Positions 1-64,000 of a stretch of 64,000 nucleotides of DNA are shown here, one piece after another (the stretch's first letter is position 1; every line of letters begins with the position of its first letter). Origin of the DNA: Candidatus Harrisonbacteria bacterium (GTDB lineage: Bacteria > Patescibacteriota > Minisyncoccia > UBA6257 > UBA11618); assembly GCA_023244855.1 (NCBI GenBank), contig JAHFLO010000001.1, forward strand, positions 5,895 through 69,894, given 5' to 3'. The notes under the pieces are model-generated. The model did no database searches and was not told where the DNA came from. It saw nothing but the letters and a program-made list of their open reading frames with translations. The position numbers were made by a program, and so were the translations under genes.

Positions 1-1436
1 TTTATGGCGTCCGCATAGATTATCTGCCCCTTGGCATACGTGCCGATGCCCGTACCGCCGCGCGGCGTATCTAAAATGCCGCTCGTAATTTTCCCTGCGT
101 CCAAGTTCGGGATATCGGCTGCTGTAAGGGTTGGCAAACGAGCTGCATTAATAGTGCCGCTTGTAATTTTTCCGGCATCCAAATTAGGAATATCAGCAGC
201 CACGAGATTGCGGAACGTTGGTGCGCCTGCGGCCGTACCCGAAGAGGGACCTGCTAAAATATCGTTCGGCTGCTGCGTCTTCCATGCGAAGCTTAGCGTA
301 CCCGTATCCGTTACGGGTGACCCGGCAACGAGAAATTCTGCAGAGGGCGCCGAAAGACCCACGGAACTCACCGTCCCACCGCCGCCAGAGGACTTCGAAG
401 TCCAAGAAAGCGTGCCATCAGTATCCGTCGTGAGCACGAGCCCGTCGGCTGCGGGGGCAGCTACAGGGAAAGTGAAGGTGTTTGCGCCAAATTTTATCTG
501 CCGATTCGGAATGGAGACGAGCTTATCAAAAGAGGTATTTTCCAAAAAAGTCACATCAGAGGAAGTAAGACTCATAAGCGACTTAAGGTTGCTCGTAGGA
601 TTATTTAAGTCGGAAGTAAAGCCGACAAGTAATTTCGGGCGCGTAAACCGTATTAAGTCGTTCGTACCGTCACCAGTGGTACTAATACTGCCCCCTCTCG
701 TCCGGAAATCGTTCGCGTAAATAACACCCGCAACTTCGAGCTCGCTTTGGGGGTTTGTAATGCCGATACCAACCCTACCGTTATTTAAAATAGAAACGGA
801 TTCCGATCCGTCACCAGAATCAAGAATACTTAAACGATAATTCGATGCGTCCGTCGCCGTGGTACGCACCTTAAAACCCTTATTAGCTGCCGCCGAACCG
901 TTCCAGCCAGAGCCCTGAAGTAGAAGGCCTGCAGAATGGAAGCCCTGCGTGCCGGCAGTTGCCGTCCCTAATGGCTCACCCGTAAGGGTTCCCGCAGACG
1001 TATCGGATACGAAATTACCCACGCGGACGGCGTTCATAGCGTACGGCGCAGGGGCGAAAGCGACACGCGGCGAGGCTTCAGCGTCATTTTCAATCGTCAC
1101 GCCCAAGTAGAGCGGCGTCGTAAACGTAAGCGTACTTGGAAACGCCTCGCAACTACCCATCTGCACGGAGAAATAACCGTTCGAATCCGGCGTTACTTTG
1201 GCGCATGCGCCGGAAGACTGACTGTAGGATTCAGTCCATAGGGCCGTGCCGCCCGTTGCCGCGGAATAGAGGGAGAAGGATACTTTCGTCGCCGTGGTGA
1301 TTGCCGCGCCCGCCGTCGTCCGTAAGCGTGACTGGTAGTTTATAACGGCAGGGACGGCCGCTTGTGCGGAAAAAACCGCGCATAAAAGCGCCGCCGTTAT
1401 GGCCGCCCCGAATCCGTATGAGCGATTTCTTTTCAT
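1..1436 (-). CDS. Large secreted surface protein, N-terminal part (partial, continues beyond window start); tail-fibre-like repeats
   Basis: Absent from the ORF track because it is open at the window edge. The reverse strand has ATG at 1436 (MKRNRSYGFGAAITAALLCAVFSAQA, signal-peptide-like) and stays open to nt 1. It carries two AADIPNLDAGKITSG repeats and a GGTGIG motif. The + ORF 31..720 is its antisense shadow. Confidence 0.6.
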   Translation of the reverse strand, partial: MKRNRSYGFGAAITAALLCAVFSAQAAVPAVINYQSRLRTTAGAAITTATKVSFSLYSAATGGTALWTESYSQSSGACAKVTPDSNGYFSVQMGSCEAFPSTLTFTTPLYLGVTIENDAEASPRVAFAPAPYAMNAVRVGNFVSDTSAGTLTGEPLGTATAGTQGFHSAGLLLQGSGWNGSAAANKGFKVRTTATDASNYRLSILDSGDGSESVSILNNGRVGIGITNPQSELEVAGVIYANDFRTRGGSISTTGDGTNDLIRFTRPKLLVGFTSDLNNPTSNLKSLMSLTSSDVTFLENTSFDKLVSIPNRQIKFGANTFTFPVAAPAADGLVLTTDTDGTLSWTSKSSGGGGTVSSVGLSAPSAEFLVAGSPVTDTGTLSFAWKTQQPNDILAGPSSGTAAGAPTFRNLVAADIPNLDAGKITSGTINAARLPTLTAADIPNLDAGKITSGILDTPRGGTGIGTYAKGQIIYADAI

Positions 1437-1438
1437 TA

Positions 1439-2347
1439 TTAAATAGGGAGCGCGGGCGTAATAAATACTTTCACGGTAAGCACCTTTCGGCCGAAGCTAT
1501 CCGTAGCATTAACGACATGTACGCCAAGGGGTAAATCAACCATAAGCTTCTTAACAGCGGTATTAGCTTCGAGAACCGGTACGACGGCAATGGACGTTAT
1601 TGCCGCAGGGTCGATAGGGGTCGCGCGGTACGCGAACCGCACAACGATGCCCATAACGACGCCAGTAAGTATCAGCATACCCCCGATCCACAAAAGGTAA
1701 TCTTTCATTCCGCGCATAATCACAAAGCCGGCAATCGCCGCCGCACCGAGCAGGATAATCGCGAATGCAATCCATAGCGGCCACGGTACTATGCGCTTAA
1801 AAAGAACAATATTCAGCTCCCGTGTTACGCCCTTTTCGTCGACTAAACGAATAATTTGGGGTGTGGGCTGCGGATCTTCCAAAATGCGGTTAATCACCGT
1901 GGGCGCATCAGCTTGCTTCACTGCCGAGAACGTCGCTTTAGGCACCTCCGCAACCACCGCTGCTGCAGCCGGCGTATCCGTAAACGGTACGTCCACCTCC
2001 GGAGAAATACCCCCTACTCCGGGTTCCGCATTGCCACCAAACAATCTTTCGATCCACCCACTACCACTTGAAGCACCGGATCCTCCGCCGCCCGTCGGCG
2101 TTACCACGGGCGATGGCTGTGCCGGTACATCGTCGAACCACAGGGTTCCGTGGTCGTATACGTAATTAGCGCTTTGCGAAGTACCGACGCCCGGATCAGC
2201 CGCTGCCGTTTTTACCTGATAACCGGCTGAAGTTGTATCTCCTCCGCCACCGCCCGCCCCCTGCTGCACTTGATCCGCGTACGCGTACGAAAAGCAAACG
2301 CTTAACGTAATGACGACGAATAATGCAGTACGATGGACGGTCTTCAC
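1439..2347 (-). CDS. Hypothetical secreted/membrane protein (signal peptide, Gly-rich region, 2 C-terminal TM helices)
   Basis: 302-aa ORF. N-terminus MKTVHRTALFVVITLSVCFSYAYA, G-runs and hydrophobic WPLWIAFAIILLGAAAIAGFVIM segments. Its stop lies 2 nt before the ATG of the downstream gene at 1436. Confidence 0.55.
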   Translation of the reverse strand: MKTVHRTALFVVITLSVCFSYAYADQVQQGAGGGGGDTTSAGYQVKTAAADPGVGTSQSANYVYDHGTLWFDDVPAQPSPVVTPTGGGGSGASSGSGWIERLFGGNAEPGVGGISPEVDVPFTDTPAAAAVVAEVPKATFSAVKQADAPTVINRILEDPQPTPQIIRLVDEKGVTRELNIVLFKRIVPWPLWIAFAIILLGAAAIAGFVIMRGMKDYLLWIGGMLILTGVVMGIVVRFAYRATPIDPAAITSIAVVPVLEANTAVKKLMVDLPLGVHVVNATDSFGRKVLTVKVFITPALPI

Positions 2348-2480
2348 TTAAAACGTCACGCCTCACTTCGTGACTTCCTTAATACTATCATTATGTAAAC
2401 GAATACTATGTGTGGATAAGTATGGAAATGCGAACCCCTTCTAACCCATCCCCGTTCGATTCCGCCCACGGTCATCCAAG

Positions 2481-2518
2481 CATACGAAAATACCCCGATA
2501 TCGGGGTATTTTCGTATG
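2481..2518. terminator. Perfect 38-nt palindromic hairpin directly after tRNA-Ala (bidirectional terminator-like)
   Basis: catacgaaaataccccgata|tcggggtattttcgtatg, with A/T runs flanking the GC core on both strands. Confidence 0.7.
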
Positions 2519-2589
2519 TGGACCTAGGCGGAATCGAACCGCCGCCTCGTCAATGCGAATGACGCGTTCTGCCCCTGAACTATAGGCCC
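2519..2589 (-). tRNA. tRNA-Ala (anticodon CGC)
   Basis: Hand-folded cloverleaf: acceptor GGGCCTA/TAGGTCC with G3:U70, anticodon arm CGTCA-TTCGCAT-TGACG, T arm GGCGG-TTCGATT-CCGCC, discriminator A. Confidence 0.85.
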
Positions 2590-2600
2590 GCTTTTAAAGA

Positions 2601-2690
2601 TTAATACTGCCCCATGAAAAGGGGCGCGACGAACATGAATATCATGAGCGCCATCACTACGTAAAAACCGATCTTCTTAACCTGTTTCAT
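2601..2690 (-). CDS. Possible 29-aa hydrophobic micro-protein
   Basis: ATG..TAA on the reverse strand gives MKQVKKIGFYVVMALMIFMFVAPLFMGQY. It is below the track size cut-off and has no homology evidence. Confidence 0.25.
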   Translation of the reverse strand: MKQVKKIGFYVVMALMIFMFVAPLFMGQY

Positions 2691-2740
2691 CGTGCAAATA
2701 CGTTAGCAAAAATTCGCTGCGTAATCAATTGAGATATGTG

Positions 2741-3742
2741 CTAACGCCCAGCGTCGCGATGATACGCATTCAAAAGCGTGTAGAGCAAGCTTATCGCCAA
2801 AGGCCCCAGCACAAACCCCGTAGGGCCAAAGAGCGCCATGCCGCCCAAAACCGAAAGTAATATGACGAATGGATGTAACGATACCCCGCGCCCGATAAGC
2901 TTCGGCCCGATGAAGTTATCTATCATACCCACCACGAATACGCCGTACACAAAAAGCCCTGCGGCGAATGCCGATGACCCTTGCAAAAAGAGATATGCCA
3001 CAGCGGGTGCTACCGTAAGCGCCGTGCCAACCCCCGGAATTAAAGCGGTCACGACCGTCACACTCCCCCATAAGATGGCATTCGGTATGCCAAATATAAG
3101 GAAACCGATCATAGCAAGCAAACCCTGCACTAACGCCATCAAAAGCCGCCCCGTCACAATAGAATTCACTGCGCGGCCGAGCATACGCGCAATTTCTTCA
3201 TCGTCTTCGTCCATAAGAGGGCTCAGGGATATAAACGCGCGGCGAAACGCGGCACCATCTTTCAAAAAATAATACAGCGCCATAATAAAAAGAATTATAT
3301 CCACAAAAAACTTAGCGACACCCGAAACAACGACCCCTACGTTGCCCGCGAGCCAATTAAGCGCTTCTTTGGCGTAACTTCCTATATCAAACGGCAATGA
3401 ATCACCCACAAACCCCCGCACGGCGTCGAACACCGTCCCTGCCGTACCACTCGTTTCGAGCGCATGATAGACGCCTGCCGCCTCCCCTGCTACCTGCGTA
3501 CCAAGCAATGTAAGCGGAGCGACAATAACAAGAAGCACAAGCACGGTCGTTATTGCCGCAGCAATTCCCGCATGGTTACGTACTGCTCCTTTTATTTTTT
3601 TATACGGCGTCTGAAAGGCAACGGCAAAAACCGCAGCGAGCACAATCGGCGCAAAGAACGGCTTTAATATCAAAAAGGCGACGGTAAACATGGCGCCCAA
3701 AAGGGCGAGGAGGAAATAAAACGAAAGTGCTTTAGGCGGCAT
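2741..3742 (-). CDS. AI-2E family transporter (PerM/UPF0118-like permease)
   Basis: Multi-TM protein with the family-typical layout. I place the start at internal Met MPPKALSFYF (3742) because a terminator hairpin and a TATACT box lie inside the longer track ORF (to 3793). Confidence 0.8.
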   Translation of the reverse strand: MPPKALSFYFLLALLGAMFTVAFLILKPFFAPIVLAAVFAVAFQTPYKKIKGAVRNHAGIAAAITTVLVLLVIVAPLTLLGTQVAGEAAGVYHALETSGTAGTVFDAVRGFVGDSLPFDIGSYAKEALNWLAGNVGVVVSGVAKFFVDIILFIMALYYFLKDGAAFRRAFISLSPLMDEDDEEIARMLGRAVNSIVTGRLLMALVQGLLAMIGFLIFGIPNAILWGSVTVVTALIPGVGTALTVAPAVAYLFLQGSSAFAAGLFVYGVFVVGMIDNFIGPKLIGRGVSLHPFVILLSVLGGMALFGPTGFVLGPLAISLLYTLLNAYHRDAGR

Positions 3743-3844
3743 ATGCGGGAAGTATATAAAAAAAGAACCGTATGCACCACTAGGGATGCACACGGCTCAG
3801 GGTTAAGGAGTTCTTCGTACGACATGGGCACGGTGCCTGCCGGA

Positions 3845-4522
3845 CTAGATCTTCGATTGCGGCAACGGAATCGCATCCGGCTTCTGCTGTTCCTTGACGG
3901 ACAACTGGATCGCCTTCTGCTGCCGTTGGACCAACACCGGATCAAACATCACGTCGAAGGTGATCGATGTCTTCGTTTCTTCGATGATTTCAACGGTCGC
4001 CTCGGTCCGGTTCATGTGCTTCAACGGCAACCAATGCGCCCATTGCCCGAATTCGACGAGTTTCGCATCGAGCATGCGTCGCTCCGCACTATCCTTCTCT
4101 TTGAGCTTCGCGATGGCTTCTGCGGTTCCCGTTAAAATCATCGTCGTGTTGTAGTCGCAGCTCTTGCCGACGACGAACGTCTCGATGCCTTTCGGGAACA
4201 GGATCGGCGTCGCGGTCTCCGCGAGCTCGAGCTTGACCTCGAAAACGGCGTCCGGCTTCGACTTAATCGACGCCTCGAGCACCAAATCCTTCCGCATCAC
4301 CGCCTGCAAATGCCGCGACAATGCCTGCTGGACTTCCATCGCGCGAGTACTCGACTGGTCGCCGGCGACCTTCGCCGTCCACGTCTGGGCACCACCCTTG
4401 GCGGTCATGGATGCGGACCGGTAGTACGGCACCGCCGGATAGTCGTCAGCCGCTTGCGCCGCTGCGGCGAACACTCCGAACAAACAGGCCATCGCGGCCA
4501 CGCACTTGAACAAGCTCTTCAT
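3845..4522 (-). CDS. Hypothetical secreted protein (islet gene)
   Basis: 225 aa. Signal peptide MKSLFKCVAAMACLFGVFAAAAQA. SD GAGGAG 7 nt upstream of the ATG, and an upstream TTGACA-17-TACGAT promoter. G/C-rich third codon positions. Confidence 0.6.
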   Translation of the reverse strand: MKSLFKCVAAMACLFGVFAAAAQAADDYPAVPYYRSASMTAKGGAQTWTAKVAGDQSSTRAMEVQQALSRHLQAVMRKDLVLEASIKSKPDAVFEVKLELAETATPILFPKGIETFVVGKSCDYNTTMILTGTAEAIAKLKEKDSAERRMLDAKLVEFGQWAHWLPLKHMNRTEATVEIIEETKTSITFDVMFDPVLVQRQQKAIQLSVKEQQKPDAIPLPQSKI

Positions 4523-4650
4523 TCTCTCGCTCCTCTGTTAAATTGGGAAACAGCTGTCATGCCCGCGATCCACCATGGCCGCGAACCACCACACTCACAG
4601 TGCAGGCGCTTATCGTAACAGAGAGCCTTTAAGGTGTCAAGAGGGGTAAA

Positions 4651-4681
4651 GAAAAAGCCCAACCACCGGAGGTGATTGGGC
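4651..4681 (-). terminator. Rho-independent terminator after the 4713..5126 gene
   Basis: Reverse strand reads gcccaatcacctccggtggttgggc followed by ttttt. Confidence 0.65.
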
Positions 4682-4712
4682 CGTTTTTGTGACACGCGCC
4701 GTGATGATGACG

Positions 4713-5126
4713 TTAGGCGGCGGTCAGGGCGAAGGGTTGGAGATGAGCTGGCTTCAGCGCGACGTAGATGATCGATGACGTGATCGTCGTGGTTGCACTG
4801 GTTTCTTTGCCGGCGGTGTCGTCGAAGACGGCGACTTGCGCAATGGGCACGGATTGATCCGCACCCGGTTGAAAGCCTTCTTGACGGGCGACTTGTGCCG
4901 CCGTATCAGCCGCGATCGCCGCATCGGTGATCGCGAAACCCGCATCGTCGTCGAAGGCCGCAGCCTGAGCAAAGCCTTGCACTGCCGCCGCGGACGTACC
5001 AGTCGCGAGCGTCATTCCGCCGGAAGCAATCGTAATCGCCGTGATGAGCATGACCGCGCCCACGACACAAATCGGACCAGCAATCTCGCGAAACCAAATC
5101 CACCAAGCACGTTTTCGCCACTTCAT
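4713..5126 (-). CDS. Hypothetical membrane-anchored Ala/Asp-rich protein (islet gene)
   Basis: Start set at MKWRKRAWWIWF (5126), preceded by GAGGGAG. One TM helix. The track's longer start (5183) lacks an RBS. Confidence 0.5.
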   Translation of the reverse strand: MKWRKRAWWIWFREIAGPICVVGAVMLITAITIASGGMTLATGTSAAAVQGFAQAAAFDDDAGFAITDAAIAADTAAQVARQEGFQPGADQSVPIAQVAVFDDTAGKETSATTTITSSIIYVALKPAHLQPFALTAA

Positions 5127-5222
5127 GATTTCTTCTCCCTCTGCATGTGAAGAGCTGCAAATGTCGACTGACCTCGGACTCAATCCGAGATACCGGACAT
5201 TTTTATACTATCAAGTCCACCC

Positions 5223-5262
5223 AAAAGAAAACAAGTGGATAAATATCCACTTGTTTTCTTTT
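5223..5262 (-). terminator. Hairpin terminator after tRNA-Pro
   Basis: aaaagaaaacaagtggat-aaat-atccacttgttttctttt is a perfect stem with a T-run. The stem contains two near-DnaA-box words (GTGGATAA/TTATCCAC). Confidence 0.7.
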
Positions 5263-5280
5263 GTTTTATTTTCCGGCTAT

Positions 5281-5354
5281 TGGTCGGGGTGCCGGGAATC
5301 GAACCCGGTCTTTACGCACCCGAAGCGCACGTACTGCCGGTATACTACACCCCG
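5281..5354 (-). tRNA. tRNA-Pro (anticodon CGG), CCA encoded
   Basis: Acceptor CGGGGTG/CACCCCG (C1:G72, as in bacterial tRNA-Pro), anticodon loop TTCGGGT, T arm CCGGG-TTCGATT-CCCGG, ends ACCA. Confidence 0.85.
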
Positions 5355-5398
5355 ATATCTAGCGAATGATACAGCTCTTACCGCTTTTTGGAAAGCAT

Positions 5399-6874
5399 TT
5401 ATTTCACGTGGAACTTTTCCTTTATCTCCTCTTCCGCTCCCCGCTCGAATTCCTCTTTCTTGTCTTTCGCTTTCGCCGCGAGGGATTTTAGTTCCGCGTC
5501 CGGCAAGGCGTTCAATTCTTTTATGCGCGCAGTGAGCGCATCTTCTGCATTCTTTAGCGGGTCGTCCAAAACTTCTTCCAAGAGCACGGCTAAAATCCAG
5601 CCCACCTTCGGGCTCGGCTCTAATCCCCCGAGGCGCATGACGTCCGTGCCGTCGAGTGCCAGCATGCGCGTGTCTATCGCGTCCTGCGCAACCTTCTCGA
5701 TCATGAACATCAAGTGGCGCAACTTGTACGGCACGGCCTTCGGCACGCCACTACCAATACGGTCCGCCTCGCGGACTTTCAGCAAGTCAGCAATATGCTC
5801 CGGCCCTACTTTGCGTACGAATCTTCGCACGCCGGATTCCGTCACTTCGCCCACGTTATAGTAAAAGAGATGCCAGCGTACTAAGTGCGCTATTTTCTCA
5901 ACGGTTTTTTTAGGGAAATGCAGGCGGTCGAGCATAATGCACGCCATTTTTGCACCCACGACTTCGTGGTTATAAAACGTGCTGTCATGCCCGTCCCCGC
6001 GCTTCGTCGCGGGCTTGCCTACGTCGTGCAATAAACTGCCGAGTCGCACCTCAAACGAATACCCCTGCTTTGCCGTATATTCCAGTGCGCGTACGTTATG
6101 CTCGTACACGCTATATATATGATGCTTGTTTTGCCCGCAGTCCACGCCATCTAGAAGCTCGGGTAATACATGGCGCATAAGCCCCGTGTCCGTAAGCATA
6201 CGGATGCCAAGCCCTGCGCCGTCGCTTTCGATGATTTTAACGAGCTCGTCACGCACGCGTTCTTTAGCCACGGCTTCGAGCAAACCTGCGTGGCGCTTCA
6301 CGGCTTCCATAGTTTTTTCTTCAACGGCAAACCCCAGCTGCGCGGCAAAGCGCACCGCGCGCATAAGGCGCAAGGCATCTTCCGTAAAGCGCGCGTCGGG
6401 CTCGCCTACCGCCCTGATTATTTTCTTTTTTAAATCAGCTAATCCCCCGAAGGGGTCTATAACAGATGCATGATTCAAGATGCATGATTCATGAATACGA
6501 AACGCAAGCGCGTTCACGGTAAAGTCGCGACGCGCTAAATCCTCTTCGATGGTTTTAACAAACGAAACGTTATCAGGGTGACGCATGTCGCGGTACGCGC
6601 CTTCGGTGCGGTACGTCGTTACTTCTACTACCGCATAGAACGGATTTTCTGATCCGGTTTTAATCCCCACCGTACCGAACGCGTTTTCGTAAACGCTATC
6701 CGGAAACAATTTCTGCACATCCTCCGGCAACGCATTGGTCGCTATGTCCCAATCCTTCGGCTCCCTGCCGAGCAAAAAATCCCGCACGCACCCGCCTACC
6801 AAGTGCGCCTCGAAACCGGCTCCGTTTAAAACCGTACCAATCGCACCAATTTCTTCGGGGACCATAAGTGCCAT
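5399..6874 (-). CDS. cca: CCA-adding tRNA nucleotidyltransferase with HD domain
   Basis: 491 aa. HLVGGCVRDFLLGREPKDWDIAT nucleotidyltransferase motif and a C-terminal HD (LLHDVGKP). Confidence 0.9.
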   Translation of the reverse strand: MALMVPEEIGAIGTVLNGAGFEAHLVGGCVRDFLLGREPKDWDIATNALPEDVQKLFPDSVYENAFGTVGIKTGSENPFYAVVEVTTYRTEGAYRDMRHPDNVSFVKTIEEDLARRDFTVNALAFRIHESCILNHASVIDPFGGLADLKKKIIRAVGEPDARFTEDALRLMRAVRFAAQLGFAVEEKTMEAVKRHAGLLEAVAKERVRDELVKIIESDGAGLGIRMLTDTGLMRHVLPELLDGVDCGQNKHHIYSVYEHNVRALEYTAKQGYSFEVRLGSLLHDVGKPATKRGDGHDSTFYNHEVVGAKMACIMLDRLHFPKKTVEKIAHLVRWHLFYYNVGEVTESGVRRFVRKVGPEHIADLLKVREADRIGSGVPKAVPYKLRHLMFMIEKVAQDAIDTRMLALDGTDVMRLGGLEPSPKVGWILAVLLEEVLDDPLKNAEDALTARIKELNALPDAELKSLAAKAKDKKEEFERGAEEEIKEKFHVK

Positions 6875-6955
6875 ATAAATGTATCCCTATCGTATCAGAC
6901 GAATACCCGATTCGCCATTCAACGCATTCTTAGATAGAATCACGAGAAGTAAGAA

Positions 6956-7027
6956 GTCCTCGTGGTGAAATGGATATCACTACTGCCTTCGAAGCAGTCG
7001 TTGAAGGTTCGAGTCCTTCCGAGGGCA
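6956..7027 (+). tRNA. tRNA-Arg (anticodon UCG)
   Basis: Acceptor GTCCTCG/CGAGGGC, anticodon arm ACTGC-CTTCGAA-GCAGT, T arm GAAGG-TTCGAGT-CCTTC, discriminator A. 72 nt. Confidence 0.85.
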
Positions 7028-7069
7028 CAAAATAAAACCCCCTATAATAGGGGGTTTTATTTTGTGCCC
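7023..7069. terminator. Long palindromic terminator overlapping the tRNA-Arg 3' end
   Basis: gggcacaaaataaaaccccctat-a-atagggggttttattttgtgccc, with 23-bp arms. Confidence 0.7.
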
Positions 7070-7070
7070 A

Positions 7071-7175
7071 AGGACTCGAACCTATGGCGACGTTCGAATT
7101 CATCCAGAGCTTATGCGAGGTTAGAATTCGATAAGGAGTGCCAGAGGGAAGCGCAGCGACGAGGAAGGTCCTTAT
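7071..7175. repeat. Structured intergenic element, copy A (inverted pseudo-copy of the tRNA-Arg 3' half plus the two-hairpin module)
   Basis: aaggactcgaacct (7070-7083) is the reverse complement of the tRNA T arm (7005-7018). Hairpin 1: cgaattc[ATCCAGAGCTTATGCGAGGTTA]gaattcg (7095-7130). Hairpin 2: ataagga[..CAGAGGGAAGCGCAGCGACGAGGAAGG]tccttat (7131-7175). Confidence 0.7.
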
Positions 7176-7310
7176 ATCAGCAGCTTATATTATTTGACAT
7201 GATTGCTAATTCCGTGCCATAATAGGCACGCGTTGTTACACGCACGGAAACCTTGAAAACCGAATAGTTTAGAACCTGTTTTCCCTAACCCCTTTGGAGG
7301 AGACTCTGCG

Positions 7311-8129
7311 ATGAGTAAGCTGGTTTACGGAGGGAAAGGCACCGAAGTGCCGTCCCAAGAGCTGCTGCAGCTCGTGCAGCGCAACGGTATTGAATGCCCC
7401 CATGGCATCACTGCCCGCGAGCTTAATGACTTGTTGCAAAAACAATGGCTACGGACGACTGTCCGCGCGGAAGTCGAAAAAGCTCTTCCGCAAGACGAGG
7501 ACATCCACCTCTTGCGAGAGCTCGGTATGATCGACGAAGTGCGGCCGGCACGGGCGAATTACGTGGGTACGCTCGTTCTCGGCGGCTATGCCGCTGCCAT
7601 GCGCCGGCGGCTTGCGTTCGCCATCAGCGAATGGAACGCGAACGACGCGCTCGATACGGGGACCATCTGGTTCCTTACGGGCGAACGGCCGCGAAGGGAC
7701 GAAAACGAAAGCGCCGACCTCCTCTTTACGCAGGGCGAAATCCCCTTCAAGCCGGACTGGACGAAGCCCGAAACCATGCCCGCGACCGAGACGGAAATTG
7801 CCCGCATGATCTGGGGCCAATCGGCAATCCCCACGGGGATGATGGCTAATTTCGTCGATACGCGGCTCCAGCCGGACGGCAAGGGAGGATTGAAAAATCC
7901 CAATACGGCAGACACGTTTGCCGCCTTCCTCGCGATGGAGCCGGACTCAGGGAACTATCTCCTCGCTTCAAGCCAACCCTATGTGCAACGGCAAACGTTG
8001 AATGCGACGAACACGCTGCCTTTTCCCCAATTCAACATTTTCGAAATGGGGCCGGCGGCGCTACCCGAAACGCCGCTCAAGATCTTCCTGGACGAAACGG
8101 CCCGATTACTCTTCGAACTGCTCAAGTAA
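7311..8129 (+). CDS. Hypothetical protein (islet gene); weak DUF218/YdcF-like LVLGG...FLTGERP pattern
   Basis: 272-aa ORF. GGAGG 10 nt upstream, TTGACA-18-CATAAT promoter at about 7194-7223, terminator at 8162-8191. Confidence 0.55.
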   Translation: MSKLVYGGKGTEVPSQELLQLVQRNGIECPHGITARELNDLLQKQWLRTTVRAEVEKALPQDEDIHLLRELGMIDEVRPARANYVGTLVLGGYAAAMRRRLAFAISEWNANDALDTGTIWFLTGERPRRDENESADLLFTQGEIPFKPDWTKPETMPATETEIARMIWGQSAIPTGMMANFVDTRLQPDGKGGLKNPNTADTFAAFLAMEPDSGNYLLASSQPYVQRQTLNATNTLPFPQFNIFEMGPAALPETPLKIFLDETARLLFELLK

Positions 8130-8161
8130 CCGAAATCCCAAAACCGCATCAAAACCCAACG

Positions 8162-8191
8162 ACGCCGCTCTTGAGAAGAGCGGCGTTTTTT
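8162..8191 (+). terminator. Rho-independent terminator
   Basis: acgccgctcttgagaagagcggcgt followed by ttttt. Confidence 0.75.
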
Positions 8192-8294
8192 CTTGCCCAC
8201 GTCCCGTAACGGAGTTACAGTAAAAATAGCAGTTTGCCATATACGGACAGCGTCGTCCGCGTATATATCCCCGTCATGGAAAAAGGAGTTCTCC

Positions 8295-8465
8295 ATGTTC
8301 GATCTGTTCGACCCACTCGATTCATTTCATAGCCCACTATTCCCGCCACCAATTATGTATCCGGACGGAATTCCACTACCACCCCCACGCAAACCGAAAA
8401 GGAGTTCACCATGTCTTGGATCCACGTCCCGCAACAGGCCCTCAAGGTGCAAATCCGCTGGTTGA
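8295..8465 (+). CDS. Possible 56-aa Pro-rich small protein overlapping the GNAT gene start
   Basis: ATG preceded by aaaaggagttctcc, almost the same 17-mer that precedes the next gene. MFDLFDPLDSFHSPLFPPP... No homology evidence. Confidence 0.3.
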   Translation: MFDLFDPLDSFHSPLFPPPIMYPDGIPLPPPRKPKRSSPCLGSTSRNRPSRCKSAG

Positions 8466-8989
8466 TTCGCCGCGACATGCCGGAGGTTTTGGATATCGAA
8501 CGCCAGTCGTTCGAGTTCTCGTGGACCGAAGAAGATTTTCTGTGCTGTTTGCGCCAGCGAAATTGCATCGGCATGGTTGCCGAATACAACCACCGCATCG
8601 TGGGCTTCATGATCTATGAACTGCACAAGGCAAAGCTCCACGTCATAAACTTCGCCGTCGATCCGGAATTCCGTCGGCAGGCCATTGCAACACAAATGAT
8701 TGAAAAATTGGTGGATAAACTCAGCCAGCAACGCCGGCAGGAAATTGTACTCGAACTGCGCGAGTCGAACCTTCAAGCCCAGCTTTTCTTCAAACGCATG
8801 GACTTCAAGGCAGTGCTTGTACTCCGTAGCCACTACGACGACACGGACGAAGACTGCTATGTCATGCGCTTCGGCTTAGAGGAAGATCATCGGCCGGCAT
8901 TCCTGCCATTTCAAGTACCCTACTGCCCCATGCAATCCGCGCACGAATTCGCAGAATGCAACCGCATTAGCGAATACGACGCCGCTTAA
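8411..8989 (+). CDS. GNAT N-acetyltransferase, RimI-like, with a C-terminal extension
   Basis: VLDIERQSFEFSWTEEDF...IVGFMIYE...INFAVDPEFRRQAIATQMIEKL is the RimI/GNAT A-motif pattern. AAGGAG SD. Confidence 0.7.
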   Translation: MSWIHVPQQALKVQIRWLIRRDMPEVLDIERQSFEFSWTEEDFLCCLRQRNCIGMVAEYNHRIVGFMIYELHKAKLHVINFAVDPEFRRQAIATQMIEKLVDKLSQQRRQEIVLELRESNLQAQLFFKRMDFKAVLVLRSHYDDTDEDCYVMRFGLEEDHRPAFLPFQVPYCPMQSAHEFAECNRISEYDAA

Positions 8990-9010
8990 CGAGCGAGACA
9001 GAAAACCCGA

Positions 9011-9046
9011 GCCGTACCGGACACTTGTCCGCCGTACGGCTTTTTT
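9011..9046 (+). terminator. Rho-independent terminator
   Basis: gccgtac...gtacggc stem followed by tttttt. Confidence 0.7.
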
Positions 9047-9069
9047 GATATACTAGGCGCAGAAAACCA

Positions 9070-9140
9070 GCCCCTATAGCTTAATGGTAAAGCACTCGCC
9101 TCTTAAGCGATTGACCATGGTCCGATTCCATGTGGGGGCA
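9070..9140 (+). tRNA. tRNA-Lys (anticodon CUU)
   Basis: Acceptor GCCCCTA/TGGGGGC, anticodon loop CTCTTAA, T arm CATGG-TCCGATT-CCATG. 71 nt. The recG ATG starts 3 nt after its discriminator. Confidence 0.8.
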
Positions 9141-9142
9141 CA

Positions 9143-11272
9143 ATGCTAACGCTCAACACCGAGCTTGCGCACATACAGGGTATTAACAAGCGCCTTCAGG
9201 ACGGCCTGAAAAAACTCGGCCTTATTACCGTCCGCGACTTAGTGCTCCACCTGCCGAACCGCTACGACGATTTTTCGAACGCGGCGACGATTGCCGACCT
9301 CGCCGTCGGCCAGATCGCGAGCGTGCGCGCCCGCGTGGCCAAAATAGAAATGCGCCGATCCTTCCGCCGCAATATGGCAATAGTCGAAGCCGTACTTGAA
9401 GACCGTACCGGCTCCGTGCGCGCCGTATGGTTTAACCAGCCGTATATCCTCCGCTCCCTGCCAGTCGGCACCGTTGGCAACTTCGCCGGCAAGGCGACCG
9501 TTTCGCAGGGCGCACTCTATTTATCGAACCCTGTCTACGAACCGGCGTATGCGGAAACGAAGCACACCGAAGGCCTCGTGCCTATTTATCCCGAAACAAA
9601 AGGTATGACGAGCCGCGGCATCCGCTACCTTATGCGCCCCATACTCGACGCGTTGAAAGACGTTCCCGAATGCGTGCCGCATGACGTTTGCAAAAAACTT
9701 GACCTTCCGTCCTTCCTCGAAGCGCTTCGCATGGTACATATGCCGCAATCAGCGGAAGCGGCGGAGCCTGCTAAAAAACGCATCGCGCTCGAAGACCTGT
9801 TTTTACTACAGCTCACGAACCTGCAGGCGAAAATGAAGTTGGCGCAAGAACCGGCGCACCCCGTGCCATGGACGGATGCGGAACGCGACGCATTACTCGC
9901 GGAACTCCCCTTCGCCCTTACGGGGTCGCAACGAAGCTCGCTCGACGAAATTCTCGCGGATATACAGCGCCCGCACCCCATGAACCGCTTATTACAAGGC
10001 GACGTCGGCTCAGGCAAAACGGTCGTTATAGCGGTCGCCGCGCTTTTAGCCGCGCGGCACGGGTTTCAAACCGCTATCCTCGCCCCTACCGAAACTCTCG
10101 CCCGCCAGCATTACCGCACGTTCGAAAAGATTTTCAATCGAGCGGTGCACGACTGGAGCCTTAACTTCGCCCTCATGACTTCCGCGGAGTGCCGCGCCTC
10201 GTACGGCGAAGGCCTCGAAACGGACTTACCAAAGGCGCGCGTCGCATCTCGCATTAAGGACGGGCATTTAAAGATCGTCATCGGCACCCATGCTTTGCTG
10301 CAAAAGGGCGTTACCTTCCCCCGCCTCGCGCTCGTGGCTGTGGACGAACAGCACCGCTTCGGCGTAGAGCAACGCGCCGCGCTTACGAAGAGCGCAGGGC
10401 ATGGCGCGCGTGCGCTACCCCATTTTCTTTCCATGAGCGCCACCCCGATCCCCCGCACGCTCTCTCTCACCATCTTTGGCGACTTGGACCTTTCGATAAT
10501 CGACGAACTGCCGAGCGGCCGGAAGCCGATCATAACAAAAGTCGTCGCATCGACTGACCGGCCGAAGGCGCACGCCTTTATTCGGCAAGAAATAAAAAAA
10601 GGGCGGCAAGCGTTCGTAATTTGCCCGCGCATCGAGGAAAGCGAAGATTCAGACGATGCTACCGCAATCCCCAATGCATGGAGTGACGTAAAAGCCGTCA
10701 CGCAGGAATACGAAAAGCTGGCGAAGGAAATATTCCCCGACCTCAAGGTCGCCATGCTTCACGGCAAAATGAAAAGCGCTGAAAAAGCCGCGGTGATGGA
10801 CGCCTTCGCGAAAAACAAAACGAACATCTTGGTGGCAACGTCCGTGATCGAAGTGGGCGTGGACGTGCCGAACGCGACGATCATGGCGATAGAAGATGCG
10901 GATCGTTTCGGCCTCGCCCAGCTCTACCAATTCCGCGGGCGCGTAGGCCGTTCCAGCCACCAATCAGCATGCCTCTTATTTACTGCGAACAAGTCAGCGG
11001 TTTCGCGCGAACGGCTAAAGGCCCTTACGACCGCAAAGAACGGTTTTGAATTAGCGGAAAAAGATTTGGCGATGCGCGGCCCCGGCGAATTCTTGGGCCG
11101 CACGCAAACAGGTATGCCGGACATTGCCATGAACGCCTTAAACGATATGGAACTCGTGAAGGCCGCGCGCACGGCAGCAAGCGACGTATTGAAAAAAGAT
11201 AAAGACCTAAAACAAAACCCCCATCTTGAAGAGCGGCTTAACGCATTCCGAAAGGCTGTTCATCTCGAGTAA
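9143..11272 (+). CDS. recG: ATP-dependent DNA helicase RecG
   Basis: 709 aa. GDVGSGKT Walker A, DEQHRFG, wedge/OB N-terminus (LPNRYDD). Confidence 0.9.
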   Translation: MLTLNTELAHIQGINKRLQDGLKKLGLITVRDLVLHLPNRYDDFSNAATIADLAVGQIASVRARVAKIEMRRSFRRNMAIVEAVLEDRTGSVRAVWFNQPYILRSLPVGTVGNFAGKATVSQGALYLSNPVYEPAYAETKHTEGLVPIYPETKGMTSRGIRYLMRPILDALKDVPECVPHDVCKKLDLPSFLEALRMVHMPQSAEAAEPAKKRIALEDLFLLQLTNLQAKMKLAQEPAHPVPWTDAERDALLAELPFALTGSQRSSLDEILADIQRPHPMNRLLQGDVGSGKTVVIAVAALLAARHGFQTAILAPTETLARQHYRTFEKIFNRAVHDWSLNFALMTSAECRASYGEGLETDLPKARVASRIKDGHLKIVIGTHALLQKGVTFPRLALVAVDEQHRFGVEQRAALTKSAGHGARALPHFLSMSATPIPRTLSLTIFGDLDLSIIDELPSGRKPIITKVVASTDRPKAHAFIRQEIKKGRQAFVICPRIEESEDSDDATAIPNAWSDVKAVTQEYEKLAKEIFPDLKVAMLHGKMKSAEKAAVMDAFAKNKTNILVATSVIEVGVDVPNATIMAIEDADRFGLAQLYQFRGRVGRSSHQSACLLFTANKSAVSRERLKALTTAKNGFELAEKDLAMRGPGEFLGRTQTGMPDIAMNALNDMELVKAARTAASDVLKKDKDLKQNPHLEERLNAFRKAVHLE

Positions 11273-11284
11273 CGGAATACCCAC

Positions 11285-11309
11285 AAAAAAACCGCCGAAG
11301 CGGTTTTTT
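11285..11309. terminator. Bidirectional hairpin terminator between recG and the doxX-like gene
   Basis: aaaaaaaccgccgaagcggtttttt. Confidence 0.75.
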
Positions 11310-11326
11310 CGTTATTACTAAATCTA

Positions 11327-11710
11327 CTAATAGTAATACCCGCCGGTCATCGAATACGCGCCCGAATCCAAGAGCGTTATAACGACCATCGTCGCGAGCA
11401 ACAGGAGGTCGAGCTCATAGCCGCCTACCAAGCCCTGCCCTTTGCCGAGCTTCCAGAAGAGCGCCACGAGCATAACGATCGCAAGGGCGAATGCCGCCGG
11501 CTGCGCGAGGAAGCCAAGAATAAGGGCAATGCCGCCAATAAACTCAACAAGCGCTACCGCCGTGCCCCATACGTGCCCCGGCTTAAAGCCCATGGACTCG
11601 AAGTGCTGCGCCGTCATCTTCATCCCCCTTACCTTCGGCCATCCGTGCGCGATAAAAATAAAACCGGCCGCGAGGCGGAGAACGAGCATGCTGATGTCAA
11701 AATCCATCAT
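11327..11710 (-). CDS. DoxX family membrane protein
   Basis: MMDFDISMLVLRLAAGFIFIAHGWPK... is DoxX-typical with 4 TM helices. Start moved to the ATGATG at 11710. Confidence 0.75.
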   Translation of the reverse strand: MMDFDISMLVLRLAAGFIFIAHGWPKVRGMKMTAQHFESMGFKPGHVWGTAVALVEFIGGIALILGFLAQPAAFALAIVMLVALFWKLGKGQGLVGGYELDLLLLATMVVITLLDSGAYSMTGGYYY

Positions 11711-11845
11711 ATAAATTTGAATGTAATGTGTAACTGACGACCTTTTAAATCTTCTACTAATTGTAGCACACGTGATTATCCACAGTGCCGTCCGCAATAC
11801 CCCATCTTGCCGTAACGACAAAAAATAGGCATACTGGAACGCATC

Positions 11846-11917
11846 GCTCTCATCGTCTAACGGCTAGGACGTGCCCCTTTCACGGGCAAAATCGGAGTTC
11901 GATTCTCCGTGGGAGCA
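11846..11917 (+). tRNA. tRNA-Glu (anticodon UUC)
   Basis: Acceptor GCTCTCA/TGGGAGC, anticodon arm TGCCC-CTTTCAC-GGGCA, T arm CGGAG-TTCGATT-CTCCG. Upstream TTGCCG-17-CATACT promoter. Confidence 0.85.
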
Positions 11918-11956
11918 CAAAAACAATAACCCCAAACAGGGGTTATTGTTTTTGTG
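11916..11956. terminator. Palindromic terminator after tRNA-Glu
   Basis: cacaaaaacaataacccc-aaaca-ggggttattgtttttgtg. Confidence 0.75.
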
Positions 11957-12052
11957 CGACGAAGGAGGTTTTGCGATTTATCCCGAGCTTAAGCGAGGTT
12001 AAAATCGCAAAATTTCGTCAGAGGGAAACGAAGTGACGATGACGATCATTTT
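11957..12052. repeat. Structured intergenic element, copy B (two-hairpin module)
   Basis: Hairpin 1: gcgattt[ATCCCGAGCTTAAGCGAGGTTA]aaatcgc (11973-12008). Hairpin 2: aaaat.tcgtc[AGAGGGAAACGAAGTGACGAT]gacga.catttt (12009-12052). Confidence 0.7.
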
Positions 12053-12166
12053 TATCAACGATCGATGCCATGCATCGAGCCAGACACCAAGACTTTACTT
12101 TTTAATAAAAAGACGTATAATATCCCGCAGACCTTACCCATACAACCCTTTTGCACGAGGTATACC

Positions 12167-12625
12167 ATGCTCCGCATCGTTTACGTTTTTACGGACATCT
12201 ACCTGAGCCTCATTGGCGAAAGACGGCTCAACGAATTTCCACTCGGACTGCGCACCATGTGCGAACGAGCCTTCACCCTGACGAACGACTCGCTCGTAAA
12301 TCCCCACACACTCGTCTTCGGCAAGGAGCCTGATCCGGAGCTGCGCGCAAAAAACGGCGTCATGCAATGCGCCGGCAGAAACCAGCTAATCAAAGACTTG
12401 GGATCGGAAGACCTGACGAACGCATGGGCATCGTTTCTCCTATGGCACGATTGGTGGTCGGCTCCGCACTGGACAAACCGCGCCACGGACGACGGCGACT
12501 ACTTTGCCCAATGTACCGACTGCGGCAAAACGACAGAGGGTAAGACATGGCCTGAAAAATGCTCGAATGGCGATTGTCCATCCCACATGAACTGGCACAC
12601 CGTAAACGGCGTCGGGGCATCGTAA
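12167..12625 (+). CDS. Hypothetical protein with a C-terminal Cys-rich (zinc-ribbon-like) segment (islet gene)
   Basis: Start at MLRIVYVF after cacGAGGtatacc. A TATAAT box lies at about 12115. C-terminus reads QCTDCGKTTEGKTWPEKCSNGDCPSH. Confidence 0.5.
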   Translation: MLRIVYVFTDIYLSLIGERRLNEFPLGLRTMCERAFTLTNDSLVNPHTLVFGKEPDPELRAKNGVMQCAGRNQLIKDLGSEDLTNAWASFLLWHDWWSAPHWTNRATDDGDYFAQCTDCGKTTEGKTWPEKCSNGDCPSHMNWHTVNGVGAS

Positions 12626-12699
12626 CAACAACCCGAAAACCAAGGCTCGACCAGCATCCACGATGCAGGCCGGGCCTTTTCCATACCAATCAACCGCTA

Positions 12700-12728
12700 T
12701 TGACAAAACGCCCGTAAGGGACTATACT
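12700..12728 (+). promoter_or_regulatory. Sigma70-like promoter TTGACA-17-TATACT for the 3D-domain gene
   Basis: ttgaca aaacgcccgtaagggac tatact, read directly from the sequence. Confidence 0.6.
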
Positions 12729-12781
12729 AATAACAATGAAAATCCCGCTCAAAAGCGGGGTTTTTGTTGCATAAACCCCAC

Positions 12782-13195
12782 ATGAATACATTCATTTTCG
12801 CACTTGCACTAATGAACAGCGTTTCGACTCCTTTAGGGTCCACGGCGGCAACCGCCCCCCTAAAGGCCACTGAACCCGTAAAAATGACGGTTATCGCAAC
12901 AGCATACACTCCCCGCCCGGAGGAAACGGACTCGACCCCGTGGCTTACGGCAGCAGGCACAAAAACGCGCGAAGGCATCATAGCCGCTAACTGGCTGCCC
13001 TTCGGCACCAAGGTAAAAATCGACGGCAAAGTATATACGGTAGAAGACCGTATGAATAAGCGTTACACGGCGGCCTTCCCCCAACACATCGACATCGTCT
13101 TCCTTTCGTACGAAAAGGCGAAAAAGTTTGGTAGGCAGAAAATAGAAATAGAAATCTTGGCGGAAGAAACGAATCCCCTCGGTATAGTTTCTTAA
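12782..13195 (+). CDS. 3D-domain (MltA/RlpA-like) cell-wall-associated protein
   Basis: VIATAYTPRPEETDSTPWLTAAGTKTREGIIAANWLPFGTKVKIDGKVYTVEDRM..IDIVF matches the 3D-domain pattern. N-terminal signal sequence. ATG at 12782. Confidence 0.7.
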   Translation: MNTFIFALALMNSVSTPLGSTAATAPLKATEPVKMTVIATAYTPRPEETDSTPWLTAAGTKTREGIIAANWLPFGTKVKIDGKVYTVEDRMNKRYTAAFPQHIDIVFLSYEKAKKFGRQKIEIEILAEETNPLGIVS

Positions 13196-13204
13196 AGAAA
13201 TTTG

Positions 13205-13900
13205 CTAACCCGCTAACCCACTTACGAAGCCTTCCTCTATGGAAGGCTTTTTAAGTTCTTCGAAATCGCGGAGTACTGCAAAAGCAAGAAGTATCAAAAG
13301 CCCTGTGACGCGGAGCGACGGCCCCCATGCGACCATGAGGTAGTTGAAGATAGTATGGAAAACGGAAGCGATGAGAATGCCATACACAACGAACGTGCGA
13401 ACCTTATGCCGCACGATCCCCCGCGACCAGTAGTAGCCGACGAGCCCTGAAGCAAGCGCATGCAACAGCGTCGCACCGATAAACCGAAGCGTAAGAAGCT
13501 CAGGCGCGGACGTAGCGCGTAACACCGTGGCAACATTTTCTACCGTCGCGAAGCCTAAAGAAGCGACGACCATGTATACCATCGCGTCTATCGGCTCATC
13601 GAATTCCTTGCGGCCGGATATCCAGAAGTACACTGCGGCGAATTTAAGCACCTCCTCAACGGCCGCAAGTGCGAAGACGTGCAAAACGTTCCCGCTCATC
13701 ACACCACCCGCAAGCAAAAAATATTTTGCCGCAATCTGCAGCGGTAAAACCACAAACGTCGCCGCCCCGCCCCAGAAAAAAGTCGATGCGATAAGGCGCT
13801 TTGGCTCCGCGCGCTTGGAATCCTCCTGTAAGAAAAAGAACAGCCAAAAAATCCCCGGCAAGAATCCGAGGCTGCCGTACAAGATGTACGAAAAATCCAT
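13205..13900 (-). CDS. PrsW-family intramembrane metalloprotease
   Basis: 231 aa, multi-TM. AAVEEVLKFAAVYF (EExxK) and ATLLHALASG motifs. Confidence 0.7.
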   Translation of the reverse strand: MDFSYILYGSLGFLPGIFWLFFFLQEDSKRAEPKRLIASTFFWGGAATFVVLPLQIAAKYFLLAGGVMSGNVLHVFALAAVEEVLKFAAVYFWISGRKEFDEPIDAMVYMVVASLGFATVENVATVLRATSAPELLTLRFIGATLLHALASGLVGYYWSRGIVRHKVRTFVVYGILIASVFHTIFNYLMVAWGPSLRVTGLLILLAFAVLRDFEELKKPSIEEGFVSGLAG

Positions 13901-13924
13901 TATCTAACTATAGCACACGCACCA

Positions 13925-16090
13925 CTACCACTCCGCGACCATCAAAAGCGATTTTTCTTTATTAGGTAGCTCCTGCCAAACCGACTCGGTAACAAACGGC
14001 ATAAAAGGATGCAATAACTTTAAAGACCCTATAAGCAATGCATAGAGCACCGCATCCGTCTCGCTCGAAGGGCTATTTTTAGCCTCCTCGATATAGACGT
14101 CGCAATAGTCGTGCCAGAAGAAATCGTACAAGGCGTGGAGTGCCTGCCCGAACTCGTATACGGTGAGATGCGCCTCGACGGCTTTCTTCGTTTCGTCCGC
14201 CCGGCCGAGCACGAGAACGTCCGCTGCGCTCGCCTTACTCATATCAATCTGCACCGAAGGTGCTGTACCGACCCTACCCATTACGAACCGCGCGGCGTTA
14301 TATATTTTATTGGCAAACTTCCGCCCCGCGACAACGGCCGCTTCGTCGAAGCGGATGTCTTGCGTACCCATCGCCTGCCACACGATGCCGAACCGCGTTG
14401 CGTCCGCCCCATATTTTTCTACAAGCGTTAAGGGGTCAATACCTGTACCGAGGGACTTCGACATACGTTTACCATCTTTCGTAAGCACCGTTCCGTGGAT
14501 GAATACGTCCTTGAACGGAACCCCCTTCATAAACTCAAGGCCAGAGAAAACCATACGCCCCACCCAGAGGTTAATAATATCGCGCGCCGTAATAAGCACC
14601 TGCGACGGATAGAACCGTTTGATATCGCCGTGAGATAATCCCGCGAACGGCCATAATGCCGACGAAAACCATGTGTCGCACACATCCTCCGTCTGTTCCA
14701 TGGAACATTGCCTGCAAATAGGGCATATCTCGGGCTTCTCTTTTACCACAACATAGTTTCTCTCAACCCAATCTGTCGCACTACCGAAAACTCTCTGTTC
14801 AACGGGATTCCCTTTGCAAAACCAAACTGGCAAGCGGTGCCCCCACCATAACTGACGCGACACACACCAGTCGCGCGTGTTTTCGAGCCACGCCTTGTAG
14901 GGCGCCGCGAAGTTCTGCGGCACGATATTCGTCTCCCCTTTTTCTAAGGCACCGAGCGTCGCCTTCGCAAGCCGCTCCATTTTTAAAAACCATTGCCGCG
15001 AGGGCAACGGCTCGATAGCCGTACTGCACCGCGAACACACCGCTAAGTTACGGGTATATTTTTCTTCACGCTCTACGAGCCCCGCAGTACGGAGCTCCGC
15101 AACTACCTTCTCCCGCGCTTCGCTGGCTTTAAGCCCATCGAACCGGCCAGCGTTCATCATCTTGCCGCGTGCATCGATTACTTGGAGCATGGGGAGCTTA
15201 TGCCGCTCGCCTATTTCGAAATCCGCAATGTCGTGCGCAGGCGTAACTTTGATAATGCCGGTGCCAAATACCATGTCTGCCGCCTCGTCCCCTACTACGG
15301 GTAAACGTACTGTCACCGTCTTCCCCTCTTCCGCTGTATCAAGCGTCGTAATTTCGACTTCCGTGCCGATGTATTTTTTATAACGCTCGTCGGCTGGGTT
15401 CACCGCGAGCGCCGTGTCGCCAAACTTCGTCTCGGGTCGCGAAGTTGCTACGGTAAACGGCCCATACTTTAAGTAATATAAAACTCCCTCTTCCTCCTTA
15501 TAATCCACCTCCAAATCCGATATGCCCGTAGCGCACCGCGTACACCAGTTAATAGTGCGGTACGCACGGTAGAGCAGGTCTTGCTTGTGATAATGCACAA
15601 AGGCATCCGCCACCGCCTCCGCATACGCAGGGTCGAGCGTAAAACGCGTGCGCGAAATATCAAACGAAGCACCCATGGTTTTAAACTGCCCCATGATGAT
15701 GTCACCGTACTTCTGCTTCCATTCCCATACGCGCGCCATGAAAGCTTCGCGGCCCAGCTTATGGCGGGTGGTATCTTCTTTCTTTAATTCCTTCTCCACC
15801 ACGTTTTGCGCGGCGATTCCGGCATGATCCGTCCCTGGGAACCATACGGTGTCGAATCCTTTCATGCGGTGGTAACGGATTAAGATATCCGTCACCGCGG
15901 CGTTCAGGGCATGCCCCATGTGCAAATTACCCGTGATATTTGGGAGCGGCAAAAAAACCGCAAACGGCTTTCCGCTCTTCTTCGGCAGGTTATCAGGATT
16001 AAAAAAACCCGACTCCTCCCACAAGGCATACATCCGCGGCTCCGCCTCCTTTGCGTCGTACGGCTTCTTTTCTATTTTTTCGCCCTCCAT
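13925..16090 (-). CDS. valS: Valyl-tRNA synthetase (short form, no C-terminal coiled coil)
   Basis: 721 aa. PNITGNLHMGHALN (HIGH) and KMSKSLGTG (KMSKS). Confidence 0.9.
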   Translation of the reverse strand: MEGEKIEKKPYDAKEAEPRMYALWEESGFFNPDNLPKKSGKPFAVFLPLPNITGNLHMGHALNAAVTDILIRYHRMKGFDTVWFPGTDHAGIAAQNVVEKELKKEDTTRHKLGREAFMARVWEWKQKYGDIIMGQFKTMGASFDISRTRFTLDPAYAEAVADAFVHYHKQDLLYRAYRTINWCTRCATGISDLEVDYKEEEGVLYYLKYGPFTVATSRPETKFGDTALAVNPADERYKKYIGTEVEITTLDTAEEGKTVTVRLPVVGDEAADMVFGTGIIKVTPAHDIADFEIGERHKLPMLQVIDARGKMMNAGRFDGLKASEAREKVVAELRTAGLVEREEKYTRNLAVCSRCSTAIEPLPSRQWFLKMERLAKATLGALEKGETNIVPQNFAAPYKAWLENTRDWCVSRQLWWGHRLPVWFCKGNPVEQRVFGSATDWVERNYVVVKEKPEICPICRQCSMEQTEDVCDTWFSSALWPFAGLSHGDIKRFYPSQVLITARDIINLWVGRMVFSGLEFMKGVPFKDVFIHGTVLTKDGKRMSKSLGTGIDPLTLVEKYGADATRFGIVWQAMGTQDIRFDEAAVVAGRKFANKIYNAARFVMGRVGTAPSVQIDMSKASAADVLVLGRADETKKAVEAHLTVYEFGQALHALYDFFWHDYCDVYIEEAKNSPSSETDAVLYALLIGSLKLLHPFMPFVTESVWQELPNKEKSLLMVAEW

Positions 16091-16108
16091 AATCCCCAGA
16101 AGTCTATT

Positions 16109-17119
16109 TTAAATATTCAAATTGGGCAACGCCTTTTCCGTAGGGATACCAGCGCTTAAGTATGAGGCGGCGGCGATCATCACGGCGTTGTCGCCGTTGT
16201 ACTGCATCGCGGGAGCGAAGAATTCCATACCAGCGTCTTCTGCGCGTTTTTTGAGTTCTACGGACAAGGCTGCATTCGACGCCACTCCCCCGCACACTAA
16301 TACCGATTGCGTGCCATTTTCTTCCGCCGCGCGCATGGTTTTCGTTACGAGCACGTCTATCGCCGCTTTTTGGAACGAAGCGCAAACGTCGGGAACAGAT
16401 GCATCCGGATGCGCCTTCGTATGATATAAAACCGAAGTCTTTAATCCTGAGAAGCTGAAATTAAAATCGCCGGAGTGAAGCATAGGGCGCGGGAAGGCTA
16501 TAGCATCGGGATTACCTTCACGCGCTAATTTTTCTACTTCCGGCCCGCCGGGGTACGGAAGCCCCAACATCTTCGCTACTTTATCGAACGCTTCGCCTAC
16601 CGCGTCATCCTGCGTTTCGCCGAGCTTGCGCCACGATTGCATCGAATCCATTACGACAAGCGCCGTATGCCCACCGCTCACAAGAAGCACGACTGCGGGG
16701 AATTGTATTTTTTTCGCCAACTCCACGTCTAACCAATTGGAATACATATGGCCCTCGAGGTGGTTCACGCCAACTACCGGCACGCCCAATTTTTCTCCCA
16801 AGTCTTTCGCGAAATTAATACCCGTCCATAATGCAGGCTCAAGGCCGGGGCCGACGGTGACGGCAATACGGTCGAACTTCGCTTCGCACCCCGCGACTTT
16901 CAATTGTTCTAAAACTTCCGCATATGCGAGCGGCAAATTCAAAAGATGCTCACGTTTAGCTAAAGACGGCACCACTCCCCCGAACGGGCGGTGCGTGGCA
17001 ATCTGCGTAGCGACCACGTGCGCGCGCACGGAAAAAACTGGCGCTTCGGCGCCGCCGGAACAAACGACCACGGCAATTGCCGTTTCATCGCAACTCGTTT
17101 CTATGGAAAGTATGCGCAT
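16109..17119 (-). CDS. tsaD: tRNA N6-adenosine threonylcarbamoyltransferase TsaD
   Basis: MRILSIETSCDETAIAVV..GVNHLEGH. Start set at 17119, and a TATAGT box lies 9 nt upstream. Confidence 0.9.
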   Translation of the reverse strand: MRILSIETSCDETAIAVVVCSGGAEAPVFSVRAHVVATQIATHRPFGGVVPSLAKREHLLNLPLAYAEVLEQLKVAGCEAKFDRIAVTVGPGLEPALWTGINFAKDLGEKLGVPVVGVNHLEGHMYSNWLDVELAKKIQFPAVVLLVSGGHTALVVMDSMQSWRKLGETQDDAVGEAFDKVAKMLGLPYPGGPEVEKLAREGNPDAIAFPRPMLHSGDFNFSFSGLKTSVLYHTKAHPDASVPDVCASFQKAAIDVLVTKTMRAAEENGTQSVLVCGGVASNAALSVELKKRAEDAGMEFFAPAMQYNGDNAVMIAAASYLSAGIPTEKALPNLNI

Positions 17120-17318
17120 GATTAAAAAACTATAATGCCACGGAATAAATAATAACGGAAGATGAATCGTCCTCGTAGAAAGAACTTCCTTATTGCTTCG
17201 CTTCCCTCGGAAGAAATTTTGCAATTTCAACCTCGTAAACTCGGGATGAATTGCAAAACCTCCTCCGGACGTGATTCAAAAACTCTAACCTCGCTATGCT
17301 CGGGAGATTTTTTTCATC

Positions 17319-17363
17319 AAAAAAATACGGCGAGTCGCCCCAAACACTATGGGACGACTCGCC
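17319..17363 (-). terminator. Rho-independent terminator
   Basis: Reverse strand: ggcgagtcgtccc-atagtgttt-ggggcgactcgcc followed by a T-run. Confidence 0.75.
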
Positions 17364-17387
17364 TGCGTAACATTTCGAATCTCGCGA

Positions 17388-17543
17388 TCACTTGCCGCCG
17401 GAAGATGAACCAAAAGGATCACCTCCACGAGGCTTGGTTGTGGTCTCACCGGGAGGGCGTGGACCGCCAAGCGCCGAGGGGAAAATCTTTTCGTCATTCT
17501 TCCTGACGACGGACAATCGATCGCATAGCGCAAAGAGATTCAT
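17388..17543 (-). CDS. Possible 51-aa Gly/Pro-rich small protein (islet gene)
   Basis: ggaaaAGGAattgagcATG gives MNLFALCDRLSVVRKNDEKIFPSALGGPRPPGETTTKPRGGDPFGSSSGGK. Followed by a strong terminator (17319-17363). Confidence 0.4.
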   Translation of the reverse strand: MNLFALCDRLSVVRKNDEKIFPSALGGPRPPGETTTKPRGGDPFGSSSGGK

Positions 17544-17726
17544 GCTCAATTCCTTTTCCATCCAAGAAAACGAAACGTGATTTCAGAAACGAGACGTGAA
17601 AATCTGACGAGTCCCGCGCGGACAACTACTCCATTTCTCTGCGTCGGGGTTAGAGAACGTTAAAGAGCTGGAACGCATAACCACCATACCCCTTGCGGCG
17701 ACGGCGTGTCAAACGAAGAAAATCGC

Positions 17727-18149
17727 TCAGTAATACAGCGATCGGTCAATCGGAATATCGAGGCTCGTCATATTCCCAACCGCCGTCTTAAACGTACCAA
17801 CACCGCCGTTTTCGATAGGCAGTACTTCGTAACGGCTTTTATCCAGCTCGCACGAAGCGAGACACATGACGATACGCGCCTTTTGCTTGTTCCCGCTCCT
17901 GAAGCGGAGGAAAACAAAAGGATCTTCTTCGCCGATAGGCTTGCCCGTAAAAACGCACATCAGGGTTCCCGCATCCGGAAACTTAACACCCACCAATTGC
18001 CTATGCTCGACCCATTTACCGATCCGCTTAATCGTAGTGCTACTAGCACGGATAGTGCTCGCAGTCGGATTCGACTCTACGCCGAGCCCGATTTCATGAG
18101 AGGTAGGAACGAAGCCGGTCGCTAATTCACCACGACGATCCTTAAACAT
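17727..18149 (-). CDS. Hypothetical protein (islet gene)
   Basis: 140 aa. GGAGG 8 nt upstream of the ATG. TTGACA-17-TATCGT promoter and an upstream terminator at about 18225-18262. Confidence 0.55.
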   Translation of the reverse strand: MFKDRRGELATGFVPTSHEIGLGVESNPTASTIRASSTTIKRIGKWVEHRQLVGVKFPDAGTLMCVFTGKPIGEEDPFVFLRFRSGNKQKARIVMCLASCELDKSRYEVLPIENGGVGTFKTAVGNMTSLDIPIDRSLYY

Positions 18150-18334
18150 ACAGAATTCCTCCGTTAAAGAATCAAAGAGCTATTTGAACGCAAAAATACG
18201 ATACCCTTACTAAGAAAATATGTCAAATAAAAACGGGTTCGGCAGCCCCAATACCGCCGAACCCGCCTCTCTTAATCTTCGCTTCAACAAGTCTGAACGT
18301 TAGTCCTCCTTAAAAAGGAATGTGTGGAAATCCA

Positions 18335-18389
18335 CTCCCAGCATACGCAACGGAGTTTTTTGGATCACCTCCTTTCGAAAGACTGGGAG
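18335..18389. other. Hairpin containing a 16-nt copy of the 16S rRNA 3' tail (+ strand), equivalent to a 15-nt perfect SD on the - strand
   Basis: TGGATCACCTCCTTTC at 18361-18376 sits inside the stem ctcccag(18335-41)/ctgggag(18383-89). A second CCTCC lies at 18305-18309. Confidence 0.5.
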
Positions 18390-18430
18390 CTATATACATA
18401 GTACGCCCCCATAAAAATAAAAAGCAATTG

Positions 18431-18512
18431 TGCCCGGGGAGAGACTCGAACTCTCATGCCTTGCGGCGCGCGCTCTTAAGGCGCGTGCGTATAACCATTT
18501 CGCCACCCGGGC
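18431..18512 (-). tRNA. tRNA-Leu (anticodon UAA)
   Basis: Acceptor GCCCGGG/CCCGGGC, anticodon arm CGCGC-CTTAAGA-GCGCG, long variable arm, T arm GAGAG-TTCGAGT-CTCTC. 82 nt. Confidence 0.85.
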
Positions 18513-18527
18513 AATTTTCAGTTTCGG

Positions 18528-18599
18528 AGGCCATGATCGGAATCGAACCGATGTATAGGAGTTTTGCAGACTCCTGCCTTACCACTTGGCTACATGGCC
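18528..18599 (-). tRNA. tRNA-Cys (anticodon GCA)
   Basis: Acceptor GGCCATG/CATGGCC, anticodon loop CTGCAAA, discriminator U, T arm ATCGG-TTCGATT-CCGAT. Confidence 0.85.
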
Positions 18600-18606
18600 C
18601 TTCGAT

Positions 18607-18945
18607 TTATAACGAAGTATCGCTCCCCATGAGCTTTTTTTCAATAAGAGCGGCGCGCTGGGGACCTAAATCGAGCTCGAAGGCTATGCGTGGAATAGGC
18701 TTTATGTTCATCTGGCGCACGAGCATGCCCTGAAACCTACCCGCGAATTTAGAAAGTATACGTATTGCCTCCGGACCCTGCTCGTCTGGTAATACCGATA
18801 CGCGTACGCGCGCCTCGGATAAGTCCCCTGCCACGACTACTTCGGTGATAGTTGCGAGCATATCCTTTAATTCTAATTCCTCGCGGATCATGCGCGCCAA
18901 ATTCGTACGGACCTCCTCACCCATGCGCTCTTTGCGGAAGTTCAT
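18607..18945 (-). CDS. rbfA: Ribosome-binding factor A
   Basis: 112 aa. RMGEEVRTNLARMIREEL..ATITEVVVAGDLSEARVRVSV is the RbfA pattern. Lies directly downstream of infB. Confidence 0.85.
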   Translation of the reverse strand: MNFRKERMGEEVRTNLARMIREELELKDMLATITEVVVAGDLSEARVRVSVLPDEQGPEAIRILSKFAGRFQGMLVRQMNIKPIPRIAFELDLGPQRAALIEKKLMGSDTSL

Positions 18946-18946
18946 A

Positions 18947-20380
18947 CTACTTGATGACGATCCTGTCTCCTACGCGGATATCAGCGTCCGACTGTACTAA
19001 AAGCCCGCACTCGTTGCCGGCTTCAACGTGGCCGACTTCTTTCTTGCCCGTCTGCAAGTTATCTATCATACCCGTACCCACTTCGGCATCCGCGCGGATA
19101 ATAATAACCTTTGCGCCGTTCTTCATTTCGCCCGCGGTCACTTTGCCGCCGATCACGTGGTTCTTCGCGCCCTTGTTGCCGAATAAGGCTAATACTTCAA
19201 GGTCGCCTAAAATAGCACCGCCCGTCGCTCTCAACACGCACATCGCCATTGCGTCCGTTAAATCGTAAATAACTTTCGAGGTTGTGATTTCAATACGGTT
19301 CGCCTTTGCTAAATATTCCGCCTGCTTCGTAGCCGCTACGCCGAAGCCTAAGACTATACCCTGCTTCGTTTCGCTTGCCACGAACCACTGCACGTCGCCG
19401 TCCGTGACGTCGCCCACGCCGGTGAGCGCAATGCGTATTACACACCCCTCCGGCACGGCAACCGCTTTTATAGCAGATGCGAGCGCTTCTAAAGGCCCCT
19501 GTGCATCCGCCTTCAAAATCGCGTTGATTACGATTCCCTGCTCCTTAGCGGACGACCGACGCGTAACAACGGGCACGGCCCGAGCAGGCGGTGCTACCTT
19601 TTCGCCTTTCGCGAGTTCACGGAATGCAATGCCAACCGGCGGCACATCCTTAAAGCCTGTTACCGCACACGGCAAGCCTGCCGCGCATTCCGCAATGCGG
19701 TTGCCGGCCGAGTCTTCAAGCGCCTTCACTTTTGCCGTAACATCCCCTACCGCGATTTCCGCGCCAATTTTTAAAACGCCTTCGAGCACCACGACATACG
19801 CCGTGACCCCGCGCTTACTATCCTTCGTCGCCTCTATGCAGTAACCAAGAGCCGGTGCGGCTTCGTCATATTCCAAATTCGCCACGTCGGCCGTGAGCGT
19901 TATCAAATCAAGCAAATCATCCACCCCGTCACCGGTCTTTGCGGAAATCCCCGCCCAGCTGACGTTGCCGCCGAACCCTTCGAGCAATACGCCCGCCTGC
20001 ATGAGCTCGCTCTTAACTTTTTCAAGCGGCACATTCATGTCCGTTTTCGTAAGCGCCACGACATACGGGGTCTGCGTTTCTTCAAGTACGCGAATAGCTT
20101 CTTTCGTTTGGTCTTCCACGCCGTCCGTCGAGGCAACCACAAGTACGGCAACGTCTGCCACGCGAGCACCGCGCTCGCGCATGGCGCCGAAGGCTTCGTG
20201 ACCCGGCGTATCAATAAACGTAAGCGGATGCCCGCCGTGCATCACGGCGTAGGCGTGTGTCGCCTGCGTGATACCACCTGCTTCGCCCGCAACAACATTC
20301 GTCTTACGGACATAGTCCAGTAAGGTTGTTTTGCCATGGTCTACATGGCCGACAATCGCGATTATAGGCGGGCGTTTCAT
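18947..20380 (-). CDS. infB: Translation initiation factor IF-2 (short, lacks the N-terminal domains)
   Basis: 477 aa beginning at the G domain (IIAIVGHVDHGKTTLLDYVRK, DTPGHEAF). Confidence 0.9.
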   Translation of the reverse strand: MKRPPIIAIVGHVDHGKTTLLDYVRKTNVVAGEAGGITQATHAYAVMHGGHPLTFIDTPGHEAFGAMRERGARVADVAVLVVASTDGVEDQTKEAIRVLEETQTPYVVALTKTDMNVPLEKVKSELMQAGVLLEGFGGNVSWAGISAKTGDGVDDLLDLITLTADVANLEYDEAAPALGYCIEATKDSKRGVTAYVVVLEGVLKIGAEIAVGDVTAKVKALEDSAGNRIAECAAGLPCAVTGFKDVPPVGIAFRELAKGEKVAPPARAVPVVTRRSSAKEQGIVINAILKADAQGPLEALASAIKAVAVPEGCVIRIALTGVGDVTDGDVQWFVASETKQGIVLGFGVAATKQAEYLAKANRIEITTSKVIYDLTDAMAMCVLRATGGAILGDLEVLALFGNKGAKNHVIGGKVTAGEMKNGAKVIIIRADAEVGTGMIDNLQTGKKEVGHVEAGNECGLLVQSDADIRVGDRIVIK

Positions 20381-20515
20381 AGTTAAGTCCCCTTAAAATA
20401 CCACGATTCGCCACTTCGGGCAATTATATCGAACGCTTGACCGCGCGCCCGCGGGAATGCATCCTAACGGCGTTCATTCCCATACCCCTATACACCCTTT
20501 ACAAGGAGAGTTGCT

Positions 20516-21058
20516 ATGGCGATCAATGCCACAGGGCGCGCAAAACTCGTGCGCCGCCTCCTTGACGACGCGCGGCTTCTGAAAGAATGGGCCGCGAGCG
20601 AAGGGATCATACCGGACAATACGGATACGCTTTTCGACCTTGCTCTCACCGTGACCGAAAAAAAGAAAAAAACCGTCGTCAAGTATAAGAAGAAGAGAGG
20701 GAAAGCAAAACTCCTCAATGCTTTTTTGAAAAACGACGACTGGGCAGCAATAAAGCAAGCGATTAAGTTTTCCACGGCGGAAGCCCCGCTTGCCATCTTC
20801 GAATTTTTCAGAAGTCGAAAGAATAGGGCTCTGAGCGAGGAGGAATTGGACGAGCTTCCGTATCTCAAAGAAACCGGGCAAAGATTTACCCACAAGGAAA
20901 CGACGTACCTGAACGTCCTTCTGAGACAGGCTGGCCTTCCCTACAACCTGCGCAGTATCGGCCGCGGAGAACGAGCGTACCGGTTCTTCATCGTCGAAGC
21001 GGAAGAAGCCCCGCGAAAAAGCAACGAACGGCAACTCGACCTTTTCGAGAACCCGTAA
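20516..21058 (+). CDS. Hypothetical Lys-rich protein (islet-type gene)
   Basis: 180 aa. acAAGGAGagttgctATG. TTGACC-17-CATCCT promoter, terminator at 21061-21093. Confidence 0.55.
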   Translation: MAINATGRAKLVRRLLDDARLLKEWAASEGIIPDNTDTLFDLALTVTEKKKKTVVKYKKKRGKAKLLNAFLKNDDWAAIKQAIKFSTAEAPLAIFEFFRSRKNRALSEEELDELPYLKETGQRFTHKETTYLNVLLRQAGLPYNLRSIGRGERAYRFFIVEAEEAPRKSNERQLDLFENP

Positions 21059-21060
21059 CG

Positions 21061-21093
21061 GACGCGACAGCCACTTGGTCGTCGCGTCTTTTT
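21061..21093 (+). terminator. Rho-independent terminator
   Basis: gacgcgac-agccacttg-gtcgtcgcgtc followed by ttttt. Confidence 0.75.
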
Positions 21094-21098
21094 GATTT

Positions 21099-21189
21099 AA
21101 AAGTTATCCCGATCCGCCAGTGCGCGGAGAGGTTAAAACTTTTCAATCATGTCCGGAGGGAAGCGAAGCGACGAGGACGATTCATTGAA
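21099..21189. repeat. Structured intergenic element, copy C (two-hairpin module, not next to a tRNA)
   Basis: Hairpin 1: aaaagtt[ATCCCGAtccgccagtGCGcgGAGAGGTTAa]aactttt (21099-21143). Hairpin 2: ttcaatca[tgtcCGGAGGGAAGCGAAGCGACGAGGACGAt]tcattgaa (21142-21189). Confidence 0.65.
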
Positions 21190-21213
21190 ACTAACCCCTA
21201 AACCTGCTAGAAT
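21185..21213 (+). promoter_or_regulatory. Promoter TTGAAA-17-TAGAAT; the ATG lies 7 nt after the -10 box (leaderless mRNA predicted)
   Basis: ttgaaa ctaacccctaaacctgc tagaat acggct ATG(21220). Confidence 0.55.
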
Positions 21214-21219
21214 ACGGCT

Positions 21220-21732
21220 ATGATAATCACCGCAGGATCCGACGGGAGCTTCAAATTGCAGACAGGTGGTATCACCCTTATGACCGAGGGTGTGGGTAGC
21301 GACAAGAGCCGCATGAAGCCCGACATCTTCCTGCGCATGGCGCGTAACGATGCGGAAACGCCCGAGGCAGGGTTCACCGTAAAAGGCGCAGGTGAGTACG
21401 AAATACAAGGCGTCGAAATCCGCGGCACGGAACCTTTCACGTACTTTTTAAAAGCCGAAGAAATGCGCCTTGTAGTGCTTTCGTCTGCAGACGTAAAGGC
21501 GCTCGAAGGGCTTATTAATATAGATATCGCAATCATACCGGACGGCGTGGCAATAGAAGGCATCGGCCGATTCCTCCGCCAACTCGAACCGAAAATGATA
21601 ATCGCGGCAGAGAAAGTCGCCGAGCAGATCCATAAAGATTTAGGGCTCGCAATAGACCGTACGGAAAAAATAACGGTAAAACGGAAGGATATTCCGTCTA
21701 CCGGAATGACACTCGCATGCCTCACCGCCTAA
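21220..21732 (+). CDS. Hypothetical protein
   Basis: 170-aa ORF with coding-like composition and no motif I can name with confidence. Confidence 0.5.
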   Translation: MIITAGSDGSFKLQTGGITLMTEGVGSDKSRMKPDIFLRMARNDAETPEAGFTVKGAGEYEIQGVEIRGTEPFTYFLKAEEMRLVVLSSADVKALEGLINIDIAIIPDGVAIEGIGRFLRQLEPKMIIAAEKVAEQIHKDLGLAIDRTEKITVKRKDIPSTGMTLACLTA

Positions 21733-22004
21733 GAGAGAGCGAATCGAATAACATAAAGCGCCGCCAACTGATATGGCTCTCAGTGGCTTCATCCGCCCTC
21801 ATAATCATGGTGTGGATTTTTTATATCGAGCGCACCTTTACCGGGCTATCCGCAGAACCCGCGGCGCCGCAAACCGACTCCGTATCGGTATTCAAAACAG
21901 GTCTCTCAACCATAAGCGAAACAATCACGACCGGCCTCGTAAACTCGTACCTGTATTTCCATACGGTTGCGTCCGAGGGAAAAACGTTTACCATAACCAA
22001 ATAA
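21717..22004 (+). CDS. Hypothetical small membrane-anchored protein
   Basis: 95 aa. One TM helix (LIWLSVASSALIIMVWIFYI). 16-nt overlap with the upstream ORF. Confidence 0.4.
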   Translation: MPHRLRESESNNIKRRQLIWLSVASSALIIMVWIFYIERTFTGLSAEPAAPQTDSVSVFKTGLSTISETITTGLVNSYLYFHTVASEGKTFTITK

Positions 22005-22008
22005 CGCC

Positions 22009-24447
22009 ATGAAGAAGAAAGACGAAGAAAAAGAAATCGCCGTAACCGGCAAAGTAGAACAGCGCGAAATTACGCAAGAACTGCGCGAGGCGTACTTGGA
22101 CTACGCGATGTCCGTAATCGTTTCGCGCGCCTTGCCCGACGTACGCGACGGCTTAAAGCCGGTACAACGCCGTATTTTGTGGGCTATGTGGGATGCGAAC
22201 ATAACAGCCGGCACGAAGCCGCGCAAATCTGCCTACATCACCGGCGAAACAATGGGTAAGTTCCACCCGCACGGCGACATGGCCATTTACGACGCCCTCG
22301 CCCGCATGGCGCAAGATTTTTCCCTTCGTTACCCCTTAATCAACGGCCAAGGCAACTGGGGCTCGATAGACGGTGACTCCCCCGCCGCCCAGCGGTACAC
22401 CGAATGCAAACTCGCCGCTATCACCGAGGAGCTTTTAATAGACATAGATAAGGAAACTGTCGACTGGCAGCCCAACTACGACGCCACGCGCGAAGAACCG
22501 AAGTGCTTGCCAGGCAAATTACCGAACCTCTTGCTTAACGGCGCGCAGGGCATCGCGGTCGGCATGGCAACGAGTATTCCGCCACACAACCTAACTGAGG
22601 TCGCGGACGCCACGCTCCACTTGATAGAAAACCCGGATGCCTCGAGCGAAGACTTGATGCAGCACATCCAAGGGCCTGACTTTCCGGGGGGCGGCATCAT
22701 TTACGACAAGCGCGCCATCGTTAACGCCTACGTTACGGGCCACGGCCCTATCACCTGCCGCGGCGTGGCAACGGTGGAAGACGACGAGCGCATCGTTATC
22801 ACACAGATCCCCTATCAGGTAAACAAGGCGGAAATGATCGTTAAGTTTGCCGAACTCGTAACCGAAAAGAAGGTGGAGGGTATTCGCGATATCCGCGACG
22901 AATCGGATAAAGATATCCGCATCGTGATCGAACTCAAAAAAGACGCCTCCGGCGAAAAAATCTTAAACCAGCTCTACCAGTACACGGATTTACAAAAGAA
23001 CTTTAACGTAAACTTACTCGCCCTCCGCGACGGCTTGCAGCCGGAGGTCATGTCTATTAAAGACATTATCGAGTGCTACATCGCCCACCGCAACGTGATC
23101 GTACGCCGCCGCGCGGAATTCGACCTGAAGAAGGCGCGCGAACGGGCACACATATTAGAAGGCTTAAAGAAAGCGCTCGAAGAGATCGACGCCGTTATCA
23201 ATACCATCAAGAAGTCGAAGGACCGCGCGGACGCCTTCGTAAACTTAATGAAGAAGTTCGCCTTTACAGACCTGCAGACGAACGCCATCCTCGACATGCG
23301 TTTACAAACGCTTGCCGCACTCGAAACGAAAAAGATCGAAGACGAGCTCGCAGAAAAGCGCGCTATTATCGCTGATCTCGAAGCACTCTTAAAAAGCGCC
23401 GCGCGTATTCTTACCGTTATTAAAAAAGAACTCGCCGACGTTAAGGCGCGCTTCGGCGACGCCCGCCGCACGAAGGTCGTGACGCACGGCTTAAAGGACT
23501 TTAACGAAGCGGACTTAATACCCGCCGAAGACGCCCTTATCACCTTCTCCGCAAGCGGGTACATCAAGCGCGCCCAGCCTAATATCATCAAGAGCCAGCA
23601 CCGTGGCGGCAAGGGCTTGATAGGCGCGGACGTGGGCGACGAAGACTTCTTGCAGCAGATCATGACGGCTAACACGCACGACAACGTCCTCTTCTTCACC
23701 ACGCGCGGCCGCGCCTTCCAGACGAAAGCATGGGACATACCCGTCGGCTCGCGCACCTCGAAGGGCAAGCTCGTGCAGAACTTCTTGGATATCGCGCCGG
23801 AAGAAAAAATAAGCGCCATCGTAAGCTACCCCGCAAAGCAGGGTGGCTATCTCGTAATGGTGACGAAGGACGGCATTATCAAAAAAACGCCGCTCAAGGA
23901 TTTTGAGAACGTCCGCAAGAACGGCATCATCGCGATAGGCCTTAAGAAAGAAGACGGGCTCGTATGGGCGGCCCTCTCTTCCGGCAAGGACGATATATTA
24001 GTAACAACCGCGCAGGGGCAAGCAATCCGCTTTAAGGAATCACAGATACGCGGCATGGGCCGCACGGCCGCAGGCGTCATCGCCATCCGCCACAAAGCGA
24101 ACGACCCGATCAATTCGTTAAACATTATCTCCCCCGAGAACGTAAAGACCACCCGCCTTTTGGTAGTCATGGAGCGCGGCTACGGCAAGCAGACGAAAAT
24201 CGGCGAATACAAAACGCAGGCACGTGGCGGCAGCGGTATCAAAACTGCTAAGATTACTCCTAAGACCGGCGTGGTAGTTTCGGCGCACGCGGTAAGCGAC
24301 GAAGAAGAGCTGTTCGTGCTTTCGGCCAAGGGCCAGATAATCCGCACGACGATTGCTTCCGTCCGTACCGCAAGCCGTGCCACGCAGGGCGTTAAAATTA
24401 TGAACTTAAACGCCGGCGACAAGATTATCGGCACGATATGCCTCTAG
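22009..24447 (+). CDS. gyrA: DNA gyrase subunit A
   Basis: 812 aa. [32 protein letters not shown]-terminal beta-pinwheel repeats. Confidence 0.95.
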
Positions 24448-25661
24448 AAAAAAAGACCGTCTGGATAGCGGCGGGGTTTTGCGTACTGTTAGTCGTCGCT
24501 ATTTTAATCGCCACGGGCGCAATTAACCTCACTAAAAAGACTGCGAAGACGGAGCTTACGGTATGGGGGTTCGACAGCCCCTCTGTTTGGGAAAAATTGA
24601 CCGCAGAGTACCACGCAGACCACCCCACGGTTACCGTAACGTACCGCAGCCTCTCCCCCGCAACGTATGAAACTGATTTATTGAACGGCCTCGCAACCGG
24701 CAAGGGGCCGGATATCTTTATGATCATGAATCCGTGGCTTTCGCGGCACGGTAACAAAATGGTGCCGGCGCCGATCGAATTCGCAAGCGCGGCGATGGTA
24801 GACGCCACGTTCCCCACGGCCGCAACACAAGAACTGACGAATAGCGGCGCCGCGTACGCGCTCCCTTTATACATGGATACGTATGCCCTTATTTACAATA
24901 AGGATCTCTTCGATAAAGCAGGCGTTACGCTGCCGCCCGTAAACTGGCTCGCATTCCAAGACCTCGCAAAGAAGCTCGGTAAGAATTCCGTGGCATTTGG
25001 TGGATCCGAATCGACTATCGAAGGCGCTTCGGACATAGTAGCCCTTCTCATGATGCAAGACGGCGTGCCAATGACAGATAAAGACGGCAAGACACGCTTA
25101 ACCGGCGGCGAGGGCGCACTTTCTTTCTATACTAAATTCACCAACCCCAAGGGCGGCTACTACGCATGGGATAATAAACTCCCCACCGCATTCGAGCGCT
25201 TTGCCCGCGGCACACTCCCCGTACTTCTCGGTACGCACGCCGAAGTTGTGGCGCTCCGTAAGGCAAACCCAGCACTCCGCGTAGGTATAGCTCCCCTGCC
25301 GCAGGCGCCCCAAGCGCCGGTAAACTTCGCCACGTATGCGGCGCTCTCCGTATGGGTAGGTAGCGCACACCCCGTGGAAGCGTGGCAATTTATAAGCGAT
25401 ATTGCAGCAAATCCCACAAACGCCCTCTCATACGCCGCCGCAGCGAACGTGCCGCCTGCCCACCGCGCTCTTATTGGACAATTTGAAAACGATCCGGACG
25501 TAGGCGTATTCGTACGTGGGTCCCTTACCGCACGGCCGTGGTACCGGCTAAACGAAGCAACGGCGCGCGAAGCATTCTCTACCATGATAGAATCAGTGGT
25601 AAGCGGCGCAGCAACTCCACAGGCGGCTCTACGCGCAACTGAAGATTATTTAAACCGATAA
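24438..25661 (+). CDS. Extracellular solute-binding protein (ABC family 1-like), orphan
   Basis: 407 aa. N-terminal TM anchor. ELTVWGFDS...PDIFMIMNPWL pattern. No permease or ATPase gene nearby. Confidence 0.65.
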   Translation: MPLEKKTVWIAAGFCVLLVVAILIATGAINLTKKTAKTELTVWGFDSPSVWEKLTAEYHADHPTVTVTYRSLSPATYETDLLNGLATGKGPDIFMIMNPWLSRHGNKMVPAPIEFASAAMVDATFPTAATQELTNSGAAYALPLYMDTYALIYNKDLFDKAGVTLPPVNWLAFQDLAKKLGKNSVAFGGSESTIEGASDIVALLMMQDGVPMTDKDGKTRLTGGEGALSFYTKFTNPKGGYYAWDNKLPTAFERFARGTLPVLLGTHAEVVALRKANPALRVGIAPLPQAPQAPVNFATYAALSVWVGSAHPVEAWQFISDIAANPTNALSYAAAANVPPAHRALIGQFENDPDVGVFVRGSLTARPWYRLNEATAREAFSTMIESVVSGAATPQAALRATEDYLNR

Positions 25662-26038
25662 TGAATAACTTACTCGCACAGGCAACGTCCTTTTTCATCC
25701 AGTGCAAGGGGGACAAAAAATATTATGGGTCGGAGGAATCCATCTGCACCTTCGGGGACTTTCTCGACCTTCTCTACCGCATACTCCACCTTTCGATAAC
25801 TGTCCTCGCTCCCCTCGTCGTCGTGGCCGCCTGCATGTACGGATCCTTCCTCGTAATACTCTACGGGCAGGATCCGAAAAATCTCGTAAAAGGAAAAGCT
25901 GTTATAACGAACGCCGTCGTTGGCCTCCTGATAGTCTGGGGCGCATGGGCGGCCCTTAATACTTTTTTCTACGTCTTTAATATAACGCTCCCCTGCGGAG
26001 CCGTGTGGTACTCCATAACACCCTCATGCCGATACTAA
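25661..26038 (+). CDS. Small 2-TM protein, T4SS-pilin-like (TrbC/VirB2-type), paralog 1
   Basis: 125 aa. Central and C-terminal hydrophobic helices (ITNAVVGLLIVWGAWAALNTFF). Confidence 0.45.
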   Translation: MNNLLAQATSFFIQCKGDKKYYGSEESICTFGDFLDLLYRILHLSITVLAPLVVVAACMYGSFLVILYGQDPKNLVKGKAVITNAVVGLLIVWGAWAALNTFFYVFNITLPCGAVWYSITPSCRY

Positions 26039-26433
26039 TAACTCTACTAGCGCGCGGGGCGCCCGCCTCGATGTTCCCCTACCAAGGACCAGAAACCTCC
26101 GTCACGGACGAAGTGCGTGGTATGAGCCGTTTTTTACAAAACAAAGCCTTCAATAACGGCTACGAATCGGACGGCGGCATGAACAGCCTCCCTAACCCCT
26201 TAGGCGTAACGAACTTGCAAGATATCGTGGATAAGGTCATAAGCGCGCTTACGGTACTTGCCGTACCCGTCGTGCTCGCTATGGTTCTTTATGGCACCTT
26301 TAAAATAATCACCTCCGGCGGCGATCCGGCGAAGGCGGCAGAGGGCGGCAAAACCATACTCTACGCCGCAGCCGGCTTCGGCTTACTCCTTATATCAAAC
26401 GGTATCGTGTCGATAGTTCAGTCGCTCTTTTAA
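26005..26433 (+). CDS. T4SS-pilin-like small membrane protein, paralog 2
   Basis: ALTVLAVPVVLAMVLYGTFKIITSGGDPAKAAEGGKTILYAAAGFGLLLISNGIV is the TrbC/VirB2-like layout. True start uncertain (overlaps the upstream ORF). Confidence 0.5.
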   Translation: MVLHNTLMPILITLLARGAPASMFPYQGPETSVTDEVRGMSRFLQNKAFNNGYESDGGMNSLPNPLGVTNLQDIVDKVISALTVLAVPVVLAMVLYGTFKIITSGGDPAKAAEGGKTILYAAAGFGLLLISNGIVSIVQSLF

Positions 26434-26585
26434 TAGGAAGACGGAAAGGGGTGCGTGCTTTTTTAGAGGGTAAGACTTGGCCTAGCGGCCCGGAGCGCAC
26501 TCTAAAAAGGCACGTACCCCTTGTAGTTAAGAGTTATCCACAGACACACCGCGTAATACGTGATACTATTAACCTAAACATACCT

Positions 26586-27014
26586 ATGAAACATATCCGC
26601 ACTATTTACGGAGCATTCATCGCAAGCATTGTAATGCCCCTCTTCGCGTTCGCGCAGCCGTATCTCCCCGAATACGGGGGGTACCAAATAAATCCCCAAT
26701 TCGGTGGCGGCTTTGGCGGGAACAACTTCGGCGGTAGCTACTACGGCCAAACGCGCGGCCTGCAAGTAACGAACTTCTCGTCGGTTCTCGGCATTATCAA
26801 TACCCTCTTGGGCTATATGCAGGTTGGTATTTTCCTCGTTGCACTCTTTTACTTCCTTTGGGGAGCATACCTCATGGTAACGGGAGACGTTTCAGGCGGA
26901 GCCAAAAAAATGGGGTACGCCGCAGTAGGTATCGGTGCAGCCATTCTCGCCTTTAGCATTATCCCCTTCGTCTGCTTCGTGGTTGGATCGCAGGGACCGG
27001 CATGTCGGCTCTAA
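26586..27014 (+). CDS. T4SS-pilin-like small membrane protein, paralog 3 (Gly-rich N-terminal region)
   Basis: Start at MKHIRTIYGAF (signal-like). LVALFYFLWGAYLMVTGDVSGGAKKMGYAAVGIGAAILAF. Confidence 0.5.
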   Translation: MKHIRTIYGAFIASIVMPLFAFAQPYLPEYGGYQINPQFGGGFGGNNFGGSYYGQTRGLQVTNFSSVLGIINTLLGYMQVGIFLVALFYFLWGAYLMVTGDVSGGAKKMGYAAVGIGAAILAFSIIPFVCFVVGSQGPACRL

Positions 27015-27039
27015 CGGATCGAGATATATTTCAAAATCA

Positions 27040-27073
27040 AAAAAGCCGGATGCAAAACTGCATCCGGCTTTCG
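27040..27073. terminator. Bidirectional hairpin terminator
   Basis: aaaaagccggatgcaaaactgcatccggcttt. Confidence 0.75.
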
Positions 27074-27098
27074 TTTCAACTCGAATCCCTTTCACGAC

Positions 27099-27575
27099 TC
27101 ACCGATTAGAGCAATCCCGCTCTTGCTCGGCCGCCCACTGATCGTAGAACTGAAACGGCGGAGGGTCTTTTCTTTGGGAAAGTGGACCGTGCCAAGGCTT
27201 AGGCCGCCACTCCATATCCTCCGTGTACTGCGGAACCGACTTCAGTCCGTTCTGCAAGTTCACTTCGACGTTGCGTAATACCCGCCCCAATAGGTTTGGC
27301 TGCACTACCTGCCTCTCCTCTTGCGGCTTCTCCCATGCCCGCAAATCCCAAACCCCCGGAACTTGAGACATTTTGTGGGGGTTGAAGGGTTCGGCTCCGG
27401 ATCCCCCGCAGAAGAAACAACCCTTCAAGAAGAAGCCGAGGAAGAAGAGGCAGGTGAACCACTTGCAGATATTACCGAAAGTGAGTTCGAATATGTCTGC
27501 CGCCTTTTTCTTTTTTTTCTTTTTCTTGGCTTTCGGGGTGGAAGTTGACGCGGGCGCCGGTGTTGCGGTGCTCAT
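27099..27575 (-). CDS. Hypothetical membrane protein with an N-terminal poly-Lys tract (islet gene)
   Basis: 158 aa. PKAKKKKKKKKAAD is encoded by an A-rich tract. One Cys/Phe-rich TM helix. Strong promoter upstream. Confidence 0.5.
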   Translation of the reverse strand: MSTATPAPASTSTPKAKKKKKKKKAADIFELTFGNICKWFTCLFFLGFFLKGCFFCGGSGAEPFNPHKMSQVPGVWDLRAWEKPQEERQVVQPNLLGRVLRNVEVNLQNGLKSVPQYTEDMEWRPKPWHGPLSQRKDPPPFQFYDQWAAEQERDCSNR

Positions 27576-27655
27576 AATGACCTCTTCTATGCCCTCTGGG
27601 CGTATGGGAAAATCGGTGAATTCAGTTGAGATTTCAGTTACAAACTGCTAGTATT

Positions 27656-27684
27656 AGTATACAATATCATATCGATATTGTCAA
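27656..27684 (-). promoter_or_regulatory. Consensus-like promoter TTGACA-17-TATACT
   Basis: Reverse strand: ttgaca atatcgatatgatattg tatact. Confidence 0.6.
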
Positions 27685-27706
27685 TAGTCCCCTTCTGGAG
27701 ACTACT

Positions 27707-27787
27707 GCCCCTGTGGCGAAATGGCAGACGCGCATGGTTTAGGACCATGTTCCGCAAGGAGTGGAGGTTCAAGTCCTCTCGGGGGCA
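27707..27787 (+). tRNA. tRNA-Leu (anticodon UAG)
   Basis: Acceptor GCCCCTG/CGGGGGC, anticodon arm CATGG-TTTAGGA-CCATG, long variable arm, T arm GGAGG-TTCAAGT-CCTCT. Confidence 0.85.
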
Positions 27788-27895
27788 CACAATCATTGAC
27801 TTTTATATATAAAAGACTTATTATAGCCTTGTTCAATTAGAACCGTTACAGCCCCTTTCCATCACCCATATCCACCCCCCCAAGGAACTCCGATC

Positions 27896-28318
27896 ATGAC
27901 GAAAAACGATTTCTACTGCGTAGCCCTGCACCGCGGCAAAAGGATTACGCAAGCACTACGCGAAAGCCTGCTCGTCGAAGCATGGTATCTCGCGAAATCG
28001 CACAAGAAGAGCAAAAGAATAAAGGGAAAAGAACACGAAGGGTCTATTCGAATCAAACAAGATTCGATCTACTACAATGGAATGACCGGCTGGCTTTTCG
28101 AGGCGCGATTCGTAACGGAGGCAGACGACGTCACGGTAGACTTCCTCGTCTCCCATAATGCCTTCAAAGAGCTTGAGAACGCAGACGAAGACAGAGATTA
28201 CGCATGGGATGAAGGTGTTTTCAGAATCAAGGATGGAGATGCGGAACTCGAAGAATCAAAATCCACCCCCTCCGACAACCCCATCCTTAAAGCGATGCGT
28301 GGCTGCGCCGCAAACTAA
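27896..28318 (+). CDS. Hypothetical protein (islet gene)
   Basis: 140 aa. TTGACT-17-TATTAT promoter, AAGGAA RBS, terminator at 28340-28383. Confidence 0.5.
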   Translation: MTKNDFYCVALHRGKRITQALRESLLVEAWYLAKSHKKSKRIKGKEHEGSIRIKQDSIYYNGMTGWLFEARFVTEADDVTVDFLVSHNAFKELENADEDRDYAWDEGVFRIKDGDAELEESKSTPSDNPILKAMRGCAAN

Positions 28319-28339
28319 AGACCCGCCAACAACCCGCGA

Positions 28340-28383
28340 GAACCCCCTCACTCCCCCGAGTGAGCCGAGGGTTCTTTTTTTTA
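28340..28383 (+). terminator. Rho-independent terminator
   Basis: gaaccc..ctcac..gtgag..gggttc followed by tttttttt. Confidence 0.65.
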
Positions 28384-28419
28384 TTTGAAAACTGCCGTGT
28401 GGTGCGCTATACATTGCTT

Positions 28420-29616
28420 ATGAATAAATCCCTTACCATAAGAGTACTCGCTATTATCGCTATCGGCATCGGCTATTACGCGTATATGCAGAAAACGCCG
28501 CAGCAAGAGCTGGTAACGCAGCCGGACGGCCAAGTAGCCACTTCAACGGCGTCGACTACCGCAGATACCACCCCTCTTAAAAAAGAAACCGTAAACATCG
28601 GCGTTATCGTCCCCTTAACCGGCGCGCAGGCGGCGTACGGGCAAGGTATTAAAGAAGGCTTAGATCTTTCTGCGGACGGTATCAATAACACTCCCCGCTT
28701 CGGCATCCGTATCAACCTTATATACGAAGACACGCAGAGCGACATAAAAAACGCTCCCGCTGCGGCACGCAAGCTCACGAGCAAAAATAACGTGGTGGCG
28801 CTCGTAACCGTGCTCTCCCCTATCTCCCTTTCCGTCGCGCCTATTGCCGAAGAAACGAAAACCGTCTTACTTACCATGGCGTCGCTTTCGGCAAAGCTTA
28901 ATACCGCTGGCCCCTACGTCTTCAAGAATGATGACCTCGCGGCAGGTATCGGTATCACACTCGCCGATGAGGCGATCAAGCGTGATCTTAAATCCGCAGC
29001 AACGATATTTGCGCAGTACAACGACGGCGTAATCGAATACCACGACGCATTTCTCAAAGAATACAAAGCCAAGGGCGGCGCAATTACCGGCACCGAAGGA
29101 TTCAACGGCGACATGACGGATTTCCGCACGCCGCTCCAAAAGCTACTCACGGGCAAGCCTACCGCCATTACCGTAATGGGCTTACAGCGCGACTGCGCGC
29201 TTATCGCGAAGCAAGCACGCGAGCTCGGCTACAAAGGCCAGCTCTTGGGGTCGCTCTGCTTCGACGACCCGACGGTGGTCGCCGCCGCGGGCGCGGCAAT
29301 AGAAGGCGCCATCATGACGAGTACGAACGGCACGCCATCCGGAAAATTCAACGAACTCGTTATGAAAAAATACGGTCACGACCCACTCCGCTGGAGCGCG
29401 GAAGCCTTCGACGGCCTGCGCTTCTTAGCGCTCGGGCTCTCCCGCGCCTACGACGGCAAAAACCCCGTTACCGGATACACCCTGCAAAACGCCCTTTCCC
29501 TTATCACGAGCTTTAACGGCGAAGCGGGCGAAGCGACATTCGATAAGGACGGTAATGCCCATAGGCCACTGCACATAAAAGAAGTGAAGAACGGCGAAAT
29601 AATAGAAATTAAATAA
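28420..29616 (+). CDS. Periplasmic-binding-protein type 1 (LivK-like amino-acid binding), orphan
   Basis: Start at MNKSLTIRVLAIIAIG. NIGVIVPLTGAQAAYGQGIKEGLDLS is the LivK/ABC substrate-binding pattern. Confidence 0.7.
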   Translation: MNKSLTIRVLAIIAIGIGYYAYMQKTPQQELVTQPDGQVATSTASTTADTTPLKKETVNIGVIVPLTGAQAAYGQGIKEGLDLSADGINNTPRFGIRINLIYEDTQSDIKNAPAAARKLTSKNNVVALVTVLSPISLSVAPIAEETKTVLLTMASLSAKLNTAGPYVFKNDDLAAGIGITLADEAIKRDLKSAATIFAQYNDGVIEYHDAFLKEYKAKGGAITGTEGFNGDMTDFRTPLQKLLTGKPTAITVMGLQRDCALIAKQARELGYKGQLLGSLCFDDPTVVAAAGAAIEGAIMTSTNGTPSGKFNELVMKKYGHDPLRWSAEAFDGLRFLALGLSRAYDGKNPVTGYTLQNALSLITSFNGEAGEATFDKDGNAHRPLHIKEVKNGEIIEIK

Positions 29617-29629
29617 AGCTACCGAATAT

Positions 29630-29659
29630 AAAAACGCCGGATATCGATCCGGCGTTTTT
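29630..29659. terminator. Bidirectional hairpin terminator
   Basis: aaaaacgccggatatcgatccggcgttttt. Confidence 0.8.
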
Positions 29660-30548
29660 ATTCTTCCTCACTCCTCCTTTTGCCGTGGAACGCCTTATAA
29701 ACTTCGCGGAGATGCTTGTTGGTGACATGGGTATAAATCTGCGTGGTGGCTATGGAGGCATGGCCGAGCATTTCTTGCACCGAACGAATATCCGCGCCAT
29801 TCGCAAGTAAGTCCGTGGCGAAGCAGTGGCGGAGGGTATGCGGCGAAAGCTTCTTACCTATAATCCCGGCTTGCACCCCATACCGCCCTATCATACGCTC
29901 CACCGCGCGCGGGGTTATACGCCCAATTATCTTTCCCTTCAGGATACTCACGAACAAAGGGATCTCCGCATCCGTGCGCCTGTCCATATATGCCGCCACC
30001 GCCTTGCACGCCGTAGGCGATAAGAATACCAGCCGCACCTTCCCTCCCTTCCCCCGCACCGTAAGCTCGCCTTTTTTTAAATCAATAAAACGGTCGAGTG
30101 CGCACAGTTCCGAAAGCCGTAAACCGGTACAAAAAAATAATTCGAGCATCGCCTTGTCACGCACGCCTGCGAGCGTCTTAGTATCCGGCGCGTCGAGCAG
30201 TCGTTCTAATTCAACGTGACTTATAATCTCCACTTGCCGCGCCGGCGCCTTTAATAATTCAATACGCTCGGGTGGGACGGTTTCATGCCCGCGCTTCGCT
30301 AAATATTTTAAAAAACTACGGAGGGCTATTACATACTGACTCTGCGTCGCCTTCTTTAAGTCCTCGCGCGCGAGAGCGAGACGGAAATCACGAATACCCT
30401 GCTCCGTAATATCGCTCACATCGGTAATTTTTGCGGCCGTAAGGAACCGCTCGAGGTAATGGGCGTACGCGCGCCGCGTGACCACCGCCCGCCCCCGCTC
30501 CACCTCTAAGTAGTCAAGATATTCCTTCAGAACCGTCAAAGCTTTCAT
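29658..30548 (-). CDS. Tyrosine recombinase XerC/XerD-type
   Basis: HTLRHCFATDLL..GADIRSVQEMLGHASIATTQIYTHV catalytic region. Start at MKALTVLKEY (30548), with a TATATT box 6 nt upstream. Confidence 0.85.
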   Translation of the reverse strand: MKALTVLKEYLDYLEVERGRAVVTRRAYAHYLERFLTAAKITDVSDITEQGIRDFRLALAREDLKKATQSQYVIALRSFLKYLAKRGHETVPPERIELLKAPARQVEIISHVELERLLDAPDTKTLAGVRDKAMLELFFCTGLRLSELCALDRFIDLKKGELTVRGKGGKVRLVFLSPTACKAVAAYMDRRTDAEIPLFVSILKGKIIGRITPRAVERMIGRYGVQAGIIGKKLSPHTLRHCFATDLLANGADIRSVQEMLGHASIATTQIYTHVTNKHLREVYKAFHGKRRSEEE

Positions 30549-30599
30549 GGTTTGAATATACCGCAAAAAGCGTGATATGCTCTAAATCTTCTAAAGACT

Positions 30600-32435
30600 A
30601 TGAAATTACTCTACAAAAACATCGCGTGGACCATTCTCGCCCTTGTCATGCTTTCCTTCGTATTCTCCCTTTTCGCGGACTACGCAGCAGCACCAAAGGC
30701 GCTTTCTCTTAACGATTTAGTGGCTAAGATCAACGCGAACGAAGTCGCCTCGATCATCGTCCACGACAATACGCTCGACATTATACTTACGGACAAAACA
30801 GAACTAACAGCCCAAAAAGAATCCGAAGCGGGTCTTACCGAAACCCTCAAAAACTACGGTGTGGAGCCCGAAGCACTTGCAGCAGTGCCGATTACGGTAG
30901 AAGACCGTACAGGCGGCAGGTTCTGGGCAAGCGTCTTAATCCCCACGCTATTGCCGGTAATCGCCATGATTGCCATCTTCTGGTTCATCTTTCGCCAAGC
31001 AAAGGGCGGGCAAAACCAAGCATTCTCCTTCGGCAAATCGAGCGTGAAGCTTTTCGCGAGCGATAAAGACAGCGTAACCTTCGCGGATGTTGCCGGCCTG
31101 AAGGAGACGAAGCAAGAACTCGAAGAGATCGTAGACTTTTTGAAAAACCCTAAGAAGTTTATCGACATGGGCGCGCGCATTCCCCGCGGCGTGCTTTTAA
31201 TGGGTGCCCCCGGAACGGGTAAGACATTGCTTGCGCGTGCGGTCGCAGGCGAAAGCCATGTCCCCTTCTTCCATATCTCGGCGTCCGAATTCGTGGAGAT
31301 GTTCGTGGGCGTGGGCGCGAGCCGCACGCGCGATGCGTTCGCAACAGCAAAAAAATCCGCGCCCTCGATTTTATTCATAGATGAAATAGATGCTATCGGC
31401 CGCCAACGCGGCACGGGCATGGGCGGCGGGCACGACGAGCGCGAGCAGACCTTAAACCAGATCTTAGTCGAGATGGACGGCTTCGAGCGCGACACGCAGG
31501 TAATAGTCCTCGCGGCCACAAACAGGGCTGACGTTTTAGACGAAGCGCTCCTGCGCCCCGGCCGGTTCGACCGCCGCATCACCTTAGACAACCCCGACAT
31601 AAACGACCGCGAAGCGATTTTGAAAATCCACAGCAAAGACAAGCCGCTCGAAAAGACGGTTGATTTGCGTAAGGTCGCGACCCGCACCCCCGGCTTTTCG
31701 GGCGCTGACCTCGCAAACCTCATGAACGAAGCTGCCATATACGCAGCGCGCAACAACCGCCAATCCATTATCCAAGGCGACATCTATAACTCCATAGAGA
31801 AGGTCCTCATGGGGCCGGAACGCAAAGGCAAAGCGGTCTCGAAAAAAGAGCGCGAAATAACGGCATACCATGAGGCAGGCCACGCTTTGGTTGCAGCGTC
31901 CTTAAAGAACTCAGACCCCGTGCACAAGGTATCTATTGTAAGCCGCGGCTATGCGGGCGGCTACACCATGAAACTCCCGCTGGAAGACGAACACCTCCGC
32001 ACGCGTTCGCAGTTCATGGCGGACTTGGCGATGATGCTCGGCGGCTATGCGGCAGAGCAAGAAATGTTCGGCGAAATGTCTACGGGCGCTTCGAACGACC
32101 TGCAAAAAGTATCGGAACTCGCGCGCCGGCTCGTAACCCACTACGGCATGAGCGAAAAGCTCGGCCCTATCACCTTCGGTAAATCTAACGACATGCTCTT
32201 CCTCGGCCGCGAATTCGGCGGGGACAAAAACTACTCGGAGACGGTAGCGACGCAGATTGACGAAGAGGTGAAGGGATTCATCGCCCGCGGGTATGGGGTG
32301 GCGCAGAAGGTTGTAAGTACCCGCAAAAAAGCCCTCGAAGCAATCGCGAAGGCCCTGCTCGAAAAGGAAGTATTAGAACAAGAAGAGTTTAACGAAGTGA
32401 TCGCGCCGTTTAAGTTGAAGCCGCTTTTGGCTTAA
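30600..32435 (+). CDS. ftsH: ATP-dependent zinc metalloprotease FtsH
   Basis: 611 aa. GAPGTGKTLLARAVAGE, HEAGHALV. Confidence 0.95.
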   Translation: MKLLYKNIAWTILALVMLSFVFSLFADYAAAPKALSLNDLVAKINANEVASIIVHDNTLDIILTDKTELTAQKESEAGLTETLKNYGVEPEALAAVPITVEDRTGGRFWASVLIPTLLPVIAMIAIFWFIFRQAKGGQNQAFSFGKSSVKLFASDKDSVTFADVAGLKETKQELEEIVDFLKNPKKFIDMGARIPRGVLLMGAPGTGKTLLARAVAGESHVPFFHISASEFVEMFVGVGASRTRDAFATAKKSAPSILFIDEIDAIGRQRGTGMGGGHDEREQTLNQILVEMDGFERDTQVIVLAATNRADVLDEALLRPGRFDRRITLDNPDINDREAILKIHSKDKPLEKTVDLRKVATRTPGFSGADLANLMNEAAIYAARNNRQSIIQGDIYNSIEKVLMGPERKGKAVSKKEREITAYHEAGHALVAASLKNSDPVHKVSIVSRGYAGGYTMKLPLEDEHLRTRSQFMADLAMMLGGYAAEQEMFGEMSTGASNDLQKVSELARRLVTHYGMSEKLGPITFGKSNDMLFLGREFGGDKNYSETVATQIDEEVKGFIARGYGVAQKVVSTRKKALEAIAKALLEKEVLEQEEFNEVIAPFKLKPLLA

Positions 32436-32449
32436 ATCAAACAGACATG

Positions 32450-32484
32450 AAAAAACGGCGCCATCTCCCATGGCGCCGTTTTTA
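32450..32484. terminator. Bidirectional hairpin terminator
   Basis: aaaaaacggcgccatctcccatggcgccgttttt. Confidence 0.8.
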
Positions 32485-32490
32485 TTTCTA

Positions 32491-33069
32491 TCAGAGTAGA
32501 AGCTTTAATGCCTCGTCCCACGAATGGACGCGGTCGATGCGCCCGTTGCACACCATCTCTCCCCTGTTCCACGGCTGGTCGAAAAGAAGTACGCGGATGC
32601 CTGCATTCGCGCAACTTACGACATGGTCGGGAACGTCTTCAATTATGATCTCCGCGCCGATTTCGCGACACACATCCGCCTTCGACTGCGCCACGCGCGC
32701 ATGCGTAAAAAAGTTAGTATGGTACACCTCGCGAAACAATCCCGTAAATTCCCTATCAAGTAAGGCTCGAGTCACATCACGCAGTTCGTCCGGCCTACCC
32801 GTTACGGCAACGAGCGTATACTGCTCGGCAAGACGCACAAGGGCTTCGTAAGCCCCCTCCATAACCGGCAAAAACGCGAACTCCCTACTAGCACAGAAGA
32901 TATTCATCTTGTCGATCATCTCCTCGCGCGTACCACCCCATACTTCCCATGCACGATGCGAAGTAAAATCCTCCTTCCGCAAGGACGTGCCGTACCGCTC
33001 GTTATGGAATGCCGCTACGGCCGAACAAAGATCAACCAAAACGTCGTCTATGTCGCAGGCGATTATCAT
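32491..33069 (-). CDS. HAD-superfamily 5'(3')-deoxyribonucleotidase-like hydrolase
   Basis: MIIACDIDDVLVD (DxDxV motif I). The 192-aa size and layout match NT5C/YorS-type enzymes. Confidence 0.6.
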   Translation of the reverse strand: MIIACDIDDVLVDLCSAVAAFHNERYGTSLRKEDFTSHRAWEVWGGTREEMIDKMNIFCASREFAFLPVMEGAYEALVRLAEQYTLVAVTGRPDELRDVTRALLDREFTGLFREVYHTNFFTHARVAQSKADVCREIGAEIIIEDVPDHVVSCANAGIRVLLFDQPWNRGEMVCNGRIDRVHSWDEALKLLL

Positions 33070-33152
33070 GAAAATACTATATACGCCCCCCGTAAGAAAT
33101 AAAGTCCTGATTGACCCACCCCCCTCCCCTGCCTTAGAGTGTGTGGATAGTG

Positions 33153-33226
33153 GGGCCAGTAGCTTAGAGGCCTAAAGCATCGAGCTTATACCTCGAGGAT
33201 CGATGGTTCGAATCCATCCTGGCCCA
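33153..33226 (+). tRNA. tRNA-Ile (anticodon UAU)
   Basis: Acceptor GGGCCAG/CTGGCCC, anticodon arm TCGAG-CTTATAC-CTCGA, T arm GATGG-TTCGAAT-CCATC. 74 nt. Confidence 0.8.
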
Positions 33227-33248
33227 CAAATAAATATAAAAAATAAAG

Positions 33249-33286
33249 CAGCATGCACGGGAGCACTCCCATGCATGCTGTCTTTT
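33249..33286 (+). terminator. Hairpin terminator after tRNA-Ile
   Basis: cagcatgca-cgggagcactccca-tgcatgctg followed by tctttt. Confidence 0.65.
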
Positions 33287-33307
33287 GTGTCCCCCGCCGA
33301 AGGACTT

Positions 33308-33703
33308 TTAAGCCATCGCGGAAAGGCAGTCTTCCCATGTAACTCCGCGGCATTCCCGACTCATCCTGCGGAAGGAAATGCGCGAGAGAAACAGGCCGAA
33401 GTCGACTGCGCGCCGGATACCGGCAAGCATATCGATCGGTGTTTTTCCGGCGAACGTACGGCCGTGCGACTCAGTGCCGTCGGCGTACAAAATTTCATCC
33501 GGTTCAACATCGCCCTCATCCCAATAACAATTGGGATTGAACGATCCGAGACAATAGTCACCGGAGCGGTATTCGCGACCCAGCCCCCTAACCAAGACTC
33601 TCTCCAAAAAATCCGGAGCAGCCAGTTTATGGCCCTCCGCCCCGCAACGACGCGAAGCAGCAAAACCCAAAACTCTCCGACTCATCCTTGAAAGCTTTCT
33701 CAT
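33308..33703 (-). CDS. Hypothetical protein (islet gene)
   Basis: 131-aa ORF. Upstream TTGACA promoter at about 33790-33820, preceded by a terminator. No recognizable domain. Confidence 0.45.
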   Translation of the reverse strand: MRKLSRMSRRVLGFAASRRCGAEGHKLAAPDFLERVLVRGLGREYRSGDYCLGSFNPNCYWDEGDVEPDEILYADGTESHGRTFAGKTPIDMLAGIRRAVDFGLFLSRISFRRMSRECRGVTWEDCLSAMA

Positions 33704-33874
33704 GACGATACCCCATTACCATGTACTCGAAACGGCAGCGGAAGCGCGCGACGTTACGCCCTCCCCGACTGCGTAGCTGATTATTAAAATACCTATATAA
33801 TCCTAATTTGTCAATAAAAACTGCCGCACGAACGCCCGTGCGGCAGAAATAAATATGCAGGACGGAGGGACTTC

Positions 33875-34057
33875 CTATTCCACTCCCCCTCTGCGTCGAC
33901 TACGAACCATTTCCGCGAGACTCAAAGGCTTTCTCGGAGCCACCGCAAGGGGCTCGTCATCGGTATTCTCCGATGATTGCCTCTTCCGCGAAGACAGAAA
34001 GCGCCCCAAAATGACTTTGGTTCGCTGCCGTTTCGGGCTATTCGTCCATGAACGCAT
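33875..34057 (-). CDS. Hypothetical 60-aa basic protein (islet gene)
   Basis: agAAAGGtgcgtacATG gives MRSWTNSPKRQRTKVILGRF... Own promoter (34137-34164) and terminator (about 33812-33842). Confidence 0.45.
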   Translation of the reverse strand: MRSWTNSPKRQRTKVILGRFLSSRKRQSSENTDDEPLAVAPRKPLSLAEMVRSRRRGGVE

Positions 34058-34136
34058 GTACGCACCTTTCTCTATTTCTAGAACCCGCAGTGGAACGGCT
34101 ACGCTAGCCGCATCCGCACTGCTTTGACTGTTTGCT

Positions 34137-34164
34137 ATTATACGCTTATTGCGGGATTTGTCAA
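34137..34164 (-). promoter_or_regulatory. Consensus promoter TTGACA-16-TATAAT
   Basis: Reverse strand: ttgaca aatcccgcaataagcg tataat. Confidence 0.6.
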
Positions 34165-34279
34165 TCCCCTACAATAATTCAATAGCTTGGAATACCCAGC
34201 ACCACCACTGCATAAAAAATAACCGCGGCCGCGAACGAAATGTTCGCGCCGCGATACCCCAGGAAGAACAATCCCTACC

Positions 34280-34357
34280 TCAACCGAACCCGTACCAATC
34301 CCCAATTGTCTCACGCATCAGGGCAAGCCACATCGCGACTTCATCCGAATGACTCAT
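34280..34357 (-). CDS. Possible 25-aa micro-protein (islet gene)
   Basis: GAGGGAGtagcgaactATG gives MSHSDEVAMWLALMRETIGDWYGFG. Followed by the cgcggcgcgaac..gttcgcggccgcg plus T-run terminator. Confidence 0.3.
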   Translation of the reverse strand: MSHSDEVAMWLALMRETIGDWYGFG

Positions 34358-34512
34358 AGTTCGCTACTCCCTCAACTACGTACATTGGACTTGGAAAAGA
34401 AAGAGGTGCGACGCTGCGCCTCTCGCCGAGTGTATCTTAAAATAATCCTATAACCGGCGTTTTTCAAGTATGCGTTGCCATAATCCCCTGTCGTTGCTAT
34501 ATTCACAGCCAT

Positions 34513-34587
34513 GGGCGCCTAGCTCAGTGGTAGAGCGCTTCTTTTACACAGAAGATGTCGGGGGTTCGATTCCCTTGGCGCCCACCA
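34513..34587 (+). tRNA. tRNA-Val (anticodon UAC), CCA encoded
   Basis: Acceptor GGGCGCC/GGCGCCC, anticodon arm CTTCT-TTTACAC-AGAAG, T arm GGGGG-TTCGATT-CCCTT, ends ACCA. Confidence 0.85.
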
Positions 34588-34625
34588 ATAATAAAAGCCC
34601 TTATTTGGGGCTTTTATTATTGGTG
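34583..34625. terminator. Palindromic terminator overlapping the tRNA-Val 3' end
   Basis: caccaataataaaagccc-ttatttg-gggcttttattattggtg. Confidence 0.75.
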
Positions 34626-34743
34626 ATTGCACTAGGGGGAATCGAACCCGGAGGGGCGAGAGTTTTTAATGAGCTCGCGAAGCGAGCGATTATAAAAACC
34701 GATGTCTCGACCGCAGGAAGAGGCGATTCCCTTGGCGCCCACC
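34626..34743. repeat. Structured intergenic element, copy F (inverted pseudo T arm, core, direct copy of the tRNA-Val 3' end)
   Basis: gggggaatcgaacccgg (34635-51) is inverted relative to the tRNA T arm. The core GGCGAGaGTTTTT..hairpin..AAAAAC..GTCTCGACCG is shared with copy G. gattcccttggcgcccacc (34725-43) is identical to 34568-86. Confidence 0.7.
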
Positions 34744-34834
34744 TTCCTTTTTCTTATTGACGCTCCCCCGCCGCTACGGTATATATATCCCCAGCACCGA
34801 CCCATTCGTAGGACTTTTTAAACGGAGCCACACC

Positions 34835-34990
34835 ATGACCAGCTTTCAAGAAGAAGGCTTATTCACTGAACGAGAAGGACAAGGAACCACGGAAAAAGAA
34901 GAACGCGACGAGGACAGAAAAAAGGATGGTCCGTCGCTCCCACCTGCCGTTCTCGAGTACGTCGAAACGCACGGGGGCGCCAATGATTAA
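34835..34990 (+). CDS. Possible 51-aa acidic small protein
   Basis: MTSFQEEGLFTEREGQGTTEKEERDEDRKKDG... Followed by the terminator cccgcc..ggcgggtttttt (about 35016-35052). Confidence 0.35.
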   Translation: MTSFQEEGLFTEREGQGTTEKEERDEDRKKDGPSLPPAVLEYVETHGGAND

Positions 34991-35126
34991 ACCGTATGGC
35001 ACCCCCCCACCCCAAACCCGCCCCTGCATCGCAGGAATAGGCGGGTTTTTTGATTTTCCCGATTTTTCCGCTATACTCTCCCCCGTTAGCACCCCACAAC
35101 CGAATACTCGAAAAAGGAATTTCAAA

Positions 35127-35777
35127 GTGGCCCTACGGCATCTCTTAACCCAGCAAGTCCTTACGCCTGAGATAGAAACAGAACAACAGCCTTCGATCGT
35201 CGTCCTCCACGGATACGAAACGTACGCCGGCGGCCGGCTCGGCCCCCTCGCCCTTGCCGTATGCGTTGCCGCGCTCGCGATCTACCGCGCGGAACGCAAC
35301 GTGCTTTTCATCCTCGTGGGCGGCTGGCACCTAAAAGAAGCTGGAGCCTCAAACACCATCGCGGATGCCATGGCATTATGGCTTATGGAAAACGGCGTAC
35401 CGAAGGAACGCGTCATCACCCAACGGGGCATGAGCCTAATGCATTTCCGGCCCCCGCGCGATACCCACGAAGAACTAGCACTTCTCCGCATGATCCGGCG
35501 CATGCTCGGACTCTATGGCATGAATCCGTTCCGCTTCATTGCGTGGGAGAAGCATGTACCGCGTATAGAAGCAGTCCAACGCACGTGGAAAATGCGTTCC
35601 ACCAAAGCCGTTCCCGTTACCCCTATCCCCCACCAATGGCTATGGAAACGGCGCGCCACCGAGCTCTGCGCACGGATAGCGCAAGCGTTCGACCCGCAGG
35701 GATACGGAAGAATTTTTACCCGCATCCGCCGCGGACGGACTATCGCAAGTGAAGGAATTCCCCTCCTCGAGACATAG
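35127..35777 (+). CDS. DUF218/YdcF(ElyC/SanA)-like protein
   Basis: GTG start after aaAAGGAAtttcaaa and downstream of a TATACT box. PSIVVLHGYE..ILVGGWH pattern. The upstream part of the track ORF spans a terminator. Confidence 0.55.
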   Translation: MALRHLLTQQVLTPEIETEQQPSIVVLHGYETYAGGRLGPLALAVCVAALAIYRAERNVLFILVGGWHLKEAGASNTIADAMALWLMENGVPKERVITQRGMSLMHFRPPRDTHEELALLRMIRRMLGLYGMNPFRFIAWEKHVPRIEAVQRTWKMRSTKAVPVTPIPHQWLWKRRATELCARIAQAFDPQGYGRIFTRIRRGRTIASEGIPLLET

Positions 35778-35859
35778 GTAGTCTCCCCCGCCTCCCAGCA
35801 ACCAAAACCTCAACCCGCTGTCTCCCCGACTGCGGGTTTTTTGTTGACCACTCACCCAC

Positions 35860-36310
35860 CCTGATAAACAAATTGTTTACCGGCAAACACTTTATATTTT
35901 TTGTAAAACACTTTTGTTTTACAAAGTGTTAAACATCGCTGTTAAACAAAATTTTGTTTAACACCCAAAAAAGATAATAGCAAAGCGCCCGCCCGCTTGT
36001 TTTACAAACATGGCATTGACTTACTTTGTTTAACAGTGTGAAACATATCGTTTTGTAAAACAATCCGATACGCTCATGGATATTAGATTTTATTAAAAAA
36101 TGCATAATTGAGTGTTTAGCGTTTTTCACGAAAAAACGATTTTATTTTGTAAATCAACCAACACTCGACCGCATTTGTAAAACAATTTGTTTGCTGACAA
36201 GCATTGATTTACATAATTTAGAGTGTTGGTTGATTTACAAATCAAATCACTTGTTGGTCAACCAACAGTGATTTGCTGATGTAATTGAGTGTTGGTTGAT
36301 TTACAATCAA
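35860..36310. repeat. A+T-rich block dense in iterons and palindromes
   Basis: 20-mer GAGTGTTGGTTGATTTACAA at 36221-40 and 36287-306, inverted at 36147-66. 22-nt perfect palindrome at 35941-62. IR TTGTAAAACA-cttt-TGTTTTACAA at 35901-24. More than 10 copies of TGTTT(T/A)ACA-type words. Confidence 0.8.
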
Positions 36311-36314
36311 ACAC

Positions 36315-36677
36315 ATGACCCCGAAGCAAAAACGCGGAAACAGGGGAGAGGATATCGCCGCCGAATACCTTATCGCAAAAGGACATACAATAATCGACCG
36401 CCAACACCGTAAGCCGTGGGGCGAACTAGATATCATAGCGAAGGCAGGGGATGACACGCTCGTCTTCGTGGAGGTGAAAGCCATAGGGGCGGGCAGCGGG
36501 GCTTTTACGCCCGAGGGGAATATGACCTCTACCAAGATTATGAAAACCAAGCGGGCCGCCCTAACCTACGCGAACGCCAACCCAAAGCTTTCGGCCAAGG
36601 GGTGGCGCATAGACGTCATCGCCATAGACCTCGCAGGGGATACGGCGCGCGCCCTCCGGCACTACGAAAATATCTAA
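36315..36677 (+). CDS. yraN: YraN-family (UPF0102) endonuclease-like protein
   Basis: GEDIAAEYLIAKGHTIIDRQHRKPWGELDIIAK..LVFVEVK is the UPF0102 pattern. TACAAT lies 7 nt upstream of the ATG. Confidence 0.8.
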   Translation: MTPKQKRGNRGEDIAAEYLIAKGHTIIDRQHRKPWGELDIIAKAGDDTLVFVEVKAIGAGSGAFTPEGNMTSTKIMKTKRAALTYANANPKLSAKGWRIDVIAIDLAGDTARALRHYENI

Positions 36678-36824
36678 CGAGGGTGGGGGATGGACTTGAC
36701 AAGAAGCCCTGAAAAGAATATCCTTTTAGAGTAAGTGCTGTGATTGACTGGCCGCCCGTGGGGTGGCCATTACTGTTTTTAAATACCATTCTCATCACTA
36801 AAATAATTAATAAAAAATAAAAAT

Positions 36825-38084
36825 ATGTTCGACCTGAAAGTCATCGCGCGCGCCATCGAGCAGCTCGCGGAAGAGAAGCACATAGAAACCGGCAAAGTAG
36901 TCGAGGCTGTTGAAGCCGCACTCGCCGCTGCGTACAAAAAAGAATACGAAAAGAGGGGAGAGGTCGTGCGCGCGAAATTCGATTTAAAAACCGGCAACGT
37001 TACCTTCGCGCAAATCAAAACCGTAGCGGATGAAACGACCGTCGACATGACACCGCCATCCGAAGAAGAAATCGCAGCGGAAAAAGCACCCGCCGAAATG
37101 GACTACCGCAACTCGCGCTACGAAGCGCCGGAGCCCGTACTCGAAGAAGGCAAATTACCGCGCTACAATCCCGACCGTTACATCTTGATCAAGGAAGCGC
37201 AGAAGATTAAAGCCGACGTACTGCTCGGCGAAGAATTGGAATTCCCGCTCGAAACGAAAATCGACTTCGGCCGTATTGCCTCGCAAACGGCGAAGCAAAA
37301 TATTTTACAGAAACTCCGCGAAGCGGAACGCGACTCGATCATGTCCGAATTCAAGAATAAAGAAGGTGAGATTGTTAACGGCGTGATACAGCGCTTTGAG
37401 CGGGGGACTACGTACGTCGACATCGGCCGCGCAACGGGCGTGATGTTCTACAACGAATCCATCCCTGGCGAGCACTACCGCATCGGCGACCGCATGAAGT
37501 TCTACGTGACGGCAATCCAGAACGACACGAAGGGTCCCGGTATTATTCTTTCGCGCGCGCACCCGCGCCTCGTCGTAAAACTCTTTGCGCTCGAGTCGCC
37601 CGAAATTGCGGATGGCTCGGTAGAGATCCAAGCCATCGCGCGCGAAGCCGGCAACCGCACAAAGATTGCGGTGGTATCGCACATGAAAGGCGTTGACCCC
37701 GTTGGCTGTTGCGTCGGCCAGCGCGGCACCCGCGTAATGGCGGTAAGCGGCGAACTCGGCCAAGAGAAAATAGACATCATAGAATTCTCCGAAGACCCCG
37801 CGGACTTTATTGCGCACGCATTGTCGCCCGCAAAAGTCGCGCGCGTGGAGATTATGCCGCGCCGCGAAGCCCGCGCCTTTATTCCTGACGACCAGCTCTC
37901 TTTAGCTATCGGCAAGGGCGGCCAGAACGTGCGCTTGGCGCACCGGCTGACTGGCTGGAAGATAGACATCCGCGCCGAGTCCTCGCCGGAAACCGCCGTA
38001 CTGAAAGATGAAGAAATGCCGCAAGCGGAGGGAGCTGAGGAAACAGCGACGGACGCATCCACTGAACCGAAGACTGAAGCGTAA
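36825..38084 (+). CDS. nusA: Transcription termination/antitermination factor NusA
   Basis: 419 aa. N-terminal domain, S1 (GEIVNGVIQRFERGTTYVDIG) and two KH domains (VGCCVGQRGTRV, AIGKGGQNVRLA). Confidence 0.9.
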   Translation: MFDLKVIARAIEQLAEEKHIETGKVVEAVEAALAAAYKKEYEKRGEVVRAKFDLKTGNVTFAQIKTVADETTVDMTPPSEEEIAAEKAPAEMDYRNSRYEAPEPVLEEGKLPRYNPDRYILIKEAQKIKADVLLGEELEFPLETKIDFGRIASQTAKQNILQKLREAERDSIMSEFKNKEGEIVNGVIQRFERGTTYVDIGRATGVMFYNESIPGEHYRIGDRMKFYVTAIQNDTKGPGIILSRAHPRLVVKLFALESPEIADGSVEIQAIAREAGNRTKIAVVSHMKGVDPVGCCVGQRGTRVMAVSGELGQEKIDIIEFSEDPADFIAHALSPAKVARVEIMPRREARAFIPDDQLSLAIGKGGQNVRLAHRLTGWKIDIRAESSPETAVLKDEEMPQAEGAEETATDASTEPKTEA

Positions 38085-38118
38085 AATCTACCCACTAACC
38101 ACTACCCACTAAAAACAT

Positions 38119-38631
38119 ATGGACATGATGAAATTGACGGCAGGGGACAACGCACCGGAAGAAATAAACGTCTTCGTGGAGATCCCGCAGGGATCGTCTA
38201 TTAAGTACGAAGTAGACAAAGATTCGGGCCTGCTTTTCGTGGACCGCTTCTTGCACACCGCAATGAGCTACCCCTTTAACTACGGCTTCGTGCCGCAAAC
38301 GGACGCAGAAGACGGCGACGCCGTTGACGTACTTCTCATATCCTCGATGCCGGTAACACCGGGATCCGTCGTACGTGCGCGGCCCATCGGTATGCTCGAA
38401 ATGGAAGACGAAGCCGGCATGGATAACAAAATCCTCGCAGTACCCATTAAAAAAATCGACCCCGACTATACAGACATCGAAGATATTACTGACATTAGCG
38501 AACACACGAAAAACAAAATTAAGCACTTCTTCGAAAACATGAAGTCGCTCGAGAAAGGGAAGTGGGTAAAGCTCAAAAACTTTTTGGGGAAGGATGCCGC
38601 GATGGAAGAGATTAGGAAGTGCATGAAGTAA
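38119..38631 (+). CDS. ppa: Inorganic pyrophosphatase (family I)
   Basis: [25 protein letters not shown]. Confidence 0.9.
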
Positions 38632-38640
38632 AAACCAACC

Positions 38641-39819
38641 ATGAAATCAACGTTCAAAAAACTGCCGGCATCGGCCGTAGAACTCACGGTCGACATGGAC
38701 CTCGTCGAGTTCAAGGACTACTACGCGCGCGCATTCCAAGCGGCGAAGGCGGGTATTGAGATTAAAGGGTTCCGTAAGGGTATGGCGCCGGACGCTGTAC
38801 TCGAAGGGGCGATAGACCCGAAGAAACTTTTTGACGACGCTGCGGAGCGCGCGATAAAAACCACGCTCACGGACGAAACGGAAAAAAACGCGTGGACGAT
38901 AATCGACCGCCCCGTGATTGAAATAAAAGATACGGATAAATCCTTCTCGTACGTCGCGAAGTTTTCGATCTTCCCCGAAGTAAATATCGAAGGGTTCGAC
39001 GCGATAGCCGAAAAAGAGCGTGCCACGCTCGAAAAGAAAAAGGAGAAAATAACCGTAAAAGAAGACGAAACAAAAGAGGCGCTTACGTGGCTCCAAAACG
39101 CCCGCGCGGAAAATAAAGAAACGGCAGAACCTGCCGCACTCGGCCGCGTAATCGAAATCACGGTAAAGAGTTCGTTCGCGAAAGAAGCTCACGACGACCG
39201 CTTCGTAGTTGGCAAGGGCCGCTTCATGGCGGGCTTCGAAGACAAGCTGATAGGGAAGATTGCAGGGGAGACTGTGGCGTTTTCCATCAAAGGACCCGCC
39301 GACTACTGGAACGAAGAACTGCGCAATAAGGACGTTGATTTTTCCGTGACTATTAACAAAGTCTACGACCAAGTCCTGCCGGAACTCGACGATGCCTTCG
39401 CCGAAAAGGCAGGGAAATTCAAAACCCTCGTAGAGCTAAAGGAAAGTATCATGACGGGTATACGCGAAGAGAAAGTCCACCACGAAGAAGAAGCGGCGTG
39501 TATTGCGGCGCTCGAAGCTGCAGTAACGAAGGCGAATATCGACGTGCCGCGTCCGATGATAGAAAAACTCCGCGAGCAAGATAAAGAGATGACGGAAGAA
39601 GTCGCGAAACGGAAAATCGCGACGCACCTCGTGATTTACGCAATTGCAGATAAAGCCGGCATCCGCCCCACAGAAGAAGAAATCCAAACGGAAATCGCCA
39701 AGTACGGCGCGGGTGCTATGCGTGGCGAAAACGGACCGATTGACGCTAAAAAAATCCATGGTTATATTTACGAGAGGCTCCAGCAGAAGAAAGTCTACGA
39801 TTACATCCTCAAAAAATAA
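38641..39819 (+). CDS. tig: Trigger factor (short form)
   Basis: [10 protein letters not shown] motif at the N-terminus. FKBP-like middle region. Located upstream of clpP. Confidence 0.8.
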
Positions 39820-40409
39820 TGAATAACTACCTCGTCCCTACGGTTATAGAGAAGTCCTCGCAAGGGGAGCGCGCGTACGACATCTACTCGCGGCTTCTTA
39901 AGGAGCGCATTATCTTCCTCTCCGGCCCTGTGACGGACGCTTTGGCGAACACCGTTATCGCGCAGCTACTCTTCCTCGAAAACGAGGATTCGAAGAAAGA
40001 CATTACGATTTATATAAACACCCCTGGCGGGTCCGTAAGCGCCGGCCTCGCAATATACGACACGATGCAATACGTTAAGCCGCACGTATCGACCGTCTGT
40101 GTAGGCATCGCCGCATCCATGGGCGCGGTACTACTCGCCGCCGGCACGAAAGGCAAGCGCTTTTCGCTACCTAATTCCGAGATACTTTTACACCAAGTAA
40201 TGGGCGGCGCGCAGGGGCAGGCAAGCGAGATAGAAATCACCGCCCGCCAGATATTGAAGATTAAAGACCGCCTCAACAAAATCCTCGTAAAGCACACGGG
40301 GCAGACAGCTGGTAAAATAGAAAAAGACACCGACCGCGACTTCTACCTCTCGGCACCCGAGGCGAAGGACTACGGCGTCATCGACGCGATAATCGAAAAC
40401 CGCAAATAA
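39819..40409 (+). CDS. clpP: ATP-dependent Clp protease proteolytic subunit
   Basis: [44 protein letters not shown] overlap with tig. Confidence 0.95.
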
Positions 40410-40912
40410 TGCGCTTTCATTTCTGGGAATACGTTTTCTTCGTAAGCGCCTTCGGGACGGTGGTATTTTTCCCCGCCGCGCAGGATTTAATGCCGCTCCT
40501 TGCCGTACCGGCATATGCCTTCAACGCCGCGCTCGCGGGTATCGCAGCACTCGCGGGCCTTACGCTTTACGAAACGAGCCGCGGTAACAGAACGCGCAAG
40601 CGGTCGCTCATAATCGCAGCCCTCGCTGGATGCACGGCAGTACTCATAAGCACTGGCGGGTACGCCTCATCGCCGGAATTCGCACTATGGTCGCTTAATG
40701 CGGCCGTCGCCGTATGCACATTCGGGTCAATTCTCGCTCGCCGCTTTTTCCGCCGCGTGGAGCGCGATTTCCGCCGGAATGCAGCGCACGTTCTCGCACT
40801 TGGCCTCGCAATGAATGCCGTAGGGCTCCTCGGAGCGCATCTTTTAGTACTCTTCCCGCCCGTAATAATCGGAGTACTTTTCGCCACCCTAACCTTCGCT
40901 GCGCTTTTATAA
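40409..40912 (+). CDS. Hypothetical multi-TM membrane protein
   Basis: 167 aa, 4-5 hydrophobic helices. Translationally coupled (TAATG) to clpP. Confidence 0.5.
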   Translation: MRFHFWEYVFFVSAFGTVVFFPAAQDLMPLLAVPAYAFNAALAGIAALAGLTLYETSRGNRTRKRSLIIAALAGCTAVLISTGGYASSPEFALWSLNAAVAVCTFGSILARRFFRRVERDFRRNAAHVLALGLAMNAVGLLGAHLLVLFPPVIIGVLFATLTFAALL

Positions 40913-42052
40913 ATGCAATCACGTAATCTTTTAGATAACGCTGTAGATATTGCGGATAAGGCGCATCTCGAGGCAGCGCTCGCCTCCGGTAAAAAACTCC
41001 GCGTAAAGTTCGGCATTGACCCCACCGCACCAGACCTCCACCTAGGACATGCCGTCGTACTCCGCAAACTGCGCGCCTTCCAAGACGCCGGACATCAAGC
41101 GGTTTTAATAATAGGGGACTTTACGGCAATGATCGGCGACCCAACGGGCAAATCAACCACGCGCCCCACGCTCACGAAGGAGCAAGTGAAGGCTAATCTC
41201 GATACGTATCTCGCCCAAGCGGGCGCTATCCTTGATATAAAAACTACCGAAATACGACATAACAGCGAATGGCTAAATGAATCTCTCCCTAAGCTTATTG
41301 AGCTTATGGGCAAGGTGAGTATCCAACAAGTGCTTCATCGCGCGGACTTCAAGAAACGAATGGGGGAGGAAGTCGACATAAGCATGCTCGAAATAATGTA
41401 TCCATTACTCCAAGGTTACGACTCGGTTGCCGTGCGTGCTGATGTAGAGCTCGGAGGAACAGACCAGACATTTAACATGCTTATGGGCAGGCGCGTACAA
41501 CGCGCGTTTAATACACCCGAGCAAGACGTTATGACACTTCCACTCATCGAGGGGACGGACGGAGAACATAAAATGTCCAAGAGTCTCGGCAACTACATAG
41601 CGCTTAAAGATGTGCCTGAAGACATGTTTGGCAAAATAATGTCCCTGCCGGATAACCTCATGCCTAAGTACTTCGCGCTCTTGACCGATATCGCGATGCC
41701 CGCGGATATGAAGCCGCGCGATACAAAGGCCTTACTTGCACGCACTATCGTAGCAGACTACCACGGAGCAAAAGCAGGGGAGAATGCCGAGCAGGAATTT
41801 ATGCGCGTTCACGGCAAAAAAGAAATGCCGGCAGACATGCCGGAGCTTTATATAACGAGTAGCGAGGTAAACATTATCGATCTGCTTCTTTTAGCCGAAG
41901 TTAAAAGTAAGGCAGAGGCGCGGCGGCTTATCGAGCAGGGGGGTGTAAAAATCGACGGGGCGACTATTACGCAAGCTGAGACACCTATTGCTGCTGCGGA
42001 CGGAACTGTGCTCCAGATAGGCAAGTTGAAGTTTTTTAGGATTAAGAAATAA
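40913..42052 (+). CDS. tyrS: Tyrosyl-tRNA synthetase
   Basis: PDLHLGHAVV (HIGH), KMSKSLGN, C-terminal S4-like domain. Confidence 0.9.
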   Translation: MQSRNLLDNAVDIADKAHLEAALASGKKLRVKFGIDPTAPDLHLGHAVVLRKLRAFQDAGHQAVLIIGDFTAMIGDPTGKSTTRPTLTKEQVKANLDTYLAQAGAILDIKTTEIRHNSEWLNESLPKLIELMGKVSIQQVLHRADFKKRMGEEVDISMLEIMYPLLQGYDSVAVRADVELGGTDQTFNMLMGRRVQRAFNTPEQDVMTLPLIEGTDGEHKMSKSLGNYIALKDVPEDMFGKIMSLPDNLMPKYFALLTDIAMPADMKPRDTKALLARTIVADYHGAKAGENAEQEFMRVHGKKEMPADMPELYITSSEVNIIDLLLLAEVKSKAEARRLIEQGGVKIDGATITQAETPIAAADGTVLQIGKLKFFRIKK

Positions 42053-42105
42053 AAAAACGTCCATTAAGAGAAGCGATCGGGCATATTTGGTATACTTGCT
42101 ATGAT

Positions 42106-43434
42106 ATGCGAAATGCACGGATATTTACCGGCCTCTTATTTTTAGTAATCGTTTCTTTTGCGCAGGCCCAAGAGTTCTCATCGGCAGAAAATACCGCATG
42201 CACGAAATTAGGAGGCGCGGTGCGGCATCAGCTACGCAAGGATAACGGCAAGCAATCGACTGTCGACATATGCGATTGCGGGAACGGTAAATCCCTTTTA
42301 AAAGCCGACCTTCAAAAAAAAGAAGCCTCATGCGATCTCATAAGCAAGCCGCCGCCGCGCGTAACGCCCCCTAACGCTCAAAAAAACTGCTACGCATGCT
42401 TCTATCAAAAAGTTCCCGAATGCGGAGTCCATACTAACGCGGCTGAATGCGAGAGTGCAGTACCAAAAGAAACAGGAATACGGGATTGCGATTGGGTAAA
42501 AGACGCGTGCATCAGCAGGTTCGAAAATTATTGCCGCAACGAGTGGCAATCAACGCTCGACCTTAAGAATAATCCGGGGCCGCTCATAATCCAAGATCGC
42601 TCGATATTCACCGACCCCGCCCAGAAGAATAATCCCATATTTCAGGCGCTTTCCTGCACGAACCCCGTAATAACCGTCGACGGGCACGGGGAGGGACACT
42701 CAACGCTTTTTGCGCGGGCAGAACGATGCATGGCACACGCCTCGACGGAAAAAATAACTATATGCGATCTCGGCTGCTCCGTCGCCCAAAGCAGGGAGCA
42801 GATGATGAAGCAAGCCGAAGAATTGCGGAAGGCGCTCGCGGGAACGAATATGGAAGTAACCCTCGAAGCCAATCAGGCGGATGCTAACACAAGATGCCCT
42901 TCAACGATGCGAATCGTCATCAAGCCTAAAGCGCTCGCGGTGACCTTCGGGCTATGCAGCGCCCTCGGCGGCGACGATCACCGATGTTATAGGGCGCAGA
43001 CTGCCATGTGCACTGATGACACGACGAAAAAAGAACGAATGGCAATATGCTGCCCCCAAAAACCCGAATGGGGGCCAACGGGGCCATGGCAAAATATTTT
43101 CGGGGGACCGGCAGGAAAATGGATTTTCAACGATAATGGTAAAGGATGCCCTGACAAGCCCCTTACTGACGGCATGACAATGCCTAAACCATTAGCGTGC
43201 TTCGAAGCGAAAGACGATAAAGCGAAGAACGCCTATAATGCCTGCAAGGCCGCTTTTACGGCAATAAAAAAAGATGACGAAACAAGAATATCCAAATTAT
43301 TCGCGGCGAGCGAAAGCAAGGACTGCCAGACGTTTTACTGGCATCTAGCGAAGCCTGATAAAAAAATCGCCTGTGCGGTGGAAGAAAAAGAACTCGACCG
43401 AATCGTAAAAAACGTCGTATCTTCATTACCATAA
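42106..43434 (+). CDS. Cys-rich secreted hypothetical protein
   Basis: 442 aa. Signal peptide MRNARIFTGLLFLVIVSFAQAQ, about 30 Cys. TATACT lies 9 nt upstream of the ATG. Terminator at 43433-43472. Confidence 0.6.
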   Translation: MRNARIFTGLLFLVIVSFAQAQEFSSAENTACTKLGGAVRHQLRKDNGKQSTVDICDCGNGKSLLKADLQKKEASCDLISKPPPRVTPPNAQKNCYACFYQKVPECGVHTNAAECESAVPKETGIRDCDWVKDACISRFENYCRNEWQSTLDLKNNPGPLIIQDRSIFTDPAQKNNPIFQALSCTNPVITVDGHGEGHSTLFARAERCMAHASTEKITICDLGCSVAQSREQMMKQAEELRKALAGTNMEVTLEANQADANTRCPSTMRIVIKPKALAVTFGLCSALGGDDHRCYRAQTAMCTDDTTKKERMAICCPQKPEWGPTGPWQNIFGGPAGKWIFNDNGKGCPDKPLTDGMTMPKPLACFEAKDDKAKNAYNACKAAFTAIKKDDETRISKLFAASESKDCQTFYWHLAKPDKKIACAVEEKELDRIVKNVVSSLP

Positions 43435-43481
43435 AAAACACCCGACGAGAGAAATCTCGTCGGGGTTTTGATTGTGTGCGC

Positions 43482-43811
43482 TTAGCGCGGCTTGTTGATG
43501 GGGGAGCGACGGAATGAAATGCTTGGCTCAGGCGGATCGAACGAAAATTGGCCGTCATCGTCCGTTCCGACATCGGGGTCGTTCCGCCACATGAGGCGGA
43601 TCAACCCATAGGTAAGTCCCGATGCGAGGAGAATGACCATGCAAATTGCCAGCACAATTCCAAGTACATGCATCAGCCCGATTCGCGCATGGGAATACGC
43701 ATCATGCTGAATTTGCCCGTCAATCAAAGGAATAGCGAGACCGCATAAGACATAACCAATCAGGATCGCCAGAGCCGCAACCCACCACATCACATTTTTC
43801 AACCGATTCAT
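43482..43811 (-). CDS. Hypothetical 2-TM membrane protein (islet gene)
   Basis: 109 aa. ccAAGGAGttaggtcATG. TM helices VMWWVAALAILIGYVLCGLAI and LMHVLGIVLAICMVILLA. Confidence 0.55.
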   Translation of the reverse strand: MNRLKNVMWWVAALAILIGYVLCGLAIPLIDGQIQHDAYSHARIGLMHVLGIVLAICMVILLASGLTYGLIRLMWRNDPDVGTDDDGQFSFDPPEPSISFRRSPINKPR

Positions 43812-43942
43812 GACCTAACTCCTTGGTTTTTTGAGAACATCCGCACACCGCGGATACTTGTATTACAGTACTATATTAGCGGCTATTTGTCAAGTATATT
43901 TGATTTGTCGAGTAAAAAAATATAGTATAATCCATATAGAAA

Positions 43943-44013
43943 GCAGGTATAGTACAATGGTAGTACGTTTGGTTGCCAATCAAAATACACGGGTTCGATT
44001 CCCGTTACCTGCT
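43943..44013 (+). tRNA. tRNA-Gly (anticodon GCC)
   Basis: Acceptor GCAGGTA/TACCTGC, anticodon loop TTGCCAA, discriminator U, T arm ACGGG-TTCGATT-CCCGT. Confidence 0.85.
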
Positions 44014-44022
44014 CAGTCCAAC

Positions 44023-44051
44023 AAAAAGACTCCCTATAAGGGAGTCTTTTT
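44023..44051. terminator. Bidirectional terminator shared by the convergent tRNA-Gly and tRNA-Arg
   Basis: aaaaagactccc-tataa-gggagtcttttt. Confidence 0.8.
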
Positions 44052-44066
44052 GTTTGCTTTAGACAG

Positions 44067-44138
44067 TGCGCCCACGAGGAATCGAACCTCGATTAGAGGA
44101 TCCGCAATCCTCCGTTCTATCCATTAAACTATGGGCGC
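44067..44138 (-). tRNA. tRNA-Arg (anticodon GCG)
   Basis: Acceptor GCGCCCA/TGGGCGC, anticodon arm GAGGA-TTGCGGA-TCCTC, T arm CGAGG-TTCGATT-CCTCG. Confidence 0.8.
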
Positions 44139-44140
44139 CC

Positions 44141-44578
44141 TCAGAAGCGAAGCCAATGGCCCAATGCCTCTACGAACGATTCAGTATACTCCGTTTCGTG
44201 CAGAAAATCCAAGAGATGCTCGCGAATCTCCCGCTCGCGGGCGGGAGGGGTAATTATCTCAATACGAGGGCGAATGGAGCTTTTAGGGATAAAATGGAGC
44301 GAATTATCAGACAAGGCGAAGCTCGTAAACTCGCGATAGCGGTACATTTTACCGTCTATCACAAGCCCCGTATCGTTAATCTCAAACTCGAAATGGCGCG
44401 GCTTGCGCCCTCCCCACGTAATAATAAGGCCGGTCGCGATAAGCGTAAAAACGAAGAAGAGAAAATTGTGCTGCCATAAGGCATACGACGCAAACGCAGC
44501 GCCGCCGAGCGCGATGAATACAGGCCATGCCTCGTCCTTTTCGTGGTAATGGAATTCCGGTGACATCCAGCTGATCAT
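44141..44578 (-). CDS. Hypothetical membrane protein (2 N-terminal TM helices plus a soluble domain)
   Basis: 145 aa. ATGA overlap with the upstream ATP-grasp gene. Confidence 0.5.
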   Translation of the reverse strand: MISWMSPEFHYHEKDEAWPVFIALGGAAFASYALWQHNFLFFVFTLIATGLIITWGGRKPRHFEFEINDTGLVIDGKMYRYREFTSFALSDNSLHFIPKSSIRPRIEIITPPAREREIREHLLDFLHETEYTESFVEALGHWLRF

Positions 44579-45156
44579 AGTATTGATTCTGTAATTTCTT
44601 CCTCAGTTAACCCTGTAAGCTTAGCACTCCGCATAAAAAGACTCGTGCGAGCGAGGGATGGATGAAACTCCACACCCGTAACGAACGGGACTGTACCATT
44701 AACTACCATACGCACGCACGAATGACCTTTTGCGCCTAAGGCTATATGCGCGGCTTTAGCCACTGCCTGCACGGCATCCTGCACAGCAGGTTTTAAATGC
44801 CACGCACCGCTTTCATGGAGCGGGCGGGGTATTGCCTCCACCGGCACAAGCGGCAGAACCTTCCGGCCGTCCATTATCACCCCGCAGGCGACTTCGTGGC
44901 CGGTTACGTGCCGTTGCATAAAAAACCCTCCGGCTTTTACCGCCTGTGCGAAAGCAGGGACGACATCCTCATACTTTGCGACCATGGTGCGCGTAGCTGG
45001 CATATTCTCGTGCCGCGCAACAACAACGGCGGGGAGACCAATACCAGCAACATCTTCTAGCGTTGTCGCGAAAGGCGCAACGGCAACGCCATGCTCCGCG
45101 AGCATTTCAAAAATCGCGTATTCGTCTTTAGGCGCAACGCGCCGTGTCACTGGCAT
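44575..45156 (-). CDS. ATP-grasp domain protein, D-Ala-D-Ala-ligase C-terminal-like (short)
   Basis: 193 aa. GLPAVVVARHENMPATRTMVAKYEDV...VACGVI..GKVLPLVPVE resembles a Ddl ATP-grasp core with no N-terminal domain. Confidence 0.5.
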   Translation of the reverse strand: MPVTRRVAPKDEYAIFEMLAEHGVAVAPFATTLEDVAGIGLPAVVVARHENMPATRTMVAKYEDVVPAFAQAVKAGGFFMQRHVTGHEVACGVIMDGRKVLPLVPVEAIPRPLHESGAWHLKPAVQDAVQAVAKAAHIALGAKGHSCVRMVVNGTVPFVTGVEFHPSLARTSLFMRSAKLTGLTEEEITESIL

Positions 45157-45175
45157 TACCTAAAGTATATACCAA

Positions 45176-46771
45176 CTACATCCGCTCCGGCACTTCAATG
45201 CCTAAAAGCCAGAGGCCGTTCTTCAAAACTTGGGCAGATGCGGCCACGAGCGCTAAGCGCAATGCACGAGCCGCACCCTCTTCGAGTACCGGCACGGCAT
45301 CGTAAAAGCGACTAAACTCCTGCGCGAACTCGTTAAGGAATGTGGCTATGATATGCGGCGCGTCAAGTGTATATGCCTGCCGGACTACCTGAGGGAACTC
45401 TGCGATGCGCTTTAATAAATACGCCTCGCGCGATCCGGCAAGGATAGGGGAATATGCATCAGCAGGGGATTGCGTACCCGCCTTTTCCAGAATCGCCTTT
45501 GCGCGGACATACGCGTACTGAATATACGGCGCGCTATTACCTTGTATAGAAAGCGCCGCCTCCCACGAAAAGGCGATGTCGTGTTCACGGCCCATAGAAA
45601 GCATGTTGTATAAAATAGCGCCCACGCCGACCTCCTTAATACCCTTCGTTTTCGCAATAGCCTCTTTTAAGCCGTCTTCCAAAAAGACTATCCCGCCTTC
45701 GCGCGTGGAGATCTTTTTACCGTCGAGCGTCACCACGCCGTAGCTCACGTGTTTAAACTTCTCTTCGGGGTAACCCATAAGGCCAAGCGTTTTGAAAATC
45801 TGCCGCAAGTACAATTCCTGCTCGTGGCCCACGACGTATATAATCTTTTCCGCCTGCGGGTATTCTTTTAGCCGCCAGCGGCCCACCGCAATGTCGCGCG
45901 CGCTATAAAGCGATGCACCGTCTGACTTCACTAATAAGAAAGAGGGGAGCTTGAAGGCGTCGAGATTCACGACGACAGGCTTACCACCTTTTTCATCAGG
46001 CTCGCCGTATGCAGCCGCTCCTTTCGTAAGCGCTTCGTCTATAGCTTCTTTTATAAACGGTTCGTAAAAACTCTCGCCGTGCCATAGGTCGAAGTTGATA
46101 CCAAATAAGGCATATACCCGCTCGAAGTTCTTAACGCTTATATCGCGAAACTCCTGCCACAGAGCGCGTAGCGTGAGATCGCCCCCTTCGAGCTTGCGGA
46201 AGAGCTCGCGCGCTTCGTCTTCCAATTCTGGCGCAGTCTTTATCTCTTTCGTCATGCGCACGTAAAGCCCTAGCAGGGTGCGAATAGGGTCTTTTTCGAA
46301 TTCAGCTCTATCACCCCATTTTTGGAACGCGAGCATGATCTTCGCCAAAGACATTCCCCAGTCGCCGAAGTGGTTTGTGGTGATTACCGTATAGCCGTTC
46401 GCTTTGTAGATGTTTGCGAGCGCGTGACCGATAGCGTTATTGCGCGCGTGGCCCATGTGCATGGGCTTCGCAATATTGGGGGCGGAGTATTCAAGCATGA
46501 TGGTTTTTCCCGCGCCATCCGCGTTCCAGCCGTACTTCGCTTTTGTTTCCGCGACTTCGCCTAGTACTACAGAGGCGAGCGCATTAAGATCAAACGAAAT
46601 GTTTACGTACCTACCCACTACAGCGACGCTGGCGAATAAAGGGTTCTTGAGCCCGCGGATTTTTTCGGCAACCTCTTCCGGCTTCTCGCGGAAACAGGGG
46701 ATAGCCAAATCCGCCCCTATGCCCTCAGGCGGGATTTCTATCTTTGAGGCGATTTTTTCGAGGCCGAACAT
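45176..46771 (-). CDS. argS: Arginyl-tRNA synthetase
   Basis: 531 aa. SAPNIAKPMHMGHARNNAIG (HIGH). C-terminal anticodon-binding DALR domain ending ..VPERM. Confidence 0.9.
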   Translation of the reverse strand: MFGLEKIASKIEIPPEGIGADLAIPCFREKPEEVAEKIRGLKNPLFASVAVVGRYVNISFDLNALASVVLGEVAETKAKYGWNADGAGKTIMLEYSAPNIAKPMHMGHARNNAIGHALANIYKANGYTVITTNHFGDWGMSLAKIMLAFQKWGDRAEFEKDPIRTLLGLYVRMTKEIKTAPELEDEARELFRKLEGGDLTLRALWQEFRDISVKNFERVYALFGINFDLWHGESFYEPFIKEAIDEALTKGAAAYGEPDEKGGKPVVVNLDAFKLPSFLLVKSDGASLYSARDIAVGRWRLKEYPQAEKIIYVVGHEQELYLRQIFKTLGLMGYPEEKFKHVSYGVVTLDGKKISTREGGIVFLEDGLKEAIAKTKGIKEVGVGAILYNMLSMGREHDIAFSWEAALSIQGNSAPYIQYAYVRAKAILEKAGTQSPADAYSPILAGSREAYLLKRIAEFPQVVRQAYTLDAPHIIATFLNEFAQEFSRFYDAVPVLEEGAARALRLALVAASAQVLKNGLWLLGIEVPERM

Positions 46772-46778
46772 TATACCG

Positions 46779-47261
46779 CTATGGTAGCCGATACTTGGCG
46801 ATTTCGAAAGCGATTATGCCAAAGGCCACCGCGACGTTAAGCGATTCTTTTTTACCGTGCATGGGGATGCTAATAACGGAATCGCATTTATCGAGTACTG
46901 TCTTCGGTACGCCATCCACTTCGTGCCCCACGATGAACGCAAGCTTATCCGTATTCTTTTTTAAGCAATCGGCGTCGTAATAGGGGATAGCACCGTCAAT
47001 TAATTCCACGGCACACACAAAATATCCATCAGCTTTAAGCCTACGTATGCAATCCGCCGTGCGGGCGCACTTTTCCCACGGCACGGTTTTTTCCGCCCCC
47101 AAGGCAGTCTTTTGCAGACTCTTTGTAGCACTACCAAGCATGTCCGCAGGACCTGCTGTTATGCCGCACAAATACAGCCGCTTAAGCCCTGCGGCGTCTG
47201 CAGTGCGGAACATTGACCCCACGTTATGCGCGCTGCGTATGTTATGTAATATTCCCACCAT
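46779..47261 (-). CDS. SpoU/TrmH-family RNA 2'-O-methyltransferase
   Basis: NIRSAHNVGSMFRTADAAG..IPMHGKKESLNVAVAFGIIAFE. Confidence 0.8.
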   Translation of the reverse strand: MVGILHNIRSAHNVGSMFRTADAAGLKRLYLCGITAGPADMLGSATKSLQKTALGAEKTVPWEKCARTADCIRRLKADGYFVCAVELIDGAIPYYDADCLKKNTDKLAFIVGHEVDGVPKTVLDKCDSVISIPMHGKKESLNVAVAFGIIAFEIAKYRLP

Positions 47262-47498
47262 ATCTTCGTCGTACTATATAAGGACCTGTAGCAACAGCAG
47301 GCCCGATGATAAACAGGGGACGCCTTCAGGCTTCACTCTCCTTAGCCGCACAACCGGCGCCCCCTGTATTTTTATACTTTTTTCGCGCCCTACAAAACCT
47401 TGACAGTATAATGGAAAAAGCGCATGGTGCAACTAGCAACGCACCCACCGCGGACGCGCATCCAAAACCCATTTTTCTTAACGAAAGGGAACGCACCT

Positions 47499-47810
47499 AT
47501 GGCAACGACGCTGTCAGCGATTCCCCACGGAACGGGAATCGTGGAAGAGCTGGCTATGCAGAGCATCGCGGTTATCCAACAAGAAATGTCCTTATGGACG
47601 CGACGCTACGAACTCGGCAGATGCCCGGCAACCGGCGGACGGATACAGCAATGCGCCGGATGCCAAAGCGGCGAAACGCATGAAATTGATATCGAAAATC
47701 CCCAACCGCCTCATCTGCAAGACTACCCGGCAACGCTGCACTCCCTCTACGACATAATCGCCGCGCAATGGGAAAAAGCCGGACTTGCAACGGATTTTCC
47801 GACACGCTGA
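47499..47810 (+). CDS. Hypothetical protein (islet gene) with a CxxxxxxxxCxxC segment
   Basis: Start at MATTLSAIPHG after cgAAAGGGAacgcacct. TATAAT at about 47407. Terminator at about 47843-47903. Confidence 0.45.
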   Translation: MATTLSAIPHGTGIVEELAMQSIAVIQQEMSLWTRRYELGRCPATGGRIQQCAGCQSGETHEIDIENPQPPHLQDYPATLHSLYDIIAAQWEKAGLATDFPTR

Positions 47811-47943
47811 AGAACGGGGCGGATAAGACGCAGTCCCTTCGAAGACGGGGAAGAGCATAACGCACAATCCACCTCGTGCGACTCTCTCCCGTCTTTTTAT
47901 TTGAAAACGACGCCGAAAAAGAATAGTATGCCTATACCCGCAA

Positions 47944-48027
47944 GGAGGGATAGCCTAGCGGTTAAGGCAAGGGATTGCTAATCCCTGGCTCGAAAGGGCC
48001 TCGTGGGTTCGAATCCCACTCCCTCCG
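47944..48027 (+). tRNA. tRNA-Ser (anticodon GCU)
   Basis: Acceptor GGAGGGA/TCCCTCC, anticodon arm AGGGA-TTGCTAA-TCCCT, long variable arm, T arm GTGGG-TTCGAAT-CCCAC, discriminator G. Confidence 0.85.
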
Positions 48028-48031
48028 CAGA

Positions 48032-48071
48032 ACAAACAAAAATACCCCCTATGTGGGGTATTTTTGTTTGT
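48032..48071. terminator. Palindromic terminator after tRNA-Ser
   Basis: acaaacaaaaatacccc-ctatgt-ggggtatttttgtttgt. Confidence 0.75.
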
Positions 48072-48232
48072 CTTGTGAAAGAGTGGAATTCGAACCGAAG
48101 GCGAGCGTTTTTCCCCAAGCGCTAAAGCGCTTGGTCGAAAAACGCGAAGTCTCGACCGAGCTTGCGAGGGAGAGGCGAATCCCACTCTTCCATTGCGTGC
48201 GTAATCGAAAAACGGCAGGCGAATCCCACTCC
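48072..48232. repeat. Structured intergenic element, copy G (homologous to F), with two extra direct copies of the tRNA-Ser T-loop/acceptor segment
   Basis: gagtggaattcgaacc (48081-96) is inverted relative to the tRNA. Core GGCGAGcGTTTTT..ccaagcgc-taaa-gcgcttgg..AAAAACGCG..GTCTCGACCGAGCTTGCGAGG. gaatcccactc recurs at 48177 and 48221 (tRNA copy at 48011). Confidence 0.7.
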
Positions 48233-48703
48233 TCAGTCGCTCTCGCTCTTCACATCCACCCCGCTCCGTAAAACCCCCACAAGCACATCCGCCCCAGCAG
48301 CAACCACAAGAGAGACAAAAATAACCATAAGGCCCATAGCAACGCCACCCGCAATGTCGTCGCCAGGCCGAACTATCATTAAGTAGGCCTCCGGCAGCGC
48401 GACGAGACCAACGAGCAACAGCGCACAGCGCCGTATCGTCCGCATGGCTTTCACAGTTACCCGTGAGAACGCCTTACCCTGTCCTACGCACCCCAACGCC
48501 TTGAATGCGTTATAAACCGCGACGAAAAACGGAATAGACGCCGCATACGCATACGCTAAGAACAAATCGTTGAAGTAAACCTGGAAGAACGTGGCGTCCA
48601 CATTTCTACCCTCGAAGTGAGGCTCCCATAGCATGAAGGTAAGGACACCTATACCGATAAGCACGACGACCGCCTGAAGGAATACTAAGGAGATTCTTTT
48701 CAT
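48233..48703 (-). CDS. Hypothetical 4-TM membrane protein (DUF2975-like, tentative)
   Basis: 156 aa with four hydrophobic helices. Its stop abuts the last tRNA-Ser-like repeat. Confidence 0.5.
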   Translation of the reverse strand: MKRISLVFLQAVVVLIGIGVLTFMLWEPHFEGRNVDATFFQVYFNDLFLAYAYAASIPFFVAVYNAFKALGCVGQGKAFSRVTVKAMRTIRRCALLLVGLVALPEAYLMIVRPGDDIAGGVAMGLMVIFVSLVVAAGADVLVGVLRSGVDVKSESD

Positions 48704-48791
48704 ATGTAATAGCTTGACTGAAACCCTAAAAATAAGCTATATATCTAACGTTGTAACCAACCCGCACACCTCCAACTGAAAAGGATTTGTC

Positions 48792-49313
48792 ATGGAATTC
48801 TCGTTATGGCTCGTGCCGGCGCGCGGATCGCCTGCCGACAAAGCGCTACGCACGACTATGGAAAAGATAGCAGAGATCTACACAACGCCTGCTTTCCCGC
48901 CGCACGTCACGCTCGTCGGGGGAGTCGAAGGCAATGCGCAAGATATCAAGGCAAAAACTATCGCGATCGTGAAACGACTCACTCCATACGAAATCCAATT
49001 CGGCATCATCGGCTCGGAAACCGACTACTATCGAAAGCTATTCCTGAGCGTCGCGCAAAGTCAGCAAGTCATGAAAGCGAACGCGATCGCGCAAGAAATG
49101 CTCGGGGTGCGGCAAGGCCCGTACCTACCGCACTGCAGTCTCGCGTACGGAGATCTCGTGCCTTCGGAAATTACCGAAATCAAAGACGAATACATCCCCG
49201 AAGGCCTCGCGAGCAAAGCCGGCTTCACCGCAAGCGGCATCCAACTTTGGAACACGAGCGAGGCAGTGAAAGATTGGCGACCCGTTGCATGGTTCGCGTT
49301 CGGCGAAACATAA
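48792..49313 (+). CDS. 2H-phosphoesterase superfamily protein (cyclic phosphodiesterase/LigT-like)
   Basis: Two HxT/S motifs: PPHVTLVGG and LPHCSLAYG. AAAGGA RBS. TTGACT promoter. Confidence 0.65.
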   Translation: MEFSLWLVPARGSPADKALRTTMEKIAEIYTTPAFPPHVTLVGGVEGNAQDIKAKTIAIVKRLTPYEIQFGIIGSETDYYRKLFLSVAQSQQVMKANAIAQEMLGVRQGPYLPHCSLAYGDLVPSEITEIKDEYIPEGLASKAGFTASGIQLWNTSEAVKDWRPVAWFAFGET

Positions 49314-49418
49314 AGCGCATAACCGATTCAATGCAAACCCGAAGCGGCACGTATTCTCCCGTGCCGCTTTTTTCTTTCTTCACAAATTCATAGCAGAGGA
49401 CTATACTCTTTTTTACCT

Positions 49419-50696
49419 ATGAAAATATCATCCATTAAAGGCAGGCAGATTATTGATTCACGCGGTAACCCCACAGTTGAAGCTGATGTTATTTTAGAAA
49501 ACGGCGCGATCGGCCGCGCGGCGGTACCAAGCGGCGCCTCGACCGGCAGCCACGAAGCAATAGAACTACGTGATGGCGACAAAAAAATATACGGCGGCAA
49601 AAGCGTCTTGAAGGCCGTCGGCCATATCAATACTGAAATCGCAAACGCCCTCCGTGGCATGAACGCTATGGACCAGAGGGGTATCGACACGGCGCTCATG
49701 GCCTTGGACGGCACGGCGAACAAATCGAAGCTCGGTGCAAATGCGATACTCGCCGTTTCACTCGCAACGGCAAAAGCCGCGGCCACAGCTAAAGGCGTTT
49801 CGCTCTTCCGCTACGTGGGAGAGCTCGAAGGTATTACGGACCCGCGCCTTCTCCCCATGCCGATGATGAATATTATTAACGGCGGTAAACACGCGGCAGG
49901 CTCGACAGACATTCAAGAGTTCATGGTGGTGCCGATAGGCGCGAAATCCTTCTCCGAGGCACTCCATATGGGCACGACCATCTTCCACGCGCTCGGTAAA
50001 ATCCTCCACGAAAAAGGATACGGCACAACGGTAGGGGACGAAGGTGGCTACGCGCCCGCGGTGAAAAACGGCAATGAAGAAGCTCTCGCGCTTGTAGGTG
50101 AAGCGGCAAAAAAAGCCGGCTATGAGCTCGGAAAAGACATCGGCCTTGCGCTCGACGTAGCGGCATCCGAATTATATAAAGACGGTAAGTACCGACTCGC
50201 AACGGAAAATAAAACCTTGTCCTCCGGCGAAATGATCGCATGGTACAAAGGCCTTATAGAGCGGCACCATGTCATATCGATAGAAGACGGCCTCGCCGAA
50301 GACGACTGGGCGGGATGGATAGAAATGACAAAAACGCTCCCTATACAAATCGTCGGGGACGATCTCCTCGTAACGAACCCCGCGTTCGTAAAGAAAGGCA
50401 TTGAGCAGAAAGCCGCGAACGCCGTACTCGTGAAGGTTAACCAGATCGGCACGCTTACGGAAACTATGGAAACCGTCCGCATGGCGAAAGCCGCCGGATG
50501 GCGCTCGATTATCTCGCACCGCTCGGGCGAAACGGAAGATACGACTATCGCGCACCTCGCAGTCGCCTTGGGCGCCGGCCAAATTAAAACCGGCTCGCTC
50601 TGCCGCACGGACCGCGTGGCTAAATACAACGAACTCTTACGCATAGAAGAAGAACTGGATGGTCGCGCCCAGTACCCATCTGCACTTTTTTCCTAA
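49419..50696 (+). CDS. eno: Enolase
   Basis: 425 aa. [31 protein letters not shown]. Confidence 0.95.
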
Positions 50697-50697
50697 C

Positions 50698-51297
50698 ATG
50701 AGCCATCTCTTTTTCGTACGGCATGGAGAAAGCGAATGGAACAGCACGGGGCAGTGGACTGGCTGGACAGACGTCTCGCTTTCACAGAAGGGTGTGGAAG
50801 AAGCAAAGGCGACGGGAGCTAGGCTTACAGAGCACGAAATCCATTCCGCCCACACGTCGCTTTTAAAGCGCACGCACGAAACACTTGCGGGGATAGAAGA
50901 GACGTACGGCAAAAAAATCCCCGCGCGCTCTTCGCGCGAATTAAACGAGCGGCACTACGGCGTCTACACCGGCAAAAACAAGTGGCAGATAAAAGAGGAG
51001 ATAGGGGACGAAGCCTTTACGGCGATACGCCGCGGCTGGGACGTACCGATCCCCGACGGCGAAACGCTAAAGGCGGTGCATGACCGCGCCGTACCGTACT
51101 ACAAGCGCGAAATCCTTCCGGAGCTTGCGGCAGGCAAGAACGTACTCGTCGTCGGGCACGGCAACACCATCCGCGCCCTTATGAAGCATATCGAGAATAT
51201 CCACGAAAACGACGTAGCGGGCGTAGAAGTAGCGACAGGCGAAATCGTAATGTATAAAATGGAGCCGCACGGCATGGTGCGCGTAAAGGCGGAATAA
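50698..51297 (+). CDS. gpmA: 2,3-bisphosphoglycerate-dependent phosphoglycerate mutase
   Basis: Start at MSHLFFVRHGESEWN (RHGE motif), 1 nt after the eno stop. Confidence 0.85.
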   Translation: MSHLFFVRHGESEWNSTGQWTGWTDVSLSQKGVEEAKATGARLTEHEIHSAHTSLLKRTHETLAGIEETYGKKIPARSSRELNERHYGVYTGKNKWQIKEEIGDEAFTAIRRGWDVPIPDGETLKAVHDRAVPYYKREILPELAAGKNVLVVGHGNTIRALMKHIENIHENDVAGVEVATGEIVMYKMEPHGMVRVKAE

Positions 51298-51384
51298 GAG
51301 CTTGATTGGGCAGGGTTATTCGGCTATGCTCATCCGGTACTAACCGGCTCGTTGATTTACCCATACCCATAAAGGAGTGCGCTC

Positions 51385-51873
51385 ATGGCTTTCGGGATTT
51401 ACCCGACTTATTCAGACCGTCGTTCCAAAACCAATAGAAAGGGCAAAAGATCGAAATTCCCGGACCCCGCAATCGACCGCGATACGGGGCGTATCGTGCG
51501 TTTCATGAACGTACGGGCAATCGGATGGGCGCCTGCGCCAAAAAATATCCGTGCTTTGAACGGCATCCTGAGCGTCGGACAAGAATGGGTACAGTGGCAA
51601 TGGGAAACGACCGTTTCCATCGCCGGCAATCATCCGTGCAAATGGGGCGATATCGTCATCCGACCTCCCGCCACGCTCGGAAAAAAACGGACATTTTCCA
51701 AACGGCGTCTTATCCGTATCGGCGCAAAATCGAAACGGAAAGAAAGACTTACGGAAAGCGAAAAGATTGCTCTATTCGTTTCACGCTCCCTCACTGCGCT
51801 CGGAAACAGGAATAAGTCCGCACTGAAAAAGAACATGGCATTCGTTCCACCCAAAGAACCATGCCCCGATTAG
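51385..51873 (+). CDS. Hypothetical basic protein (islet gene)
   Basis: 162 aa. taAAGGAGtgcgctcATG. Terminator gccgccggac..gtccggcggc plus T-run at about 51897-51940. Confidence 0.5.
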   Translation: MAFGIYPTYSDRRSKTNRKGKRSKFPDPAIDRDTGRIVRFMNVRAIGWAPAPKNIRALNGILSVGQEWVQWQWETTVSIAGNHPCKWGDIVIRPPATLGKKRTFSKRRLIRIGAKSKRKERLTESEKIALFVSRSLTALGNRNKSALKKNMAFVPPKEPCPD

Positions 51874-51951
51874 CCGCATCTCCCAGCAAACCCCCGACCG
51901 CCGGACACCCTTCGTCCGGCGGCCTTTTTTATTCGCCGCAAAAACGGTACT

Positions 51952-52350
51952 ATGCGGAATATGCAATTATTTATAAAAATGTATTTCGCGGCGCTTGTGC
52001 CATTCGCTTTACTCGACGCTACGTGGATTAGCTTCATTGCCCGAGGATTTTACGAACGACAAATTGGTTTCGTTATCAATACGTTTAAAGTTCCGCCCGC
52101 AATCGCTTTCTACATCATCTACGTTTTGGGAATTGTTTATTTTGCCGTACGCCCTACGGCAGGGGAGCCGCTTCTTAAAACATTCTTAGCTGGAGCGCTG
52201 TTCGGCTTATGCGCGTACGCCTCATACGATCTCACGAACCAAGCGACGATAGCGGGCTGGCCGACGGCCGTAACACTTGCCGATATGGCATGGGGCGCGT
52301 TCGCCTCGGGCACCGCGGCAACCGTAGCTGGTTTCTTGACCCGCGCGTAA
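51952..52350 (+). CDS. DUF2177-like membrane protein
   Basis: 132 aa. ALVPFALLDATWISFIARGFY pattern, 4 TM helices. Confidence 0.55.
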   Translation: MRNMQLFIKMYFAALVPFALLDATWISFIARGFYERQIGFVINTFKVPPAIAFYIIYVLGIVYFAVRPTAGEPLLKTFLAGALFGLCAYASYDLTNQATIAGWPTAVTLADMAWGAFASGTAATVAGFLTRA

Positions 52351-52392
52351 TATCATTGACAAGTCGGTCTTAACGGAAGATATATACATCAT

Positions 52393-52632
52393 ATGATGTA
52401 CGGCTTTTACGGTGACAACTTCATAGGGTCTGGATTTATGGGCTTTTTCGGATTTATTATCATGATCGCCTTTTGGGCGGCGGTTATATGGGTAATCATC
52501 CGAATCGTGCAAGAGGCGTCGGGCAGCCGTAAAACGGGCAAGTCCGCAATCCGCATTCTTGAAGAACGATACGCGAAAGGGGAAATAGACAAGGAAGAAT
52601 TCAAATCAAGAAAGCACGACCTCGAATCTTAA
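52393..52632 (+). CDS. SHOCT-domain small membrane protein
   Basis: N-terminal TM helix plus SAIRILEERYAKGEIDKEEFKSRKHDL (SHOCT motif). Confidence 0.7.
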   Translation: MMYGFYGDNFIGSGFMGFFGFIIMIAFWAAVIWVIIRIVQEASGSRKTGKSAIRILEERYAKGEIDKEEFKSRKHDLES

Positions 52633-52715
52633 GAAAAATATCCCCGACACTACGTCGGGGATATTTTTATTTGACACCGTTATAACCATATCCTATGGTA
52701 GAGGTATACACCCCT

Positions 52716-52979
52716 ATGAAAATAGCAACAAATAAAACGAAATCGCTTAAGTGCGTAAAACAGGCACAGGGAACGATTGCGAAAGTCATGGCAATGATCG
52801 AAGAGGGTCGCTACTGCCCCGAGATAATTCAACAAGCGGACAGCGCGATCGGTCTCCTAAAAACCGCGAAGCGCGAACTACTCGCTGGCCACTTAGATAC
52901 ATGCGTCGCCGCGCGTATGAAAGAAAACAAGAAAGCGGCGATCGACGAACTTATAAAAATCTACAACCTTTCCGCATAA
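52716..52979 (+). CDS. csoR: CsoR/RcnR-family metal-sensing repressor
   Basis: RYCPEIIQQ...GHLDTC gives the C..H-x3-C ligand pattern. Upstream TTGACA-17-TATGGT promoter with the inverted repeat ACCATAtccTATGGT over the -10 box. Confidence 0.75.
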   Translation: MKIATNKTKSLKCVKQAQGTIAKVMAMIEEGRYCPEIIQQADSAIGLLKTAKRELLAGHLDTCVAARMKENKKAAIDELIKIYNLSA

Positions 52980-52982
52980 CGT

Positions 52983-55286
52983 ATGGAACAGAAAGTCGTA
53001 TTCACCGTAAAAGGGATGCACTGCGCCTCATGCTCGGCGATCATCGAAAAGGCGCTTAAGAAAATCGACGGTGTGGCGTCAGCGGAAGTTAGCTATGCCG
53101 TGGGAACGGCACGGGTATCTTTTGATGAGACGAAGACGGACAGTACTGCATTCTCGAAGGCGGTCGAACATCTTGGTTATTCGCTGACTACCTCTCAAGC
53201 GGAAACAGCGGAGTCTATGGATATGTCTGCAAGCGAACACGCGGCGCATACGGGACTTGGTCAATCGAAACAAGAAAAGCTTGCGGAGCTCGCAAGCATG
53301 AAGCGTATGGTTATCGCGTCTATTCCACTTACTACATTCAGCATCTTCGTTATGGGGTGGGACATGCTCGCCGCATTCGAATTCATCGCCCCACCCGCAG
53401 AAATCACAAAAGAATTCTTTCATCACCTCCTGCCCTTAATGGCGACGTATATGCTCTTCGTCGTCGGCACGCCGTACCTTTTAGGCGTATGGCGATTTAT
53501 GCGCTATGGGGCGGCGAATATGGATACCTTAATCGGCATCGGCACATCCGTCGCATATCTCTATAGCTTTATTCTCTCTGCATTCGAGGAGTCACTTAAA
53601 GGCCTTATCGATACAGACCAAACCTACTATGACGTCACTATCGTTGTTATCGCTTTCATAACCCTCGGTAAATATCTCGAAGCACGGGCGAAATTAAAAA
53701 CCGGCGCAGCACTCGAAAAACTATTAAACCTTCAAGCAAAAACCGCACTCGTAATCCGTGGCGGCAAAGAACTAGAACTACCCGTAGGCGAAGTAGTCCA
53801 CGGCGACCGTATAATCGTAAAACCAGGAGCGCGTATTCCTGTAGACGGTACGGTTACGGAAGGGGAGTCGTTCGTAGACGAATCGATGGTGACCGGCGAA
53901 CCAATGCCCGTAAAAAAGAAAATGGGCGACGCGGTCGTTGCCGGCACTATTAACACCACAGGGTCATTTACGTTTACGGCAACCAAAGTCGGTAAGGAAA
54001 CGTTACTCGCCCGCATCGTCACGATGGTACAAGAAGCGCAGGGGAGCCGCGCGCCCATTCAGGCGCTTGCGGACAAAATCTCCGGCATCTTCGTACCGAT
54101 AACTCTCGGTATAGCATTCGTTTCGCTTGCCGCATGGATCAGTATTGGGACGCCTATGCTCGGCGGAGCGCTCGCACTTTCGTACGGCCTCGCATCGTTT
54201 GTTGGCGTTCTCGTTATTGCCTGCCCCTGTGCCTTAGGGCTCGCGACGCCGACCGCGATAATCGTGGGTGTAGGCAAGGGCGCAGAAGAAGGCATCTTAA
54301 TAAAAGATGCGGCAACACTCGAAACACTCCATAAGGCAAACACCGTCGTCATGGATAAAACCGGCACCATCACGAAAGGCAAGCCAGAGCTCACGGATAT
54401 CCGCATATATGGGAACGTTGAAAAAAATGAATTAATCGCCATCCTCGCATCGCTCGAAGCGAAGTCCGAACATCCGATAGCCCACGCCATAACGGAATAC
54501 GCGAAAACGAACGGTATCCAGCTACGAGACGTTACGAATTTCGAAGCCTTAAAAGGCAAAGGACTTACGGGAAGTAGTAATGGCACGCGCTACTTTGCCG
54601 GCAATACCGCTCTTATGAACGAGCATGCAATTTCTTTCGACGCGAGCTATATCGAAACGGAAACGCAAAAAGGATCAACGCCAATACTACTCGCAAACGA
54701 AAAAGAGGTACTCGTAATTGTAATGATTGCGGATAGCGTAAAAGCAGAAGCAGTTGAGGCAGTGCAGAGCCTCCACGAGATGGGCATAAAAACCATCATG
54801 CTTACCGGTGATAACAAAAATACTGCCGCGGCAATCGCGCGCGCCGTGGGTATTGATGAAGTAATTGCCGAAGTCTTGCCAGACGAAAAACTTAAAAAAA
54901 TAAAAGAGCTACAAAAAGCAGGGCGCATTGTCGCAATGGTGGGGGACGGCGTAAACGACGCACCAGCACTTGCGCAGGCGAACGTCGGCATCGCCATGGG
55001 AACGGGCACGGACGTGGCAATCGAGACGGCCGGCATCACCCTCCTCCACGGTGATATCAGCAAGCTCGTGAAGGCACTACGCCTTTCACGGCTCACTATG
55101 CGCGGCATCCGCCAAAACCTCTTCTCCGCATTCGCGTACAACGTAGTAGGTATTCCGCTTGCCGCGGGCGCATTATACCCCGCCTTCGGATTAACGCTCT
55201 CGCCGGTATTCGCTGGCGCAGCCATGGCGCTTTCGTCCGTCTCCGTGGTCGCCAACTCACTTCGATTAAAAGCTAAGAAACTATAA
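52983..55286 (+). CDS. copA: Copper-translocating P1B-type ATPase
   Basis: N-terminal HMA GMHCASC, TM CPC ([11 protein letters not shown]), [17 protein letters not shown]. Confidence 0.95.
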
Positions 55287-55290
55287 GCCC

Positions 55291-56310
55291 ATGAAAACAT
55301 ACCTATTTCACATAAGCGGTATGCACTGTGCCTCGTGCGTTCTTATAACCGAAGGCGAACTCACGGGCGTGCGGGGGATACTAAAAGCACGGGCGTCACT
55401 CGCCGCACACACCCTCGAAGTTACAGGTGACTTTGGGGATGCAAAGCCCGCAGAGCTCGCGCACGAACTTACCACCATACTCGCGCCCCACGGCTATTCA
55501 GTTTCGATAGAACGCCAAAAGCACGGCGCACGGTGGCGCGACTTTATAATTGCCGCACCTGCCGCCGGCGCATTCATCGCATTCTTCATTGCTCTCCAAA
55601 AGCTCGGCATCGTTAACCTCATCACCGCGTCGCAGGTAACATACGGCACGGCGTTCGCAATCGGGCTCGTCGCCTCCGTCTCCACCTGCATGGCGGTCGT
55701 GGGCGGACTTACGCTTTCCATAAGCGCCAACTTCGCGAAGGCGGGGGACCGCATCCGGCCGCAAATTTTCTTCCACACGGCGCGCCTTATTTCATTCTTC
55801 ATCTTAGGCGGAATAATCGGCACACTCGGTGCAACGTTTCAAATCGGCGCAACCGGCGCATTCATACTAGGAATCGCCGTCGTAATCGTCTTATTAATTC
55901 TCGGTATCAATCTGCTTGATATCTTCCCGTGGATAAAAAAATTTCAACTTGTCACGCCACGCTTTATAAGTAGGCGCGCTCATGCACTTAAAGACATTAA
56001 CCACTCATTAACACCCGCACTCCTCGGTGTCGCCACATTTTTCTTACCCTGCGGATTCACGCAATCAATGCAACTCTATTCGCTTACAACCGGCAGCTTT
56101 TCTACGGGCGCGCTCACCATGCTCTCATTCGCGCTCGGCACGTTACCCGTGCTCGCACTCCTTTCTTTCGGCGCACTTGGGCTACACACAAAAGCGCAAT
56201 CGGGAATATTCTTTAAAACCGCAGGGCTCGTTGTTATCTTCTTCGCTCTATTCAACCTGATAAGTGCCCTCGTTGCATTCGGCGTCATTCCGCCTATTCT
56301 TACTATATGA
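55291..56310 (+). CDS. HMA-domain protein fused to a DsbD_2/TauE-like multi-TM domain
   Basis: MKTYLFHISGMHCASCVL followed by about 6 TM helices. Confidence 0.6.
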   Translation: MKTYLFHISGMHCASCVLITEGELTGVRGILKARASLAAHTLEVTGDFGDAKPAELAHELTTILAPHGYSVSIERQKHGARWRDFIIAAPAAGAFIAFFIALQKLGIVNLITASQVTYGTAFAIGLVASVSTCMAVVGGLTLSISANFAKAGDRIRPQIFFHTARLISFFILGGIIGTLGATFQIGATGAFILGIAVVIVLLILGINLLDIFPWIKKFQLVTPRFISRRAHALKDINHSLTPALLGVATFFLPCGFTQSMQLYSLTTGSFSTGALTMLSFALGTLPVLALLSFGALGLHTKAQSGIFFKTAGLVVIFFALFNLISALVAFGVIPPILTI

Positions 56311-56699
56311 AAACCATTCTCCTTTCTATCGGTATCGCTATCGTCCTTATTGTAGGAACAATTCTTTTCGCACGCACAACAAATAATCCGAACGACCTTT
56401 TAGCGGGATTAAATAATGTAAGCATCGTAGACGGCACGCAAATAATCGAAATCAGCGCGAAGGGGGGGTATGCGCCGCAAACGACACGAGCCAAAGCCGG
56501 TGTGCCAACAATCATCCGCGTGAGCACGAACAGCACATTTGACTGCTCGTCGTCACTTGTAATCCCTGCTATCGGCTACCGCGGAAGCCTCCCGATAACT
56601 GGCACTATAGATATTCCCGTACCGCCACAAACGGCAGGGGCAGAGCTCCAAGGCCTGTGCGGCATGGGTATGTATAACTTCTTAATTACATTCAACTAA
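56307..56699 (+). CDS. Cupredoxin-like (EfeO N-terminal-type) membrane-anchored protein
   Basis: TM anchor plus QIIEISAKGGYAPQTTRAKAGVPTIIRV...CGMGMY pattern. Lies in the copper cluster. Confidence 0.55.
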   Translation: MKTILLSIGIAIVLIVGTILFARTTNNPNDLLAGLNNVSIVDGTQIIEISAKGGYAPQTTRAKAGVPTIIRVSTNSTFDCSSSLVIPAIGYRGSLPITGTIDIPVPPQTAGAELQGLCGMGMYNFLITFN

Positions 56700-57548
56700 G
56701 TGTCTGTCTATTACACCGCCAAACGAACCAAGGGAACGTACGAACCGGCTTCGCGCGAAGCCTTCAAGTTGTCGCGCTCGAAGATCGACCTCTTCATGCA
56801 ATGCCCGCGGTGCTTTTACCTCGACCGGCGCATAGGCATTGGCCGGCCGCCCGGATTCCCATTCGCGCTCAACTCCGCCGTAGACCACCTCCTTAAAAAG
56901 GAATTCGATATTCACCGCGCGGCGGGCAATAAGCACCCGCTTATGGAAAAGTACGGAATAGATGCCGTGCCCGCACAGCACGAAAAACTCGACGAGTGGC
57001 GCCACAACTTTACGGGCGTGGGGACTTTACACGCAGCCACCAACTTTTACGTCTTCGGCGCGATAGACGACCTATGGCTTAATGCGAAAGGGGAATACAT
57101 GGTGGTGGACTATAAGGCGACCGCAAAAGAAGAAGATATTAATGCCTTAGATAAAGACTGGCACGACGGCTACAAGCGCCAAATGGAAATATACCAATGG
57201 CTCCTACGGCAAAACGGATTCACGGTTTCAAGTACCGGCTACTTTGTGTACTGCAACGGCAAGACAGACAGAAAAGCCTTCGACGGCAAGCTTGACTTCG
57301 ACGTGACGCTCATCGCCTATACGGGAGACTCCGGCTGGGTAGATAAGGCGCTCGTAGACGCGAAAGCCTGCCTCGATAAAAATGAAATCCCGAAAGCGGA
57401 CGCCGCCTGCGACTACTGTGCGTACGTCGCCGCCGTAGAAAAAGATACGCGCCCCGCACCAGATGCCGTTTCACGCATAACCGTAAGCAACCTACCCCCG
57501 CAACGCGCAGCCACACCAAAAAAGAAAACCCCGCCGACGCTTTTCTAG
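56700..57548 (+). CDS. PD-(D/E)XK nuclease-family protein with Cas4-like Cys cluster
   Basis: GTG start. N-terminal LFMQCPRCFYL, core GAIDDLW...VVDYK, C-terminal CDYC (C-x2-C...C-x2-C). Confidence 0.6.
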   Translation: MSVYYTAKRTKGTYEPASREAFKLSRSKIDLFMQCPRCFYLDRRIGIGRPPGFPFALNSAVDHLLKKEFDIHRAAGNKHPLMEKYGIDAVPAQHEKLDEWRHNFTGVGTLHAATNFYVFGAIDDLWLNAKGEYMVVDYKATAKEEDINALDKDWHDGYKRQMEIYQWLLRQNGFTVSSTGYFVYCNGKTDRKAFDGKLDFDVTLIAYTGDSGWVDKALVDAKACLDKNEIPKADAACDYCAYVAAVEKDTRPAPDAVSRITVSNLPPQRAATPKKKTPPTLF

Positions 57549-57554
57549 GGCTCG

Positions 57555-57707
57555 TTTTAAAATAGGCCGCAAGCAGTTTCGAGGGATTTTCGAGCGAGAA
57601 CCGCGATCTTTCGACGAGGAATACCGAGGTATTCCGAGGAGAAAATCGCGATTCGTAGCCGGAAATAACCGAAAATGATGCGGATGGCATCCTAAACTAT
57701 TTTAAGA
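57555..57707. repeat. Nested-hairpin, long imperfect palindromic element (copy D)
   Basis: Outer stem ttttaaaatag/ctattttaaga, inner stem cgcgat/atcgcg, apex ggaatac-CGAG-gtattcc. Five (T)TCGA(G/C)GAG-type words. Confidence 0.6.
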
Positions 57708-57729
57708 TGAGTCCTATATTTGCTATACT
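57701..57729 (+). promoter_or_regulatory. Promoter with TATACT -10 box; the ATG lies 7 nt downstream (leaderless)
   Basis: ttaaga-16-tatact ctatct ATG(57736). Confidence 0.5.
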
Positions 57730-57735
57730 CTATCT

Positions 57736-58218
57736 ATGGCAGCACAAAATGATTTTGCTAAATTTTCCGCAGGGCAGATTGCGGACTTGATAAAGCAGGC
57801 GGACGCGAAGGCAGTTTCTACTTTATATGTTTTAGGTATCTCGACCGCCGCACTCCTTACGCGCATCAACACTATCAAGGCGAGCGGGGGAGCGACGCCT
57901 ATGTGGGGCGCGGTATTCGCCGTCGCCGTACTTTTAATACTCATTGCATTAAAGAGCGTCATCACCGTAATCTACCCGCGCGGCGGCAAGCCCGAGAAAG
58001 GGGATATGACATATTTCGAAAGCATCGCTGCAAACAAAAAAGAAACGTATATCAAAGCCGGCATGGCGCTTACGGACGACGATGTCGCGAAAGCCCTCTA
58101 TAGTAATGCTTATAACTTAGCGAAAGTAGCACATAACAAGTACCACGCCCTCCGCATAGCCCTCGCCCTTACGGCAACCTCGATCGTAACGACTATCCTC
58201 ATTCTCTTTTTAGCCTGA
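57736..58218 (+). CDS. 2-3 TM protein resembling DUF5706/PycTM- or SLATT-type effector modules (tentative)
   Basis: 160 aa. N-terminal amphipathic IADLIKQADAKAVSTLYVLGISTAALL, a second TM helix MWGAVFAVAVLLILIAL, a soluble helix and a C-terminal TM helix. Confidence 0.4.
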   Translation: MAAQNDFAKFSAGQIADLIKQADAKAVSTLYVLGISTAALLTRINTIKASGGATPMWGAVFAVAVLLILIALKSVITVIYPRGGKPEKGDMTYFESIAANKKETYIKAGMALTDDDVAKALYSNAYNLAKVAHNKYHALRIALALTATSIVTTILILFLA

Positions 58219-58306
58219 TCTAGCACGAATCTTGCCATTTTTAAGAAACCCTGCTATTATATGGGCATAGTTAGTCGTAAGAGGCACATATAATTAACCA
58301 ACACTT

Positions 58307-59401
58307 ATGCCGCATATCGTAAAAGCAAATTCGCCGCTCACGGCCCTTTTTAAGGAACCGGGGGCATTCGCACCCTTGAAAAACGGGGAGCTTATCAATG
58401 CATCGTATATCGGGAAGACCCAGCACGCACATTTCTTCGACCTCGGTCGCGCAGGCACGGGCATCGTGTACGGCCTAGAGCTCATGAACGCATACGACGT
58501 AATCAAGGTCATTAAACCCGGTGATACTATCCTCGCGAAGATCGTGGATGCCGAAAACGAGGAAGGGTACGCCGAACTTTCCATCAACGAAACCGGCAAG
58601 CACAAGGCGTGGCAGGAAATCCAAGACATGCAAGACCAAGGTCTGCCGATCAAGCTCATGATTGTGAGCGCAAACACCGGCGGGCTCGTGGGCATGATTA
58701 ACGACATCAAGGCGTTCTTGCCCGTGTCGCAATTGACCCCCGACCACTACCCGCGCGTGACAGACGGTGACCGCATTAAAATTTTGGATGAACTTAAGAA
58801 GTTCGTCGGCACGGAACTTACCGTCAAGGTTATCGACTTTAATGCCCGCACCAGCAAGCTCATCGTCTCCGAGCGCGGTGTACTCGACGAAAACATGAAG
58901 GAGCAACTCGCCAAGTACACACCAGGGCAGACCGTGCAGGTTGTCGTCTCGGGCGTCGCGGACTTCGGGGTGTTCGTGAAGTTCGCGGATAACATGAACG
59001 TCGAAGGCTTGATCCATATTTCGGAGCTTGATCACCGCCTCATCGAAGACCCGCGCGAAGCGGTCGCGGTAGGCGACGTGCTCAAAGCCCAGATCGTCGA
59101 AATAAAAGATGGGCGGGTATCCTTGTCGCTGAAGGCGCTTAAGGCCAATCCGTGGGATAGCGTTGAAGAAAAGTACAAGGAAGGGCAGGAAGTGCAGGGG
59201 ACAGTACACCGCTTCAACCAGCTCGGTGCGGTGGTTAAAATCGACTCCGACTTCCAAGGGTTAATCCGCGCCGCCGACTTCGGCGGAACGGATGAAATGG
59301 AAAAGGCAGTGACCGTAGGCCAAGCGGGCACGTTCATTATCGAAGCGATCAAGCCCGCGGAAAAGCGGATTATGCTTAAAATGGCGGAATTAAAAAAATA
59401 A
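58307..59401 (+). CDS. rpsA: 30S ribosomal protein S1 (4 S1 domains)
   Basis: 364 aa with repeated S1 OB motifs ([10 protein letters not shown].., [10 protein letters not shown].., [40 protein letters not shown]). Confidence 0.85.
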
Positions 59402-59406
59402 AACAT

Positions 59407-59634
59407 ATGCTCACAGTCAGACAGAAAAAAACAGTAGTCAACGCGACAAAGAAGCACGAAACGGACACCGGTTCGACTAAAGTACAGATCGCACTTCTTA
59501 CGAAGCAGATCGAGGAACTTACCGCGCACTTGAAGAAGCACGCGAAAGATCACCACTCGCGCCGCGGCCTCCTGCAGATGGTTGGCAAGCGCCGCCGTCT
59601 CATAAAGTACGCAGCACGCCATGACGCGCAATAA
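59407..59634 (+). CDS. rpsO: 30S ribosomal protein S15 (C-terminally short, 75 aa)
   Basis: [46 protein letters not shown]. Ends about 13 aa earlier than typical S15. Confidence 0.85.
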
Positions 59635-60235
59635 GGAGCACCGCGTCGGCATTTTTATAGACGTACAGAACCTGTACCACTCCGCCAAGAACCTCTTCCA
59701 GTCCCGCGTAAACTACAAGGAGCTCGTGAAGGAGGTGACGGCAGGTCGCAAGCTGATCCGCGTTATCGGCTACGTTGTTAAAACGGAAACCACCGAAGGG
59801 GAGGCTGCATTTTTCGACGCGCTCACGAAAGCGGGCGTAGAGCTGCGCGTAAAAGACATTCAGATATTCGCCGGCGGCGCAAAGAAAGCGGACTGGGATG
59901 TAGGCATGGCAGTAGACGCTATCCGCATGGCGGATTCGTTCGATGCCATTGTACTTGTGACAGGCGACGGCGACTTCTGCCCGCTCGTAGAGTACTTAAA
60001 GTGGGGATTGGGAAAGACGGTAGAGGTCGCAGCGTTCTCGCGCAGCACTTCAAGTAAGTTGAAAGAAGTCGCTGATACGTTCGTCACGCTCGACGAATTC
60101 CCAGCCGTGATATTAGGAGCTGGCCGCGTACGGCGCACCACAGCACGCACGTCCGCGAAGCGCGCAGGCATGCCGATGCCGGAAGCGCCTACTACGCCCA
60201 CCTCGCCCGAAGACCGCGAAACCTACGGAGAATAA
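59621..60235 (+). CDS. NYN-domain (LabA/DUF88, PIN-like) putative RNase
   Basis: [40 protein letters not shown]. Overlaps the rpsO 3' end by 14 nt. Confidence 0.7.
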
Positions 60236-60253
60236 TTTTTAAATAAAAACTAC

Positions 60254-62308
60254 ATGGATCTGAACAGGAAGAAATTCGAAACGGAAATAGACGGAAAGAA
60301 GCTCATCATCGAAACCTCACGCCTTGCCGAGCAAGCAAACGCCGCGGTAATCGGAACATGGGGCGGCACCACCGTACTCGCAACAGCCGTAATGACGGGC
60401 GAAGATTCGCCGCGCGACTATTTACCACTCTCCGTAGAATTCGAGGAGCGTTTTTATGCTGCGGGTAAAATACTTGGCGGCAGATACATGCGCCGCGAGG
60501 GGAGAGCGAGCGAAAACGCTATTTTATCTGCCCGTATCATCGACCGCACGATACGTCCGCTTTTTGACCAGCGCGTTCGACGCGACATACAGGTAGTTAT
60601 CACCGTGCTTTCGTACGAAGAGGATTCCAGCCCCGTTACGTTAGGGCTCGTAGCCGCCTCCGCGGCGCTCGCTATGTCTGATATCCCGTGGAACGGGCCG
60701 GTTGCCGGCGTACAAATCAAGAAAGATAACTGGACGGCATTCGTCGCAGGCACCGCAGACAAAATCAACATGATTGAGCTCGAAGGGATCGACGTACCCG
60801 AAGCAGAAATCGTCGGCGATTTTACTGCCGCGATGGCGGAGATCAAGAAGCTCGTCGAATTCCAAAAAACGATCGTCGCGCAAATCGGCAAGTCGAAGGC
60901 GGAGGTTATGTTAAAGACTCCGTCACCGGAGCTCGTAGCAAAGGTGCGCGGCTTTCTCGCAGATAAGCTGGAACCCGCAATGTACGTCGTCTCTAAAATA
61001 GACCGCGTGGCGAACGTATCGCATATCCAAAAGGACTTGATGACGTTCTTAAAGGAATCCGAAGCGACGCAAGGCGATTTGGACGACGCGGGCCGCGTCT
61101 TCGAAGATTATGTAGACGAAATCGTCCATAAAAATATCTGTAGCGCGAAAGACGGCGAAGAAAAGCGCCCCGACCACCGCAAACTCGACGAAGTGCGCGA
61201 CCTGCACGCCGAAGTAGGAGTATTAGAACGTATTCATGGCTCGGCATTATTCATCCGCGGTAACACGCAGGCACTCGCGACAGTAACCCTCGCGCCGCCG
61301 GACACGAACCAGCTCGTCGAAAATATTTTCTTCACGGGCGAAAAGAATTTCATGCTCCACTATAACTTCCCGCCGTACTGCACGGGGGAGACGGGTAGCT
61401 TCCGCGGGCCAGGCAGACGCGAAATCGGCCACGGCAACTTGGCGGAAAAGGCGCTTGCACGGTTAATCCCCACACAAGACGAATTCCCGTACACGGTACG
61501 TATCGTTTCCGAAATTCTGTCGTCTAACGGATCATCTTCCATGGCATCCGTCTGCGGCGGCTGCCTAGCACTCATGGACGCGGGCGTGCCTATTAAGAAA
61601 ATGGCAGCCGGTATTGCCATGGGCATGATGAGCGACGAAAAGAAGGGAGTCTATAAAATATTAACGGACATCCAAGGCCCCGAAGACCACTACGGCGACA
61701 TGGACTTCAAGGTAGCGGGAACGAAAGACGGCGTAAACGCCGTGCAGATGGACGTAAAGGTAGACGGCGTAACGCCCGAAATTATTGGCCGCACGCTCGA
61801 GCAAGCGAAGCGCGCCCGCCTCCACATAATGGGCGCAATGGAAAAAGCGATTACCGCTCCGCGCACGGACATTTCGAAATACGCACCGGTAGTCATGAAA
61901 ATAACGATCAACCCCGAGCAGATTGGCGACATTATCGGCCCTGGCGGAAAGATCATTAAAGGCATTATCGAAGCGACGGGCATTATCAATATGGATATCC
62001 GCCAAACAGGCGACGTCTTCATCTACGCGCATGATAAAGATTCGGCGCTTGCGGCAAAGAACTGTGTGGACGATATTGCTCACGAGTACAAGGTGGGGGA
62101 CATCATCGAAGGCACGGTTGAACGCATTTTGGAATTCGGCGCGATTATCGAATGGGGTAACGGCCGGAGCGGCATGATCCACGTCTCGGAGCTGAAGAAC
62201 GGCTACGTGAAGAGCGTGGAAGAAGTCGTCCACTTGGGCGACGTAGTGCAAGCAAAAATCATCCGCCTCGAAGACGGCAAAGTAGGGTTAAGCTTGAAGG
62301 GACTGTAG
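60254..62308 (+). CDS. pnp: Polyribonucleotide nucleotidyltransferase (PNPase)
   Basis: 684 aa. Two RNase PH domains, KH (IGPGGKIIKGI) and S1 (GDIIEGTVERILEFGAIIEW). Confidence 0.95.
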   Translation: MDLNRKKFETEIDGKKLIIETSRLAEQANAAVIGTWGGTTVLATAVMTGEDSPRDYLPLSVEFEERFYAAGKILGGRYMRREGRASENAILSARIIDRTIRPLFDQRVRRDIQVVITVLSYEEDSSPVTLGLVAASAALAMSDIPWNGPVAGVQIKKDNWTAFVAGTADKINMIELEGIDVPEAEIVGDFTAAMAEIKKLVEFQKTIVAQIGKSKAEVMLKTPSPELVAKVRGFLADKLEPAMYVVSKIDRVANVSHIQKDLMTFLKESEATQGDLDDAGRVFEDYVDEIVHKNICSAKDGEEKRPDHRKLDEVRDLHAEVGVLERIHGSALFIRGNTQALATVTLAPPDTNQLVENIFFTGEKNFMLHYNFPPYCTGETGSFRGPGRREIGHGNLAEKALARLIPTQDEFPYTVRIVSEILSSNGSSSMASVCGGCLALMDAGVPIKKMAAGIAMGMMSDEKKGVYKILTDIQGPEDHYGDMDFKVAGTKDGVNAVQMDVKVDGVTPEIIGRTLEQAKRARLHIMGAMEKAITAPRTDISKYAPVVMKITINPEQIGDIIGPGGKIIKGIIEATGIINMDIRQTGDVFIYAHDKDSALAAKNCVDDIAHEYKVGDIIEGTVERILEFGAIIEWGNGRSGMIHVSELKNGYVKSVEEVVHLGDVVQAKIIRLEDGKVGLSLKGL

Positions 62309-62333
62309 AGCTACGACATTTTCGAGGGCGAGT

Positions 62334-62541
62334 AAACCTTTCGTGCTAAGGCAACCTAAGTGGAGGCGGATAGCAAATCCCCGAAGGAGGAAATAAAAGC
62401 CGATGAAAAATCGCTGTATGAATCCCAAAATACCCGCCTTTCGCGGGTTTTTGGTTGAGTTCGATTTTTACTGTCGGCTTTTACGACGAGAGAGGTTGGA
62501 TTTGCATACGCCGTAACGGGTTGCCGAGGCACGAAGGGTTT
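62334..62541. repeat. 208-nt long imperfect palindrome (copy E) with the pnp terminator at its apex
   Basis: Paired layers: aaacctttcgtgc/gcacgaagggttt, ggcaacc/gggttgcc, gcaaatcc/ggatttgc, aaaagccga..aaaaatcg/cgattttt..tcggctttt. Apex acccgc-ctttc-gcgggttttt (62432-62453). Confidence 0.7.
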
Positions 62542-62593
62542 GCGAGTAATTTAGTTATCCACAGCCATACATAATGCTATACTTTTAAAAACT

Positions 62594-63688
62594 ATGGATG
62601 AATTAAACCCCGCAACATTACCGCAAAATAATAACGTGCCGCCGAGCGTGCCAATGCCGCAGCCGACACCCCAGTCGAATATCGTACCGCCTCCGCCGAC
62701 TACGCCGGAGGTTATGGTACGCACTATGGAAAGCGACATCCGCTCCGTGCAGGCCACGGGCGAAGCCGTAGCGCAGCCAGTTACTCCGCCGCCGCCAATG
62801 GCGACACCTCCGCAGCCAATACAATCCGCACCCATGGCCGCGCCCGTACAGTTCCCCGTACAGACTGCACCAGCCCCTGCGCCGATGCCCGACGTGCGCG
62901 AAATGAAATCCGGCAGGCTTCTCTTATGGCTCTTTATGCTCATCCTCGTGGTCGGCATTGGCTGGGTAACGTACAAGTACGGCCTGCCCGCATACCGCGC
63001 CATGATGCCGAGCGAGTCCGCACCAGCTGCGGAAGTACAGCCAACAGCAACCGAGCCTAGTTCGGCTGGCCTCGCGCCCACAGCGCCAGTAGTACCACCC
63101 GCACCCGCGGCACCCGCAATAACTCCGCTCGGGGGAGCGCAAACAAGTTTAACGAAGATTGAAACCGACGGCACCGCAACCTCCATCACCGCAGCGCTTG
63201 CAGCGGAGGCGGCAAAAACGAAATCCGCAAGCGGCACCCTTACGGAAGTCTCGATACTTAATGCTGGTGCGCCCATGAGCTTCGCCACCGTTATGGGAGC
63301 CTTATTGCCGGAAGCGAAAACGAACGGCTTAGACGGCATTCTTACCGCCGCATTCGACCCTGTCTTTTCCGCCTACCTCTTTTACGACGACCGCGGCGCA
63401 TGGCCCGGCTATATCGCGAAAATCAACCCCGCGTCCCAAATAGACGCCGCAACTCTCGCGAGCCGCTTGCAAGCAATCGAAACGAGCTCCTATAAAAACC
63501 TCTTTCTCGCGGACCCCGGCGCCCCCGCCACGTTCCGCACCGGCCAAGCGCGCGACAAATACATCGACCGCTTCGTTTCCCTTGCGACGGACGGCGCGCT
63601 CTTTAGCTATGGTATCTTCGGCGACTATGTGATAATCAACACCTCGAATAACGGCCTCGTAAAAGCCCTCGATTTACTAAAACTGTAA
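62594..63688 (+). CDS. Hypothetical Pro-rich, single-pass membrane protein
   Basis: 364 aa. Pro-rich N-terminus, TM helix LLLWLFMLILVVGIGWV, globular C-terminal domain. Confidence 0.55.
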   Translation: MDELNPATLPQNNNVPPSVPMPQPTPQSNIVPPPPTTPEVMVRTMESDIRSVQATGEAVAQPVTPPPPMATPPQPIQSAPMAAPVQFPVQTAPAPAPMPDVREMKSGRLLLWLFMLILVVGIGWVTYKYGLPAYRAMMPSESAPAAEVQPTATEPSSAGLAPTAPVVPPAPAAPAITPLGGAQTSLTKIETDGTATSITAALAAEAAKTKSASGTLTEVSILNAGAPMSFATVMGALLPEAKTNGLDGILTAAFDPVFSAYLFYDDRGAWPGYIAKINPASQIDAATLASRLQAIETSSYKNLFLADPGAPATFRTGQARDKYIDRFVSLATDGALFSYGIFGDYVIINTSNNGLVKALDLLKL

Positions 63689-63725
63689 GCGAAGAAATAT
63701 AGCAGAGGATTAGATTAATACGCAT

Positions 63726-63757
63726 AAAAAATACCGGATGAATATCCGGTATTTTTT
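63726..63757 (+). terminator. Rho-independent terminator
   Basis: aaaaaataccggatgaatatccggtatttttt. Confidence 0.8.
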
Positions 63758-63857
63758 ATGTTTAAAGTCTGATTTTTTACACCAAAAGCAATTTACTATT
63801 AATATGCCGACCGGCATATTCATAGTAAATTATGATGCGTAAACTGCCCTTAACGCA

Positions 63858-64000
63858 TTATTTCTCTCGCAGGCGGTAGGTGAAGGCTTCGGCTACATGA
63901 GCTTCGGAAACAGACGGTGCGCCTTCGATATCTGCTATAGTGCGTGCGACTTTCAATAAGCGGTAGTACCCGCGCGCGGAGAGCGTAGCGCTTTTCCACA
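63858..64000 (-). CDS. YifB/ComM-family Mg-chelatase-like ATPase, C-terminal end (partial)
   Basis: Reverse strand reads ..SARGYYRLLKVARTIADIEGAPSVSEAHVAEAFTYRLREK*. Followed by an 18-bp inverted-repeat hairpin at 63783-63820. Confidence 0.65.
   Translation of the reverse strand, partial: WKSATLSARGYYRLLKVARTIADIEGAPSVSEAHVAEAFTYRLREK

Follow-up and report, generated by a model that had tools for sequence, protein, structure and literature searches.

What lies downstream of a tRNA gene when the palindrome of its terminator runs on into an inverted copy of a T arm? In the 64,000-nucleotide stretch of DNA analyzed here (the window), this arrangement had been predicted at the genes for tRNA-Ala, tRNA-Arg, tRNA-Val and tRNA-Ser, and decayed convergent tRNA genes, fold-back duplication and scars of T-loop-targeting elements had been offered as its origin. 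The gene content of the window is cellular (RecG, ArgRS, CCA-adding enzyme). The closest 80 GTDB genome loci for the CCA-adding enzyme were all from Patescibacteria (80/80; Parcubacteria, Paceibacteria and relatives), and the source of the window is a Patescibacteria (CPR) genome. ARAGORN detected 13 scattered tRNA genes, most of them without an encoded CCA. Other loci used for comparison are designated by L numbers. The four tRNA genes in question, and the mirror partner within the first of them, are as follows.

~2518-2589, minus strand: tRNA-Ala(CGC), by ARAGORN; Rfam score 64.5 bits
2527-2539: T loop and T-stem 3' strand of tRNA-Ala, the mirror partner, plus-strand reading GGCGGAATCGAAC (from the sequence)
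6956-7028, plus strand: tRNA-Arg(UCG), by ARAGORN
34513-34587, plus strand: tRNA-Val(UAC), by ARAGORN
47944-48028, plus strand: tRNA-Ser(GCU), by ARAGORN

All four mirrored T-arm segments were present. Their mirror scores were 13-14, and none of 2000 shuffles of each gene's own downstream region scored as high (p<=5e-4 for each), while the same test gave p ~0.6 at Glu, Pro and Ile. The mirrors of Arg (7005-7018 against 7070-7083, 14/14), Val (GGGTTCGATTCCC, 34562-34574 against 34637-34649, 13/13) and Ser (48007-48022 against 48081-48096, 15/16) were found. The Ala mirror at 2454-2466 of the plus strand (GTTCGATTCCGCC) was likewise found; its partner, given as 2531-2543, lies 4 nt away at 2527-2539, and with small indels the similarity continues along the acceptor 3' strand and on into the terminator. 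The prediction of long palindromes centered on the terminators also held, and they are formed jointly by the gene end, the terminator and the mirrored segment. They arise at the gene end because the mirrored segment is complementary to the tRNA's own 3' half.

The motif GGTTCGAWTCC, with at most one mismatch, occurred 15 times in the window against 2.9 expected, and 5 of the 15 occurrences lay outside tRNAs. Whether the mirrors resemble more than the universal T loop differs by gene in the matrix of cognate and non-cognate scores. Against their own tRNA, the mirrors of Ala, Arg and Ser scored 13.5-14, and the best score that any other tRNA gave them was 10-11.5, so that for these three the similarity goes beyond the T loop. 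It does not for Val, whose mirror scored 13 against tRNA-Val, yet 14-15 against the tRNAs for Pro, Ala and Gly; since these match better than Val, the Val mirror is a generic T arm. The mirrored copies are unable to fold as tRNAs, as had been proposed: ARAGORN called none at the mirrors and Rfam none at those of Arg and Val. The further claim that the Arg similarity reaches back to the anticodon-loop TTCGAA was not supported. The sequence there, TTCGAATTC, is one arm of a covarying stem in what is designated below as a class C core, and the same stem is found in a copy in L002 away from any tRNA.

Comparison with relatives showed that the mirrored segment is one part of a larger unit. In gene sense the order is DR1, which is the gene end, usually an intrinsic terminator hairpin, then M, a core and DR2. 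M repeats, in inverted orientation, the portion of the gene at which DR1 begins; at tRNAs it comprises the T loop and the T-stem 3' strand and sometimes the acceptor strand. The core is conserved, measures 70-130 nt, contains hairpins that covary and is rich in purines on the gene-sense strand. DR2 is a direct copy of the gene from the start point of DR1, the middle of the T loop at tRNAs, to the gene end. The recurrent layout at tRNAs, with the usual terminator, an M ending in ..GAATCGAAC, the core, and a DR2 from the T loop on, was seen in the window and at many tRNA species of related genomes. Across 281 tRNAs from 82 loci, mirror scores of at least 10 were reached by ~10% of downstream regions and by 1-2% of upstream controls. 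A 13-nt copy of the T-stem/acceptor 3' strand was located 40-260 nt downstream in ~30 of ~280 tRNAs, and almost none was found kilobases away. The parts of the units in the window are given below.

2481-2518, no strand: bidirectional terminator palindrome after tRNA-Ala, CATACGAAAATACCCC GATATC GGGGTATTTTCGTATG (from the sequence)
2454-2478, minus strand: M(Ala), inverted T loop, T-stem 3' and acceptor 3' strands, plus-strand reading GTTCGATTCCGCCcAcGGTCatCCA; score 13.5, p<=5e-4
2429-2453, minus strand: putative truncated class A core, 5' part, at Ala, from a by-eye comparison with no scored alignment
7023-7069, no strand: terminator palindrome including the end of tRNA-Arg, GGGCACAAAATAAAACCCCC TATAAT AGGGGGTTTTATTTTGTGCCC
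7070-7083, plus strand: M(Arg), AAGGACTCGAACCT, exact reverse complement of 7005-7018; p<=5e-4, own tRNA the best match
7084-7176, plus strand: class C core at Arg, stem TTCGAATTC/GAATTCGA, internal loop ATCCAGA...GAGGTTA, then CAGAGGGAAGCGCAGCGACGAGGAAGGTCCTT
11919-12052, plus strand: tRNA-Glu terminator and class C core; no T-arm mirror, the mirrored part being GCAC/GTGC only
17168-17300, minus strand: class C copies, two units, 3' of a protein-gene terminator
21092-21190: class C copy, 3' of a protein-gene terminator
34567-34586, plus strand: DR1(Val), CGATTCCCTTGGCGCCCACC, in tRNA-Val
34583-34625, no strand: terminator palindrome at Val, CACCAATAATAAAAGCCC TTATTT GGGGCTTTTATTATTGGTG
34637-34649, plus strand: M(Val), GGGAATCGAACCC, generic T-arm mirror; AAGGGATTGAGCCC in the L086 orthologue
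34650-34723, plus strand: class B1 core at Val, GGAGGGGCGAG-GTTTTTAAT-hairpin-ATTATAAAAAC-CGATGTCTCGACC...GAGG
34724-34743, plus strand: DR2(Val), 20/20 direct copy of 34567-34586 (blastn)
Downstream flank at tRNA-Val: TTCCTTTTTCTTATTGAC; tRNA-Val joined straight to TTCCTTTTTCTTATTGAC would be the empty site
48033-48071, no strand: terminator palindrome at Ser, ACAAACAAAAATACCCC(C) TATGT GGGGTATTTTTGTTTGT
48081-48096, plus strand: M(Ser), GAGTGGAATTCGAACC, mirror of 48007-48022 (15/16); AAGAGTGGGATTCGAACC in L213
48097-48176, plus strand: class B1 core at Ser, z = -4.75; compared with L213
48177-48192, plus strand: DR2(Ser), CGAATCCCACTCTTCC, which pairs with M(Ser)
48201-48232 (including 48220-48232), plus strand: third, partial copy at Ser, TCGAAAAACG...GGCGAATCCCACTCC

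Three core classes are represented in the window. Val and Ser carry B1, Arg and Glu carry C, and Ala has a putative truncated A. Class A was defined by the pattern GGRAAG GGGTCGG.. CCGYNNNGGA .. AACCGNNGGKT .. GCGACG; classes B1 and B2 both end in ..AGGCGA, and class C is a separate type. The ~25 nt after M(Ala) look like the start of the third core type: in tRNA sense they read GAAC GGGGATGGGTTAGAAGGGGTTCGCA, which was compared by eye with GAACGAGGGATGGGTCGGAAGGG of L072. The B1 cores at Val and Ser (~75-80 nt) share the arrangement GGCGAG-GTTTTT-hairpin-AAAAAC-..GTCTCGACC..GAGGCGA, followed by the direct copy of the tRNA 3' end, and the third partial copy at Ser reads as the remnant of a further tandem element unit. 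After the terminators of Arg and Glu, the class C motif consists of a stem, ATCCCGA, a mini-hairpin, GAGGTTA, a stem and ..GGAGGGAAGCGAAGCGACGAGGA.

Classes A, B1 and C showed covariation, which was strong in the hairpins of class A. In class A, AU pairs were swapped for GC in 5-9 of 17 sequences at several pairs; the stem pairs of class C alternate between GC, CG and AU, and the class C arrangement at Glu is kept in L003 with a covarying stem. Compensatory changes in class B1 were found at tRNA-Val in L086, where they affect the hairpin tip of the retained core, and at tRNA-Ser in L213. At the L086 tRNA-Val locus the neighboring protein is only 43% identical, and B1 is still conserved. Different tRNAs of one genome can have a core subtype in common (Gly and Pro in L030, Leu and Pro in L024, Met and Pro in L063); within a genome, M and DR2 track each tRNA while the core subtype stays the same.

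The units are not confined to tRNA genes. A strict scan of metagenomes with the class A pattern matched at least 120 contigs. Among the matches listed, 55 of 122 follow a tRNA, with 34 different anticodons, and many others are located at protein-gene ends with the same target-derived flanks. Judging from the encoded peptides, we take the protein targets to be the 3' ends of gyrB, GAPDH and L7/L12 genes and, on the other strand, the 5' ends of dnaK and GTPase genes. A direct repeat score of at least 14 was obtained for 52/66 tRNA sites and 18/54 other sites among the matches listed, and an M score of at least 9 for 27/66 and 10/54, respectively, with 0 shuffled controls in both cases. In the strict scan, the direct repeats of the listed matches spanned 14-71 nt at tRNA sites and 15-93 nt at the others; a looser alignment gave up to ~100 nt. 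In L127 the direct repeat is identical at 73/73 positions and M is a 15/15 inverted copy of the repeat start; in L116, 99 of ~100 positions of the direct repeat are identical. Several direct repeats at protein genes stop at the stop or start codon. M was closer to the intact gene copy (DR1) than to DR2 at 49/51 tRNA sites and 17/21 other sites among the matches listed. Since M fits the intact gene side better, its partner is the gene, and a palindrome round the gene end is the rule.

Alignment of orthologous sites showed that units are missing at tRNA-Arg and tRNA-Ala of close relatives. At tRNA-Arg, ~150 nt comprising terminator, M and core (roughly 7033-7186, with boundaries estimated from the alignment) are missing in L002 and L003; the tRNA-Arg allele and promoter region of the window differ from those of both relatives, and the flanks still align. 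At tRNA-Ala, a block of ~88 nt (2429-2517) has no counterpart in L003, which has 8 nt there (acacggag). The opposite situation to that at tRNA-Arg was observed behind the gene that follows: a class C copy of ~139 nt is present there in L002 and missing from the window; this copy and the Arg copy of the window have in common the stem TTCGAATTC/GAATTCGA and an outer AAGGAC..GTCCT(T). The differences at Arg, at Ala and in L002 are insertions or deletions of whole units. No empty site for a complete class A element was found among the 80 genome loci, the flanks of L035 compared with L049 and L041 being rearranged.

On this evidence the units probably form a family of insertional elements that are non-autonomous and take copies of the target as their flanks. 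The case for mobility is a comparative one, because neither a trans-acting enzyme nor a circular form was found, nor an empty/filled pair in which a complete element had recently been inserted. The idea of scars left by T-loop-targeting elements was thus right in that insertions are present and the repeat boundary lies in the T loop; it went astray in that the units are not T-loop specific and are conserved and structured. At Arg, Ala and Val, a side effect would be a new terminator directly after the tRNA. A further step is put forward tentatively, with the odds somewhat against it: the cores may represent a new kind of non-autonomous mobile element of Patescibacteria, the insertion of which copies the target end both inverted (12-25 nt) and direct (13-100 nt) by a guided reaction of the copy-choice or retro type that acts on single-stranded nucleic acid, with a polymerase or recombinase of the host or acting in trans from a distance. 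Such an element would leave unbroken the tRNA and housekeeping genes at whose ends it lands and would sometimes add a terminator.

In the main reading, as insertional elements, the cores would act as single-stranded nucleic acid, either RNA or ssDNA, and the insertion reaction would copy target sequence in both orientations. The compensatory changes in the stems and the better folding of the gene-sense strand (22/25 elements) speak for this reading. Counts of G.U pairs in the M:DR stems were symmetric between strands (24 vs 34; 28 vs 24), and these repeats show no sign of RNA-level selection. The favored route, held with moderate confidence for the copying of M and DR2, would be copy-choice or template switching, replicative or by reverse transcription, and it would run from the gene end back over the start point (M), through the core and to the gene end again (DR2). 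The universal T-loop sequence that flanks the core on both sides may ease spread or gene conversion among tRNA genes. The class C cores (Arg, Glu, 17168-17300 and 21092-21190) have no clear DR2, and the AAGGAC..GTCCT pair is also present in the L002 copy outside tRNAs; the origin of the Arg mirror may therefore differ in part.

Searches for known families returned little. With Rfam 15 at the gathering threshold, the window and six related loci gave tRNA and rRNA only, and no relevant family emerged when the Arg and Val regions were scanned by E-value, with no HDV-like/theta, hammerhead, twister or group I match. No ORFs were found inside the units, and neither a circular form nor a trans-acting enzyme was found for them. 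Clustering of 886 ORFs within 2.5 kb of 145 cores yielded no recurrent enzyme gene, the recurring families being mostly housekeeping. A small GIY-YIG-like protein recurs near cores in 6 loci, at a median distance of ~1.6 kb. A full-text literature search returned nothing on the units and only papers on group I introns in tRNAs of Patescibacteria. Those introns reside in the anticodon loop (position 35/36), are Rfam-recognized ribozymes with obligatory splicing and mostly have no homing endonuclease gene (PMC13011429). The units resemble them in phylum, in tRNA gene targets, in structured RNA and in the usual lack of a homing endonuclease, but leave the tRNA intact, lie outside it and have no matching Rfam model.

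Several other candidates were set aside. A TnpB-type omega-RNA with DR2 as guide was rejected, as there is no nuclease gene, several unrelated cores exist and the guide would hit its own tRNA; a retron, as no reverse transcriptase gene is among the families recurring near cores; an intron in the T loop, as the tRNA is intact without splicing; and a minus-strand minihelix mimicking a tRNA, as the acceptor part is unpaired in most copies. A diversity-generating retroelement (DGR) was rejected for want of adenine bias: reading of the alignments revealed no adenine-specific repeat differences, the repeats having either none or every type of difference, the recurring neighbors were housekeeping genes, and the targets are tRNAs and housekeeping genes.

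MITEs, REP/BIME sequences and other small intergenic repeats are, like the units, short, non-coding, multi-copy, hairpin-forming, polymorphic between strains and often near terminators. The terminal inverted repeat of the units, in contrast, is copied from each target; terminal inverted repeats owned by the element and common to the copies were absent, and M varies by site with the adjacent gene. Nor was there a short target-site duplication of fixed length: the direct repeats measured 14 to ~100 nt and, over the whole range of 13-100 nt, reproduce the gene end, unlike duplications of 2-10 nt. No transposase-type family recurred within 2.5 kb of the 145 cores. Integron attC sites and the attP hairpin of CTX phage are similar in that structure is conserved over sequence and in their imperfect hairpin with target-related arms, and the attC core G|TTRRRY resembles the tRNA-site boundary of the units, G|TTCGA, which protein-gene sites do not have. 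They differ in that the arms of the units vary by site and the hairpin loop is a conserved multi-stem core. The feature could be matched to no described element and appears to be a family of structured insertions, hitherto undescribed, that is associated with gene ends in Patescibacteria.

Four other explanations were weighed. The units could benefit the host as cis-acting RNA modules within the tRNA 3' trailer, transcribed by read-through, in which M switches between pairing with the tRNA 3' half and pairing with DR2 and serves, for example, in RNase III marking, as a 3' processing guide or as a protein-binding RNA with GGA/GGAGG. The covarying stems and the strong conservation of B1 at orthologous tRNA-Val and tRNA-Ser genes of distant relatives speak for such modules, as does the tRNA-sense strand, which is purine-rich and folded better in 22/25 elements. 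Co-transcription is likely in 6/25 units, because the terminator between tRNA and M is missing there. In addition, M and DR2 of the Ser unit have AAGAG/CTCTT in common, unlike the CTCCC of the tRNA, both in the window and in L213. However, cores are also found at protein-gene ends with near-identical repeats of 73-100 nt, which no function in a trailer would require; presence and absence vary among close relatives; a strong terminator precedes most units; and nearly all M fit DR1 rather than DR2. As a general account, RNA modules are rather unlikely. The conserved B1 units in particular may have a host function; their persistence at orthologous Val and Ser sites across deep divergence is as compatible with that as with a selfish element.

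We regard it as improbable that the units are remnants or miniature, CIME-like derivatives of integrase-driven integrative elements, with DR1 and DR2 as attL and attR, whose parents undergo recombination within the T loop or a gene end and bring a replacement gene end with them. The likeness to tRNA-targeting integrative elements (phage, ICE and tycheposon-type att sites; CIMEs) is considerable: a direct repeat of the tRNA 3' part flanks the insert and reaches from the T loop, or from the anticodon loop in L082, to the tRNA 3' end, as in classic att sites; the tRNA is kept intact by the 3' end that the insert supplies; at protein genes the repeats stop where the gene does, which would be expected of an element-supplied replacement end; and units occur in tandem (Ser in the window, Pro in L071), resembling tandem accretion. 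On the other hand, the units are only 100-250 nt long, and neither an integrase gene nor a kilobase-scale element was present at any site, nor was a parent element with the same att region found among the loci or in IMG/VR. The strict class A pattern gave six matches in IMG/VR, all false positives in repetitive coding sequence with no tRNA nearby; the core pattern is thus missing from these viral contigs, and the units have no viral or plasmid counterpart. Integrative elements also lack the inverted copy M and the covarying core. A core of ~100 nt parts M from the crossover region, unlike the inverted binding sites of the core type, and the targets, which include many unrelated protein-gene ends, are too diverse for a sequence-specific recombinase. 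The covariation of the stems points to a single-stranded structure, not to a double-stranded protein-binding site.

Pure extension of a quasi-palindrome, that is, a template switch at the terminator hairpin with no mobile element involved and with unrelated motifs downstream, has a still slimmer chance of being correct. The palindrome at Ala and Arg is unbroken from the terminator into the tRNA 3' end, and M fits DR1. The earlier idea of a fold-back duplication is supported in part, by the better fit of M to DR1 and by the direct-inverted-direct layout, which the units have in common with quasi-palindrome correction, ODIRA and DUP-TRP/INV-DUP, their first junction being at a hairpin, the terminator. 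For a template-switch inverted triplication, the order and the first junction fit, unlike the short inverted copy (12-25 nt, on a scale of tens of nucleotides) and the conserved foreign core that occupies the second junction. Against pure extension, M is always followed directly by a core from a small conserved set, DR2 is present in most units, and relatives lack the whole block, not M alone. A template-switch model by itself, the favored route included, does not explain the constant conserved core at the second junction, nor the frequent ends of repeats at a stop or start codon, and fold-back duplication leaves the core and DR2 unaccounted for.

The reading as decayed convergent tRNA genes that once had a common bidirectional terminator, as does the one intact convergent pair of the window (Gly/Arg at 43943-44138, where the common part is the terminator palindrome only), is largely refuted and very improbable: the Val mirror is generic and has a flank of acceptor-strand length and different sequence, but the tRNA copied by three of the four mirrors is the adjacent one and not another, a conserved, structured non-tRNA core and not the rest of a tRNA lies beyond M, cmscan at E<=10 gave no tRNA on the mirror strand in 6900-7250 (Arg) and 34480-34800 (Val), the same architecture is found at protein-gene ends, and the relatives have either an absence or the same element and never an intact convergent tRNA (L002 and L003 at Arg and Ala, L082 and L086 at Val, L213 at Ser).

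The genomes of Patescibacteria are tiny and contain little non-coding DNA, and despite this sparseness the units turn up repeatedly, beside many tRNA genes and ends of housekeeping genes. If the insertional elements favored here are mobile, their target-derived flanks would imply an insertion chemistry outside current transposon and integrase models, which may be sequence-programmable. If they are functional RNAs instead, they would constitute three new conserved RNA classes in a phylum for which, to our knowledge, few are known. The units account for two sources of confusion in the tRNA annotation of Patescibacteria, incomplete tRNA copies and long palindromes; they create or replace terminators, and they mark tRNA loci at which whole gene alleles are swapped between lineages.

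A second kind of event was observed at tRNA-Val in L082. This locus has a different tRNA-Val allele, followed by a displaced 41-nt 3' half that is identical to the tRNA of the window from the anticodon loop on. The displaced, intact 3' half abuts the downstream flank known from the window, with no element in between, and the tRNA loci of this lineage are recurrent sites of end-replacing rearrangement.

Copies of the class C structured core were also found away from tRNA genes, immediately 3' of protein-gene terminators with no adjoining tRNA, and neither an inverted nor a direct target copy was present at these two places in the window:

17168-17300, minus strand, class C core copies, two units in tandem
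21092-21190, plus strand, class C core copy

At protein genes carrying class A cores in related Patescibacteria genomes or metagenome contigs (loci L127, L146, L119, L130 and L131), the stop or start codon holds or directly bounds the end of the direct repeat. The stop codons differ between the two repeat copies, being TAA/TGA in L127 and TAG/TAA in L146. In six loci, including L033 (7643-8153), a class A core has within ~1.6 kb a gene for a small protein (MFCVYILRG..YVG..), labelled GIY-YIG-like from reading its sequence by eye, and this recurrence may be due to chance. A free-standing LAGLIDADG ORF (PF00961) was located ~1.7 kb from a tRNA-Val locus bearing a B1 core (L086 3420-3899, minus strand).

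In the related locus L213 (3620-3690), the core at tRNA-Ser has inner stems that were closer by eye to the tRNA-Val core of the window (34660-34700) than to its tRNA-Ser core (48105-48145), which suggests that cores at different loci have been exchanged. Between its tRNA-Ser element and the DUF2975 gene, L213 also has an additional gene of 131 aa, which is preceded by a separate promoter (3088-3483); the corresponding interval of the window is occupied instead by a partial copy of the element, the third at this site (48193-48233). The mini-hairpin CCGCC-AGNN-GGCGG is an optional insert that recurs within cores and within a pseudo-tRNA:

window 21113-21128, mini-hairpin
L003 6275-6290, mini-hairpin
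L060, L072 and L008, mini-hairpin

The tRNA genes themselves also varied. The tRNA-Arg(UCG) alleles of the window and L002 differ at ~14 of 73 positions, as counted manually on the alignment, and the promoter region of this gene did not align to relatives (window 6920-7028 versus L002 and L003); tRNA-Glu and tRNA-Ala are identical between the window and L002. Judged from these alignments, the tRNA-Arg(UCG) difference looks like an exchange of the entire tRNA cassette. At L082 (3430-3640), a tRNA-Val allele unlike that of the window is followed by ~110 nt and then by a displaced 41-nt 3' half, which starts in the anticodon loop and is identical to the window tRNA-Val. This is an independent end-replacing event, with neither M (the inverted copy) nor a core.

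The intact, convergent tRNA-Gly(GCC) and tRNA-Arg(GCG) of the window (43943-44138) share one bidirectional terminator, and the palindrome at this pair is limited to that terminator. Beyond all called tRNAs, the T-loop-like CGTTCGAATCC (window 1178-1188) lies in a stretch lacking an ORF of at least 100 aa, and it may be a further decayed element unit. In L008 (5890-6480), a segment made up of the 3'-terminal part of tRNA-Gly(GCC) and a spacer is repeated three times with a 74-nt period, and a tRNA-Lys is followed by a pseudo-copy broken by a CCGCCAGCCGGCGG hairpin.

Follow-up and report, generated by a model that had tools for sequence, protein, structure and literature searches.

A two-hairpin extragenic module of CPR bacteria, and its likely kinship with the ssDNA hairpins of small GIY-YIG nucleases

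An intergenic module composed of two hairpins was analyzed in a stretch of 64,000 nucleotides from Candidatus Harrisonbacteria (hereafter the window) and in related loci. The module is real: its base pairing and its shape are conserved, and its pairing signature is what a DNA hairpin would show. By analogy with characterized systems, and with moderate confidence, the most likely reading is that its hairpins act as single-stranded DNA (ssDNA) akin to the hairpins bound or cut by the small GIY-YIG nucleases of the Ssn type. The RNA interpretation preferred by an earlier note, written from the letters of the window alone, is probably wrong, and the ssDNA hairpin ligand that it also mentioned fits better. 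New features of the module are that it is GA-bracketed, capped by a GNA mini-hairpin, dimeric in a head-to-tail arrangement, specific to the candidate phyla radiation (CPR) and often linked to tRNA genes.

Copies of the module in the window

Three copies had been reported, at 7095-7175, 11973-12052 and 21099-21189, and all three are present (copies A, B and C, Table 1). The core of hairpin 2, GAGGGAARCGMAGYGACGA, has three exact matches in the window against 0.11 expected, and the frame of hairpin 1, ATCCNGA..GAGGTTA, has three against 0.03 expected. A fourth copy, D, absent from the earlier note, was found through a three-mismatch match. Copy D is nested: in its outer hairpin 2, GAATCACGTCCGGAGG ... 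ACGAGGACGATTC, the 11-nt apical mini-hairpin is swapped for a whole inner module. A covariance model of 28 homologues, run over the window without filters, recovered exactly these four modules and, as a separate match, hairpin 1 of the outer part of copy D, everything else having E>=0.1; copies A, B and C scored 61.7, 87.1 and 90.7 bits, respectively. The 4-5 copies per 64 kb are every one intergenic, and such a multiplicity of directional intergenic copies is like that of the Ssn-related motifs (SRM).

Table 1. Coordinates of the module copies and of the copy A flank in the window
Feature	Position	Strand	Description
Copy A, context	7026..7094	+	palindromic terminator starting inside tRNA-Arg, inverted tRNA 3'-end copy, GACGTT flank
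Copy A, hairpin 1	7095..7130	+	cgaattc/gaattcg enclosing AU-CC-A-GA-[GC uuau GC]-GA-GG-UUA
Copy A, hairpin 2	7131..7175	+	stem ataagga/tccttat; core CC-A-GA-GGGAA-[GCGCAGC]-GAC-GA-GG
Copy B, hairpin 1	11969..12012	+	stem ttttgcgattt/aaatcgcaaaa
Copy B, hairpin 2	12009..12053	+	(aaaat)tcgtca/tgacga(tcatttt) around GA-GGGAA-[ACGAAGT]-GAC-GA
Copy C, hairpin 1	21093..21143	+	aaaagtt/aactttt; enlarged apical hairpin TCCGCcagtGCGcGGA
Copy C, hairpin 2	21144..21189	+	AAUCAU-GUCC-G-GA-GGGAA-[GCGAAGC]-GAC-GA-GGAC-GAUUCA
Copy D, whole nested copy	17161..17319	-	61.1 and 21.6 bits
Copy D, outer hairpin 1	17278-17319	-	
Copy D, outer hairpin 2, two halves	17262-17277 and 17161-17177	-	
Copy D, inner complete two-hairpin module	17173-17261	-	in place of the outer apical mini-hairpin

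Architecture of the two hairpins

Both hairpins follow a common plan, which reads helix, CC, 0-1 nt, GA, apical hairpin, GA, GG and helix. What had been described as conserved loops are not loops: the CC and GG dinucleotides pair, the GA dinucleotides provide tandem G.A/A.G positions, and above these stands a small apical hairpin that itself covaries. The stems previously drawn for hairpin 1 of copies A, B and C are correct, as are ataagga/tccttat and tcgtca/tgacga for hairpin 2; the stem ttcaatca/tcattgaa drawn for hairpin 2 of copy C pairs only partially, as UUCAAU/AUUGAA. In copy B, the sequence AAAA is common to hairpin 2 and to the 3' strand of hairpin 1.

Hairpin 1 carries a small apical hairpin whose sequence varies freely, the forms found including GC-uuau-GC, GU-agg-AC, AC-gca-GU, AU-cgc-AU, UCCGC-cagu-GCGcGGA and UUCGCC-agc-GGCGAA. 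The apex of hairpin 2 is invariant, GGGAA-[RCGNAGY]-GAC, and forms a GCGNAGC triloop mini-hairpin in which N is any base and the closing R/Y pair covaries (GC 24, AU 9, one mismatch). The GCGNAGC apex is the classic, very stable GNA triloop mini-hairpin of DNA. Within one genome, the stems are wholly different between copies.

Hairpin 1 folds well with RNA or DNA parameters and on either strand (z about -3; z=-2.8 for the DNA fold of copy A). Nearest-neighbour energies do not recover the fold of hairpin 2 (RNA folding z about 0), for which the support consists of the covariation of a 4-bp inner stem and of the apical pair. A constant TGAT flanks most copies on the 5' side, in copy C as part of the conserved TGATT that precedes hairpin 1. 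As a separate observation, the 5' flank (TGATT or CGACG) can pair with the segment between the hairpins, with covariation in loci L106 and L111, and this pairing is an alternative to the poorly supported outer stem of hairpin 2.

Covariation among homologous modules

Genome contigs scanned for the hairpin 2 core gave 110 exact matches in 95 loci from Bacteroidota, Chlorobiota, Neomarinimicrobiota and Patescibacteria, tandem arrays included. A metagenome scan that required both hairpins gave 25 loci, of which about 17 hold true modules, and the covariance model detected 35 full modules in ~200 kb of CPR contigs (Saccharibacteria, Parcubacteria, Harrisonbacteria and related groups). In the alignment of these 35 homologues, which was fitted to the model, 89.7% of the cells assigned to pairs were paired versus 77.0% in shuffles, none of 500 shuffles reaching as high a value, and controls with a slid register paired in 30-48% of cells. 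Cells with double changes numbered 99 versus 27 in shuffles; since many copies fall into few subfamilies, the independent events are fewer than the cells. Compensatory changes were observed in four of the five modelled helices. In hairpin 1 they affect six of seven basal pairs and both apical pairs, and in hairpin 2 the pair that closes the inner stem (CG 18, GC 9, AU 6) and the pair of the mini-hairpin, the outer stem of hairpin 2 being the weakest helix across homologues. The selection on structure proposed in the earlier note is borne out by these changes. Its further contention, that the module is not a recently copied repeat, does not survive, the module belonging to a large multi-phylum repeat family with copies gained and lost between close relatives.

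A pairing signature of the DNA type

As a reference for the pairs formed in the robust helices of the 35 modules, acceptor and anticodon stems were taken from the 50 tRNAs of these contigs. Module helices contained 575 Watson-Crick, 8 G.U and 13 A.C pairs, whereas tRNA stems contained 520 Watson-Crick, 29 G.U and 1 A.C pairs. The G.U:A.C ratios of 8:13 and 29:1 differ significantly (Fisher p=4.8e-6), indicating a pairing constraint unlike that of the host RNAs. Of the two options left by the earlier note, the structured RNA is not favoured by these counts; an ssDNA hairpin ligand is in line with the lack of a G.U excess, and also with the finding, described below, that these cores form terminal repeats around GIY-YIG genes. 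The conserved unpaired purines (GA..GA, GGGAA and the GAUUCA tail) make the element strand-specific, the purine-rich strand being the meaningful one. The suggestion that the reverse strand carries anti-SD sequences lacks support: these are merely the complement of the purine-rich GAGG, and the module is oriented along the sense strand of its neighbours.

Rfam searches of the window returned only tRNAs at gathering thresholds and no match over the modules at E<=10; searches of 18 related loci returned only tRNAs and one unrelated Acido-Lenti-1 match. If the ssDNA reading holds, a caution for RNA discovery follows, namely that intergenic hairpins with clean compensatory covariation may be DNA-level elements, and the comparison of G.U with A.C pairs is a cheap way to separate these from RNA elements.

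Genomic context and orientation

The neighbours of the modules in the window are housekeeping genes, encoding CCA-adding enzyme, GNAT, RecG, DoxX and TsaD. All four copies lie between co-directional units and in the orientation of these units, with a terminator upstream and a promoter-like site downstream, so that the position between terminator and promoter described earlier for three copies holds for all four. The promoter following copy A was recognized by its conservation in a relative that lacks the module, and those of the other copies were read by eye. A reading of hairpin 2 as a promoter or -35 element was ruled out, the downstream promoter of copy A being conserved in the module-free relative. 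Since the GC skew keeps one sign over the whole window, the orientation of copy D, opposite to that of A-C, goes with gene direction rather than with the replication strand.

Across the 35 modules, a terminator-like hairpin on the same strand was present at <=80 nt upstream in 15 and downstream in 3-5. A tRNA gene within 200 nt was on the same strand in ~16 cases and on the opposite strand in 2. The module of locus L098 directly abuts tRNA-Pro and an ORF, and in L103 tRNA-Arg and tRNA-Leu enclose the module so tightly that a promoter would not fit; because of this close abutment, the module must be transcribed in a few contigs. Beside copy A, a T-arm-like stretch proved to be an inverted copy of the 3' end of the upstream tRNA itself; a minus-strand tRNA, an intron-containing tRNA and a tRNA-like gene were ruled out, ARAGORN finding none there.

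Turnover and conservation between relatives

A Saccharibacteria MAG shares ~84% identity with the window. Of three sites at which this relative could be compared, two differ, one copy being absent and one relocated. At the orthologous tsaD site in locus L038, the whole insert containing copy D is missing, the terminator being followed by 23 nt and the ATG. At the copy A site, the relative locus L009 has 14 nt between tRNA-Arg and a conserved TTGACA-N18-CATAAT promoter, versus ~150 nt in the window made up of the palindromic terminator, the inverted tRNA 3'-end copy and copy A. A homologous module, 87% identical, is found in L009 ~1 kb downstream, after the terminator of the next gene, with a remnant of the same flank, at a site where the window has no module. 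Copy B is identical to its orthologue in L038 at 83 of 85 positions (97.6%), versus 29 of 40 (72%) for the terminator, 96 of 113 for the downstream intergenic region and 286 of 459 (62%) for coding sequence in its neighbourhood. These site comparisons indicate that individual copies are dispensable and movable and that a retained copy is strongly constrained, from which we infer that retained copies are kept intact by selection.

Rearrangements were also seen near modules. In L107, a module has next to it a second, directly repeated copy of the tRNA-Gly 5' half, and this place coincides with an inversion and with a variable region that has modules at its borders. The evidence for target-site duplication is ambiguous, repeats such as CCGTAAC and TTCCGT occurring near some junctions and not at both ends.

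Related units and GIY-YIG nuclease genes

Outside CPR bacteria, the hairpin 2 core takes the form tGTC-ATTCC-GA-GGGAAGCGNAGCGAC-GA-GGAAT-Ct, and occurs in Mucilaginibacter, Pedobacter, Prolixibacteraceae, Rikenellaceae, Chlorobiota and Neomarinimicrobiota, with many copies per genome and some tandem arrays. The same frame holds dozens of other apical inserts, nearly all of them bracketed by GA..GA. In Prolixibacteraceae locus L058, two tandem units carry both apical sequences of window copy C, in the same order.

Repeats of this kind are known to accompany small GIY-YIG genes. A tblastn search of the collected loci with a GIY-YIG query gave matches in three loci, each directly beside units. 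In L049, from Patescibacteria, a 105-aa GIY-YIG gene lies between 52-nt inverted repeats whose core, TGTCATTCC-GA-GGGAAGCGTAGCGAC-GA-GGAATCT, is the hairpin 2 core of the window; in L019 and L093, the GIY-YIG gene is inside arrays of units. Among the further independent loci with Ssn-like genes that were examined, five (L122, L125, L128, L130 and L131; a sixth, L129, is masked by Ns) have TGTCAT../..ATGACA inverted repeats. These are GA-bracketed in four (L122, L125, L128 and L131), and in L130 they are of the classic CGTC type with an uninterrupted stem. L108 and L116 have as their hairpin 1 core exactly the repeat core of L131, CCGAGCGGAGCGAGG, and the unit of L125, CATCCCGAGC...CGAGGGATC, parallels ATCCCGAGC...GCGAGG of the window. 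The GIY-YIG family comprises 2310 members at E<=1e-10, and all three proteins checked are single-domain, with Pfam GIY-YIG only.

Neither the window nor the ~200 kb of CPR loci with two-hairpin modules yielded an Ssn-like gene when their six-frame ORFs were searched with an HMM of 120 homologues, and no two-hairpin module lay next to the Ssn-like genes examined. Two long contigs considered in addition proved to be of non-CPR origin. Basal parts differ as well: nuclease-flanking units read GTCAT-YCC..GGR-ATC and hairpin 2 of the window reads ATCAYGTCC..GGACGATTCA, while the base of window hairpin 1 is a variable outer stem with AU/UUA, unlike those units. For these reasons (gene and adjacent modules absent, basal parts different), the relation to the Ssn system is to be understood only as working like it.

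Interpretation and alternative explanations

Each hairpin represents a single unit of a repetitive extragenic hairpin family that is widely distributed, with an apical hairpin that is either variable or GCGNAGC-capped. In CPR bacteria, two units are joined head to tail into a module of ~90 nt, the former with a free apical hairpin and the latter with the invariant GGGAA-RCGNAGY-GAC apex. The module probably acts as ssDNA, which a small single-domain GIY-YIG nuclease of the Ssn type would bind or cleave in a strand-specific manner, and the exposed strand could come from replication, transformation or extrusion. The putative cognate nuclease would be encoded elsewhere in the genome, where by analogy it would cut or bind both hairpins with some biological consequence. 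Copies may spread and be lost like miniature non-autonomous elements, as REP, NTS and SRM do, and may survive at harmless sites, that is, after terminators, beside tRNA genes and ahead of promoters. The conservation of copy B counts against this explanation, as it exceeds the needs of a purely selfish element. Also against it are the orientation of the modules, which goes with neighbouring genes and tRNAs (16 on the same strand, 2 on the opposite one) and not with the replication strand, and the contigs in which a module must be transcribed.

If the ssDNA reading is true, the Ssn nuclease/hairpin-repeat system reaches into CPR bacteria and Bacteroidota, where the motif class has GA brackets and a GNA mini-hairpin as its cap and, in CPR bacteria, is dimeric. 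Current censuses of Ssn systems would undercount, because the published pattern misses the GA-bracketed class entirely, and ready candidate recognition sequences for site-specific ssDNA nucleases would be at hand.

A structured RNA has a small but real chance of being the right answer. The module would be cotranscribed with the upstream gene or tRNA, and its tandem G.A hairpins, resembling K-turns, would bind protein or protect or process transcript ends. Such an RNA could be part of a tRNA trailer or leader, could stabilise 3' ends in the way suggested for REPs, or could serve as a back-up terminator. Orientation speaks for it, modules lying on the same strand as neighbouring tRNAs in 16:2 cases and as ~70% of neighbouring ORFs without being set by the replication strand, and so do the modules that abut a tRNA or ORF (L098, L103), the same-strand terminators just upstream in 15 of 35 copies and the strong conservation of copy B. 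However, the helices are free of the G.U excess over A.C seen in tRNAs of the same contigs (p=4.8e-6), and the copies in the window sit after a terminator and before a promoter, are dispensable at two of three comparable sites in a close relative, and are without an Rfam family even at E<=10. Moreover, RNA folding energy gives hairpin 2 no support, the 3-nt bulge of K-turns is absent, and these units also occur at the DNA level, as terminal repeats of nuclease genes. Hammerhead, twister, sarcin-ricin loop, canonical K-turn and integron attC were each rejected, their core nucleotides or boxes being absent by eye and Rfam giving no support. A short coding sequence, reading GGG AAR CGN AGY GAC GAN as G-K-R-S-D-E/D, is next to impossible. 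All four variable positions of the core do fall on third-codon positions, and an ATG in some copies gives MSGGKRSDEDDS.., but stops occur within 10-25 codons upstream in most copies, many copies have ACG for ATG, no conserved frame continues past the core and the R and Y positions change together as a base pair does, so that the peptide GKRSDE was ruled out.

Among explanations at the DNA level, it is unlikely, although conceivable, that the module is a host-retained, tRNA-linked ssDNA control element with a partner of its own (a divergent Ssn or an unrelated protein), and that it marks the borders of transcription units as places where incoming or replicating DNA is cut on a specific strand, in bacteria that are naturally competent and scavenge nucleotides. 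As a corollary, the GTCATTCC...GGAATC superfamily would derive from palindromic terminators that copy the tRNA T-arm (TTCGATTCC / GGAATCGAA); palindromic T-arm-copying terminators do follow several tRNAs in the window. Mobilization by an HUH/Y1 enzyme (RAYT or IS200/IS605 TnpA), in which the module would be a classical REP or palindromic miniature element and the two hairpins its ends, is very unlikely: tblastn with IS200 TnpA found no Y1 transposase in 785 kb of loci plus the window, the sole weak match being an aldo-keto reductase, the GTAG tag is absent, the stems of copies in one genome are entirely different, and the units occur around GIY-YIG genes instead. The target of ISDra2 is TTGAT, which the constant 5' TGAT of most copies recalls, and the location of both hairpins on one strand, the gain and loss of copies between relatives and the lack of a clear target-site duplication would also suit such an element. 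Distinctly improbable, too, is a passive or host DNA-structure element without a dedicated nuclease, a sequence forming hairpins or cruciforms which would bind a general protein such as gyrase or a nucleoid protein, or act as a recombination hot spot and as an insulator that separates transcription units. BIME/REP elements provide precedents (PMC3733652), and the constant intergenic location between co-directional units and the modules at rearrangement break-points (the tRNA-Gly duplication and inversion of L107, and the variable region) are consistent with it; yet the strictly one-stranded, non-palindromic purines (GA..GA, GGGAA..GAC and the GAUUCA tail) point to a sequence- and strand-specific ligand, for which the association with GIY-YIG genes supplies a candidate. 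A phage or plasmid origin was not indicated, no match being found in viral contigs or in a plasmid collection.

Comparison with known systems

A literature search with the unit sequence as a string returned only irrelevant primer matches. The grounds for doubting a new element named in the earlier note, a known IS or MITE end or an Rfam family, were encountered only as resemblance: the module has no Rfam family and no match to the SRM pattern. As in K-turns and other tandem-GA RNAs, CC-N-GA ... GA-GG places tandem G.A/A.G beside C-G pairs; unlike in K-turns, the bulge is of 0-1 nt and not 3, and RNA-type covariation and an Rfam match are lacking. With the REP/REPIN-RAYT elements and the PATEs derived from IS200/IS605, the module shares the condition of extragenic, strand-specific ssDNA hairpins that are gained and lost between strains and for which a domesticated nuclease is proposed; it differs from them in the absence of a GTAG tag and of a detected Y1/HUH gene, in forming direct instead of inverted dimers and in the enzyme family involved.

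The superfamily of CGTC-tagged REPs is found in Bacteroidetes and Chlorobi, downstream of genes, and has a CGTC/TGTC tag, a stem starting with AT, uninterrupted 8-9 bp stems, 4-5 nt loops and a short CCA-like tail, with no dedicated transposase known (Di Nocera, De Gregorio, Rocco 2013, BMC Genomics 14:522, PMC3733652). The relatives from Bacteroidota and Chlorobiota, TGTC-ATTCC...GGAAT-C, resemble these REPs in the TGTC/CGTC tag, the AT-starting stem and the C-rich tail. By contrast, GA-bracketed units have a 4-5 bp stem, GA/GA and an apical domain of 7-40 nt. The hairpins of the window are without an unpaired tag, CGTC, if present, being inside the hairpin 2 stem, and their apical domains are of 8-30 nt; of the CGTC REP features, the relatives from Bacteroidota have the tag and the AT stem only.

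Ssn nucleases are single-domain GIY-YIG proteins (cd10448) of ~94 aa whose targets are hairpin repeats (NTS/SRM). They recognize just one strand of these, exclusively in the form of ssDNA, cleave it a few nucleotides before the hairpin, and tolerate removal, replacement or extension of the loop; their genes typically lie between their own repeats, in an IS-like NTS-ssnA-NTS arrangement, and in Neisseria the system restricts recombination of incoming ssDNA (Chenal et al. 2025, Nat Commun 16:2388, PMC11893778). CPR bacteria, Bacteroidota, GA-interrupted stems and two-unit modules are not discussed in that work (PMC11893778). The SRM pattern HGTCWYN(0-2)YYVSBRHN(0-5)WNVSBRGN(0-2)RNCYNB had 0 matches on either strand of the window; it finds an NTS control and misses both window hairpins and the GA-bracketed units of other phyla. 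Unlike in SRM, the stem of the module is interrupted by tandem G.A positions and bears a long structured apex, two different units are fused head to tail in CPR bacteria, SRM being single or in inverted pairs, the 5' tag is ATCA/TGAT and not CGTC, linkage to tRNA genes is frequent, and the window contains no nuclease gene. Like SRM, of which NTS/dRS3 of Neisseria is an example, the modules are short directional intergenic hairpin repeats, many per genome, with meaningful features on one strand and a freely replaceable apical part. The pairing signature is likewise DNA-like rather than RNA-like, and, as in the Ssn system, the same cores flank single-domain GIY-YIG genes of ~100 aa as inverted terminal repeats, in loci other than the window and the two-hairpin CPR loci.

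tRNA-end palindromes and a possible origin of the hairpin repeats

Nearly every tRNA gene of the window is followed on its 3′ side by a long, A/T-rich and almost perfectly palindromic terminator, the stem of which starts within the final bases of the tRNA (..GCAC AAAA..). These terminators, which look bidirectional, were grouped as family D4 among the window repeats. CCA is not encoded in the window tRNA genes, and a gene for a CCA-adding enzyme is located at 5399-6874. Often the sequence past the terminator repeats the T-arm and 3′ end of the same tRNA in inverted and slightly diverged form (GGAATCGAACC-like), and the palindrome therefore reaches about 25 nt into the tRNA. Coordinates are collected in the table below.

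In the GTCATTCC(C)... hairpin repeats, the 5′ half looks like the T-loop and stem of a tRNA (TTCGATTCC; for example, window 7003-7015 compared with the consensus of the unit, a unit being one hairpin of this repeat family), and the 3′ half looks like the complement of the tRNA T-loop and stem (GGAATCGAA). Speculatively, this likeness may hint that tRNA-end palindromes were the source of the hairpin-repeat superfamily.

Positions of palindromic terminators, inverted tRNA-end copies and promoter motifs
Feature	Sequence	Positions	Strand
Palindromic tRNA terminator	window	2440-2520	
Palindromic tRNA terminator	window	5200-5285	
Palindromic tRNA terminator	window	7026-7072	
Palindromic tRNA terminator	window	11914-11958	
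Palindromic tRNA terminator	window	34585-34632	
Palindromic tRNA terminator	window	44015-44066	
Palindromic tRNA terminator	window	48029-48075	
Inverted T-arm/3′-end copy	window	2440-2480	
Inverted T-arm/3′-end copy	window	7066-7090	
Inverted T-arm/3′-end copy	window	34640-34665	
Inverted T-arm/3′-end copy	window	48085-48110	
Inverted T-arm/3′-end copy	L069	3603-3630	
Inverted T-arm/3′-end copy	L115	2310-2345	
ATTCCGTGSCATWATAG motif, promoter after copy A	window	7209-7226	
ATTCCGTGSCATWATAG motif, promoter after copy D	window	17127-17144	minus

Sequence context of the modules

The promoter regions downstream of module copies A and D have in common the motif ATTCCGTGSCATWATAG, lying across the -10 element; the relatives that lack these modules have a similar version of it. 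In contig L098 (minus strand, 753-790) only 8 nt separate the GAGGA of hairpin 2 from the start of an ORF, too few for a promoter. The module is here part of a tRNA-Pro-module-ORF transcript and may provide the Shine-Dalgarno sequence of the ORF. In the related contig L107 (2585-2760, minus strand), the 5′ half of tRNA-Gly is present a second time as a direct duplicate of 30 nt that adjoins a module. Compared with window 43900-44015, the segment with tRNA-Gly is inverted, and the stretches between the conserved blocks of the two sequences are not alike.

Across the window (1-64000), GC skew was negative in almost every 4-kb bin, though most genes are on the plus strand. The covariance model of the module gave a weak match at 36049-36135 (13.5 bits, E=0.27). 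Its outline is hairpin-1-like, and it could be a decayed module or a chance match. In the Neomarinimicrobiota contig L068, an ORF fragment at 3694-3828, directly upstream of a unit, is weakly GIY-YIG-like (E=9e-4) and may be a decayed nuclease gene. The Prolixibacteraceae contig L058 (75-119, minus strand) carries a bona fide Acido-Lenti-1 RNA (RF01687, 42.8 bits), which has no relation to the hairpin repeat.

At L071 (599-1181), a module stands on either side of a gene for a 131-aa product with a hydrophobic, pilin-like N-terminus, the two modules being inverted relative to each other. A similar repeat-gene-repeat layout has been described for genes of Neisseria.

Follow-up and report, generated by a model that had tools for sequence, protein, structure and literature searches.

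How did an exact copy of the 3′ end of a tRNA gene come to lie 157 nt downstream of the original, with no integrase gene in between? The question is raised by tRNA-Val(UAC) in the 64,000-nt stretch of DNA analyzed here (the window). The sequence GATTCCCTTGGCGCCCACC occurs exactly twice in the window, at 34568–34586 inside the tRNA and at 34725–34743. By chance, 0.02 matches are expected, and two were seen in 0 of 100 dinucleotide-preserving shuffles. The full exact repeat is 20 nt long (CGATTCCCTTGGCGCCCACC, 34567–34586 and 34724–34743; start-to-start distance, 157 nt). The 19-nt duplication described in a first-pass annotation of this DNA is thus real and extends by a further nucleotide. That annotation took it for an att-like scar, left either by a decayed integrative element or by a miniature non-autonomous element targeting the T loop. 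The features of the locus are as follows.

34475–34503, plus strand: promoter-like site TTGCCA-17-TATATT upstream of tRNA-Val (consensus scan, 10/12 matches).
34513–34587, plus strand: tRNA-Val(UAC), intact, CCA encoded (ARAGORN; Rfam tRNA, 68.9 bits).
34567–34586, plus strand: repeat copy 1 of the exact 20-nt direct repeat, tRNA-Val nt 56–75 (T-loop C56 to C75).
34583–34625, no strand assigned: hairpin T1, a perfect 18-bp stem (34583–34600/34608–34625; inverted repeat I1).
34632–34648, plus strand: left arm, with the P1 5′ strand at 34632–34644 and the anti-T-loop motif GGAATCGAACC at 34638–34648.
34645–34723, plus strand: predicted three-way-junction core (alignments A1, A2, and A4), including J1/2 AACCCGG.
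About 34653–34706, plus strand: P2 and a long A/U-rich hairpin with tandem G·A, including element F (about 34660–34699).
34707–34721, plus strand: P3 hairpin UC-GA-CC(GCA)GG-AA-GA.
34718–34723, plus strand: 3′ end of the core, AAGAGG.
34724–34743, plus strand: repeat copy 2 of the exact 20-nt direct repeat, the right arm.
34724–34735, plus strand: P1 3′ strand within copy 2 (tRNA nt 56–67).
34736–34743, plus strand: mostly unpaired tail of copy 2 (acceptor 3′ strand, A73, C74, and C75).

The bracketed segment is 137 nt long and non-coding. No integrase gene is present in it, as the first-pass annotation stated, and the closest recombinase gene, which is the sole one of the window, is of Xer type and lies 4 kb upstream (29658–30566, minus strand). 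The stem of hairpin T1 begins within the ACCA of tRNA-Val, and A-rich and T-rich runs flank the stem. The hairpin looks like a bidirectional terminator, judging from its sequence; it was not called by a consensus terminator scan. The bracket had been described as consisting only of a terminator and the small structured element F. Both are present, the former as a terminator-like hairpin, but an exact 13-nt inverted copy of the tRNA-Val T arm (34562–34574) at 34637–34649 was missed. The left arm in this region is antisense to the T loop and pairs with the first 7–12 nt of copy 2, and in the predicted fold this pairing closes a three-way junction. An extended P3 (GUYUC:GAGGC) would be a competing fold. 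Copy 2 is the right arm of a module of ~120 nt (34624–34744).

The module belongs to a family located 3′ of tRNA and tmRNA genes, on the tRNA strand, in Paceibacteria-type Patescibacteria (CPR). Members are defined by the motifs TCGAACC ... GTYTCRA ... AGRGGCGAWTCC, located on the strand of a tRNA and no more than 75 nt 3′ of it, a right arm corresponding to tRNA nt 56–74, and the P1/P2/P3 fold. A unit consists of four parts, namely a usual terminator-like hairpin, the left arm GGAWUCGAACC, a core ending in GAGAGG, and the tRNA-copying right arm. The tRNA-Val unit has all of the family motifs, is located 55 nt behind its tRNA, matches it at 20/20 positions in the right arm, and fits the L-subtype alignment. 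Its R1 score (105 bits) is high by construction, since it is an R1 seed sequence.

A second unit in the window, absent from the first-pass annotation, is located behind tRNA-Ser.

47944–48028, plus strand: tRNA-Ser(GCU), which bears the second family unit of the window (ARAGORN).
48072–48196, plus strand: second unit, L subtype (R1, 107 bits, but one of the seven R1 seed sequences).

The right arm CGAATCCCACTC of this unit (48176–48187) matches tRNA-Ser nt 56–67. Beyond nt 67 the arm diverges, with the pairing to its own left arm kept.

The closest relatives carry the module behind tRNA-Val, Gly, Arg, and Ser. In L004 (NusA identity, 95%), the same architecture is found at tRNA-Val, Gly, and Ser, each unit bearing the end of its own tRNA, and the 53-nt core at 34660–34712 of the window is found again behind tRNA-Gly with 94% identity. 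In an unbiased genome set, a copy of the tRNA's own 3′ end lies downstream of 12 of 130 tRNAs and upstream of 0; a separate motif count in this set places a type-1 unit behind 12 of 130 tRNAs. A motif scan of metagenomes gave more than 120 stretches with a unit. A same-strand tRNA ends 24–75 nt upstream of 91 of the 131 motif matches, with 26 tRNA species represented, and some of the remaining matches are found behind tmRNA-like ends and some at contig ends. Every strong R1 match immediately follows a same-strand tRNA. In some lineages, units occupy up to three quarters of the sampled tRNA genes (3 of 4 in L006). The motif scan detected no unit in viral contigs, and no homologue was found in phage records and plasmids.

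Rfam 15 covariance models at or near the gathering score gave no match to the units of the window, L006, L030, and L033 (search depth: E up to 10 in the window and up to 5 in the three other loci). Sub-threshold matches besides tRNAs were mostly miRNA, plastid-UTR, and leader models, and those over the hairpin and unit region were miRNA models. Full-text literature searches found no description of the unit family; the matches were limited to classical genomic islands, group I introns in the anticodon loop of Patescibacteria tRNAs, and unrelated records. The lack of both an Rfam match and a description in the literature suggests that the family is probably unreported.

The fold is conserved across the family. 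Paired cells in the family alignment amount to 94.0%, compared with 77.7% in shuffles, and the covariation score is 0.424, compared with 0.136 in shuffles (reached in 0 of 500) and 0.05–0.09 in slid controls. Double changes are observed in 6/6 Pa pairs and, in the P3/Pb helix, in 5/7; two G·U pairs never vary. Covariation is also seen in the L subtype, to which both window units belong, in the long hairpin and in P3 (alignments A1, A2, and A4). Left-arm positions 1–7 are Watson-Crick paired in 77–100% of 103 units, and alignment A1 shows no variation in TCGAACC. Pa has a GNNGA loop; loops of 4 nt in this helix are always GNRA. The tandem G·A is present in 56–57 of 58 units, J1/2 AACCGCG in 53 of the 58, and a GAAGA loop in 44. 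Of 14 units compared, 9 have a better fold on the tRNA strand than on the complementary one, and the tRNA strand gives 50 G·U pairs versus 33. The covariation, together with the conserved G·U pairs, tandem G·A, and GNRA-type loops, points to an RNA on the tRNA strand. The first-pass annotation had named two findings that together would speak against its reading, the same arrangement in all relatives and constraint on the second repeat copy as part of a functional RNA. The latter is borne out in part, as the first 7–12 nt of the copy are constrained as a helix strand.

The promoter-like site at 34475–34503 is plausibly the sole transcription source for the tRNA-Val unit. Among 72 family members, a hairpin of at least 6 bp lies between tRNA and unit in 60, so that expression of these units would depend on read-through. 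The other 12 have no such hairpin, which makes co-transcription with the tRNA necessary.

Several other identities for the unit were considered and rejected. Within the E limits stated above, Rfam gave no match to ribozymes (the hammerhead and other known classes), riboswitches, Y RNA, 6S RNA, SRP RNA, or RNase P RNA. A minus-strand tRNA- or tmRNA-like gene converging on a shared terminator was not found by ARAGORN or Rfam; its ends would form no acceptor stem, and C·A mismatches would take the place of the conserved G·U pairs. A T-loop intron or split tRNA does not fit either: the upstream tRNA is always complete, and splicing the upstream sequence to the arm in silico gave no hidden tRNA, only tRNAs that are already intact. 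The group I introns in Patescibacteria tRNAs are full ribozymes that interrupt the anticodon loop (35/36) and require splicing (PMC13011429). They resemble the present units in that a structured RNA insertion is tied to tRNA genes in the same phylum, whereas the present units lie behind an intact tRNA, measure only ~100 nt, and give no Intron_gpI match.

The right arm copies the end of the adjacent tRNA. The exact match is at least 17 nt in 64 of 91 units, starting at C56 with a mode of 19, while non-cognate tRNA controls mostly give exact matches of 4–8 nt. Identity to the adjacent tRNA is 0.8–1.0 over nt 56–74 and 0.53 at nt 75, and then falls to background. The identity is bimodally distributed and does not decay gradually. 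The right arms in L102/L123, L083, and L137 match a different allele or a different tRNA than the neighboring one. The acceptor-strand tail should be noted. It is identical to the tRNA in the window and in L188, though the core is only 86% identical between them and the hairpin and outer arm are unalignable. This conservation and the bimodal identity suggest that selection or conversion may act on the tail, which would not be expected of a tail that is solely a by-product of the insertion. In L005, L006, and the tRNA-Ser unit of the window, the tail decays freely while P1 stays. The left arm was also examined as a possible copy templated from the local T stem, and this was rejected; on its 3′ side the sequence is that of the constant core (15% identity to the local stem versus 7% shuffled), and its 5′ side has only partial complementarity, to tRNA nt 63–65.

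Differences among loci and relatives bear on how the family spreads. L188 has 2.4 and 1.8 perfect tandem periods, which duplicate the hairpins too, and the cores at its neighboring tRNA-Val and tRNA-Ile genes are 100% identical despite different flanks. L005 and L006 have 2–3 tandem units. The site behind tRNA-Gly(GCC) is empty in the window and filled in L004–L006, and that behind tRNA-Ile(UAU) is filled in L188 and empty in the window. Relatives with an empty tRNA-Val site had been proposed as the comparison to make. Such sites were found only at a distance: the tRNA-Val loci of L004, L005, and L006 (from the genome scan) and of L188 and L154 (from the metagenome scan), the closest retrieved with this locus, are all filled, while 17 of the 21 tRNA-Val(UAC) genes in the unbiased genome set, all from more distant relatives, have no unit. 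Inserts are 93–180 nt in nearly all cases, and the end points of the duplication range from 19 to about 100 nt and from 1.1 to 2.4 periods. Three gene-carrying brackets in other contigs, of 704, 1022, and 2467 nt, each end in a module. The genes in them encode a Pol-beta-type nucleotidyltransferase, a SAM methyltransferase, a secreted protein, a DUF5677 protein, and a bPH_2 protein. None of the brackets, with or without genes, was found to contain a recombinase, reverse transcriptase, or transposase. Large autonomous versions were looked for and rejected, as repeat distances are 112–196 nt except for these three integrase-less brackets and one tRNA duplicate. Within a genome, the units have mostly diverged well from one another and show compensatory changes, a pattern that would fit old, selected paralogues better than an active selfish element.

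The explanation to which we give a somewhat better than even chance is a joint one, in which a structured module with a tRNA-copying right arm is read through as RNA and spreads by T-loop-anchored insertion. The unit would be transcribed by read-through from the tRNA promoter and fold as RNA, the left arm pairing with nt 56–62 (or up to 65) of the copy to close the junction and the acceptor-strand part being left as a mostly unpaired tail. The family would spread by insertion anchored at U55|C56 of the T loop, and the tRNA would stay intact because nt 56–74 end up on either side of the insert, as at classical att sites. The "cassette" of tRNA-Val in the window would then be empty, containing the hairpin and the module only. 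The tandem arrays, the presence/absence differences, and the gene-carrying brackets argue that the module also marks T-loop-anchored insertion. The two options of the first-pass annotation fare differently. A miniature non-autonomous T-loop element comes close to the evidence, given the U55|C56 junction, the many tRNAs, the arrays, and the presence/absence differences, whereas the decayed integrative element does not.

The tRNA and tmRNA genes used as att sites have reportedly been classified by Williams (in Nucleic Acids Res, 2002), with a T-loop sublocation among the classes. Like such sites, the present loci have a direct repeat from the T loop to the tRNA end and an intact tRNA, include tmRNA genes, and occur with tandem arrays and cargo-bearing versions. 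Unlike att-site elements, the brackets have no integrase, nearly all inserts are short, the insert here is a structured, covarying module, and the same conserved core is found at 26 tRNA species and tmRNA-like ends, where att-site elements have a single specificity per lineage. Classical att logic assigns one element lineage to each tRNA, and near-identical cores at different tRNAs are contrary to it. MITEs and IS-derived miniature elements have terminal inverted repeats and a fixed-length target-site duplication (2–15 bp) at dispersed sites. In the present family, by contrast, the arms are inverted over only 7–10 nt, the right arm consists of tRNA sequence, the duplication spans at least 19 nt, and strong matches are confined to the 3′ side of tRNA genes and tmRNA-like ends. 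We know of no precedent for a 19-bp target duplication.

Insertion may also have no part in the repeat. The unit could be a resident functional non-coding RNA, i.e., a stable 3′-trailer RNA released by tRNA processing that mimics the 3′ half of the cognate tRNA (T-stem strand, acceptor strand, discriminator, and C74), with the repeat kept by selection. Its targets would be RNase Z, the CCA-adding enzyme, 3′ exonucleases, toxins, or the 5′ acceptor strand of the tRNA. We regard this as unlikely, albeit deserving serious consideration. The strong covariation with RNA tertiary motifs, the old and compensated paralogues within genomes, the limit of identity exactly at the tRNA gene end, the tail shared by the window and L188 although their flanks are unalignable, the bimodal identity, and the units lacking a preceding terminator are all consistent with it. 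However, it leaves unexplained the perfect tandem arrays with their duplicated hairpins, the gene-carrying brackets ending in a module, and the arms matching another allele or tRNA, and the tail decays in L005, L006, and the tRNA-Ser unit while P1 is kept. Pairing of the acceptor tail with the upstream flank gains only 1.4 kcal/mol in the cognate case, attributable to hairpin extension, and pairing with the core gives no cognate advantage; both were rejected. As for known trailer RNAs, 3′ETS-leuZ of Escherichia coli is a short sRNA sponge from a tRNA trailer. The present units are likewise conserved predicted RNA elements in tRNA trailers on the tRNA strand, but 3′ETS-leuZ has no tRNA-derived arm, three-way junction, or multi-locus family. 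Compared with tRNA mimics (the tRNA-like domain of tmRNA, viral 3′ TLS, and mascRNA), the units similarly have T-arm and acceptor-strand sequence at the RNA 3′ end, and are also found behind tmRNA-like ends. They differ in being a literal copy of the 3′ strand only (nt 56–74) without the 5′ acceptor strand, in holding the T-loop bases in a helix with no T loop, and in giving no match to the Rfam tRNA clan.

It is rather doubtful, though conceivable, that the core is a new small catalytic or guide RNA that attaches itself to a tRNA or tmRNA 3′ fragment. The anti-T-loop arm would select CGAWUCC, and the 3′-terminal GAGAGG-OH would be joined to C56, either through cleavage and ligation or with the help of a guided host enzyme. 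Attachment to the 3′ fragment of the paired tRNA or tmRNA would place nt 56–74 of the neighbor in every genomic copy. If true, this would be an RNA-guided mobile element targeting the tRNA T loop in minimal-genome bacteria, possibly a new ribozyme class.

Slightly more doubtful still is an attC-like recombination site made of folded single-stranded DNA. Often-empty gene cassettes would be inserted at the T loop as the attI equivalent by a host tyrosine recombinase (Xer-like or IntI-like), and the covariation would reflect DNA hairpin folding. The core sites of integrons are RYYYAAC and GTTRRRY, and ATCGAAC and GTTCGAT each agree with this consensus at 6/7 positions. The units resemble integron cassettes and attC in being arrays of short structured sites whose fold is conserved more than the sequence, in carrying zero to few promoter-less genes (0–3 in the integrase-free brackets) with the integrase outside the cassettes, and in that a single strand folds into a duplex recombination box; P1, P2/Pa, and P3/Pb covary, and P1 re-creates the T-loop duplex from one strand. 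The Xer-type recombinase of the window scores 220.7 on the XerA/integron-integrase model (cut-off 220) and 125 bits on the integron-integrase model (cut-off 265). However, this gene is syntenic with FtsH in relatives and hence is probably housekeeping. The junction is GAGAGG|CGAWTCC (55|56), not G|TT, and the 19-nt tRNA-specific identity block far exceeds the integron core length. The interior is highly conserved in sequence, with GNRA-type loops, invariant G·U, and other RNA-type motifs, in contrast to the variable terminal structure of attC. The units are also anchored at many tRNA genes instead of one attI, and no IntI, attI, or Pc platform was found in the window, where the Xer-type enzyme is the only recombinase.

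Local replication slippage or template switching at the T-arm and terminator palindromes, with neither function nor machinery and with cores homogenized by gene conversion, is highly improbable. The variable duplication end points, the palindromes as natural sites of stalling or switching, and the identical L188 Val and Ile cores between different flanks would suit it, but it does not account for the conserved 70–95-nt core in distant genomes, the helix covariation with GNRA loops, or the limits of the copy, fixed at C56 on the left and most often at nt 74 on the right. Least credible is that a prophage, ICE, or genomic island once integrated into tRNA-Val and then decayed, leaving a scar: the repeat from T loop to tRNA end is a classical att signature and a tyrosine recombinase gene lies 4 kb away, but the 137-nt insert is a conserved covarying module found behind 26 tRNA species and tmRNA-like ends on more than 100 contigs with no phage, plasmid, or viral match, and the recombinase is of Xer type, outside the bracket, and syntenic in relatives.

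If indeed unreported, the family represents a highly structured RNA-like element that is widespread in Patescibacteria, bacteria with tiny genomes in which little non-coding DNA is tolerated. Its architecture is unusual in that a conserved junction core is joined to the last 19 nt of the upstream tRNA, copied literally, and it connects the tRNA-gene att sites of mobile DNA with structured non-coding RNAs, two fields usually kept apart. Testable questions are how an insertion into the universal T loop avoids killing an essential single-copy tRNA, whether genes are captured in a cassette-like manner without a resident integrase, and whether trailer-encoded mimics of tRNA ends act in CPR tRNA maturation or defense. 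In annotation, such repeats should not be labeled prophage scars; the motif TCGAACC...AGRGGCGAWTCC serves as a marker of the family.

Two minor observations should be added. The terminator and flank of tRNA-Gly in the window appear similar to the L004 hairpins, but the similarity is short and of low complexity. Near the tRNA-Ser unit, an extra degenerate copy of the arm is located at 48220–48232.

The exact 19-nt duplication of the tRNA-Val 3′ end recorded in the first-pass annotation is real and occurs twice in the 64-kb window (0.02 matches expected from shuffles; two in 0 of 100 shuffles), but its true length is 20 nt. The tRNA gene is intact, and the interval between the copies holds, besides the hairpin formerly labelled F, an inverted T-arm copy that had been overlooked.

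Features of the tRNA-Val locus (positions in the window)
34475-34503: promoter-like site of tRNA-Val, the only plausible transcription source for the unit
34513-34587: tRNA-Val(UAC), intact
34567-34586 and 34724-34743: exact 20-nt repeat CGATTCCCTTGGCGCCCACC; copy 1 is nt 56-75 of the tRNA
34583-34625: perfect 18-bp hairpin with A-rich and T-rich runs on either side, between the repeat copies
34637-34649: exact 13-nt inverted T-arm copy, between the repeat copies

When folded, 34618-34750 gives one long branched hairpin on both strands (z = −2.8 and −3.4), and this region matches no Rfam family. Directly 3′ of repeat copy 2 lies a promoter-like sequence, TTGACG-17-TATATA (34761-34990 region), followed by a 51-codon ORF (34835-34990), a gene call in the ENA assembly that has no family match.

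The tRNA-Val unit belongs to a family and is not a scar. In L004, a relative's locus with 95% identical NusA, the same parts stand behind each of tRNA-Val, tRNA-Gly(GCC), and tRNA-Ser(GCU): a hairpin, the inverted T-arm motif, a near-identical core, GAGAGG, and then a duplicate of the 3′ end of the tRNA in question. The cores of the window Val unit and the L004 Gly unit have 50 of 53 nt in common. The Val cassette differs in orientation between the two loci: all of it, beginning with the promoter −10 region and ending 12 nt into the right arm, is inverted in L004 (7560-7875) relative to the window (34494-34735). The flanks differ, and one breakpoint (window 34735) falls inside the right arm, that is, the repeat copy.

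A covariance model from seven seed units, both window units included, finds matches exclusively directly behind tRNAs on the same strand, among them two or three units arranged in tandem after tRNA-Val in the relatives' loci L005 and L006. The second window unit matched (48072-48196) lies behind tRNA-Ser(GCU) and its hairpin, which begin at 47944; its right arm equals the tRNA over 12 nt and is diverged beyond, with the pairing to its own left arm kept. A degenerate arm copy, CGAATCCCACTCC, at 48220-48232 directly adjoins the stop codon of an ORF on the minus strand (48233-48703).

Further tRNA 3′-end duplications are indeed present. The window and 80 NusA-anchored genome loci together contain 130 tRNAs; for 12 of these, a copy of their own 3′ end (≤2 mismatches per 16 nt) lies no more than 500 nt downstream, and for none is there one upstream. 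A separate motif count over this set likewise gives 12 of 130 tRNAs with a unit. For empty sites this unbiased set gives a divided answer: the unit is found at 4 of the 21 tRNA-Val(UAC) genes, those of the four closest genomes, and not at the others. The three-part motif TCGAACC..GTYTCRA..AGRGGCGAWTCC occurs in at least 120 metagenome stretches and in none of the viral contigs scanned, and BLAST of the unit against phage and plasmid collections gave no match. Many contig names among the motif matches listed indicate groundwater surveys. A same-strand tRNA ends 24-75 nt upstream (mode ~60) in 91 of the 131 matches listed, representing 26 tRNA species; the remainder are mostly contig ends, tmRNA-like 3′ ends, or tRNA-like ends missed by ARAGORN, and about seven are matches by chance within coding DNA of high GC content. 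Units behind tmRNA-like 3′ ends (..GGGGGTTCGATTCCCCCCATCTCCAC) lie in metagenome contigs L105 (~7680-7760), L155 (~7870-7950), and L159 (~4980-5060), where ARAGORN was run in tRNA-only mode and the tmRNA likeness is judged from sequence appearance.

The longest exact match between a right arm and its neighbouring tRNA has C56 as its first base. Among the matches listed, 64 of 91 share 17 nt or more in this way (mode 19), whereas non-cognate pairings mostly give 4-8 nt. Identity per position is 0.8-1.0 over nt 56-74, 0.53 at nt 75, and ~0.3 beyond (background 0.29). Nucleotides 56-73 are completely identical in 46 of 74 unique arm/tRNA pairs among the matches listed, and the distribution is bimodal, with no gradual decay. 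As for non-matching arms, L102/L123 has one that equals the 3′ end of tRNA-Gln in other genomes, L083 has a Gly-like arm behind tRNA-Lys, and L137 has a Gly(GCC/UCC)-type arm behind tRNA-Gly(CCC). A unit could have gained the end of its own tRNA in one of four ways: on a replacement end borne by the element, by target duplication of a fixed 19 bp, by joining to a 3′ fragment of a tRNA at the RNA level, or through selection or gene conversion.

L188 is a metagenomic relative with exactly the same tRNA-Val 3′ end as the window. Between the two, the right-arm tail is conserved and the cores are 86% identical, while the hairpins are unalignable. In L188 (915-2240), 2.4 perfect tandem periods of 150 nt follow tRNA-Val and 1.8 of 128 nt follow tRNA-Ile(UAU), a site that is empty in the window. 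A period consists of nt 56-74 followed by hairpin, left arm and core, and the arrays end at arbitrary period points. The Val and Ile cores are 100% identical over ~66 nt; arms and hairpins are locus-specific. Behind tRNA-Val, neither the number nor the order of units is the same in L005 and L006, and a unit common to both is ~90% identical with a compensatory change of GGCC/GGCC to GGCT/AGCC. The site behind tRNA-Gly(GCC) is filled in L004-L006 and has no unit in the window. In L004-L006, tRNA-Gly(GCC) and tRNA-Arg(GCG) are in tandem on one strand, both with units, whereas in the window (43943-44138) they converge 51 nt apart around one bidirectional hairpin, so that the unit's left arm sits where the convergent tRNA 3′ end sits in the window.

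Three brackets, taken from the tRNA end (or previous arm) to the module, carry genes and contain no integrase.

Gene-carrying brackets in metagenome contigs
L089, 4972-5736 (704 nt): Pol-beta-type nucleotidyltransferase
L099, 628-1723 (1022 nt): 218-aa secreted protein
L109, 6901-9437 (2467 nt): DUF5677, SAM methyltransferase, and bPH_2 genes

In L099, tRNA-Tyr is immediately preceded by an ORF for a LAGLIDADG endonuclease. An ~80-nt conserved sequence (..CTCGAGATGGGTYGC..ACAGGGCTTGAWCC..GGTTCTA..CCAGC) is found in L109 (7030-7110) and upstream of the unit in L115, 5′ of the hairpin of units with Gln-type arms; it may represent the 3′ portion of a tRNA that carries an intron or is atypical in another way.

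The matches listed fall into two core subtypes, S (58 unique sequences) and L (43, both window units included). The structure was assessed after the 58 S units had been aligned with MAFFT.

Helices of the three-way junction
P1: left arm with nt 56-65 of the copy
P2: 4 bp, including two invariant G·U pairs
Pa: 6 bp
P3/Pb: tandem G·A within

In this alignment 94.0% of cells are paired, against 77.7% when shuffled (0 of 500 shuffles as high), and the covariation score is 0.424, against 0.136 for shuffled and 0.05-0.09 for slid partners. Double changes occur in 6 of 6 Pa pairs and 5 of 7 P3/Pb pairs; the L subtype covaries likewise, in its long hairpin and P3. The Pa loop is GNNGA (GAAGA in 44 of 58; GNRA in every four-base case), and both the tandem G·A and the AACCGCG junction are near-invariant. 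In 9 of 14 units the fold of the tRNA strand is the better of the two, and G·U pairs number 50 on it versus 33 on the complement. In the modeled fold, this preference and the conserved G·U pairs are RNA-type signatures on the tRNA strand, since an invariant G·U would read C·A on the opposite one. P1 is solid over 7 bp, partial over the next 3, and random further out, so that the acceptor-strand part of the copy is mostly an unpaired tail, whose only and weak partner is an extension of the upstream hairpin. A competing pairing, GUYUC:GAGGC, may form, extending into C56 and G57. Units within one genome are usually old paralogues with compensatory changes.

Among the matches listed, a hairpin of at least 6 bp precedes 60 of 72 units. 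The other 12 are separated from the tRNA by a 24-41-nt spacer only and, from this arrangement, would have to be co-transcribed with it. A second hairpin follows the unit in 51 of 70.

The T-loop att anatomy, together with the conserved RNA-like fold, compensated copies, and conserved tail, leads us to a dual reading, which we hold with moderate confidence: the unit is a trailer RNA module transcribed by read-through, and it also marks, and probably participates in, T-loop-anchored insertion. Insertion anchored at the T loop would leave nt 56-74 on either side of the insert, and the cassette at the window tRNA-Val would be empty. The insert is bounded by nt 56-74 and the tRNA is intact, as in the T-loop class of tRNA att sites, and the earlier proposal of a miniature element using the T loop was essentially right. 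The decayed island also proposed is not borne out: the insert is a conserved family module with an RNA-like fold.

A purely resident RNA mimicking a tRNA end is a rather unlikely alternative. Still less likely is an attC-like single-stranded DNA site for a host tyrosine recombinase. The only recombinase near the unit, a Xer-type enzyme (29658-30566, minus strand) between a periplasmic-binding-protein gene and ftsH, keeps its synteny with FtsH in relatives; its score just reaches the cut-off of the XerA/integron-integrase model and falls under the XerC and XerD equivalog cut-offs. Duplication by slippage or template switch is very improbable, and a classical scar, suggested by the direct repeat, is scarcely credible for a conserved family.

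Several known kinds of element were set aside. The unit has no integrase and many tRNA specificities, unlike an integrase-borne island, and no element-owned terminal inverted repeats, short target-site duplication, or dispersed sites, unlike a MITE. Its junction position is wrong and its interior conserved for an integron attC site, and the upstream tRNA is intact, contrary to a group I tRNA intron. No match was found among all 4227 Rfam families, and a full-text literature search found no description of the tRNA-trailer unit; the nearest report from Patescibacteria concerns group I introns in the tRNA anticodon loop (PMC13011429). T-loop-targeted insertion with tRNA-end duplication is already known, and the structured-RNA component is probably new. 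That the unit is something categorically new, a T-loop-targeting guide RNA or ribozyme, seems unlikely.

The window is a chromosomal piece from Patescibacteria (Parcubacteria/Paceibacteria, Harrisonbacteria-like), with 13 dispersed tRNA genes and the housekeeping neighbours FtsH, NusA, trigger factor, ClpP, and TyrRS. CCA is encoded only in tRNA-Val and tRNA-Pro; most of the others end at N73-C74, followed by an A-rich trailer. Most, though not all, have a long perfect A/T-flanked hairpin starting at the tRNA end or a few bases off.

Two other trailer modules were observed. The "type 3" module (..ATCCCGAGCTTAWGCGAGGTTAAAAT.. CAGAGGGAAGCGCAGCGACGAGG) lies 3′ of a hairpin and an inverted tRNA-3′-end-like arm and lacks a long direct tRNA-end repeat. 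It is also nested in the P2 hairpin of the L004 tRNA-Val unit (L004 7600-7700). The "type 2" family has the same bracket logic and a different core (GGGGTCGGGAA..TTCCCGTGGCGGA..CAAACCGAGGGGTTTGAA..GAAGCGACG), which at the one locus compared (L033) has no match in Rfam.

Other trailer modules
Window 7029-7190: type 3, behind tRNA-Arg UCG
Window 11919-12060: type 3, behind tRNA-Glu UUC
Window ~2400-2517, minus strand: tRNA-Ala CGC trailer, a shorter variant with hairpin and inverted arm only
L033 7080-7275; L041 9400-9582; L059 15930-16114; L078 15900-16100: type 2

The tRNA-end copy of type 2 begins at nt 58/59, 2-3 nt later than in the main family.
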